Below are positions 1-37,263 of a stretch of DNA of 37,263 nucleotides, in pieces (position 1 is the stretch's first letter; every line of letters begins with the position of its first letter). The stretch comes from a virus: UHGV virus genome UHGV-0198870; one strand, given 5' to 3'. The position numbers and the translations under genes are program-made. The notes beneath the pieces are model-generated. The model did not search any database. It worked only from the letters and a program-made list of their open reading frames with translations, and was not told where the DNA came from.

Positions 1-39
1 ATTTATCTGGTTGCTTGTAAGGTGAAGGAGGTGAGGACA

Positions 40-291
40 TTGCAAGAGATACCAAGGTTGATGGATGATTATGAATTCCGGAAAGAACTGGAAAGAATCC
101 GGGAGCACTTAGATGCAATCAGTAAGGATTCGAATACCGTAGAGGTGCGGAGAAATTACCTGATCAGCTGTGTGACGGTACCATCAGCAAAAATCTATAC
201 GCCGGGTCAGTTAAGACAGATATTTGATCTGACGTGGAAACAAGAAGAGCACCCGTATAAGCCGGCAAGCTTCGGGCGCTCAGAGAATTAG
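40..291 (+). CDS. Phage hypothetical early protein
   Basis: TTG at 40 downstream of AGGAGGTGA SD; tightly packed operon. Confidence 0.65.
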   Translation: MQEIPRLMDDYEFRKELERIREHLDAISKDSNTVEVRRNYLISCVTVPSAKIYTPGQLRQIFDLTWKQEEHPYKPASFGRSEN

Positions 292-293
292 TC
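240..293 (-). ncRNA. Candidate antisense small RNA (about 55 nt)
   Basis: Minus-strand sigmaA promoter at 328-300 followed by GAGCGCCCG...CGGGTGCTC hairpin (281-247) and TTCTT tail. Confidence 0.45.
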
Positions 294-299
294 AACTAT

Positions 300-328
300 A
301 TTATATGAGAAGAAAGGAAATTAGTCAA
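300..328 (-). promoter_or_regulatory. Antisense sigmaA-type promoter
   Basis: TTGACT (328-323), 17-nt spacer, TATAAT (305-300) on the minus strand. Confidence 0.6.
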
Positions 329-541
329 ATGATTAAAGCAACATCGCAGTCCGTTTGCAACGGAATAACAGGATGCCAGGTAGAAATACTGGGATCCGGA
401 GCAGAGTTATTAAGGGAATATAGAGGCGTTACGGCGGCAATATATAGATCACTTCGTGGACATATGCCAGAAGAACTGGCAAAAGAAGTTCTGGTAAGCA
501 TTACAAAGGAAGCCATTAAACAGGCGGAGGAGAAAAGATGA
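305..541 (+). CDS. Phage hypothetical protein
   Basis: 78-aa ORF with ATGA overlap to next gene; true start may be ATG at 329. Confidence 0.65.
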   Translation: MRRKEISQMIKATSQSVCNGITGCQVEILGSGAELLREYRGVTAAIYRSLRGHMPEELAKEVLVSITKEAIKQAEEKR

Positions 542-912
542 AGACGCTGAAAATTACAACGGATAATAAGATCTCTATCGTCGATGTAGATTTTAAGGAT
601 TTCAGATCTATTCAGCAGGCAGTCGGCGGATATTTCGAGACTGTGAAGACAAGAAAGATGTGGGATTACTTCAAAGCTCCGGTGATTATGCTGGTTGATG
701 AGGAAGGGTTAATCAAAGGACTTTCTTGCAATGCAGTGGCTTCTGTATTCTATGGAATCGAAGAGCATGGTTGTATGGTTGCCGGCGATGTGACCTTCGG
801 GTTAGTTCTGGGAGAAGATATTATCGGATTTGGCAATCGGGATGCGGAACAGTGGATGGAAAAGATGTTAAAAGACTTCCCTATATTGCAGAAGGAGAAC
901 AGTCATGAGTGA
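538..912 (+). CDS. DUF3846-like phage protein
   Basis: IQQAVGGYFE and MLVDEEGL...N..AS motifs typical of the family. Confidence 0.75.
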   Translation: MKTLKITTDNKISIVDVDFKDFRSIQQAVGGYFETVKTRKMWDYFKAPVIMLVDEEGLIKGLSCNAVASVFYGIEEHGCMVAGDVTFGLVLGEDIIGFGNRDAEQWMEKMLKDFPILQKENSHE

Positions 913-1096
913 TGGAAAGATACATATTCCGGCCAGAAGGAAACAGCCGGTAGATGATCAGATGGTGGTTAAAGTAACACCGGAAGCATATAACGCACTG
1001 GTAGAGATTTATAATGAATCAACTTTATCACTCAAGCAGATTGCAAGTCTTTTGATCGTAAAGGCTGCAGAGCAAGTGGTGTATGACAAAGAATAA
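905..1096 (+). CDS. Small protein, possible ribbon-helix-helix DNA binder
   Basis: VVKVTPEAYNALVEIYNESTLSLKQIASLLI strand-helix-helix pattern; GGAG SD. Confidence 0.55.
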   Translation: MSDGKIHIPARRKQPVDDQMVVKVTPEAYNALVEIYNESTLSLKQIASLLIVKAAEQVVYDKE

Positions 1097-1110
1097 TTGG
1101 AGGTAGAGAT

Positions 1111-1596
1111 ATGGCAACATTGTATGAATTAACAGAAGAATATAGACAGCTTTTGGAGATGATGGAGGATGACTCCGTTGATCCAGAGGTACTGCAGGAC
1201 ACATTGGAAGGCGTGGATGGAGAAATCGAAGCAAAGGCGGATAACTGTGCAAAGCTGATCCGTGAACTGAATGGTGTGACAAGTGTGATCAACGAAGAAA
1301 TTGAGCGTTTAAAAGCGAGAAAAGACGTGATCTCCAACAATGCTGATAGAGTAAAAAAATATCTTGAGAAGGCAATGATCGATACCGGAAAGAGAAAATT
1401 TAAGACAGCTTTATTCGGATTTAATATTCAGAAGAATCCGGCATCAGTTGTAGTGGATCAGGAAGATAAGATTCCAGAAGAGTACTGGATTAAGCAGGAT
1501 CCGAAACTGGACAAGGCTTCCCTCAAGAAGTGGCTCAAGGATAATTCGGCAGATTTTGCACATCTGGAACAGAGCGAAGGATTAAGAATTCGATAA
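1111..1596 (+). CDS. Siphovirus Gp157 family protein
   Basis: MATLYEL start, coiled coil, QKNPASV, IPEEY, KLDK, terminal LRIR. Confidence 0.9.
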   Translation: MATLYELTEEYRQLLEMMEDDSVDPEVLQDTLEGVDGEIEAKADNCAKLIRELNGVTSVINEEIERLKARKDVISNNADRVKKYLEKAMIDTGKRKFKTALFGFNIQKNPASVVVDQEDKIPEEYWIKQDPKLDKASLKKWLKDNSADFAHLEQSEGLRIR

Positions 1597-1602
1597 GGAG
1601 AT

Positions 1603-1794
1603 ATGGATATGTGGGAAGTAAGAGTAACGCAGAAATATACATCAGATCACGGAATTGATTTAGAAGAAACAGCAGCTTTCAGAGTGCCTGAACTGACGGA
1701 AGCTGGTGAAATCATTAATACATTTAAGAAATACGGTATTGGGAAAATGAGTTATTCCATTACCCAGAAGCAGGAGGAAGAGGAAAATGAGTAA
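1603..1794 (+). CDS. Phage hypothetical protein
   Basis: AAGGAG SD, operonic position. Confidence 0.7.
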   Translation: MDMWEVRVTQKYTSDHGIDLEETAAFRVPELTEAGEIINTFKKYGIGKMSYSITQKQEEEENE

Positions 1795-2428
1795 AGTTAT
1801 TTGCATTATGGGAGAATCAGGATCCGGCAAAACAACATCTATGAGAAATTTAGATCCAAAGACAACATATTATATTGATGCTGACAAGAAAGGACTTTCC
1901 TGGAAGGGATGGAGAAAGCAGTACAACAAAGAGAACAAAAACTATCTGGCATGCGACGATGCAAATATTGTCCGTCAGTATATTAAACGAATTGCAGAAG
2001 CGTGCCCTGGAGTCAAAGTGATTGTAGTTGATACAGTCAACGGACTGATGGTAGCTGACGAGATGCGCCGGAGTAAGGAAAAGGGTTATGACAAATGGGT
2101 AGATCTTGCAGCGTGTGTCTGGGATTTGGTCTGCGAAGCATATACATACAGGGATGATCTGACAATTATTTTCACGGCACATACACAGACAGATCACGAT
2201 GAAGCCGGTTATATGTTTACCAGAATCAAAACCTCTGGGAAGAAGCTGGACAAGATCTGTCTGGAAAGTAAGTTCACTACAGTACTGCTTAGCAAGTGCG
2301 TAGATGGAGCATATAAATTTGAAACTCAGGCAAACAATAGTACGGCAAAATCTCCAATGGGAGCATTTGACCAGATGGAGATTGATAACGATATTGTAGA
2401 AGTAATGAAAGCATTGGAGGACTATTAA
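1787..2428 (+). CDS. AAA_24 / Sak4-like recombination ATPase
   Basis: Walker A GESGSGKT, Walker B VIVVD, C-terminal AKSPMG; adjacent to SSB-like gene. Confidence 0.85.
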   Translation: MSKVICIMGESGSGKTTSMRNLDPKTTYYIDADKKGLSWKGWRKQYNKENKNYLACDDANIVRQYIKRIAEACPGVKVIVVDTVNGLMVADEMRRSKEKGYDKWVDLAACVWDLVCEAYTYRDDLTIIFTAHTQTDHDEAGYMFTRIKTSGKKLDKICLESKFTTVLLSKCVDGAYKFETQANNSTAKSPMGAFDQMEIDNDIVEVMKALEDY

Positions 2429-2429
2429 A

Positions 2430-3035
2430 ATGAGAAAACCGAATAATTATGAAAATACACAGGCTCAGGGAGAATTTACTCCCGTTGAGCTTGGAGGACA
2501 TACACTGGTAATTAAACAGGTTGAGGAACGAATGTCAAAGACCAATAAACCAATGATTGTTGTGTTCTTTGATTTCGCTCCAGGAGATAAGCAGGCGGGA
2601 TATTTTGCAGAATCGTTCAAGAATGATATCCGCCCAGACAAGAAATGGTCGAACCAGGCAACGCAATACATTCTGACAGAAGATGAGAATGGAGATTGTA
2701 GCCGTTCATTTAAGACATTTTTGACCTGCGTGGAACATTCCAACAAGGGATTCACAACGCAGTGGGGAGATAATTTCGGTCAGCAGTTCAAGGGAAAACT
2801 GGTTGGCGGCGTGTATGGTCCTCAGATGGATTACTATGATGGCAGAGAGATGGAGAAGAGGGTGCTTCGTTGGTTTGTAAGTGTGGACAAGGTCGCCGAT
2901 GCTGTAGTGCCGGATATGAACGAGACAAGAGCATACAAGAATCACATCAATGGGTATCCGCAGGGATCTACACCTGCAGGGGATGGATTTATGAATATTC
3001 CGGATGGCATTGATGAGGAGCTGCCATTTAACTAG
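2430..3035 (+). CDS. Phage single-stranded DNA-binding protein (DUF669-like)
   Basis: Acidic SSB tail FMNIPDGIDEELPFN; follows Sak4-like ATPase. Confidence 0.75.
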   Translation: MRKPNNYENTQAQGEFTPVELGGHTLVIKQVEERMSKTNKPMIVVFFDFAPGDKQAGYFAESFKNDIRPDKKWSNQATQYILTEDENGDCSRSFKTFLTCVEHSNKGFTTQWGDNFGQQFKGKLVGGVYGPQMDYYDGREMEKRVLRWFVSVDKVADAVVPDMNETRAYKNHINGYPQGSTPAGDGFMNIPDGIDEELPFN

Positions 3036-3046
3036 GAGTGATGTAA

Positions 3047-3565
3047 GTGGATATACAAATTGATACAAGAGAAAAGCAGCGAGCTATTCGTAAAATCATT
3101 AAGACATTTGATGATAACGACGTAAAGCATTTCTCGAGTAAGTTATTAGTCGGCGATTATATGAGTCTGGATAACCCCAGGCTCATCATCGATCGGAAGC
3201 AGAATCTGCAGGAATTATGCGGGAACGTCTGCCAGCAGCATGAACGATTCAAGAGAGAGCTTCTGAAGGCAATCAATGCAGGGATACAGCTTGTGATTTT
3301 GGTGGAGCATGGTCCAGATATCCAGAGTCTGGAAGATGTGTGGTTCTGGGAGAATCCCAGGAGGCATGAAGTTCGGTGGCGCATGGTGAATGGTAAGCGA
3401 GAGAAGTATGTGGTATCAGCTAAGGCGGTTGATGGGAATCAGCTGTACAAATCCCTGTGTACCGTTCGTGATCGATACAATGTCCGATTTGAATTCTGTG
3501 AGAAAAAAGATACCGGCAAAGAAATAATGCGGATCCTCTCAGGGGGGGGCGGTGACCCCAGATGA
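3047..3565 (+). CDS. ERCC4-domain nuclease
   Basis: IDTREK, L.VGDY and IIDRK motifs. Confidence 0.85.
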   Translation: MDIQIDTREKQRAIRKIIKTFDDNDVKHFSSKLLVGDYMSLDNPRLIIDRKQNLQELCGNVCQQHERFKRELLKAINAGIQLVILVEHGPDIQSLEDVWFWENPRRHEVRWRMVNGKREKYVVSAKAVDGNQLYKSLCTVRDRYNVRFEFCEKKDTGKEIMRILSGGGGDPR

Positions 3566-4044
3566 CCAGTGAGGAGATTAAACAAACATACAGTATGCGG
3601 GACATTTTAAATAAATGTGGACTTCCGCAGCCGAACCGGTCAGGCTTTATTCAGTGTCCGTTTCACAAAGGCGATCGGGAAGCTTCCATGAAGATCTATG
3701 ATAAAGACTTTAACTGCTTCGGGTGTGGAACAAATGGAGATATCTTTACTTTTGCTGAGATGTTTTATGGTATTTCATTTAAGGAAGCTTTCCGGATGCT
3801 AGGCGGGGGATACGATCCATCTTTCAAGTCATCCCTGGCCGTGTATCATGCAAAGAAAGAGAAGCTGATGCGGGAAAAGCAGGAGGAACGATTCCGGCAA
3901 AAACGAAAGCTAAATAATGATTTGATAGCAATATACCGGAAGTTCCTTGACCGGTCAGAGCCATTATCAGATGCGTGGTGTGATTGTTACAACGCACTGC
4001 AGCTTGAATTATATCATGCAGAAATATTAGAAAAAAGAAGGTGA
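3562..4044 (+). CDS. CHC2 zinc-finger (primase zinc-binding domain) protein
   Basis: CPFH...S..IY...FNCFGCG..GDIF; no TOPRIM domain visible. Confidence 0.9.
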   Translation: MTSEEIKQTYSMRDILNKCGLPQPNRSGFIQCPFHKGDREASMKIYDKDFNCFGCGTNGDIFTFAEMFYGISFKEAFRMLGGGYDPSFKSSLAVYHAKKEKLMREKQEERFRQKRKLNNDLIAIYRKFLDRSEPLSDAWCDCYNALQLELYHAEILEKRR

Positions 4045-4048
4045 TCAC

Positions 4049-5917
4049 ATGGAGCCTTTAGCAAGGCTGGATAGTAAAAGCATATTGGCAGAGGATATCT
4101 TTTTAGAGATATTCGACCAGGAAGACGAGATAATGAAGGCTCGAATGATCCTTTCACTGACAGATCGAGCTGCAGAGCTTGGAGTAAAGAAGAAGTTCGA
4201 AGAGTTGTTAAAAGCATACAAGAAAGTGGATCGGGAGGCAAAGCAGCGGGAGCGCAAGAAGCCAATAGCAATGTTGGACAAGTGGACGAACTTTGAAGGA
4301 CCATATAATAACATGTTCTGCGGAGCGTGGGTTGCCGGAGAAGATGGTATATTCGCACAGAACGACAGCCAAGTGGAAACAGTTGCGTGCTATCATCCAA
4401 TTCTGCCAATAGAACGTATGAAGAACTTAGAGACTGGCGAAGAGCAGATTAAAATCGCATATAAGCGAAATGGACGATGGGATGAGATTATTGTCCCTAA
4501 AACAATGGTGACATCTGCCAGCAAGATCGTAGCTCTTTCAGGAAGAGGCATTTCTGTTACATCGGAAAATGCAAAGCTATTGGTACGTTTTCTGTCAGAT
4601 GTGGAGAATATGAACGACAGCCATATCAAGGTTCAGTACTCCACCAGTAAGCTTGGTTGGATCCAGAACGATTTTATTCCTTACGACACGGAGATTGTGT
4701 TTGATGGAGATCAACGGTTCCGTCAGACCTATGACAGTGTATCAGAGCGTGGAAACTGGAAAATCTGGCAGAGCCATATGCAGAAGCTCCGTAAGTCCGG
4801 CCGGCTGGAAATAAAATTTATGATGGCTGCATCTTTTGCGAGCGTTCTGGTTAGTCTCCTGGGAGGACTACCGTTTATCGTAGATCTCTGGGGAGAAACA
4901 GAAGGCGGTAAAACAGTATCTCTTATGGTTGCCGCATCAATCTGGGCAAATCCTGATGAATCAGCGTATATCGGAGACTTTAAGACAACAGAAGTGGCAT
5001 TGGAAGCAAAGGCAGATATGCTAAACCATCTGCCAATGATCCTGGATGATACCAGTAAAACCAGTAGCCGGATTCGGGATAATTTTGAAGGCATGGTATA
5101 CGACATGTGTTCCGGAAAAGGAAAGAGCCGATCAAACAAAGAACTTGGTATTAACCGGGAGAACCGGTGGCGGAATTGCATCCTGACCAATGGAGAACGT
5201 CCACTGAATTCATATGTATCCCAGGGCGGTGCAATTAACCGTATTCTGGAAGTTGAATGCAAGGATAATGTTTATGAAGATCCACAAGAGACTGCAGAGC
5301 TTGTAAAGAAAAATTATGGTTTGGCAGGAAAACGCTACATAGAAGCATTGAAAAGCATTGGCAAGGAAGAACTGCAGCGGATGCAGAAAGAATTTCAGAA
5401 AGAGCTTAAGGATGATGAGACAATGCAGAAGCAGAGCTTGTCGTTGGCAATCCTTCTTACTGCAGATAAAGTAGCAACGGATTATTTGTTCCGGGACGGA
5501 GAATATATCACGATCAAGCAGGCAAAAACCGTTCTGATCAACAGGAACGATCTTAGTGATAATGAACGCTGCTACCGGTATTTGAAAGATAAGATTGCAA
5601 TGAATGAGCAGAAATTTGATGCGGAAAACAAAGTTGAGCAGTGGGGAATTCTGGAAGAAGGAAGAGCCATTATTTACAACCAGGCATTCAAAGATCTGTG
5701 TAAAAATGGTGGATTTTCTGACAAAGCATTCCTGTCATGGGCGGACCGGAAAGGTCTGATCGAGACACAGGGCGGACGAATGACAAAGGTGAAAAAGGTA
5801 GGCGGGAATCCTGTAAGATGCGTGTTCCTGAAGTTGAATGAGAATCTGGATGAGGATGGATTTGAGTCAGTAGAGACGATGGAAATGTATGAGCAGGAGG
5901 AGTTGCCATTCAAATAA
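4049..5917 (+). CDS. DUF927-family replicative helicase/NTPase
   Basis: KLGW motif, P-loop GETEGGKT, ILDD Walker B, GK.R, TNGE, GAINR; acidic EELPF tail. Confidence 0.85.
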   Translation: MEPLARLDSKSILAEDIFLEIFDQEDEIMKARMILSLTDRAAELGVKKKFEELLKAYKKVDREAKQRERKKPIAMLDKWTNFEGPYNNMFCGAWVAGEDGIFAQNDSQVETVACYHPILPIERMKNLETGEEQIKIAYKRNGRWDEIIVPKTMVTSASKIVALSGRGISVTSENAKLLVRFLSDVENMNDSHIKVQYSTSKLGWIQNDFIPYDTEIVFDGDQRFRQTYDSVSERGNWKIWQSHMQKLRKSGRLEIKFMMAASFASVLVSLLGGLPFIVDLWGETEGGKTVSLMVAASIWANPDESAYIGDFKTTEVALEAKADMLNHLPMILDDTSKTSSRIRDNFEGMVYDMCSGKGKSRSNKELGINRENRWRNCILTNGERPLNSYVSQGGAINRILEVECKDNVYEDPQETAELVKKNYGLAGKRYIEALKSIGKEELQRMQKEFQKELKDDETMQKQSLSLAILLTADKVATDYLFRDGEYITIKQAKTVLINRNDLSDNERCYRYLKDKIAMNEQKFDAENKVEQWGILEEGRAIIYNQAFKDLCKNGGFSDKAFLSWADRKGLIETQGGRMTKVKKVGGNPVRCVFLKLNENLDEDGFESVETMEMYEQEELPFK

Positions 5918-5918
5918 A

Positions 5919-6129
5919 GTTACCCGTTACCCAAGTTACCAGTCAATTTTTACCCTTATAGGGAAGATAAAAATATGTGAAAGTGAGAAAAATAAGTTCT
6001 CCTACATGGGAAAATGTGTGGTAACTCGGTAACCGAATGGCGAAAAGTCCAGAAAACACAGTGTTTTCAAGGCTTATAACGGTTTCCGTGTTTTGGTAAC
6101 GAGCACTAAAAACGGTAACATTCGGTAAC
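5919..6129. repeat. Putative replication origin with GTTACC/GGTAAC iterons
   Basis: GTTACC at 5919, 5926, 5935; GGTAAC at 6020, 6028, 6095, 6114, 6124; non-coding gap right after the helicase. Confidence 0.7.
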
Positions 6130-6142
6130 AAAGGAGTGGAAT

Positions 6143-6370
6143 ATGGAAGAATATGATAAGCGAGTCACAGCAATGTACAACGATTGCTGGAAGTTATACA
6201 GAGATTACACAAAATCACACAACATGAGGCAGTTCAACGAAGCGAAGGATGCCGTAATCAAGAAATATGATAGACGGTGCGATGTGATTGATCTGGTGTT
6301 GTGGATAGCGATTCGTGTACAGACTTTGCACGATATGTGGGAAAGGGAAAAGAAAGATGGAGGAAATTAG
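6143..6370 (+). CDS. Phage hypothetical protein
   Basis: AAGGAG SD, 75-aa helical ORF. Confidence 0.75.
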   Translation: MEEYDKRVTAMYNDCWKLYRDYTKSHNMRQFNEAKDAVIKKYDRRCDVIDLVLWIAIRVQTLHDMWEREKKDGGN

Positions 6371-7781
6371 GTGGTACGAAAAACTTAATTACACAGAAAC
6401 GAAAGACATCATCAAAGAGAAACTGCAGAATATGTCAAGAGATTTTGTGGCAATAGGATTCTACCTGAAGCTGATCAGAGATAAAAGCTTATTCCTGGAA
6501 GATGGATATAAATCAATATGGGAATTTGCAGAAGATAATTACGGTATCAAACGATCAACAGCATCCAGATGGATGGCAATGAACGATAGGTTCTCCAAGA
6601 ATGGTAATACCCCGATATTGTCAGAAGAATATATAAACTTTGGAAAAAGTCAGCTGCAGGAAATGTTATATCTGAATGATAAACAGATGGAAGAAGTAAA
6701 GCCGGATATGACGGCAAGAGAAATTCGTGGGATACGCACACCAGATCCTGAACCGGAAGAGATTGAAGAACAGATTCCAGAGCAAGTACCTGGACAGATG
6801 TGTGTAGAGGATCATCCGGAGATTCTTCCGGAAGAGAAACATGGTCCGGCAAAATGTATCACTGGAAAAAGTAGAAGTGGAATATGTGGAGCAGCTGCAT
6901 ATTGTTCAGAGAACTATAGCTGTTGTTCGGAATGTAATCAGAATTGCAATAGCAGGTGCGGATGGCTTGATGATGTGTGCGACGTCGCACAAGATAAACA
7001 GCAGCCGGCAGTTGAGAATGTGAATATGGATTGTCCGCCAGATCAAGGCACCTGTCCGAGGCAGAACTGGGGAATATCTCGTGAAGATCAGCATGAAGGA
7101 CAGAAAGAATGTGCGAAGTGTTGGAATCATTATAAGAGCTTGCATAAACAGGAAAAGGTGGAAGTTCGGGAAGAAAAAGTGGTGGAAATCGAAGAGAAGA
7201 TCCCAGCAGAACCTGTAACTGAAGAAGATGTAAGGTCGGAGTTGTATGAAGAAGTATCTGAGAAAACTGATATCGATATTGCCAGGGAAGAGAATCAGAA
7301 AGCTCAGATATATCTGGAGATGGCTGAGAAAGAATTCGGTCAAAATGATATCAGGATCCGGAAACAGAAGATTTTAGTTGCAGCACTGGCCGGATATATT
7401 CACGATCTGGATACGGTGATGAATCTACCAGAAGAACCGGAGCAGCCAGAACTTCCAAAACTGAAGAATAATGATCAACGGAAGGAATGGCTTAGAAATT
7501 ACAAAGACTGGGGACTGTGGTATCACGATGATCGTATCGATGTGAATTATTACAAATATGATTTTGAGGATGGCAGTAGATTGGTGGTAGCTGAATACCC
7601 AAAGAGAAAGTATTACTGGAATTCAGGCGAAGTAGAAGATAGTCATTATTTCCACTTGCTGGAAAAGAATAAAAAGTACTACGGAAAAGAAAAGACATTC
7701 GATCAACAGTATGTGCATAACGAAAACAGTGAGACTTACTTGGTGGAATTCCTGAAGAATCTGCAGAAAGGGGCGAAGTAA
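6357..7781 (+). CDS. Multidomain protein: N-terminal DUF3102/ParB-like HTH, Cys-rich middle, unknown C-terminal domain
   Basis: IGFYLK...GYKSIWEFAEDNYGIKRSTASRWM HTH, MTAREIR; Cys clusters; start reassigned to ATG 6357. Confidence 0.7.
   Translation: MEEIRWYEKLNYTETKDIIKEKLQNMSRDFVAIGFYLKLIRDKSLFLEDGYKSIWEFAEDNYGIKRSTASRWMAMNDRFSKNGNTPILSEEYINFGKSQLQEMLYLNDKQMEEVKPDMTAREIRGIRTPDPEPEEIEEQIPEQVPGQMCVEDHPEILPEEKHGPAKCITGKSRSGICGAAAYCSENYSCCSECNQNCNSRCGWLDDVCDVAQDKQQPAVENVNMDCPPDQGTCPRQNWGISREDQHEGQKECAKCWNHYKSLHKQEKVEVREEKVVEIEEKIPAEPVTEEDVRSELYEEVSEKTDIDIAREENQKAQIYLEMAEKEFGQNDIRIRKQKILVAALAGYIHDLDTVMNLPEEPEQPELPKLKNNDQRKEWLRNYKDWGLWYHDDRIDVNYYKYDFEDGSRLVVAEYPKRKYYWNSGEVEDSHYFHLLEKNKKYYGKEKTFDQQYVHNENSETYLVEFLKNLQKGAK
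6976..6991. promoter_or_regulatory. Perfect 16-bp palindrome TGTGCGACGTCGCACA (copy 1)
   Basis: Identical copy at 32230-32245. Confidence 0.7.
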
Positions 7782-8093
7782 ATGTTAGTAGAGAAGAGCT
7801 CAAAAGAAGCATTGGAGTATTACATAAAAGGAAAACCTGTAACAGCACTCTGGATAGGTGAAGACGGCGGCATGAATGCAATGCTGTTGTCAGATATCCT
7901 TGATCAACCAGAGAATCACTTTCTGGTCGATGTGCCGGCAGTCGTAAATCCGGATTTTGAACAGGCTGTGCAAGAGATGACAGGAACTGATCAGGTAGAT
8001 CCGGAAGAAATCATCCAGGCAGTGTATGAAACACAGGAAAGTATTACCCCCCCCCAACGGAGCCGGAGGAAAGGATGGAAGAAGAAACGATAG
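7782..8093 (+). CDS. Phage hypothetical protein (possibly 5' part of a gene split at a C9 tract)
   Basis: Operonic ORF; C9 at 8047-8055. Confidence 0.6.
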   Translation: MLVEKSSKEALEYYIKGKPVTALWIGEDGGMNAMLLSDILDQPENHFLVDVPAVVNPDFEQAVQEMTGTDQVDPEEIIQAVYETQESITPPQRSRRKGWKKKR

Positions 8094-8422
8094 ATCTTCC
8101 GGCGGACAATATCGAAGATAAGAAAGAGAAGATCCGGAAGCTGGTAGAGGAAGGATATACCAATCGTGAGATTGCTGATCGGACCGGTATCCCGTTCGGA
8201 ACAGTCGGGTATCATGCAGCGAGATTCCGGAAGAAAGAAAAGGAACCAGTAGACAATTCAGATCGGCACCTGTGTAAGACTTGTAAGTTCCGGAGCAACC
8301 GGCCGACAGTGAATAGCTGTGATTATGCTGATCTTATGAAGCATAGCCGTGGATGTATGATTGAAGAATGTGCAAAGTACGAGAAGGGTGCGCGGATGAA
8401 GAAGAAGGATGTGGAGGAATAG
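8075..8422 (+). CDS. HTH DNA-binding protein with C-terminal Cys cluster
   Basis: GYTNREIADRTGIPFGTV HTH; CKTC...C...C..C. Confidence 0.75.
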   Translation: MEEETIDLPADNIEDKKEKIRKLVEEGYTNREIADRTGIPFGTVGYHAARFRKKEKEPVDNSDRHLCKTCKFRSNRPTVNSCDYADLMKHSRGCMIEECAKYEKGARMKKKDVEE

Positions 8423-8425
8423 ATC

Positions 8426-8755
8426 ATGGAAAGATTAACACATAAAAGAGAGAACGGTATAAAGCGAGGGTACTGGTCCCCGAATAAGAAACAAGAGCTA
8501 GTGGATAGGCTGGCAAGATATGAAGATCGGGAAGAGAACGATGAGTTCGGCAAGTGGATTCCATATAATGATAGATTGCCGGAGTTAAATATACCAGTTC
8601 TTACTCAATGGGGAGTGTATTATTCAGGTGAAATCCGTATTGAAATCTTATATTTGAATGAATTAGGAAGATGGTATGGAGATTCGGGCGAACCAAATGG
8701 GAAAGTAATTGCCTGGATGCCGTTGCCGGAACCGTATAAGGAGAAAACAGAATGA
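8426..8755 (+). CDS. DUF551-like protein
   Basis: WIP..DRLPE and VIAWMPLPEPY signatures; MERLT N-terminus. Confidence 0.85.
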   Translation: MERLTHKRENGIKRGYWSPNKKQELVDRLARYEDREENDEFGKWIPYNDRLPELNIPVLTQWGVYYSGEIRIEILYLNELGRWYGDSGEPNGKVIAWMPLPEPYKEKTE

Positions 8756-8991
8756 CAAATAGGGAATATATGATAAATCTATTGCTGGACGGTTTGGAAT
8801 CACGCTTGAACCGAGTAAGCATTGATGATGGTGGTGCAAGCGAAGAAGCTATGATTTATTACAACATAAATTGTCCATATTATGCAGGTGATAAAAGAGC
8901 ATATTGCCGAAAAGAAGGTAGTCTAGTATCAAGTAGAGAGGTATGCGTAGATTGTAAAGCACATTGGCTTGAACAGGAAGTTGATGAATAA
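8752..8991 (+). CDS. Phage hypothetical protein
   Basis: MTNRE start, CPY...C...CVDC..WL pattern. Confidence 0.75.
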   Translation: MTNREYMINLLLDGLESRLNRVSIDDGGASEEAMIYYNINCPYYAGDKRAYCRKEGSLVSSREVCVDCKAHWLEQEVDE

Positions 8992-9021
8992 AAACAAAAC
9001 GACGAAGGAGCTGAGAAATGA

Positions 9022-9207
9022 TTGAACAGAGGAAGAGACAGAAGACAGGTAAAGCTGGATAGCCAGCAACACTATAAGGAGTTGGAAGAAAGTCATGATG
9101 CGAAGGCAAGTGAGAGATTCCATACACCAGCTTATCAGAGCTATTCGGTGGAGGATTACTTGCGGAAGATGGGAGTAGACATAAAAGAGGTGACCGGCGA
9201 TGAGTGA
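9022..9207 (+). CDS. Phage hypothetical protein
   Basis: TTG start downstream of AAGGAG; overlaps next gene. Confidence 0.6.
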   Translation: MNRGRDRRQVKLDSQQHYKELEESHDAKASERFHTPAYQSYSVEDYLRKMGVDIKEVTGDE

Positions 9208-9454
9208 ATATGTCGAGTGCTATGAAAACTTAAAAGCAGCAGTTGTAAAGCTGGCAGCGGATGATTACCGGTGGGCATTGATCAGGCTAAGGCGACACCC
9301 AAAGGATACGAATGCGCTTCATACAAAAATTGAATGTGAATTATTTTTTCGTAAAGGCATTGAGATGTACAGTGACATGGATGGAGAGATGTTGATCAGT
9401 GGGATTCAGGAAAGAGTGAGGCGGGAGTATAATGAACAGAGAGCAGCTAAGTAA
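9200..9454 (+). CDS. Phage hypothetical protein
   Basis: GAGGTGA SD; AVVKLAADDYR...ECELFF pattern. Confidence 0.75.
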   Translation: MSEYVECYENLKAAVVKLAADDYRWALIRLRRHPKDTNALHTKIECELFFRKGIEMYSDMDGEMLISGIQERVRREYNEQRAAK

Positions 9455-9848
9455 ATACAAGAAGAATAAGCGGGATATTGAGAATCTGGATGGAATTATT
9501 GCCAAGCTTCAGGAAAGACTGGACGCAGTACCGGTTGTATCGGGGAAGGTTACAAAGAGTTCGGATGATTTCCCTTACATCGAGGAGCATGTGCAGGTGA
9601 GAGTGGAAGAGCCAAAGGCAGCAACTGCATTGAAGATGCGGATCTATGAGAAGGAGAAGAGAAAAGATCAGCTGATCCGGGAGAACGAGAAAGTAGAGAA
9701 GTACATAGCCGCAATGCCTGATGGAACGACCAAGGATATATTTGAAATGGTATTCTTGGATGGGATGACGCAGAAAGATGCAGGAATATGCTTGAATTAC
9801 ACTCAGGGGCGAATAGCACAAATAATTAAAGAAAATTTGCAAGACTAA
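9432..9848 (+). CDS. ArpU/RinA-like late transcription activator
   Basis: Coiled-coil N-terminus, sigma4-like C-terminal HTH (FLDGMTQKDAGICLNYTQGRIAQII); last early gene before packaging module. Confidence 0.75.
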   Translation: MNREQLSKYKKNKRDIENLDGIIAKLQERLDAVPVVSGKVTKSSDDFPYIEEHVQVRVEEPKAATALKMRIYEKEKRKDQLIRENEKVEKYIAAMPDGTTKDIFEMVFLDGMTQKDAGICLNYTQGRIAQIIKENLQD

Positions 9849-9943
9849 TGACGTTAATAATTTTACTATGTTATTATTATACTGGACATGATGAAAAGAC
9901 AAAAGACATATGATTAGTTCCCCCACAACCTAACAAAACTGAG

Positions 9944-9975
9944 AGAGGACACCTGGTGATGCGGGTGTCTTTTTC
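9944..9975 (+). terminator. Intrinsic terminator upstream of the hicAB cassette
   Basis: AGAGGACACCTG-loop-CGGGTGTCTTTTT. Confidence 0.7.
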
Positions 9976-10020
9976 GTTGCGTAATATCCATTTGAATTCA
10001 AAAGGAATTACGGAATATAA

Positions 10021-10049
10021 TTGACATAGAACGCATAAAAATATATAAT
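10021..10049 (+). promoter_or_regulatory. Consensus sigmaA promoter of the hicAB-chaperone operon
   Basis: TTGACA (10021-10026), 17 nt, TATAAT (10044-10049). Confidence 0.9.
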
Positions 10050-10069
10050 GTAACTACAAAACAGTTACA
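10049..10069. promoter_or_regulatory. Putative HicB operator
   Basis: Perfect inverted repeat TGTAACT-N7-AGTTACA over the predicted transcription start. Confidence 0.7.
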
Positions 10070-10091
10070 AAAGAGGTGAAAGCCTAAAATA

Positions 10092-10349
10092 ATGAGCAAA
10101 TTGGAAAAATTAAAAAGAAGATTAGAACGAATTCCTAAGGACTTCACTTATGCTGAAGCTCGAACTTTATTAAATGCAATAGGGTTTGAAGAATTGTCAA
10201 AAGGTAAGACATCGGGATCAAGAGTTAGATTTTACAGGAAAAGTGATGGGGCAGTAATAGATTTGCATAAGCCACATCCTAATCCAGAAATGAAAGGGTA
10301 TGCTGTTGCACAGCTGGCAGAAAGATTAAAAGAATATGGTGAATTATAA
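10092..10349 (+). CDS. hicA: HicA family toxin (mRNA interferase)
   Basis: GKTSGSRVRF...LHKPHP...MKGY motif. Confidence 0.9.
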   Translation: MSKLEKLKRRLERIPKDFTYAEARTLLNAIGFEELSKGKTSGSRVRFYRKSDGAVIDLHKPHPNPEMKGYAVAQLAERLKEYGEL

Positions 10350-10846
10350 TGAAAAATATACTAGAATACAAGGGGTACTACACAAAAATCGAGTTTAATA
10401 CGGAAGATAAAGTATTGTTTGGAAAAATCGAAGGAATTAAGGATTTAGTAAATTTTGAAAGTGAAACTGCTGATGGAATTGAAAAGGAGTTTCATTTAGC
10501 GGTAGATGATTATCTAGAGTTTTGCGAACTCGTAGGAAAGAATCCAGACAAAGTATACAAAGGAACATTTAATGTAAGAATTAGTCCATCACTACACAGA
10601 GAGGCTGCATTATTGGCAATGCAGAGAAACGAATCGTTAAATAAATTAGTAGAAAATGCCATTGAAGAATATGTGCAAGGAATGAATAGAACAGAAGTGA
10701 CACTTAGCGAGACTGTTACAACATTATCAAAGGCTTTAGTAGCAAAAAGTACGTGTGAGAGTCTTGGAGGCGTGGTAAAAATAAATTCAGAATCAATAGG
10801 TAAATTTCCTAAGTATGAAAAAATAAATATGCAATTAACACAATAA
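10349..10846 (+). CDS. hicB: HicB family antitoxin with about 55-aa C-terminal extension
   Basis: EYKGY...FH.AVDDYLEFC...P.K.YKGTFNVRISPSLHR RHH; TAATG coupling to hicA. Confidence 0.9.
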   Translation: MKNILEYKGYYTKIEFNTEDKVLFGKIEGIKDLVNFESETADGIEKEFHLAVDDYLEFCELVGKNPDKVYKGTFNVRISPSLHREAALLAMQRNESLNKLVENAIEEYVQGMNRTEVTLSETVTTLSKALVAKSTCESLGGVVKINSESIGKFPKYEKINMQLTQ

Positions 10847-10864
10847 CAACAGAGAGGGATAATA

Positions 10865-11287
10865 ATGATAGCAAATTTAGAACAGTATTTTGAAAAAGAT
10901 TATCGATTTTATCTTGATAGAATTAAATTTGACAGAATTGAAAGCGAAGAGGAAGTAGGCGAAGTCTCTCTTAACTGTCGAGACAGTATATCAGTAGCTG
11001 TTAATAATGACGAAGGAGTGACATTAATTATAACAAGGAAAATGTATTTTGATCCTAATGTACTTTTTGAACTGGAGGTTTCTTTTGGAGTTGATTTAAA
11101 ATTTATACAAGAAAAGAAAACGGAGATAGAGTGGGATAGTGTAGATTTGGCTAGTGAATTTAAGAAAAGCGGAGAATTTGTTTTACAGAACATTATGAGT
11201 AGAATATCATTGCTTATTGGTCAAATTACAGCTTCTTTTGGTCAAACACCATTAATGACACCACCGGGAATACCAATTGAACAATAG
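10865..11287 (+). CDS. Putative SecB-like chaperone (TAC third component)
   Basis: 140 aa, acidic; beta-strand pattern incl. LFELEVSFGVDLKF; C-terminal RISLLIGQITASFGQTPLMTPP resembles the SecB helix plus G.PPL.LP motif. Confidence 0.65.
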   Translation: MIANLEQYFEKDYRFYLDRIKFDRIESEEEVGEVSLNCRDSISVAVNNDEGVTLIITRKMYFDPNVLFELEVSFGVDLKFIQEKKTEIEWDSVDLASEFKKSGEFVLQNIMSRISLLIGQITASFGQTPLMTPPGIPIEQ

Positions 11288-11326
11288 TAATTGATAAAAG
11301 GCAATATAATAAATTGCGTACTATAT

Positions 11327-11350
11327 AGGCACCCTCCGGGGTGCTTTTCT
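11327..11350 (+). terminator. Intrinsic terminator closing the TA-chaperone moron
   Basis: AGGCACCC-loop-GGGTGCTT followed by TTCT. Confidence 0.75.
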
Positions 11351-11383
11351 AATGCAAAAAAACGGAAAGAGAGAGGTGGTGAC

Positions 11384-12154
11384 GTGCCGGATGTAAAAGA
11401 ACAGATCAAAAATGATTACCTATCAGGTGTCCCTCCGAAGAAACTATCGGAGAAATATAATACCAGTTTGAATACAATAAAAAGCTGGATCAAACGGTAT
11501 GGCTGGTCCAAATTAAAGAAAGAACAGGGTGCACCTTCTAAAGCGGAGGGTGCACCCTCTGTTATACCCAGAAAAAGAAAACGGGGAGGTCAACCAGGTA
11601 ACAAGAACGCAACCGGTCCGCCGGGGAATAAGCATGCAGAGAAGTTTGGGTTCTTTTCCAAACATCTTCCGGAAGAGACATTATCCATCATTCAGGAGAT
11701 GCCGGAAGATCCACTTGATGTCCTGTGGGACCAGATCCAGATTGCATATGCGGCCATTATCCGGGCACAGAAAATTATGTATGTTCGTGATCAGGAAGAT
11801 GTGACAACGACAAAGATTGCTGATAGCTCCGGAAATATTTGTTCTGAAAAATGGGAAGTGCAGCAGGCGTGGGATAAACAGGCAAACTTCTTGTCGGCTC
11901 AAGCCAGAGCACAGAAGACGCTGGAAGGCATGATTAACCGGTATGAAGATCTGCTGCATAAGAACTGGGACCTTGCTACAGAAGAGCAGAAAGTAAGAAT
12001 CCTGCAGATCAAAGCTAATACGGAAAGAATGAAATCCAGTGGCAATGATGACGGAGAGGATGGTGTGGTGATTGTCAACGATGCGCCAACAGGTGAAGAT
12101 ATCAGACATAGTGATAGCGAAGTACCTGCCGATATTCAACAACAGGACAGTTAA
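11384..12154 (+). CDS. terS: Terminase small subunit
   Basis: GTG after GAGGTG; N-terminal HTH (LSEKYNTSLNTIKSWIKRYGW), GGQPGNKNA motif, QQAWDKQANFL. Confidence 0.9.
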   Translation: MPDVKEQIKNDYLSGVPPKKLSEKYNTSLNTIKSWIKRYGWSKLKKEQGAPSKAEGAPSVIPRKRKRGGQPGNKNATGPPGNKHAEKFGFFSKHLPEETLSIIQEMPEDPLDVLWDQIQIAYAAIIRAQKIMYVRDQEDVTTTKIADSSGNICSEKWEVQQAWDKQANFLSAQARAQKTLEGMINRYEDLLHKNWDLATEEQKVRILQIKANTERMKSSGNDDGEDGVVIVNDAPTGEDIRHSDSEVPADIQQQDS

Positions 12155-13424
12155 ACACATTATCCTGACTTCCGGTCGTGCCGGAACAAAGTCCAGTTAT
12201 GCTGCTATCCGAACCGATTACCAGATTGTATCAGATCCGCATGGTTCTGCAGTAGTTCTTCGTAAGCATCACAATAAGCTCCGGAAGACAGTGTACAAGG
12301 AAATGATCAGAGGGATTAACCGGTTGGGAATCTCAAAGAACAAATTCACAATCACGAAATCCCCGATGGAGATCACTTACAAAAAGTATGGCACGACCAT
12401 TTACTTCTCCGGATCAGACGGCATCGACGATACGAAAGGTATTATTGATGAGGATAAGCCGATCAAGCTGGTAGTATTGGATGAGCTGACGGAGTTCTTC
12501 GATGATGGTGAAGGCGAGGATGAGCTGAGCAATATCGAAGCAACATTCGTTCGAGGAAATGACAGTGATTTCCAGATGATCTATCTGTATAACCCGCCCA
12601 AGAATCCAAATGCACCGATCAACCAATGGTGCAAGAAGATGGAAAAGCGTGATGACTGCATTCACATTCATACGGATTACAGAGATGTTCCGGTCAGCTG
12701 GTTGGGGCATGCGTTAATCGCATCTGCAGAAGCTATGAAGCTCGTGGATGAAAAAATGTATCGGTGGGTATGGCTCGGACAGGCTGTTGGTGTGGACGAA
12801 CTGATCTATTATATGTTTGGTGATCGACACAGACAGAAGCCGGATCCGGATAGGCGATATGATCGTATTTACATCGGCGGTGACTATGGACAGCAGAACG
12901 CAACAACATTTGAAGCATTTGGACTTGATATATACAGAAAAAAGTTTCCGGGACTTGGAGAATATTACCACAGTGGACGAGAAAGCGGAAAGCAGAGGAG
13001 TCCGTCAGAATATGCGAAAGACTTGGTTGAGTTCATGAATGATTTACATGAAGAGTATGACAACCGAGTCTTTTATATTTTCCTTGACCCATCCGCAAAA
13101 GGTCTGGCCGAGGAAGTAAGGCGGGCAACCAGGGCAGAAAATCTTGATTATCAGGTATTCTTAAGAGATGCCGAGAATGATGTTGCTTTAGGCATCAGCC
13201 GTGTGCAAAAGGTTTTGAGCTTTGACATTATGACCACATCTCCAAAACAGGAATATGCAGTAAGTGAATTTGGAACTTATGAGTATGACAAGAAATCCAT
13301 TGAAAAAGGCAAGGAAGTACCTGTAAAAGAAGATGACCATTGTATGGACGCAATCCGATATTGTGTTATGGGAGCTTGGAAGAGGTTAAAATACTGGCTG
13401 CCGAAAGACGAACGGAAGAAATAG
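12081..13424 (+). CDS. terL: PBSX-family terminase large subunit
   Basis: SGRAGTKSS, VVLDE, YNPP, GGDYG, DHCMDAIRY. Confidence 0.95.
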   Translation: MRQQVKISDIVIAKYLPIFNNRTVKHIILTSGRAGTKSSYAAIRTDYQIVSDPHGSAVVLRKHHNKLRKTVYKEMIRGINRLGISKNKFTITKSPMEITYKKYGTTIYFSGSDGIDDTKGIIDEDKPIKLVVLDELTEFFDDGEGEDELSNIEATFVRGNDSDFQMIYLYNPPKNPNAPINQWCKKMEKRDDCIHIHTDYRDVPVSWLGHALIASAEAMKLVDEKMYRWVWLGQAVGVDELIYYMFGDRHRQKPDPDRRYDRIYIGGDYGQQNATTFEAFGLDIYRKKFPGLGEYYHSGRESGKQRSPSEYAKDLVEFMNDLHEEYDNRVFYIFLDPSAKGLAEEVRRATRAENLDYQVFLRDAENDVALGISRVQKVLSFDIMTTSPKQEYAVSEFGTYEYDKKSIEKGKEVPVKEDDHCMDAIRYCVMGAWKRLKYWLPKDERKK

Positions 13425-13460
13425 ATGTATGTGATATTAGCAGGAAGGAGGTAGAGGACG

Positions 13461-14870
13461 ATGAATATCTTTAATTATTTCAAAAAGAAGGGGATTGATA
13501 CTGTGGATCCATCCTTTTACCGAAAGATAGCGGAATGGATATCCTGGTATGAGGGAAATGTCCGAAACTTCTCTTTCTACAAGGTATACAGTGGACGTGG
13601 AACATACAAACGCTGCAGGCGAAAGAGTATGGGAATGGCGAAGAAGCTGAGTGAAGATATTGCGGATCTCCTTTTGAATGAACGGGTGACAATTACTCTT
13701 GATGATGATCAAACGAATGAATATGTGCAGCAGGTTTTGGATGACAACCGTTTCCTTGTGATGGGAAATGATTACCAGGAGCGGAAAGCCTTTACTGGTA
13801 CAGTGGCATACATCCCATATTTGGAAGATGTGGAGATTACAGAGGATGGAGAAGTTCTTTCTGGAAGAATTTGCATCAATTACGTGGATGCACCAAACAT
13901 ATACCCAGTAACATGGAATAATGGAAGGGTAACGGAATGCATTTTTGCATTTCCACATACGATTTCAAGAAAAAAATATGTCCAGTTACAATCTCATCTT
14001 TTGGAAAATGGAGAGTACGTGATCAGTAATGTTGTATTGCGGTGCGAATCTGGAAGTCAGGAGGGAACGGAGCTGACAGAAGAGGAATGGAAATTATTAA
14101 AACCATTCAAAACACTTGCAAAAGAAATAAGAACTGGTTCGGCGGAGCCACAATTCGTTATTGATCGCTTGAATATTACGAATAATGCGGACCAGAATAA
14201 TCCAATGGGTGTTGCTATATTCGCAAATGCGATTGATACGCTCAAGAAGCTGGATACAGAATATGATTCGTATTGTAATGAATTTGAACTTGGCAGGAAA
14301 CGGATATTTGTTAGACCGGAAATGCTGACGAACGAAGACGGCTCTCCGGCGTTCGATCCGGATGATAGTGTGTTCTATGCGCTTCCGGAGGATGATGCCA
14401 ATGGAGAGGGGCTGTTGAAAGAAATCGACATGTCGCTTCGTGCTGATCAACACAGCAAAGCAATCAATGACGATCTAAATTACCTTTCACTTAAATGCGG
14501 ATTCGGCACAGATCGATATCAATTCGGAGCAACAGGAGCAAAGACAGCAACAGAGATCATTTCGGAAAATTCAGACATGTATCGGATGATTAAGAAGCAT
14601 GAAATACTGTTAGAAGATGCATTAAAGCAACTGATCCGGATTATCATTCGTTTGGGAATGATATTGAACGAGCCACTGAATCCAGATGCAGAAATTGTAA
14701 TTGATTTCGATGATTCGATTATTGAAGATAAGGAAACAGAACGCAATCGCGATCGGCAGGATGTGAGCATGGGTGTTATGAGTCATGCGGAATATCGTTC
14801 CAAATGGTACGGAGAAACATTGGAAGATGCAGCTGCTAAACTTCCGGAACAGAATCAGGTGATGGAGTAA
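13461..14870 (+). CDS. Portal protein (SPP1/A118-like)
   Basis: Follows TerL; KTATEI and IDFDDSII motifs. Confidence 0.92.
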   Translation: MNIFNYFKKKGIDTVDPSFYRKIAEWISWYEGNVRNFSFYKVYSGRGTYKRCRRKSMGMAKKLSEDIADLLLNERVTITLDDDQTNEYVQQVLDDNRFLVMGNDYQERKAFTGTVAYIPYLEDVEITEDGEVLSGRICINYVDAPNIYPVTWNNGRVTECIFAFPHTISRKKYVQLQSHLLENGEYVISNVVLRCESGSQEGTELTEEEWKLLKPFKTLAKEIRTGSAEPQFVIDRLNITNNADQNNPMGVAIFANAIDTLKKLDTEYDSYCNEFELGRKRIFVRPEMLTNEDGSPAFDPDDSVFYALPEDDANGEGLLKEIDMSLRADQHSKAINDDLNYLSLKCGFGTDRYQFGATGAKTATEIISENSDMYRMIKKHEILLEDALKQLIRIIIRLGMILNEPLNPDAEIVIDFDDSIIEDKETERNRDRQDVSMGVMSHAEYRSKWYGETLEDAAAKLPEQNQVME

Positions 14871-14871
14871 G

Positions 14872-16536
14872 ATGCGGGATGATTACAAAATTAAGATGGC
14901 CGGTAAGATCGCAGCCAGATATCAGGATTTGGAAGAACGAATCATGCAAGACATTGTTCGAAGGGTTGTTAAAACTGGTGAGATCACCAGCACTGCAGAT
15001 TGGCAGATTAATCGGTTACGGATCCTGGGACATTCTTCAGAGGATATCGAACGTGAGATAAAGAAGACGCTCAATGCTTCCTATCCGGAAATGTTTGAGC
15101 TGTACGATAAGGTAATCGAAAAGGAATATGTTCGAGATAAGGATGTATATGAACAGATCAATGCAGAATATATACCGTATGATCAGAACGAGCAGCTTAA
15201 TCAGATCACAGAAGCAATTATCGATCAGAGTTGTGAAGATTTGGAGAATGTAACCAATTCGCTTGGATTCTATTTGGATTATGGAAATGATAGGAAGGTA
15301 CTGACACCACTTGCTCAGGTGTATTCCGGATATCTGGATGCAGCATGTTATGATATCGCAACCGGTGCGTTTGATTATAACAGTGTCCTGAGACGAGTAG
15401 TTACACAGCTCACGAACAGCGGACTCAGGAAGATAGATTACTCATCCGGACGAGCTGATCGGGTGGATGTGGCTGCAAGACGAGCTGTTATGACAGCGGT
15501 CAGCCAGATGACCGGAAAGATATCCGAGTACAATGCTCAGAAGCTCGGAACAGAGTATTTTGAGGTTGAGTGGCATGCAGGTGCACGACCGACTCATGCA
15601 GTATGGCAGGGGCGTGTCTGGTCCAAGGAACAGTTGTATTCGATATGTGGTCTGGGGACGGTCACGGGACTTCTTGGTGTGAATTGTTATCATACCTATT
15701 ATCCTTTCTTTCCCGGACTGTCAGAACGTAACTGGACAGATGAATGGTTGGATGCCAAGAATCTGGAAGAGAGTGAACCGAAGAAATTTAGGGATAAGGA
15801 ATATACCCTGTATGAGGCTAAGCAGAGACAGCGGCAGATGGAAGTAGCAATGAGAGCACAGAGAGAAAAGGTCCGCTTGCTCCAGAAAGGCAAGGCGGAT
15901 CCAGATGAAATTCTGTTGCATAAAGCAAAATACCAAGGACAGCTTAATGAGTATTCCAGATTCTGCCGGAAGATGAAGCTTACTGAAGAACGTGAGCGTA
16001 TTTATTTGGACACGAAAGGTCGAGTGGCAACGAATAGCAAACGACAGAATGCATTGTTCCCGCGTGAAATGATCGAGAATGCATCCAAAGATGTGGCTCA
16101 GTATAAGCGGTATAAGGAAGTTTTGGGAGATTCTATTGGTTCGCTTGTTAATTTTGGTCAGATGAAATATAATGATAATGAGAAATGGAAAGCTATCAGT
16201 GAAGTATTTACAGATGTAAAATGGCAGAATCAAGCACTAAAGAAAAAACAAATAGGAGAAGTCCATTCTATCCCGTATAAAGGAACTCCGAATAGCGTGT
16301 TTGATAACTACAAAGACGGTGTCTTGCAGAGACGTAGATATTATGGAAATGATGGAAGACCAAGATTAGATATAGATATGACGGATCACGGAAATTCAAA
16401 AGAACATCCGGTTGTACCGCATTATCATAACTGGTATCTTGATGAAAAAGGCAATTTGAAACGTGAAGCAAAGCATGATAATCCACTTAAATTAGGGCAT
16501 GAAATTGCCAATAAGGATATTCTTGAGAAGAGGTGA
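14872..16536 (+). CDS. Minor capsid (MuF-type, Phage_min_cap2) protein with C-terminal toxin-like domain
   Basis: HAGARPTHAVWQG and NCYH motifs; C-terminal RRYYGNDGRPRLDIDMTDHGNSKEHPVVPHYHNW extension. Confidence 0.85.
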   Translation: MRDDYKIKMAGKIAARYQDLEERIMQDIVRRVVKTGEITSTADWQINRLRILGHSSEDIEREIKKTLNASYPEMFELYDKVIEKEYVRDKDVYEQINAEYIPYDQNEQLNQITEAIIDQSCEDLENVTNSLGFYLDYGNDRKVLTPLAQVYSGYLDAACYDIATGAFDYNSVLRRVVTQLTNSGLRKIDYSSGRADRVDVAARRAVMTAVSQMTGKISEYNAQKLGTEYFEVEWHAGARPTHAVWQGRVWSKEQLYSICGLGTVTGLLGVNCYHTYYPFFPGLSERNWTDEWLDAKNLEESEPKKFRDKEYTLYEAKQRQRQMEVAMRAQREKVRLLQKGKADPDEILLHKAKYQGQLNEYSRFCRKMKLTEERERIYLDTKGRVATNSKRQNALFPREMIENASKDVAQYKRYKEVLGDSIGSLVNFGQMKYNDNEKWKAISEVFTDVKWQNQALKKKQIGEVHSIPYKGTPNSVFDNYKDGVLQRRRYYGNDGRPRLDIDMTDHGNSKEHPVVPHYHNWYLDEKGNLKREAKHDNPLKLGHEIANKDILEKR

Positions 16537-16543
16537 TCAGAAT

Positions 16544-16804
16544 ATGATTGAGTACAAAAAATATGCAAAATTTGAGAATCTATCTGAGTTGACAGAAGCT
16601 ATAGAGGCAGGATTGGATATTGAGCTCGCTCTTTCTGAGAAAAGATATAATATTTCATGGAGAGATGATAAACCATTTATATGTGAGTGCCCTGAAGGAG
16701 AAGCTGAGTTTTATTCTGATGCTCAGGAGATGCTCGATAAGCACAAAATAAACAACATACCATTAAATAAATTGTGGGAGGATATAGAAATATTATCCAT
16801 GTAG
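16544..16804 (+). CDS. Putative cognate immunity protein
   Basis: Small acidic ORF 7 nt after the toxin-bearing gene, GAGGTGA SD, followed by terminator. Confidence 0.65.
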   Translation: MIEYKKYAKFENLSELTEAIEAGLDIELALSEKRYNISWRDDKPFICECPEGEAEFYSDAQEMLDKHKINNIPLNKLWEDIEILSM

Positions 16805-16805
16805 T

Positions 16806-16840
16806 TACCACCAGTCGAAAAATGACCGGTGGTATTTTTG
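16806..16840 (+). terminator. Intrinsic terminator
   Basis: TACCACCAGTC-loop-GACCGGTGGTA then TTTTT. Confidence 0.7.
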
Positions 16841-16861
16841 TACGTAATTTTAGGAGAAAGT

Positions 16862-17152
16862 ATGATAAATGTAGAAATAACAGAGCGTAGTATTCGTTTA
16901 TCTGGCCATGCTTGCAGAAAAGCTTCAGATGGTATTGACCGGGCATGCGCTGCAGTATCGGCACTTACTTGCAGCTTGATTAATTCGTTACAAGATCTTA
17001 CACACGACAGAGTTCAAGCAATGGCGGAAAGCGGAATGACAGTAATCAGATGGGAGAATTTATCAGATGGCGGGAAACTTCTGGTAGATTCATGGTTCCT
17101 GGGACTTACAGATGTCAACCGGGAATACAACTGCATAGAATTTCAAAAATAA
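16862..17152 (+). CDS. prp: Phage-encoded ribosomal-processing cysteine protease Prp
   Basis: SGHA and ACAAVSAL catalytic His/Cys motifs; AGGAG SD. Confidence 0.85.
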   Translation: MINVEITERSIRLSGHACRKASDGIDRACAAVSALTCSLINSLQDLTHDRVQAMAESGMTVIRWENLSDGGKLLVDSWFLGLTDVNREYNCIEFQK

Positions 17153-17175
17153 ACATCCGAGAGGGTGTTTTTATT
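17151..17175 (+). terminator. Hairpin/terminator before scaffold gene
   Basis: AAACATCC-GAGA-GGGTGTTT then TTATT. Confidence 0.55.
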
Positions 17176-17240
17176 ATGTCCAAAACGTGAAGACGATATA
17201 AAAGCTCGGGAGCCTGTCGAGGCGAAACGGAGGTAGAAAC

Positions 17241-17849
17241 ATGAGATACAGAATGAATTTACAGCTCTTTGAAGACGGCGGCGGAGCTGGCTCTGGTAAT
17301 CAGGGTGGAAACGCTGGGACTGGAAACGGCGGTCAGGGATCCGCTGGGAGCGCATCCGGAGCACATGGAACCGGAACATATACCTATGAACAGTTGGAAG
17401 AGATTGCAGGTGCACGAGTAGAGAGGTCTGAGCGGACAGCTCTTGCCAATTTTTTCAGAAATCAGGGCATGACAGAATCTGAGGTAACACAGGCAATCAA
17501 TAATTTCAAAGCAGAGCGTGCGGCTAATCAGCCAAATACTGCAAAATTGCAGAAAGATCTTGATGATGCGCTGGCGAAAGTACAGCAGATGGAGAATGAG
17601 AAGACTTTATCTGGTAAAGGTGTTAGATCAGAAGATTTGGATTATGTCATGTTCAAGGTATCGAAACTTGTAGATGATAAAACAACATTTGAAAAAGCTG
17701 CAGACAAATTTTTGAAGGAGAATCCGAAATTTACAGGAAATGCCGGTTCTTATCGCATTTCCACATCTTCTGGAAATTCTTCAGAAGGTTCTGGTGGAAA
17801 CATGAACGCTTCCATCAATGATCGTATCCGTGCTGCAGCGAGAAGATAA
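17241..17849 (+). CDS. Capsid scaffolding protein
   Basis: MNLQLF leader, Gly-rich linker, coiled coil; precedes major capsid gene. Confidence 0.85.
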   Translation: MRYRMNLQLFEDGGGAGSGNQGGNAGTGNGGQGSAGSASGAHGTGTYTYEQLEEIAGARVERSERTALANFFRNQGMTESEVTQAINNFKAERAANQPNTAKLQKDLDDALAKVQQMENEKTLSGKGVRSEDLDYVMFKVSKLVDDKTTFEKAADKFLKENPKFTGNAGSYRISTSSGNSSEGSGGNMNASINDRIRAAARR

Positions 17850-17861
17850 CGGAGGTAGAAG

Positions 17862-18842
17862 ATGAATAAAAACAGAATGAATTTAAGGCTTTTTGAGAAT
17901 GATGTCAACATTATTGATCGAAGCGGTGCAGAATCTTTGATTCCAGTACAGGAATCAAATGAGATCATTCAGGGTGTTATTGCTCAGTCAGCTGTTCTTT
18001 CAAGAGGACGTAAGCTGCCAAATATGACAAGTAAGCAGTACAAGATGCCAGTACTGGATATGTTGCCAATTGCTTATTTTGTGAACGGTGATTCAGGACA
18101 GAAGAAAACGACCAAGCAGGCATGGGATAAGAAGTTTATTATTGCGGAAGAAATTGCGGTAATTGTACCGATTCCAGAGTCCGTATTAGATGATTCAGAC
18201 TATGATATTTGGGGCGAGGTGAAACCGAGGGTAACAGAAGCATTCGGAACAAAGATTGATGGAGCTGCATTATTCGGAGTAGATAAACCGTCTACTTGGA
18301 GAGATGATATAGTAGCTACTGCAACAAAAGCTGGAAGTGTAGTAACGCTTGGTTCTGCTGATCCACTGTACGATAAGATTATGGCGGAAGAAGGCGTTCT
18401 TGACAAAGTTGAAAAATGCGGATACTTAGTGAATGGTCATATGGCTGATGTTTCTATGAGGGCAAAGCTCCGAGGATTAAAGAATGCTAACGGCGATCCA
18501 CTGTTTAAATCAGATATGCAGGGATCTACGCAGTATGCATTGGATGGTTCTCCGATGAATTTCCCGATCAATGGAGCATGGGATAAATCTAAGGCCCTGA
18601 TGGTCTCCGGAGATTTCTCGCAGCTTGTATATTCTATCAGACAGGATATTACATTCAAGCTGTTTACAGAAGGTGTTGTACAGAATACAGACGGAACTAT
18701 CGCATACAACCTGATGCAGAACGATATGGTTGCACTTCGTGCAGTTATGCGTATGGGTTGGGAAGTTCCAAATCCTATCAATGCACTTGCAAAAGAAAAG
18801 ACAAAGAGATGCCCGTTCTCGATTCTGAAAGCGGGAGAGTAG
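17862..18842 (+). CDS. Major capsid protein
   Basis: MNLRLF leader; EEIAVIVPI, GDFSQ, QNDMVALR motifs. Confidence 0.92.
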   Translation: MNKNRMNLRLFENDVNIIDRSGAESLIPVQESNEIIQGVIAQSAVLSRGRKLPNMTSKQYKMPVLDMLPIAYFVNGDSGQKKTTKQAWDKKFIIAEEIAVIVPIPESVLDDSDYDIWGEVKPRVTEAFGTKIDGAALFGVDKPSTWRDDIVATATKAGSVVTLGSADPLYDKIMAEEGVLDKVEKCGYLVNGHMADVSMRAKLRGLKNANGDPLFKSDMQGSTQYALDGSPMNFPINGAWDKSKALMVSGDFSQLVYSIRQDITFKLFTEGVVQNTDGTIAYNLMQNDMVALRAVMRMGWEVPNPINALAKEKTKRCPFSILKAGE

Positions 18843-18855
18843 GGAGGAATAACTT

Positions 18856-19260
18856 ATGTATGTAGATTATGGATATTATGCAGATCAGTACGGAGGCGGG
18901 ATTACTGAAAAGGAATTTCCGTCTGCAGAACGCAAAGCCGAAGCCTATATTAGAAAGCTGACGTATATTCGTGGAAATATATTTGCAACTGAGAACATGG
19001 CAGTAAAAGATGCTGTGTGTGCAGTTGCGGATGTGTATGCATCTTGTGAAAAGAAAAGAGAAGCAGGTACTGTAAAATCTGAAAACAATGATGGATACAG
19101 TGTTTCATATGCTGTCGAACAAGCGGATGGGCAAACAGTTGAAGAACTGATCAGAAAAAAAGCATATGAAGCAGCATCTACATACTTACTTCCAACAGGA
19201 TGGCTATCAAGAAAGGTGGGATGCTGTTGTGTTAACGAATGCAACGATAACTATCTATAA
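18856..19260 (+). CDS. Head-tail connector (adaptor)
   Basis: Y.DY.YY...YGG, VKDAVC, SENNDGYSVSY. Confidence 0.8.
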   Translation: MYVDYGYYADQYGGGITEKEFPSAERKAEAYIRKLTYIRGNIFATENMAVKDAVCAVADVYASCEKKREAGTVKSENNDGYSVSYAVEQADGQTVEELIRKKAYEAASTYLLPTGWLSRKVGCCCVNECNDNYL

Positions 19261-19633
19261 CCATAGGTACGATTCACTCACCCGTTTCGATACCTGGCAT
19301 AGAACCATTATTGAGAATGTGCATGTATATGTTGATCACAAAGCATCCGTTGGCGATTCCGGACTAAACAGTGCAGAAGTATATAAGATCCGTATTCCTG
19401 CAGATGTGGAGAATGCGAATCAGTATCTTCCGCCGGAAGAATATGCAAAACTGAAAGATCCGGAAGAACATTGGACTATCCAGACAGATGATCAGATTGT
19501 ACTCGGCGAGTATGCTCAAGAGATTGAAAGACCAGCTGATCTGAAAGACGTACGATTGAGACACTGTAAAGTGTTGTCCTGGTCAGACAATCGCTTCGGA
19601 GGGCTCCCGCATTGGAGAATTGAAGGTGAGTAA
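19229..19633 (+). CDS. Head closure / neck protein
   Basis: GTG start after AAGGTG; position; terminal LPHWRIEG. Confidence 0.7.
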   Translation: MLTNATITIYNHRYDSLTRFDTWHRTIIENVHVYVDHKASVGDSGLNSAEVYKIRIPADVENANQYLPPEEYAKLKDPEEHWTIQTDDQIVLGEYAQEIERPADLKDVRLRHCKVLSWSDNRFGGLPHWRIEGE

Positions 19634-20017
19634 ATGGCACAGAAAAAGGAATTTCGAATTACAACCCCTCGTGGAAGTGTGTTTACTTCAGCTGATGCGA
19701 ATGGAAGCGTAACGGCAAAAATAGAGTGGGCACCAGGATTTGCGCAGCGAAAGGCTGAGAGCTTTTCAAAAGCGCAACAGTTTGTTGATTCAGAATGCCT
19801 GAGGTATATGAATCCACTTACACCAAGACGAACAGGATTTCTGATTAAATCAGGAACACTTGGAACAGTGATCGGTTCTGGATCCATTGAGTACCTGGCA
19901 CCATATGCCCGCCGGCAATATTATGAAAATAAAAGTAAGCCAAGATGGTTCGAAACGATGAAGGCGAGCCATAAGGAAAAGATTAAAGAAGGAGCTGAGA
20001 AACTTGCAGGACAGTAA
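19634..20017 (+). CDS. Neck protein (Minor_capsid_2-like)
   Basis: P.RTG.L..SG, APYARRQYY, RWFE. Confidence 0.8.
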   Translation: MAQKKEFRITTPRGSVFTSADANGSVTAKIEWAPGFAQRKAESFSKAQQFVDSECLRYMNPLTPRRTGFLIKSGTLGTVIGSGSIEYLAPYARRQYYENKSKPRWFETMKASHKEKIKEGAEKLAGQ

Positions 20018-20432
20018 AAAACCGATTATTCAGAGCATTCGTGACTATGTGCTGTTGAATCCGGATATTGACGATCGGAAGATTAACATTAATTATCTTG
20101 GAAATGGGATGGAGTATTCCATTGATCCGATTGGTGCGAATCCGAATTACAAGAAGTATGTGGATGGCGGAGGTCTGAAACAGTTTCAATTCGCATTCAC
20201 AAGCAAGGAAGCATATGACGGCGATGCAAGAACCGGGATTGCCAACAGTGGTTTTTATCAGGCTTTTGAGGAATGGGTTGAGAAAAATAATATGAATGAT
20301 ATTCTACCAGAGCTGGACGAGCACAAAGCTGTTAAAGTTGAAGTGCTGCAGTCCGGCTTTTTGTTTAGCACAGAAGCTGATTTGGGACGGTATCAGATGA
20401 TTTGCAGATTGATATATGAACAGGAGGTATAG
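20004..20432 (+). CDS. Tail terminator/completion protein
   Basis: Lies between neck and tail tube; YVDG...QFQF and RYQMIC.L.Y. Confidence 0.7.
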   Translation: MQDSKKPIIQSIRDYVLLNPDIDDRKININYLGNGMEYSIDPIGANPNYKKYVDGGGLKQFQFAFTSKEAYDGDARTGIANSGFYQAFEEWVEKNNMNDILPELDEHKAVKVEVLQSGFLFSTEADLGRYQMICRLIYEQEV

Positions 20433-20434
20433 AA

Positions 20435-20938
20435 ATGTCAGGAGATAATAAAAAGAGATTAGTAGGCAGACATAAGCGTGTTGCGTTTATGGATGTTGCA
20501 GGTGACGGTAAGACATTTACCAGAATGACGGGATTCACATCAATGTCAGATGGGAAAAATTCTACCGAATACAGCAGGCAGTATGTGGATGAAGAAAGTG
20601 AACGTTCAGATGTGGTAGGGTACGCTCCATCTATGGATTACGAATTTGATTTACATACAAATGATGCGGTGCTGAAAAGGCTTGCGACGATTACAGATGA
20701 TGAACTTCTGGGATCGGATGCACAGGTGAACATTGTAATGGTGGATCTTTTTGAGGTTAAGACAGAAGATCCGAATACTTGCACAGCAAGAAAACGTGAC
20801 TGGAGCGTGATTCCGGATACGGAAGGTGATGGAACGGATGCACTGATCTACAAAGGAAGCTTTAAAGCAGCCGGAAAGATTACAAAAGGAACTGCCACAA
20901 CTACAGATGACTGGCAGACATGTACATTTGCGGAATAA
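20435..20938 (+). CDS. Major tail tube protein
   Basis: EYSRQYVDE..SDVVGYAPS motif; position. Confidence 0.8.
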   Translation: MSGDNKKRLVGRHKRVAFMDVAGDGKTFTRMTGFTSMSDGKNSTEYSRQYVDEESERSDVVGYAPSMDYEFDLHTNDAVLKRLATITDDELLGSDAQVNIVMVDLFEVKTEDPNTCTARKRDWSVIPDTEGDGTDALIYKGSFKAAGKITKGTATTTDDWQTCTFAE

Positions 20939-20952
20939 AGAAAGATAGGAGA

Positions 20953-20967
20953 GTGAGCCGATGAGCC
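20953..20967 (+). promoter_or_regulatory. GTGAGCCGATGAGCC motif over chaperone start codon
   Basis: 14/15 identical to motif at 22101-22115. Confidence 0.6.
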
Positions 20968-21365
20968 TTTTTAAATTTGGAGATTTTGAAGCGGAAGTGG
21001 ATTTTACAGATGCTGATTTTTTGACGGACTTGGAATATGCACAAGAGAAGCTGTCGGAAGATGCAGCTAAAGTTCCAAAGACAGGGAAAACAGCAGAATT
21101 GTTTAGAGCTCAGTGTCAGTGCTATTTTAACTTTTTCGATTATCTTTTCGGGGAAGGAACGCATGAAGCTATGTTTCAAGGGAGAACAAGTTATAAATTA
21201 TGTATAGAAGCAGGAGAGAAACTTTCAGAATGTGAAAATACTCAGACAGAAGAGTTCTTCGAAAAATATGATCGATATAACGTGCAGGAACATGGAAACA
21301 GACAGCAGAGACGTTATTACAACAAACAGCAGGGAAAGAAAAAGAAGCAGCATTACAAAGGGTAA
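20961..21365 (+). CDS. Tail assembly chaperone
   Basis: FFDYLFGEGT motif, NRQQRR basic tail; follows tail tube. Confidence 0.8.
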   Translation: MSLFKFGDFEAEVDFTDADFLTDLEYAQEKLSEDAAKVPKTGKTAELFRAQCQCYFNFFDYLFGEGTHEAMFQGRTSYKLCIEAGEKLSECENTQTEEFFEKYDRYNVQEHGNRQQRRYYNKQQGKKKKQHYKG

Positions 21366-21371
21366 AATGTT

Positions 21372-21941
21372 ATGAATATTTTATTCGAAGAATTTCCGAA
21401 AACAGTCAGAGTAAATGGAGAAAGATTCTTAGTTGAAACCGATTTTAGAGAATGGATCCGTTTTATACAATTGATTGATGATGCCAAAGTCCCTTGGCAA
21501 ATTAAGTGCCGACTGTTGTTGCAGTGGTACATAGATGGGATTCCGGATGATCTGGAAACAGCAGTTTATGCATTGGGTGATTTTCTGGCAATGAAAACAG
21601 AAAACGCAGAAGAGGATGAGAGTATTACCGGATCTGCACCGAAGCAATTGTATTCTTTTGAACAAGATGCAGAGTGTATTTACAGTGCATTCCGAGAGGT
21701 GTATGGAATTAATCTGCAGACGATTCCGTATATGCACTGGTGGGAGTTCCAGATATTGTTTGCTGGCCTTCCGGAAAAGACAGAGATCAAACAGAGAATT
21801 ATGTACCGGAGCATAGATCTCCGGACAATTAAAGATAAGGACGAGCGTAAGAGAATTAAAAAGATACAGGAGATAGTTGCGCTGAAAAAGAAGAATCGGA
21901 GAAAAATGACAGATTATGAGATTGGAGAAATGTTTGCGTGA
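21372..21941 (+). CDS. Gp15-family tail assembly protein (A118-like)
   Basis: TDFREWI, D..CIYSAF...YGINL, MHWWEF, IMYR. Confidence 0.88.
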   Translation: MNILFEEFPKTVRVNGERFLVETDFREWIRFIQLIDDAKVPWQIKCRLLLQWYIDGIPDDLETAVYALGDFLAMKTENAEEDESITGSAPKQLYSFEQDAECIYSAFREVYGINLQTIPYMHWWEFQILFAGLPEKTEIKQRIMYRSIDLRTIKDKDERKRIKKIQEIVALKKKNRRKMTDYEIGEMFA

Positions 21942-22093
21942 TGGAGCATATGATTAAGATCCCGACAGAAAGAAAGTGGTTCCGGTGTCCTTATTGCGGT
22001 AAGAAGTTATTAATATACGATAATACAGCCAAATGTGAAGGGATATATATTAACTGTCGGGAGTGTAAAAGAGAAGTAAAAATAAAGATATAA
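21941..22093 (+). CDS. Com-like zinc-ribbon protein (50 aa, not in ORF track)
   Basis: MEHMIKIPTERKWFRCPYCGKKLL...IYINCRECKREVKIKI; two CxxC pairs; TGATG coupling. Confidence 0.8.
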   Translation: MEHMIKIPTERKWFRCPYCGKKLLIYDNTAKCEGIYINCRECKREVKIKI

Positions 22094-22100
22094 AGCACAT

Positions 22101-22151
22101 GTGAGCCGTTGAGCCGTGCTATCAGAAAGGATGATAGTATGGCAGACGGCT
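22101..22151 (+). promoter_or_regulatory. Hairpin sequestering tape-measure start codon, with tandem GAGCC motif
   Basis: 22113-22124 pairs with 22132-22143 (SD in loop, ATG 22139 in stem); 22104-22109 pairs with 22146-22151. Confidence 0.75.
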
Positions 22152-24724
22152 ATTTAAATTTTGATACCAAGATAAATGAAAAGGGATTTAATGACGGTAT
22201 AAGTAAGCTTGGAAAACTTGGAAAATCTGGATTATCTATTGTAAGCAAAGCAATGACCGGGACGATTGCAGCAGTCGGAACCGGAGCTGCAGCGATTATA
22301 AAATCGTCACTCGGTGTAGTTGCCAACATGGAGCAACAGGTAGGTGGTGTAGAGACTCTATTCAAGGACAGTGCGAATACGGTCATAGCAAACGCAAATA
22401 AAGCATACAAGACTGCGGGAATGTCCGCAAACAATTACATGGAAACAGTGACAAGCTTTTCTGCATCACTGTTACAGAGCCTTGGTGGAGATACTGCAAA
22501 GGCAGCATCTTATGCGGATCGTGCCATTGTAGATATGTCTGATAATGCTAATAAGATGGGCACGAATATGCGTGACATCCAGAATGCTTATCAGGGTTTT
22601 GCAAAACAGAATTACACCATGCTAGATAACTTAAAGCTTGGGTATGGCGGTACTCAGGAAGAGATGAAACGTCTCATTTCTGATGCGTCAAAGATGACTG
22701 ATGTCCAGAAAGAACTTGGTGTTACAGCCGATGCAAGCAGCTTGTCCTTCGGAAATATTGTAAATGCTATTAGTGTTGTCCAAAAGCAGATGGGAATCAC
22801 TGGGACTACTTCGAAAGAAGCAGCGACTACAATTGAAGGTTCTGTGAATTCTGCCAAAGCAGCTTGGGAAAACTTTGAAGCTGGAGTTATAAGTGCAAAT
22901 GACCTTGTAGAGACATTCTGGACTGCAGCGCAGAATATCTTTAAAAATTTAGGGCAGATCATTCCAAGATTAGGAAAAACGGGGATGGATGTTGTCAGCG
23001 CACTTGCCGGAAAAATTGGTGAGGCCGTTCCGCAAGTAAAAGGTTTTACTGATAGTATTTCCAAATTAGCAAATGAGCTGAAGGGAATGAACAGTGATCA
23101 ACTGTTGAATCTTGGAAAAATGGCAGTGGTAATTGCCGGATCGGCTCCGGCGCTGTCCATATTTGGAAAAGGGATTGAAAATATAAAAACTGCAACCGAT
23201 GGATTTAATGGCATTATAGACGGAGTTGTCACATCTATAGGTAAAGTACCTAAAGGGGCAAAGAGTGCCAGTGCCACATTCAAAAAGATAGGTAGCGAGT
23301 TCAAATATCTCGGTGAAAGCATCGCGCTTCCATTCCAGGATCTGGGAGAAAAAATAGCTCCCCGACTGAAAGATCTTGGTGGATTTATGGCTGAGTCCTG
23401 GACAAATGGTCCGGGAGGAAAGATTACTGGAGCTGTAACTGATACTGTTAAAAAGATAGGTGGAGCTATTGGACAAATTGGTCCTAAGCTTGCTGAAAAG
23501 TTCCCTGGAATAACAAAGAAATTTGCAGAGCTTGGAACAAAGATATCCGAATACGCCGGCTTTATCGGAGATGCGTTTACACCGATTTTATCAAGAGTAG
23601 CGTCCTTTGCACCGACATTCTTTAAGCTGATCAACATCGGCGCAGGAGCGGCAATCATTGTTGCTGGTATGGGATTGATCTACAGTCAGTTCGGTACACA
23701 GATTGATCAGCTGTTATTGCTTGTGCAGACAAAAGGACCGGAAGTAATCACGAACTTTGCTAATGGCATTACTGCAGCATTACCAGGATTGGTTGCTCAG
23801 GGTGCAACGCTGATCATGGGAATCCTAAATGCAATTACGGTGAATCTGCCGGCATTGATTACTGCCGGAGTAAGCATTATATCCACATTGGCGAGCAGTC
23901 TGGCAGCACAATTACCTCAATTGATACCATGTGCAGTACAGATGATACTGACATTGGTCACATCATTGATAAGCAATCTTCCACAATTAATTACTTCAGG
24001 ACTTAACTTAATGAAAGGCCTCGCAAGTGGAATTGCAAATTCAATCCCATTGGTGGCAGCGAAGGCACCAGTGATTATTGGAAAGCTTGCATCGACTATC
24101 ATAACGAATCTTCCAAAGATTCTGACCGCAGGAGTGCAGATCATAAGTAAACTCGCTGTTGGACTAGTGCAGGGAATACCGGCATTGATCGGAAAGATTC
24201 CAAGCATGGTAAGCCAGATTAAGAATGCATTTACCAGTGTGAGCTGGGGCAGTGTTGGAATGAATATTATAAAGGGCATTGCCAGCGGATTAACCGGTGC
24301 AGCCGGTGCAATCGTAGAAGCGGCGAAAAGTGCAGCAAACAAAGCATTAGATGCGGCAAAGAGTGCTCTTGGAATCCATTCGCCATCCAGAGTATTCCGT
24401 GATCAGGTAGGTAAGATGATGGCTCTTGGTATGGGAATTGGATTTGAGAAGAACATTCCGATCAAGTCCATGAATGTAGGAGTACAGAGAGCAGTATCTG
24501 GATTACAGAAATCCGTAGATCTTGCATTATCGGCGAGAACTGCAGACAAGACAATCGGAAGAGTAAAGAATTATCCGGGATTCGATGGAGGAAAAGATAT
24601 CGATTATGACCGGTTAGAAAGGATCCAGATGAGAGCTGCAGAAAAAATGGCGAAGCGTCCAATCTATCTGGGAACAAAGAGAATTGATGAGCCATTACCG
24701 AAAGGAGCGGTGCCGGCATTATGA
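22139..24724 (+). CDS. Tape measure protein
   Basis: MADG start, NYTMLDNLKLGYGGT, amphipathic repeats, GIHSPSRVF. Confidence 0.95.
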   Translation: MADGYLNFDTKINEKGFNDGISKLGKLGKSGLSIVSKAMTGTIAAVGTGAAAIIKSSLGVVANMEQQVGGVETLFKDSANTVIANANKAYKTAGMSANNYMETVTSFSASLLQSLGGDTAKAASYADRAIVDMSDNANKMGTNMRDIQNAYQGFAKQNYTMLDNLKLGYGGTQEEMKRLISDASKMTDVQKELGVTADASSLSFGNIVNAISVVQKQMGITGTTSKEAATTIEGSVNSAKAAWENFEAGVISANDLVETFWTAAQNIFKNLGQIIPRLGKTGMDVVSALAGKIGEAVPQVKGFTDSISKLANELKGMNSDQLLNLGKMAVVIAGSAPALSIFGKGIENIKTATDGFNGIIDGVVTSIGKVPKGAKSASATFKKIGSEFKYLGESIALPFQDLGEKIAPRLKDLGGFMAESWTNGPGGKITGAVTDTVKKIGGAIGQIGPKLAEKFPGITKKFAELGTKISEYAGFIGDAFTPILSRVASFAPTFFKLINIGAGAAIIVAGMGLIYSQFGTQIDQLLLLVQTKGPEVITNFANGITAALPGLVAQGATLIMGILNAITVNLPALITAGVSIISTLASSLAAQLPQLIPCAVQMILTLVTSLISNLPQLITSGLNLMKGLASGIANSIPLVAAKAPVIIGKLASTIITNLPKILTAGVQIISKLAVGLVQGIPALIGKIPSMVSQIKNAFTSVSWGSVGMNIIKGIASGLTGAAGAIVEAAKSAANKALDAAKSALGIHSPSRVFRDQVGKMMALGMGIGFEKNIPIKSMNVGVQRAVSGLQKSVDLALSARTADKTIGRVKNYPGFDGGKDIDYDRLERIQMRAAEKMAKRPIYLGTKRIDEPLPKGAVPAL

Positions 24725-25506
24725 TAAAGGCATATTATAAGAACAGCAAGGGAGAGGTGCTCTGGTTGACCAGGGCACCTTTTCGCACAATAGATGCGGA
24801 CTGGTTTGACAGTACATGGGAAGAGACAGAGGATGGTTATGAAAAGGTAATTACCTTGGACGTATTTGGAAAGAGAGAAGAGTTCACGCAGAACATGGAA
24901 ACGCTGTATAGAATCATCTCTGTGGATGCTGAAACAGGGAATTACGGGCGTTTGTATGTGAATGATACGTTCTTGCCGTGTCAGATTTATAAGACCAAGA
25001 AAACGGGATGGAAAGGATATGTGTATACGGAGGTAGAGCTTACATTCCTTGCTCCGGAATTGTCTTGGATCACAGTCTTGAAAAAAAGATTTTTCCCGCA
25101 AAAAGAAATAACTGCAGATAGCGGCTTGGATTTTGCTTGTGATTTCCCATTTGATTTTATGAATGAAAAGAGAGGAACTGTAGAAATTGAAGTTGATCAT
25201 ATTATTCCGTCCGATTTCGAAATGATCATATATGGACCATGCGTAAATCCTAAGGTATTAATGAATGGTTATCCATATGAAGTCCTTACTACGTTAGAGA
25301 AGAATGAATATTTGATTATAAACAGCTCGGAGCAGACGATCATGAAATATCTTTCCAATGGAACAATAGCGAATCTGTTTGACGTCCGTGGATATGATTA
25401 TTCCGTATTTGAGAAAATCCCATCCGGATTGATATCGGTAAATTGGAGTGGAGACTTCGGAATAGATTTATATGTGTTTCTGAAGCGGAAGGAGGCAGCA
25501 TGGTAA
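24721..25506 (+). CDS. Distal tail protein (Dit)
   Basis: Follows TMP; DF..DFPFDF and IYGPCVNP. Confidence 0.8.
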   Translation: MIKAYYKNSKGEVLWLTRAPFRTIDADWFDSTWEETEDGYEKVITLDVFGKREEFTQNMETLYRIISVDAETGNYGRLYVNDTFLPCQIYKTKKTGWKGYVYTEVELTFLAPELSWITVLKKRFFPQKEITADSGLDFACDFPFDFMNEKRGTVEIEVDHIIPSDFEMIIYGPCVNPKVLMNGYPYEVLTTLEKNEYLIINSSEQTIMKYLSNGTIANLFDVRGYDYSVFEKIPSGLISVNWSGDFGIDLYVFLKRKEAAW

Positions 25507-26501
25507 TTCTGGCGACAAAGAGCAGAGAAATAGGAACGAATCCATTATTGGATGCAAATTGCACTTTTGATGCCAATAAAGATCGGGAATTTTCTATTAA
25601 GATTGCCCGGTGTAACTGGACGGGAGATATGACATTTGGAAATCTTGTGTACGTGCCAGATACAGAATTTGGCGGAATTATCGAAGATGTACTGACGGAC
25701 ACATCTTTGGACTATGTGGAACTAAAAGGTTACACATGGCGCGGACGTATGGAAATGAAAGTGATAGAGCCGCCATCCGGAAGTGATTACAAGACGGTAT
25801 CGGGAGAATTGAATGCAGTCCTTAAAAAACTGATTGAACCGGAATTTGGAGGATTATATGTTGTATCAGGGGAAAGTACCGGGGTGGCCGTAAGCAATTA
25901 TCAGTTTGACCGCTATTGCACATTGTTAGAAGGAATCACCAAGATGTTGAAAACTGTTGGATATAGATTGGATATTCAACACAAGCGAGAGCGAGGGGTT
26001 CCCGGATACATTCTGATCAGAGCCGTACCGATCGTGGATTATTCCGATGAGATTGAGCTATCAAAAGACTCAGGACTTAATTACACGATGGAAGATAAAA
26101 GAAATGGAGTAAATCACTTGATCGTGACCGGAAAAGGTGAGCTGAAGGATAGAAATGTATTGCACTTGTATGTATGGCCAAATGGTTCATTCAAGAAGAC
26201 ACAATATTATAAGGGATTGGCTGAAATCACTCAGGTATATGAAAATACATCAACAGAAACGGATGAATTAGAGAGCCAAAGCACAAAGAAATTGCAAGAA
26301 CTATGTAGCAAAAAGATTTTTGGTATGGACATAGCAAAGCTTGGTATTGATGTGGGCATTGGAGATATTGTTGGTGGCCGGGATTATCTTACAGGGATGT
26401 ATTCCAGTCGTCCAGTAGCCAATATTATTTATAGTGTTACAAATAGAGTAGAGTCTAAAGAATACGAATTGGAAGGAGAGAGCGATAATGGAAATAGTTA
26501 G
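25500..26501 (+). CDS. Baseplate hub / Tal-like (Gp37-like) protein
   Basis: Follows Dit; VNHLIVTGKGELKDR; ATG 25500 after AAGGAGG. Confidence 0.75.
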   Translation: MVILATKSREIGTNPLLDANCTFDANKDREFSIKIARCNWTGDMTFGNLVYVPDTEFGGIIEDVLTDTSLDYVELKGYTWRGRMEMKVIEPPSGSDYKTVSGELNAVLKKLIEPEFGGLYVVSGESTGVAVSNYQFDRYCTLLEGITKMLKTVGYRLDIQHKRERGVPGYILIRAVPIVDYSDEIELSKDSGLNYTMEDKRNGVNHLIVTGKGELKDRNVLHLYVWPNGSFKKTQYYKGLAEITQVYENTSTETDELESQSTKKLQELCSKKIFGMDIAKLGIDVGIGDIVGGRDYLTGMYSSRPVANIIYSVTNRVESKEYELEGESDNGNS

Positions 26502-27369
26502 TGGAAGAACAGGAAAACCACATGTCACGAGCCAGCAGTTCCGGCAGATCATAGAAGGAATCATTGGTGATGATAGTTGTATATTACCGTCAGGAGAAAA
26601 TCTGGAACCGGAGCTGGTATCCAACAATTCTCTCAAGATCCGAAGCGGAATGATGTGCCATCATGGGAATGTGTCTTCTGTAAAAATCGGAACTTATGAT
26701 GAGGTGGAACTTGCAAATGGATCGCAGGGAATGAAGAGGATAGATCTGATTGTTAACCGGTATACAAGAAACGAAGAGGATAACACAGAGAAAAATGAAT
26801 GGGTTGTGATCATGGGAACCCCTGCAGAGAGTAGTCCAGTAGTTCCGGAGTATACGCAAGGAGACCTGCAAAAAGGAGATCTTTTGGATGATTGCCCGGT
26901 ATTCGAAGTACATTTTGATGGAATTAATATTGTGGAAGTGACAAAGAAATTAGAGATCGCTAAGACAAATAAGGATTTGTCCAACCAACTTGCTGAGATT
27001 AGCAAAAAAATGACTGGTAAGTATGCCCACGCATATAGCGCTCATCTGGATAACGAAAAAAGCACAAAAACATCGCTGACACTTAATAGCATCAAGGCGA
27101 CAGGGCATGGCAGAAAATGTATCCTAATGTGCTTTGGTGCTATGAGGGTAACAACTTTGACAGCAAGGCTGAGCGTCTATGTAAATGGTAAAGAAAGTTG
27201 TTCCGGAATAACATCATCCACAAGCTATGTGCCGGTATTTGACAGCAACATTATAACTCTTCCGGAGGGCGAAAACACGATTGAGCTAAGACTGTCAGCA
27301 CAAGCGAATACAGCTACTGCATATATTGGACGTTATCACAAACTTGGCTTCACTGTCGCAGAATTATAA
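26488..27369 (+). CDS. Baseplate / receptor-binding protein
   Basis: NGSQGMKRIDLIV N-terminal domain, coiled linker, beta-rich C-terminal domain. Confidence 0.7.
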   Translation: MEIVSGRTGKPHVTSQQFRQIIEGIIGDDSCILPSGENLEPELVSNNSLKIRSGMMCHHGNVSSVKIGTYDEVELANGSQGMKRIDLIVNRYTRNEEDNTEKNEWVVIMGTPAESSPVVPEYTQGDLQKGDLLDDCPVFEVHFDGINIVEVTKKLEIAKTNKDLSNQLAEISKKMTGKYAHAYSAHLDNEKSTKTSLTLNSIKATGHGRKCILMCFGAMRVTTLTARLSVYVNGKESCSGITSSTSYVPVFDSNIITLPEGENTIELRLSAQANTATAYIGRYHKLGFTVAEL

Positions 27370-27403
27370 TCCTTATTTACATAAAGAAAGGAGAATTTTT
27401 ATT

Positions 27404-27778
27404 ATGAAAATTACATTCAATGATGCAACGGAGTTGACCATCCAGTCAGCGAGCACCCGGCCGGACGGGAGCCTATTGATCAAAACAATATCAGACACTG
27501 AAGAGAATCTAAAGACAATCTTTCAGGATGGCATGAAGACCAAGAAGATGATCATAAAAGAAAGAGAATCTACGATTGGCACTTATGAGAATTACACGGA
27601 GCTTGAAGGAATCATGAAGTACACAGCAGGAATCCTAGGAGTTGTATTACATAAAGCTGGAAAGTCGCAGCTAGAGCGAATTGACGCACTCGAGGTAACT
27701 ACGGACGACATCGTATTAATGATGGCGGATCTGATTGCGGGAGGGGAGCAAAATGAGAATACTGCAGTTCCAGATTAA
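27404..27778 (+). CDS. Tail-associated hypothetical protein
   Basis: ATG after AAAGGAG; ends DDIVLMMADLIAGG. Confidence 0.75.
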   Translation: MKITFNDATELTIQSASTRPDGSLLIKTISDTEENLKTIFQDGMKTKKMIIKERESTIGTYENYTELEGIMKYTAGILGVVLHKAGKSQLERIDALEVTTDDIVLMMADLIAGGEQNENTAVPD

Positions 27779-28412
27779 CGGACAAAAGTTAAGTAAGGAC
27801 GGAGACTTTTCCGAATTAATAGCTGGTACGAAAGGCTATCTGTATGCAGCATATAACTTCGACGGAGAGTGGGACGGTTGCAGGAAAGCGGCCGGCCCAG
27901 ATGTGGTTGCATATAAGGGACAGATTAAGTTCATTGTATGTGCCAAAAAGGGAGATGGAACAATTCCGGAATGGAATACCACCATTGCAGAAGGTACCGT
28001 ACTGGAAGGTCTGGAAGCTACAGATGAGGTGGTGGAACGAAATCCGGATATCATTGAACAGATCTTGGCAAGACTTGATAACGTAACAGAAATCCCACAG
28101 GAAAAGGTAACAGAAGCGGTATCTACCTATATGGAAGCGAATCCAATTAATGTGCCGAAAAACTTATCTGACCTAAAAGAAGTTGCAGAGACAGAACCGC
28201 TGGAAGATGGTGAAGTAAAAGAGTCTACAGCATATGAATACGATGGGAACATCTTCCGTACTCACTCACTGACAGCTGAACAGATCAAGGCTGATCCGGA
28301 GAGCTATACGGACTACGAGGGAGATGATGCTCCTACAGACGCAATGGTTGAGTATGCAAACCTTAAAATTGATGAGTACACAGCACAGTTAATGGAAGAA
28401 GGGCTTATTTAA
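27753..28412 (+). CDS. Mosaic tail/baseplate-associated protein
   Basis: ATG 27753 after GGAGGGGAG; appears to be three joined segments. Confidence 0.6.
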   Translation: MRILQFQINGQKLSKDGDFSELIAGTKGYLYAAYNFDGEWDGCRKAAGPDVVAYKGQIKFIVCAKKGDGTIPEWNTTIAEGTVLEGLEATDEVVERNPDIIEQILARLDNVTEIPQEKVTEAVSTYMEANPINVPKNLSDLKEVAETEPLEDGEVKESTAYEYDGNIFRTHSLTAEQIKADPESYTDYEGDDAPTDAMVEYANLKIDEYTAQLMEEGLI

Positions 28413-28429
28413 GAAAGGAGGTATAAGCA

Positions 28430-28567
28430 ATGAGAATTTTAGTAGAAAGCCTGAAAAGACTGTATGAGAATGACAGAGTAACAAAAGTACAGCTACAGAA
28501 GAGAGTAGAAAAAGGTATCATCTCAATTGATGAATATAACTACATTGTCGGAAAGGATGTGTTGTAA
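28430..28567 (+). CDS. XkdX-like small protein (45 aa, not in ORF track)
   Basis: MRILVESLKRLY...VEKGIISIDEYNYIVG; AAGGAGG SD. Confidence 0.75.
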   Translation: MRILVESLKRLYENDRVTKVQLQKRVEKGIISIDEYNYIVGKDVL

Positions 28568-28873
28568 TTGATAAGAGGGACAACACCGGTATTAGAGTTT
28601 ACACTACCGTTTGAAACGGATTTGCTCGAAGAAGCGTATGTAACGATAGTACAAAGGGGAACTGTTGTAATTGAGAAGAGCATTGATGAATGCACTCTTA
28701 AGCACGATATGTTAAGTGTCAGGTTGCCACAGGAAGAAACTCTGAAGTTAATCGCACAACGAAATTCGCGGGCTGAAATACAGTTACGAGTTCTTACGCG
28801 CGATGGTGAAGCACTTGCTTCGAACATTGAGACTGTTGATGTTGGGCGAATCCTAAAGGACGGTGTTATCTAA
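28568..28873 (+). CDS. Tail-associated protein (BppU N-terminal-like)
   Basis: MIRGTTP...L.QEETL...IQLRV...ILKDGVI. Confidence 0.7.
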   Translation: MIRGTTPVLEFTLPFETDLLEEAYVTIVQRGTVVIEKSIDECTLKHDMLSVRLPQEETLKLIAQRNSRAEIQLRVLTRDGEALASNIETVDVGRILKDGVI

Positions 28874-29160
28874 TGCTGATAAACGTGAAGTTTAATGAAC
28901 AGAAGAGAAAACTGAATATTGGTTTCGATGAAAATAAAAGTGGTCTTGCTATGAAGTTTCAGCATTACCAAAGAATTGTAGATCGTGGGGATGCCGAAAT
29001 CTATAAAGGAGAGTATGATATTACACCGAAAACAATGGAGCAGAAACTCAAAACAGCCCAAAAATTTTTAGCGAAAGATGTCACAGTGAAAGAAATACCA
29101 TTCTTTGAAGTCATGAATTCAGAGGGTGGAGATACAGTATATATCGGAAGTGAGGTATAA
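28873..29160 (+). CDS. Tail-associated hypothetical protein
   Basis: Y.GEY.ITP...V.V.EIP...N..GG.TVYIG; C-terminus resembles that of next gene. Confidence 0.7.
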   Translation: MLINVKFNEQKRKLNIGFDENKSGLAMKFQHYQRIVDRGDAEIYKGEYDITPKTMEQKLKTAQKFLAKDVTVKEIPFFEVMNSEGGDTVYIGSEV

Positions 29161-29163
29161 ATA

Positions 29164-29739
29164 ATGGCAGTAAGCAAAGTAGTATATGGCGGAAAAACAT
29201 TAATTGATTTAACAGGCGATACAGTAACGGGAGACAAACTTCTCAAAGGTGCTACAGCACATGGAAAAGATGGAGAAGTTGTCACAGGAGTGTGCACGTT
29301 CGATGTGGACTCAAATGACGCAACCGTAGCAGTTGCAGAGGTCTTAAAAGGTAAGACTGCTTATGCAAGAGGGCAGAAGCTAGTTGGAACGATGCCGAAT
29401 AATGGAGCAGTAAAAGGCGTAATCTCGAACAAAGATGACAGCTATGTTATTGCTCAAGGATATCATGACGGTAGCGGTAAAGTCGAAATCCCCGTAGGAG
29501 AAAAAGAAAAGCTCATTCCGTCAAATATCCGTGAAGGTATCAACATTCTCGGTGTCGATGGGCAGATGTCCGGTAGTGAAGGAATGAAACCACAATCCAA
29601 GACAATAACTCCGAGTAGCGCACAGCAGACGATTCTTCCGGACGAAGGTTATAATTGTCTCTCACAGGTGGTTGTTGAGAAGATTCCTTATGTCGAATCA
29701 GAAAACAGTGCTGGTGGAATTACAGTAACAATTGGTTAA
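29164..29739 (+). CDS. Tail fibre-like repeat protein
   Basis: LIDLTGDTVT, VLKGKTAY, GYHDGSG repeats. Confidence 0.75.
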   Translation: MAVSKVVYGGKTLIDLTGDTVTGDKLLKGATAHGKDGEVVTGVCTFDVDSNDATVAVAEVLKGKTAYARGQKLVGTMPNNGAVKGVISNKDDSYVIAQGYHDGSGKVEIPVGEKEKLIPSNIREGINILGVDGQMSGSEGMKPQSKTITPSSAQQTILPDEGYNCLSQVVVEKIPYVESENSAGGITVTIG

Positions 29740-29753
29740 AGAGGTGTGAAAAT

Positions 29754-30665
29754 ATGGATGTAAATAAAGTCGAATATAAAGGACGGGTTTTATTGGATTT
29801 AACAGAAGACACAGTGACAGAAGACCGGCTTTTAGAGGGTGCTGTGGCTCACGATAAAACAGGGAGACAAATAGTTGGTGCGCTGATTAATCTTGCAGAA
29901 GACACTGTGGCACCAGAAAATCTGTTAGCTGGAGCTGTAGCTCATGATAGTAGTGGACAGAGAATTGTTGGAACGATGACACAGTCAAGCGGAATCGACA
30001 CATCAGATGCTACGGCATTATCAGAGGACATTGTGTCGGGAAAGACAGCTTATGTTGATGGCGAAAAAGTCGTTGGAAGTATGGAAGCGATTAATGCAAG
30101 TAAGCTTACAGTTGGTACAGGAAGAATTAATTTGTTCAAAGATAGAGAAGACCTTGGTATGATTTTTAACAGTGTTTCTCTTAGCAACGAATCAGCGTAC
30201 ATAAAAAATGGAGATTCGTTTCGGCTCTATGGCAATGGTACATTAGGTGAATACTTCGGTGACGCAATGCCAGAAGATGTGCGAAAAGGTAAGAAATTCA
30301 CATCCAAGGATGGTGTTGCTACTGGCACAATGGAAGTATCTGGTGGAGGTTCTGGTGGTGTACAGGTAAAAACCGGAACAACATCATCCCCTACTATCGA
30401 AACTGGTTTGTCTAGGATTGATAAGCTGATAATCTATGCTAATAAAATTGCGTCTAAAGGTGTAGTCGATATGATTTACAGTAGCGATTCGTCACAAGCA
30501 ATAACAACGTTTTGTGGTGAATACAGTGTGTATGCACAGTATTGCAAGGTTACTGAACGCACTGGTTTTAGCGTATCTGGAGGAACATTTAATTGGACAG
30601 AAACAATAGATGAATACAAATTCATGAATAACATGACATACAATTGGATCGCGATTGGAAGCTAA
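29754..30665 (+). CDS. Tail fibre-like protein with duplicated N-terminal repeat
   Basis: Two L.EDTV...LL.GAVAHD..G..IVG repeats, IVSGKTAY; paralogous to upstream gene. Confidence 0.75.
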   Translation: MDVNKVEYKGRVLLDLTEDTVTEDRLLEGAVAHDKTGRQIVGALINLAEDTVAPENLLAGAVAHDSSGQRIVGTMTQSSGIDTSDATALSEDIVSGKTAYVDGEKVVGSMEAINASKLTVGTGRINLFKDREDLGMIFNSVSLSNESAYIKNGDSFRLYGNGTLGEYFGDAMPEDVRKGKKFTSKDGVATGTMEVSGGGSGGVQVKTGTTSSPTIETGLSRIDKLIIYANKIASKGVVDMIYSSDSSQAITTFCGEYSVYAQYCKVTERTGFSVSGGTFNWTETIDEYKFMNNMTYNWIAIGS

Positions 30666-30692
30666 AACGAAATCAGAACTATAAGTAATTGA

Positions 30693-31079
30693 CGGAGAAC
30701 ATTAGGAAGTAAGGAAGAAGAAACAAGCGAATGGCTCTATGAAGCTTACCTAACCGATATTGGATCTTGGTTCGGCGAGCGGTGCCCGGCTATTGTGTTT
30801 GACGTAAAACAAGGAGAACAGTACTTAATTGAATGGAGCAATGTAAGAACGGTGAATAAATACATCTATGATATGCGTAGATGCGGTGGAATGTACAAAG
30901 TGTATACTGGCAAAAACGGAGATGTAGAGATAGCCGATACATCGGGAACTATCGAGATTACCATTCCATCAGACGGGACACTATATGTTGGTGTTAAAAG
31001 CAGCACTAATGTAGCGCATGGAGGTTATAACATTGCTTGCTTTGATGGAGATTATATAAAAATAAAGAAAGCGAGGTGA
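30693..31079 (+). pseudogene. 5'-truncated tail-associated gene
   Basis: Frame open from 30693 (RRTLGSKEEETSEWLY...) with no start or SD; internal GTG at 30795 lacks SD. Confidence 0.5.
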
Positions 31080-31086
31080 TTAAAAG

Positions 31087-31437
31087 ATGTATGCAAAATT
31101 ACAAAGCGGATTCTTGCGCAGTGCACCGAAGACGATAACACTGGATGGTAAGACAATCAACAATCCATTGCCGGAAGAACTGGAACAGTTAGGATATAAA
31201 CAGGTGATGTACGTAGATATGCCTACAGAGGTGACGAAGGGAAAACACTGGGAATCCGGATGGACGGAAGAAGAGAATGCGATTAGGCAGGTATGGACGC
31301 TTGCGGACGACCCAGATTATCCCACGCCAGAGCTAACGCCAGAAGAAAGAATCAGTAACCTAGAAACAACAACAGATGAACTAAAGTCCACATCGGATGA
31401 TATCGTATTAATGATGGCAGATATTATAGGAGGATAA
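31087..31437 (+). CDS. Tail fibre assembly-like protein
   Basis: GAGGTGA SD; NPLPEEL..LGYK, ends DDIVLMMADIIGG. Confidence 0.75.
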   Translation: MYAKLQSGFLRSAPKTITLDGKTINNPLPEELEQLGYKQVMYVDMPTEVTKGKHWESGWTEEENAIRQVWTLADDPDYPTPELTPEERISNLETTTDELKSTSDDIVLMMADIIGG

Positions 31438-31439
31438 TT

Positions 31440-31592
31440 ATGAAAACTTTAAACAATTTAAGAATGAAAATAATGGTAAGAGCATTTAGAATCCGTATTG
31501 AGAACGGAGAAGCTTTTGAGGACATTGCAGCAGATTATCCGGCACTGACTGTCGATGACCTCGAAGCAATCAAGGCAGCATTAGAAAAATAA
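31440..31592 (+). CDS. Small phage protein (50 aa, not in ORF track)
   Basis: MKTLNNLRMKIMVRAFRIRIENGEAFEDIAADYPALT...; AGGAGG SD. Confidence 0.75.
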   Translation: MKTLNNLRMKIMVRAFRIRIENGEAFEDIAADYPALTVDDLEAIKAALEK

Positions 31593-31616
31593 GAATGATA
31601 ATATGGAGATTAGAGC

Positions 31617-31640
31617 AAGACCCCTAGAGGTCTTATTTTT
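31617..31640 (+). terminator. Terminator-like hairpin before lysis module
   Basis: AAGACC-CCTAGA-GGTCTT-ATTTTT. Confidence 0.65.
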
Positions 31641-31668
31641 ATACCCCATGAATTAAGAGAGAACACAC

Positions 31669-31968
31669 ATGATTAAGTTTTTATCAGAAAATTGGGCGCT
31701 CCTGTCGTTTGTAGTATCAGCCATTGCATACATATATTATCAAGTGATTGCTATGCGAAAAGGAATACGTGCACTGCTCAGAGCGGATTTAATAAGGCTC
31801 TACAACAAGTATCATGATGATCACGGATATTGTCCGTTGTACGTCAAGCAGTCATTAGAAGATGAGTATAAGCAGTACCACACGCTGAAAGGAAATGGTG
31901 TAGGTACGCAAATGTATCATGCGCTTATGGAATTACCGACAGAACCACAACATGAAAGAGAGGAATAA
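31669..31968 (+). CDS. Holin-like membrane protein
   Basis: N-terminal TM segment, G.RALLR, YH.L.GNG motif; lysis module position. Confidence 0.75.
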   Translation: MIKFLSENWALLSFVVSAIAYIYYQVIAMRKGIRALLRADLIRLYNKYHDDHGYCPLYVKQSLEDEYKQYHTLKGNGVGTQMYHALMELPTEPQHEREE

Positions 31969-31970
31969 TT

Positions 31971-32204
31971 ATGTTTAAAAATTGTGTATTTAAGGTATCG
32001 GTAGATACCAAAAAATGGATGAAGAAAGCAGGTATCAGAGCAATCAAAACTGTAGCGCAGACTGCAGTAGCAACGATCGGAACAGCCACAGCACTCGGTC
32101 AGGTAGACGCAAAGCTGGTAGTATCAGCATCAGTACTGGCCGGAATCCTGTCATTATTAACCAGCATTGCCGGATTACCGGAATGTAACGCAGAGGGCGA
32201 ATAA
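31971..32204 (+). CDS. r1t-type holin
   Basis: AGIRAIKTVAQTA...LAGILSLLTSIAGLPE. Confidence 0.9.
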   Translation: MFKNCVFKVSVDTKKWMKKAGIRAIKTVAQTAVATIGTATALGQVDAKLVVSASVLAGILSLLTSIAGLPECNAEGE

Positions 32205-32229
32205 TCGTCCTCTAACATATTATATAGCG

Positions 32230-32245
32230 TGTGCGACGTCGCACA
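32230..32245. promoter_or_regulatory. Perfect 16-bp palindrome TGTGCGACGTCGCACA (copy 2)
   Basis: Directly abuts endolysin SD GAAAGGAG (32246-32253). Confidence 0.7.
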
Positions 32246-32258
32246 GAAAGGAGCAATT

Positions 32259-33611
32259 ATGGCACATTTATTTTTAATAGCCGGACACGGAGCCGGTGAC
32301 AGTGGAGCAGTAGGATACGGCTATACAGAAGCAGAGAGAGTCCGGGCACTTGCAAGACGAATCGTAGCGCTTGGAGGAAGTAATGTTACTCTGGGAGATG
32401 TAAACCGGAACTGGTACGCCGACAAAGGTATCAGCTCGCTGAATATTCCAAAAAGCTATCAGATTCTGGAACTTCACATGGACAGTGGAGTATCAACGGC
32501 AAAAGGCGGTCACGTAATCATTAAAGAAGGATACAATCCTGATCAGTACGATACAGCACTCGCCAACTTCATCGGTTCATTCTTCCCTGGAAGAGCAAAT
32601 AAGGTTGTAGGCAGAGCACACCTTGCAAATGTCAATCGTGCAGCTGCAAAAGGTTACAGCTATAGACTTCTGGAAAATGGATTCATTACAAACCAGGGAG
32701 ATCTCAACAAATTCAATTCCAAAATCGATGACTTGGCAAGAGGAATCCTTAAAGCATTCGGAATCTCGTCTGCAGCACCGGTAGCATCAGCCAAGAAGAC
32801 AGAACCTGTCGATGGAGAGATCAAGTCCGGTGGAGTATTCCAGAACAAGACGGATAAGTTTGGTACAATCTCATATCAGGCTCACATGAGAAGTGCTGGC
32901 TGGGGAGCTTGGCAGACTGACGGATTAATGGTCGGCTCAACAAACCAGAATCGCCGGATCGAAGCATTGCACATCCAGCCGGTCGGAGAAACAGATGTTG
33001 TTGTCCATATGAAAGGGATCGGAAACAAAGAATACAAGAACATCATCAAAGACACGCTGATCGGAACTACTGGACAGAACCGAAGACTGGAAGCAATCAA
33101 GATCACCGGAAAGAAATCGTTCTATCTGTATAGGGTCCACCAGAAGAGCATTGGATGGAGCGAATGGGCCAACAACGGAGAGTGGGCTGGTACGACCGGA
33201 AAAGGACTGCAGATGGAAGCACTGGAGATTAAGAAATCCATGTTCTCCGTCGAACCGCACGTACAGAGTAAGGGATGGTTATCACCAAAAGCCGCAGAGA
33301 ATGTGATTGGTATCACAGGCCATGCATTACGCCTGGAAGCGATCCGAATCAATCCATATGGAAAGACTATTAAGGCAAAGGCTCACATCCAGAGCAAAGG
33401 CTGGGTGGATTACGGCACGATCACCAAAGACACGATTATCGGAACTGTTGGCGAAAAGAAACGTATCGAATGCTTATGTTTTGACGGCGACTTTGAATAC
33501 CGTGTTCATATCCAGAGTTCCGGATGGACAGACTGGACAAGAGCCGATGGAGTAGCAACTCTTGGAACCGTAGGCCAGGAACTTAGGATTGAGGCTATTC
33601 AGTTTAGATAA
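32259..33611 (+). CDS. Endolysin: Amidase_3 plus clostridial hydrophobic W (ChW) repeats
   Basis: AGHG, E, LELHMD, LLENGFI zinc-amidase motifs; repeated H.Q..GW...G..G...R.EAI units. Confidence 0.92.
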   Translation: MAHLFLIAGHGAGDSGAVGYGYTEAERVRALARRIVALGGSNVTLGDVNRNWYADKGISSLNIPKSYQILELHMDSGVSTAKGGHVIIKEGYNPDQYDTALANFIGSFFPGRANKVVGRAHLANVNRAAAKGYSYRLLENGFITNQGDLNKFNSKIDDLARGILKAFGISSAAPVASAKKTEPVDGEIKSGGVFQNKTDKFGTISYQAHMRSAGWGAWQTDGLMVGSTNQNRRIEALHIQPVGETDVVVHMKGIGNKEYKNIIKDTLIGTTGQNRRLEAIKITGKKSFYLYRVHQKSIGWSEWANNGEWAGTTGKGLQMEALEIKKSMFSVEPHVQSKGWLSPKAAENVIGITGHALRLEAIRINPYGKTIKAKAHIQSKGWVDYGTITKDTIIGTVGEKKRIECLCFDGDFEYRVHIQSSGWTDWTRADGVATLGTVGQELRIEAIQFR

Positions 33612-33659
33612 TTTTTGCTAAAATGTAGCATATAAATAGGTAAAAATCCACTTTATAGG

Positions 33660-33680
33660 TTATAGCAAAAAGGTCATCCA
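33660..33680. other. Putative hybrid attachment site (phage/sleC junction)
   Basis: SleC-like sequence stops at CPNWMT (33672) and frame ends FLL* in AT-rich phage-end DNA. Confidence 0.7.
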
Positions 33681-34556
33681 ATTCGGACATTGTACCTGCC
33701 GTCCGTCACAATACTGCGTCAGTATCGGCTGCTTGACATTCGGTCTGGAAAGATAATCGGCAAACAATTCATCCACTATCACAGAGATCGTATCATAGAT
33801 ATTCCGTTCCGGAATCCATTTGTGATCAAATGCGGTTGAAGAAGTGATCGTAAAATCATATCCGCGGTTCCGGTAAAATTCTGTATATACCCGGTTCAGA
33901 GTAAAAGACATGATTGCCAGTACGTTTGCCCGGATGGTATCCTCCGGCCAGGTCGCATAGATTTCACTGGAAGCTACATTTTTGATATAATCCTTATACT
34001 TCACATAATAGTTTTTGGCAGTGGAGTCGCGTGGACTTCCATCATGAACTACGATGTATTCCGGGACCACGACGCGGCTTAAGACAATCTCTCCGGATTC
34101 GAAGGTCGGCTGGATCTCGTCTTCGGGAATCTTAGGCGGATAGGTGGCATATAATGTATGAGCCGGAATGACGAATACGGTTTCCTCGTCTTCGGGATTG
34201 TCGATTGGTTTCATGCTGACATTCTGAATGGCAGTGACATCGGCGAGAATTTCAGCACCGGCAATACTGACCGACTCGAAGCCTTCGGCGGTGATCTGCA
34301 TGGTATATTCGGAATATGGCTGGACTTCATTTTCTGGATTCAGGCTGTATTCTAACGGTGGTGCCGCAAGATCAATCGTATCGGTTTGCCCGGAACTGTC
34401 GGTAGTAAGTTGTTCTAACTGAGCTTCTGGAACACCCGTGTAGAAGATGGAAATCTGAGCCCCCTGAATCGGATAGGCAGAGATGTCAGATACGAGATTA
34501 ATCTGCAGACGGCCTTTGTCGGGAGTATCCTGAGTGGTTGGAGTCGTTCCGTTCAT
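33660..34556 (-). pseudogene. sleC: Spore cortex-lytic enzyme SleC, 5' part only (lacks C-terminal peptidoglycan-binding domain)
   Basis: VVVPEYIVVHDG, YIKNVASSEIYATWP, FTLNRVYTE, TSSTAFD, YCDG motifs; stop arrives before expected QWGS motif. Confidence 0.85.
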
Positions 34557-34590
34557 AAAATAGGACCTCTTTTAAGACTCTGTTACTGAC

Positions 34591-34618
34591 AGAGTATGCA
34601 AAAATAAGAAAAATGTGA
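34591..34618 (-). promoter_or_regulatory. Candidate mother-cell (sigmaE/sigmaK-type) promoter of sleC
   Basis: TCACATT-N13-CATACTCT upstream of AGAGGT SD. Confidence 0.5.
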
Positions 34619-34657
34619 AGATACAGGGAATAAAAGAGACAGATTGTTACACAAAGT

Positions 34658-35962
34658 ATGGAACATCTTAAAAATAACAGAAACAGGAGCGTAGAACAGA
34701 GCATGAAAAGAAGGTGTTTACGGATATATAGAAAAAGAAGAAAAAAGAAATTAATCATCCTGATTCTGACATGCATTCTCCTTCTTGGAACCGCAGCAGC
34801 AGAAAGGGGCGGATATCTGGAACTTGAACAATTTGGTTCAAATAAAAAACAAGATATTCCTTATCAGAAAGTATCCATAACGGAAGAAGAGAACACGGAG
34901 AAATATTATTATCAGCAGTTGCCGACTGAACAAAGGCAGGTCTATCAGGAAATTCTGGAAGGTGTCAGAAACCACACGGAGGAAATTTATGTACATAACG
35001 CGGATGTAGATGAGACAAATCAGATTTTTCAGAAGCTGATGAAGGATCAGCCGGACATCTTCTGGTGTGACGGGACAGCAACGGCTACGACTCATAAAGG
35101 AACAGAAAGTTATACCGTCCTGAAACCGAAATATTTTTACACAGCAGAAGAAAGCCAGAAGATGCAGACCGCGATTATGCAGGCGGCAGAGAAGTGGCTG
35201 GCAGATCTGGATGCCGATGCAGATGACTATCACAAAATTCTCTATGTATATGAAAAAATCGTAGATGAAGTAGAGTATGATGAGAGCGCGCCAGATAATC
35301 AGAACATCTACAGCGTATTTGTCAATCAGAAATCTGTATGTGCTGGATATTCGAAAGCAACGCAGTATTTGTTGGAACGGCTTGGCGTGTTCTGTACTTA
35401 TGTGACGGGAAAGACGACGGAAGGCGGAAGCCATGCGTGGAATCTGGTGAAATGTAACGGCGATTATTATTATGTCGACACAACCTGGGGAGATCCGGTG
35501 TTCCAACAGGAAGAAGGAGAAGATACATCCCGGGATGCAGAGCAAAATTCAGGTCAAGATGCAGAGGCTTCTGGTAATAAGGCAAATATCAGCTATGATT
35601 ATCTGTGTTGTGATGATACGCAGTTATTTCAGACACATATTCTGGATAAGGATACACAGATGCCAGAGTGCAGCAAGATGGATTGCAATTATTACGTGGT
35701 AAACGGAATGTATTACACAAAGTATGATGCCAAGAAGGTACTGGAAGCCATGAACCAGGCTATCTGGGCGAAGAAAAGTGTTACAATTTTTAAATTCGCA
35801 GATACATCCGTCTACAGTCAGGCGCACGATGACATTTTCCAGAAAGAACTTGCAAAAGCAGCGCAGAATCTGGCGGATTACTATGGATTATCGCAAGTGA
35901 AGTACCAGTACATCGATGACCCGAGATTACACAAGATTGTAATATTTTGGCAGTATTCATAA
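34658..35962 (+). CDS. Host membrane-anchored transglutaminase-like domain protein
   Basis: Basic stretch plus TM segment; triad VCAGY, HAWN, YVDTTW; start uncertain. Confidence 0.88.
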   Translation: MEHLKNNRNRSVEQSMKRRCLRIYRKRRKKKLIILILTCILLLGTAAAERGGYLELEQFGSNKKQDIPYQKVSITEEENTEKYYYQQLPTEQRQVYQEILEGVRNHTEEIYVHNADVDETNQIFQKLMKDQPDIFWCDGTATATTHKGTESYTVLKPKYFYTAEESQKMQTAIMQAAEKWLADLDADADDYHKILYVYEKIVDEVEYDESAPDNQNIYSVFVNQKSVCAGYSKATQYLLERLGVFCTYVTGKTTEGGSHAWNLVKCNGDYYYVDTTWGDPVFQQEEGEDTSRDAEQNSGQDAEASGNKANISYDYLCCDDTQLFQTHILDKDTQMPECSKMDCNYYVVNGMYYTKYDAKKVLEAMNQAIWAKKSVTIFKFADTSVYSQAHDDIFQKELAKAAQNLADYYGLSQVKYQYIDDPRLHKIVIFWQYS

Positions 35963-35979
35963 AAAAACAAAAATATCCG

Positions 35980-36008
35980 TTGAAAATCCTCGGATTATGT
36001 AGTATAAT
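35980..36008 (+). promoter_or_regulatory. Host sigmaA promoter
   Basis: TTGAAA-N17-TATAAT. Confidence 0.75.
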
Positions 36009-36058
36009 TTTTACAATTTGTGAAGACATAAATTGTCTGGTACCGATGGATGAAAAAC

Positions 36059-36092
36059 GAGGCGGTTTTGTGCTTGCACAAACTGCCTTTTA
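36059..36092 (+). terminator. Terminator/attenuator hairpin
   Basis: GAGGCGGTTTTGTG-CTTG-CACAAACTGCCTTTT. Confidence 0.7.
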
Positions 36093-36205
36093 TTCTGTAT
36101 TTTTAAGAAAAATTCTTTATAACAACGAATTTTTTTGCCCAAATATAGAAAATGTACCTGAAGTACAGCAGTATGGATTCATGAAAAAAGAAAAAGAGTA
36201 GTTTC

Positions 36206-36876
36206 CTACTCAGTTTTCTTTCGTTCTTGTTGTTTGGCTTGATCAATACCTATTATATCAGCGTATAGTTCCTGCTGATTGTGACGCTCGATATACCATT
36301 GTTGGAGTAAAAGCTCAATTAGTTTTATAAGTTTTTGGGCTTCACCTGGTTCGATATCGACAATAAGGTTTATATCCCTTTCCATATGAGCTCCGATATT
36401 TCCAATACGGCGAAGACCATCCAAGACGGCCCATTGTTCTGTTGGAATTTTATCTTTGATAGCATTGATTTCTTCGAAAAGGTTAGCTTTAGAAACCTGA
36501 AAAAATCACGAATCATACCCTGTAGACATCGGCGTGATAAGGTCGCTGATGCTTTTGGACTAAGATTAACAATGGAGCATGCTTCTTCGTAATCGGAACG
36601 TATTGCTTGAGGAATATAATCAGGAAATTTGTAAGCTATAGATTTTGGGCGGATGGTAACGTCTACGTCATCTACAGCAGAGCCTTTCCCTTTGGCTGAA
36701 ATCGTGTATTCACCACAGTTGGGGCATCGAATAAAGCTCAATTCTAAATGGGATTCAGATTCGCCAATATAGCGTTGGGTGTCGCTAGAACTTTCGAAAG
36801 AAGGATTACGAACAGATAAAGTGTCATGTGTTAATGGAATTATCATTGAGCAAAATGGGCATTTAAAACCAGACAT
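36206..36876 (-). pseudogene. DUF4145 (HEPN-like) protein with N-terminal zinc ribbon, frameshifted
   Basis: CPFC/CPNC, DYEEA...SPKASATLSRRCLQ, LRRIGNIGAH; two ORFs join by adding one base to A6 at 36500-36505. Confidence 0.85.
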
Positions 36877-36909
36877 AATTAATCATCCCTTTCATCATTT
36901 GATAGGAAA

Positions 36910-36938
36910 ATTATACCAAAGAACCGCAACAAGTACAA
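36910..36938 (-). promoter_or_regulatory. Promoter of the DUF4145 moron
   Basis: TTGTAC-N17-TATAAT with extended TG. Confidence 0.7.
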
Positions 36939-36973
36939 ACCATTCCACATAACCTATAAAGAGGTGATGCAGT

Positions 36974-37126
36974 TTGAAACATATATTTATTTTAAGACTT
37001 ATACGAAAAGAAGATGGAAGTCTTATTTCTGAAAGAGATATGGATACTATGGCGGAAAAAGATAAGGATGAAGCCGTGAATGAGTTAAACGGGAATTCTG
37101 TTGGATATTTAGGATACCAGAAGTAG
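36974..37126 (+). CDS. Small phage early protein (50 aa, not in ORF track)
   Basis: TTG after GAGGTGA; MKHIFILRLIRKEDG...GYLGYQK. Confidence 0.65.
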   Translation: MKHIFILRLIRKEDGSLISERDMDTMAEKDKDEAVNELNGNSVGYLGYQK

Positions 37127-37159
37127 AAAACCGCTTAGGCGGTAGAAGGGAGGACAAGC

Positions 37160-37263
37160 ATGAAAAGAAGAGGACCAAGAACAAAATGGCAGAGAATCAT
37201 CAGAGAAACGGTGTTAGAGATCCTGATCGGTGCCGCAATCGGACTTGCATTTGATGCAATGTT
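37160..37263 (+). CDS. Small phage membrane protein, continuing in frame into bases 1-25 if circular
   Basis: GGGAGG SD; MKRRGPRTKWQRIIRETVLEILIGAAIGLAFDAM then LFIWLLVR* across the end/start join. Confidence 0.75.
   Translation, partial: MKRRGPRTKWQRIIRETVLEILIGAAIGLAFDAM

Follow-up and report, generated by a model that had tools for sequence, protein, structure and literature searches.

The stretch of DNA analysed here (37,263 nucleotides of the virus genome UHGV-0198870, below called the window) comes from a tailed phage, and genes for terminase, portal, scaffold, capsid, tape measure, Dit and endolysin were detected in it. The tail module is arranged in the order likely tail tube gene, DUF6673 gene, Gp15 gene, gene of a 50-residue zinc ribbon and tape measure gene. 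The named genomes nearest by the ribbon protein belong to Dorea and other Lachnospiraceae, the ribbon of Dorea amylophila showing 92% identity, and the isolated phage RG-TP1 has an identical layout of this module, in which the ribbon gene carries no annotation. The relevant features are as follows:

20435..20938, + strand: likely tail tube gene, 167 aa, phrog_3099 (unknown function), assigned by position
20947..20951, + strand: Shine-Dalgarno-like AGGAG of the putative chaperone, seen in the sequence and retained in relatives
20955..20967, + strand: site 1, GAGCC-GAT-GAGCC, with the AUG (20961-20963) within CC-N3-GAG; no enclosing stem, unstructured
20961..21365, + strand: putative tail assembly chaperone gene, 134 aa, DUF6673, phrog_4450, identity from position only
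21372..21941, + strand: Gp15-family gene, PF06854, in the phase of the chaperone and behind its stop
21941..22093, + strand: zinc-ribbon protein gene, 50 aa, phrog_5602, its ATG overlapping the Gp15 stop (TGATG)
22094..22120, + strand: predicted ON structure, AGCAC (22094-22098) pairing with GTGCT (22116-22120), which encloses both boxes and a C-G-closed CGUUGA hexaloop
22103..22115, + strand: site 2, GAGCC-GTT-GAGCC, a sequence match
22104..22151, + strand: predicted OFF hairpin, 7 + 12 bp, its loop holding the Shine-Dalgarno sequence (22125-22131) and its stem the tape-measure AUG (22139-22141)
22139..24724, + strand: tape measure gene, 861 aa from the ATG at 22139, matching PHROG tape-measure families (best E 2.7e-73)

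The likely tail tube gene is so named because a gene at the same position is annotated as a major or main tail protein in two phages having a Gp15 relative. The gene at 20961 is regarded as a putative tail assembly chaperone because it stands between the likely tail tube gene and the tape measure gene; searches of PHROG names, of PDB sequences and with Foldseek brought no match for its product, whose structure model is confident.

Several other features of the window deserve mention. A perfect TTGACA-17-TATAAT promoter match is situated upstream of the packaging genes (10021-10049). In another part (16829-17152, 17241-17280 and 17862-17900), a peptidase gene of phrog_4478 precedes the scaffold and capsid genes, whose products bear the N-terminal motifs LQLFE and LRLFE, an arrangement which we take to resemble Prp-type processing. 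At 14872-16804, the C-terminal stretch of the minor head protein matches a PHROG 'toxin' family (E 1.5e-8), and an overlapping 101-aa gene comes next; together they have the appearance of a MuF-type toxin/immunity pair.

In the window, the putative chaperone gene and the Gp15 gene stand in the same phase with a stop between them. A lambda-type heptamer, G GGA AAG, is present in phase near the chaperone end (21332-21338), and it is non-productive because Gp15, in phase 0 behind the stop, is unreachable by a -1 shift. The 33 chaperone/Gp15 junctions compared have phases 0, +1 and -1 in 8, 6 and 19 cases, respectively, and none of them contains a canonical slippery heptamer in a productive overlap, so that no conserved recoding from chaperone to Gp15 was found. 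Five junctions have an AAA AAA TGA end lying over the next start, where weak slippage may occur. Stop-codon readthrough from the chaperone into Gp15 was rejected, since the phase differs across the junctions. The statement of an earlier note on this DNA that no productive G/GT frameshift exists is thus upheld, and its proposal that the switch described below is tied to the missing frameshift is weak: modules without a ribbon also exist.

Both tandem GAGCC sites of the window contain the element CC(N)2-3GAG. The pattern GAGCCNNNGAGCC, searched throughout the 37 kb with one mismatch allowed, was found only at 20955-20967 and 22103-22115, both times exactly; at least two such matches appeared in 31 of 100 shuffled sequences, which means that a 10-base pattern of this kind is by itself nothing uncommon. 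In contrast, the 15-mer GTGAGCCGNTGAGCC gave two matches with up to two mismatches allowed, against 0.11 expected, and none of 100 shuffles reached two; the 14/15-identical motif previously claimed at the chaperone start is present. Scanning of the window revealed no further box pairs and no second ribbon gene, a consensus promoter scan gave no + strand promoter-like site beside either box, and an Rfam search of 20700-22400 produced no match near the gathering score.

The small protein encoded just before the tape measure, which had been missing from the list of open reading frames and was pointed out in the earlier note, was confirmed at 21941-22093. It has the pattern CxxC-x19-CxxC in 50 residues, with conserved cysteines C16, C19, C39 and C42; the first three are invariant and the fourth nearly invariant in 133 aligned relatives. 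Its structure model is a confident four-stranded ribbon (pLDDT 90.6). At E <= 0.001, 541 relatives were collected among 50%-identity representatives, and a profile made from the relatives, which also catches Cys_rich_KTR proteins, has matches in 102 of 401 genomes of the same family. The PDB fold search gave no match at E <= 0.001 for either the ribbon or the chaperone model, and the matches of the ribbon model in a viral structure library were uncharacterised siphovirus ribbons. In one locus (L362) a two-domain ribbon protein is followed by six GAGCC copies.

At the protein level, the likeness to Com of phage Mu is not distinctive. The Com family PF10122 gave no row at E <= 0.1 with the window ribbon, the gathering cut-off of 22.9 bits not being reached; this family is absent among the 25 of 53 families listed for 12 ribbon relatives, and the nearest genome, with a close relative of the ribbon, also has no PF10122 match. 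The ribbon profile matches the Com alignment with a probability of 95.8 and Mu Com with 91, but unrelated ribbons score 79-96, and in the control the Com members (85-94) did no better than these. Protein homology as a proof of Com membership was rejected for this reason. The nearest named family for the profile of the relatives is Cys_rich_KTR, PF14205 (probability 96-97), which is matched by 6 of the 12 relatives (best E 1.6e-6); the window ribbon itself reaches 13 bits (E 0.091), below the gathering cut-off of 25.5 bits. The designation 'Com-like' in the earlier note is consequently supported by the RNA context and not by the protein, and, going by that context, the ribbon likely works like Com.

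The leader of the tape measure gene is predicted to adopt two alternative RNA structures. The OFF hairpin folds with -30.6 kcal/mol and z -6.61, and none of 200 shuffles was equally low; of the pairs previously counted in it (12 + 6), the 12 were found again, and the other stem has 7. The ON stem, a competing AGCAC/GTGCT pairing overlooked in the earlier note, shares the GTGCT strand with the OFF hairpin, so that the two structures are mutually exclusive. For transcripts ending at 22122-22135, the minimum-energy fold is the ON structure with its C-G-closed CGUUGA loop, and in this predicted nascent-RNA fold the element CC(N)2-3GAG at 22105-22114 is displayed in the closed loop at the end of the ribbon's own gene.

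Both structures are conserved in evolution. Among 35 aligned leaders, two-sided changes occur in 5 of the 7 pairs of the OFF inner stem, and 95.9% of the cells are paired; covariation had been named as a check in the earlier note. The ON stem is paired in 97.7% of cells of the aligned leaders, with four rows changed from A-U to G-C; in three of these four AGCGC/GCGCT rows one OFF pair is broken and ON is preserved. About ten unrelated ON stem sequences were met in total, including AGCAC/GTGCT, AGCGC/GCGCT, GCTAC/GTAGC, AAGTC/GACTT, AGTAC/GTACT, CAGGC/GCCTG, CGCC/GGCG, TAAGAC/GTCTTA and GGACA/TGTCC. A survey of structures was made in 46 lineages hand-picked among box-bearing loci, 41 of which were parsed and 5 failed, their relatives not being independent. 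An enclosing stem of at least 4 pairs is present in 37 of the 41 parsed lineages and is better than with shuffled upstream sequence in 28 (p <= 0.05). In the OFF fold, GCC of the second box is paired in 38/41, and the start codon has two or more paired bases in 32/41; the long hairpin has z below -2 in 36/41. The GA of the boxes is invariant and often unpaired in OFF. The partners of the boxes in the OFF stem are conserved start codons, and such pairing alone would favour GCC. Judging from this comparative record, the predicted two-state RNA switch tied to the small zinc ribbon is real and well conserved.

Energy considerations are less simple. The OFF hairpin is about 18 kcal/mol more stable than the best ON structure (-30.6 vs -12.7), and holding the boxes unpaired in equilibrium folds raises the predicted openness of the start only slightly (from 0.34 to 0.44 in the window, for example). 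The Shine-Dalgarno sequence of the tape measure sits in a loop even in OFF.

The chaperone start is quite different. Its region is unstructured (z +1.95 and +1.11), and neither a masking structure nor an enclosing stem was found at this site in any of 23 lineages; binding there would hardly activate through the opening of a structure, and the simplest effect to expect is blocking. The exact site is present in 11 of the 21 lineages found by protein and absent in 10, or present in 19/30 when lineages found via the tape-measure motif are included. The position of the AUG inside the element is identical in all 22 carrying lineages, and the site is retained in chaperones 27-56% identical to that of the window; codon 3 encodes L, Q, H or R, its first base always being C. 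On a 33-row tree the site shows at least 5 gains or losses, and close relatives (L011, L015 and L056 among them) have single-base variants of it, which implies that it is dispensable in some lineages. In one clade, the L057 group, the boxes of both sites were lost together. The earlier claim of repression is hence favoured by the geometry, with the AUG in the box and no structure around it, and weakened by the 10 protein-found lineages lacking the site; the ribbon probably represses the putative chaperone, and we are less sure of this than of the activation of the tape measure.

The boxes follow the ribbon across relatives, as the reading of the earlier note requires for the motif and the hairpin. 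In the redundant set of viral loci found by protein, the exact tandem stands 3' of the ribbon in 75 of 77; of the other two, one is cut by the contig end and one has variant boxes. When loci with chaperone, Gp15 and ribbon were clustered at 70% chaperone identity, 33 lineages were obtained. The tape-measure tandem is exact in 16 of the 21 lineages to which the protein search alone had led, and variant boxes occur in some of the remaining five. Two ribbon-bearing modules (L359 and L363) have no exact box at the next gene. The spacer between the boxes varies freely and the boxes themselves are constant, although distant lineages have GTGCC, GAGTGCC or mixed boxes in place of the exact tandem. 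Ribbon subfamilies with GTGCC/GAGTGCC boxes before the tape measure were observed in L404, L410, L428, L429, L378 and L384, where it is possible that protein and RNA specificity co-vary. In two loci (L199 and L206), the gene 3' of the boxes begins with a motif similar to LQLFE/LRLFE.

As a control, 42 loci were selected by Gp15 alone. In each of the ten that have a ribbon next to Gp15 there are tandem boxes, exact in 4 and variant in 6, whereas among the 32 without an adjacent ribbon 25 have none, 4 show loose matches off the start and 3 have exact boxes. Two of these three (L456 and L457) have a PF14205 ribbon about 5 kb upstream, before the scaffold gene, and boxes before the terminase, scaffold and tape measure genes, the majority of them within terminator-like hairpins. 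In the third (L458), boxes precede a likely tube gene and a likely holin gene, so assigned by sequence and position; no ribbon was found in the 10 kb examined, and the genome has one on another contig. The boxes of L456 and L457 with their ribbon some 5 kb away argue for a diffusible factor, and this pattern points to action of the ribbon in trans. One more of the 32 loci, a prophage (L421), has a true PF10122 Com above the cut-off between Gp15 and the tape measure (1286-1441, - strand), with a hairpin over the next start. Of the eight same-phylum PF10122 loci listed (Mu aside, overlaps merged), seven have GAGCC-type tandems downstream, and the remaining one has a GAGTGCC/GAGCGCC pair. Conversely, the ribbon follows in 64 of the 65 chaperone-site loci with enough flank. 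The exception (L162:3446-3850) has a deletion from the middle of Gp15 into the tape measure, by which the ribbon is gone and the chaperone site is kept; it is either a defective prophage or an assembly fault. Among the 22 chaperone starts of the Gp15 set, all four with a box belong to ribbon-bearing modules.

Taking these data together, we consider it reasonably probable that the ribbon is a Com-type RNA-binding regulator acting at both starts, likely raising the tape measure and probably lowering the chaperone. At the tape-measure start, the free leader RNA would form the long hairpin and bury the AUG; the ribbon would catch the nascent RNA in the short ON stem displaying the CC-N3-GAG hexaloop, and this capture would free the AUG. 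We hold this part with good confidence, and the opening of the hairpin by binding, proposed earlier, has strong comparative support from two covarying structures, boxes that follow the ribbon, the Com element and the Com of L421. To bridge the energy gap, capture during transcription or the help of terminating ribosomes would be needed, the latter finishing the ribbon gene 10 nt upstream. At the chaperone start, it is somewhat more probable than its denial that the ribbon, bound to the single-stranded element with the AUG inside, blocks ribosome loading. Because the ribbon gene hangs on the chaperone and Gp15 genes via close or overlapping starts, the circuit might, speculatively, delay the tape measure until the chaperone builds up and then limit itself. 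The chaperone and Gp15 would be made first, the coupled ribbon would accumulate, the tape measure would be released, and the chaperone and ribbon would be shut off. We advance only tentatively this idea of a self-limiting timer, a dual activator and repressor on one mRNA in a tail module without the classic frameshift; it would form one branch of a wide class comprising Com, Cys_rich_KTR and phrog_5602, whose members would be late regulators binding RNA and would also serve as antiterminators, each phage having several such sites.

The main competitor, which we judge rather unlikely, confines the ribbon to activation of the tape-measure start and sees in the chaperone site a sink that titrates the protein, a site for stabilisation or a remnant under weak selection. 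The absence of this site in 10/21 protein-found lineages, its repeated gains and losses, the point variants in close relatives, the lack of an enclosing stem in 23/23 lineages and the phages with a remote ribbon and no box at the chaperone start all agree with such a role, but a mere sink needs no fixed position of the AUG in the element, which is kept in 22/22 carrying lineages, and the joint loss of both boxes in the L057 group also speaks against it. Improbable, in our opinion, is coupling in cis only, where ribosomes ending the small ORF would melt the hairpin in the style of a leader peptide and the product would not bind RNA. The stop of the small ORF does lie 10 nt before the first box, abutting the ON stem, and binding alone could not overcome so large an energy gap; yet in L432 and L434 tape-measure boxes have no adjoining small ORF, the ribbon being about 5 kb away, boxes also stand at the chaperone start and in terminator-like hairpins, and the cysteines are kept as described in the 133 relatives.

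Two further explanations appear very improbable. The ribbon might be a transcription factor on a DNA direct repeat, as the boxes are repeats 8 nt apart and small four-cysteine phage proteins can bind DNA, the transcription factor Ogr of phage P2 serving as a model. Against this speak the covariation of two RNA structures in the region of the boxes, the constant placement of the boxes on the coding strand, where they either lie at a start codon or form part of the 5' arm of a terminator-like hairpin, and the promoter scan, which was negative on the + strand near both sites of the window. The long hairpin might also be a processing or stability element, for instance an RNase III-type site, with the boxes kept as a pairing arm; it has 19 bp, and its z is below -2 in most parsed lineages, but this reading explains neither why the chaperone site is unstructured nor why there is an ON stem that excludes the hairpin, and it accounts neither for a GA that is invariant yet often unpaired in OFF nor for the joint occurrence of box and ribbon. 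We thus prefer the Com-type regulator acting on RNA at both starts.

The G/GT frameshift is the main source of knowledge on the matching of chaperone supply to tape-measure synthesis in phages. In the window, a tail module free of the frameshift appears to carry a complete two-state RNA switch together with a 50-residue candidate protein. The same pair of protein and box is met widely in clostridial phages, there at terminator-like hairpins, and 3' of Cys_rich_KTR genes as well. If true, this would give a function to several unannotated families, and Com, which in the sources consulted was tested at mom, would become a general regulator of late genes that may also repress. The GTGCC and GAGTGCC lineages would be natural variants of specificity.

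Among known systems, lambda sets the supply of the tail chaperones gpG and gpGT, which bind the tape measure, by a -1 frameshift (PMC5009743, in the part available). The lambda G:GT ratio is fixed by recoding, whereas control in the window is proposed at initiation. In ANTAR antiterminators (EutV, NasT, AmiR), the protein stabilises small hexaloop structures and thereby excludes a larger inhibitory hairpin (available parts of PMC8934654 and PMC3369931). The window resembles them in that a hexaloop structure is predicted to exclude a larger inhibitory hairpin, but ANTAR targets have two hexaloop hairpins and the window has one loop in an enclosing stem. ANTAR proteins are helical and unrelated to the ribbon. 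The main text of a 2025 antiterminator review, as far as available, contains neither 'zinc' nor 'phage Mu', and no description of the present element was found in a literature search covering openly available main texts.

The Cys_rich_KTR (PF14205) genes, for which no published function was found in the partly available literature searched, also have GAGCC boxes next to them, in the 5' arm of terminator-like hairpins, with box spacing at many sites wider than in the window; two members appear to serve tape-measure boxes about 5 kb away. In L314, L317, L319, L326, L327 and L369 the Cys_rich_KTR gene ends in GAGCC...GAGCC running into a terminator-like hairpin, and six genomes have an identical copy, presumably the Tn916 orf6 region. 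Behind distant ribbons, too, GAGCC repeats were observed that belong to the 5' arm of a hairpin with a T run (L197:5131-5227, L077:6100-6190, L456, L457 and L458). The genes preceded by these sites are those for scaffold, HNH, terminase, tube or holin, and the arrangement suggests that distant ribbons may act as antiterminators.

The closest parallel is Com/mom of phage Mu. In the accessible excerpts of PMC6483171, the selection consensus of Com is GAG(N)2CC(N)2-3GAG(N)2CC, and the proposed recognition element is CC(N)2-3GAG in a hairpin loop. Compared with the same excerpts, Mu and the window, the latter going by its predicted structures, are alike in a small four-cysteine zinc protein with an RNA site ending its own gene, in CC(N)2-3GAG within a C-G-closed six-base loop and in a hairpin close by in which the following start codon is hidden. 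Other partly available sources note Com before methyltransferases (PMC3299994) and com-like genes of Pseudomonas before bacteriocin and lysis genes, their general role being called unexplored (PMC6240691). The differences are as follows. The window ribbon, unlike Com, has no PF10122 match. The boxes are GAGCC and not GAG(N)2CC, so the small hairpin of the window has only two pairs and relies on the outer stem around it. Mu Com acts on a DNA-modification gene, the window ribbon, as proposed, on the tape measure. The window has a second site over an upstream AUG, whereas Com is described as an activator, with no repressor role found in the parts of the sources available. Summarizing this comparison, the element may, in our judgement, be regarded as a variant on the Com/mom switch.
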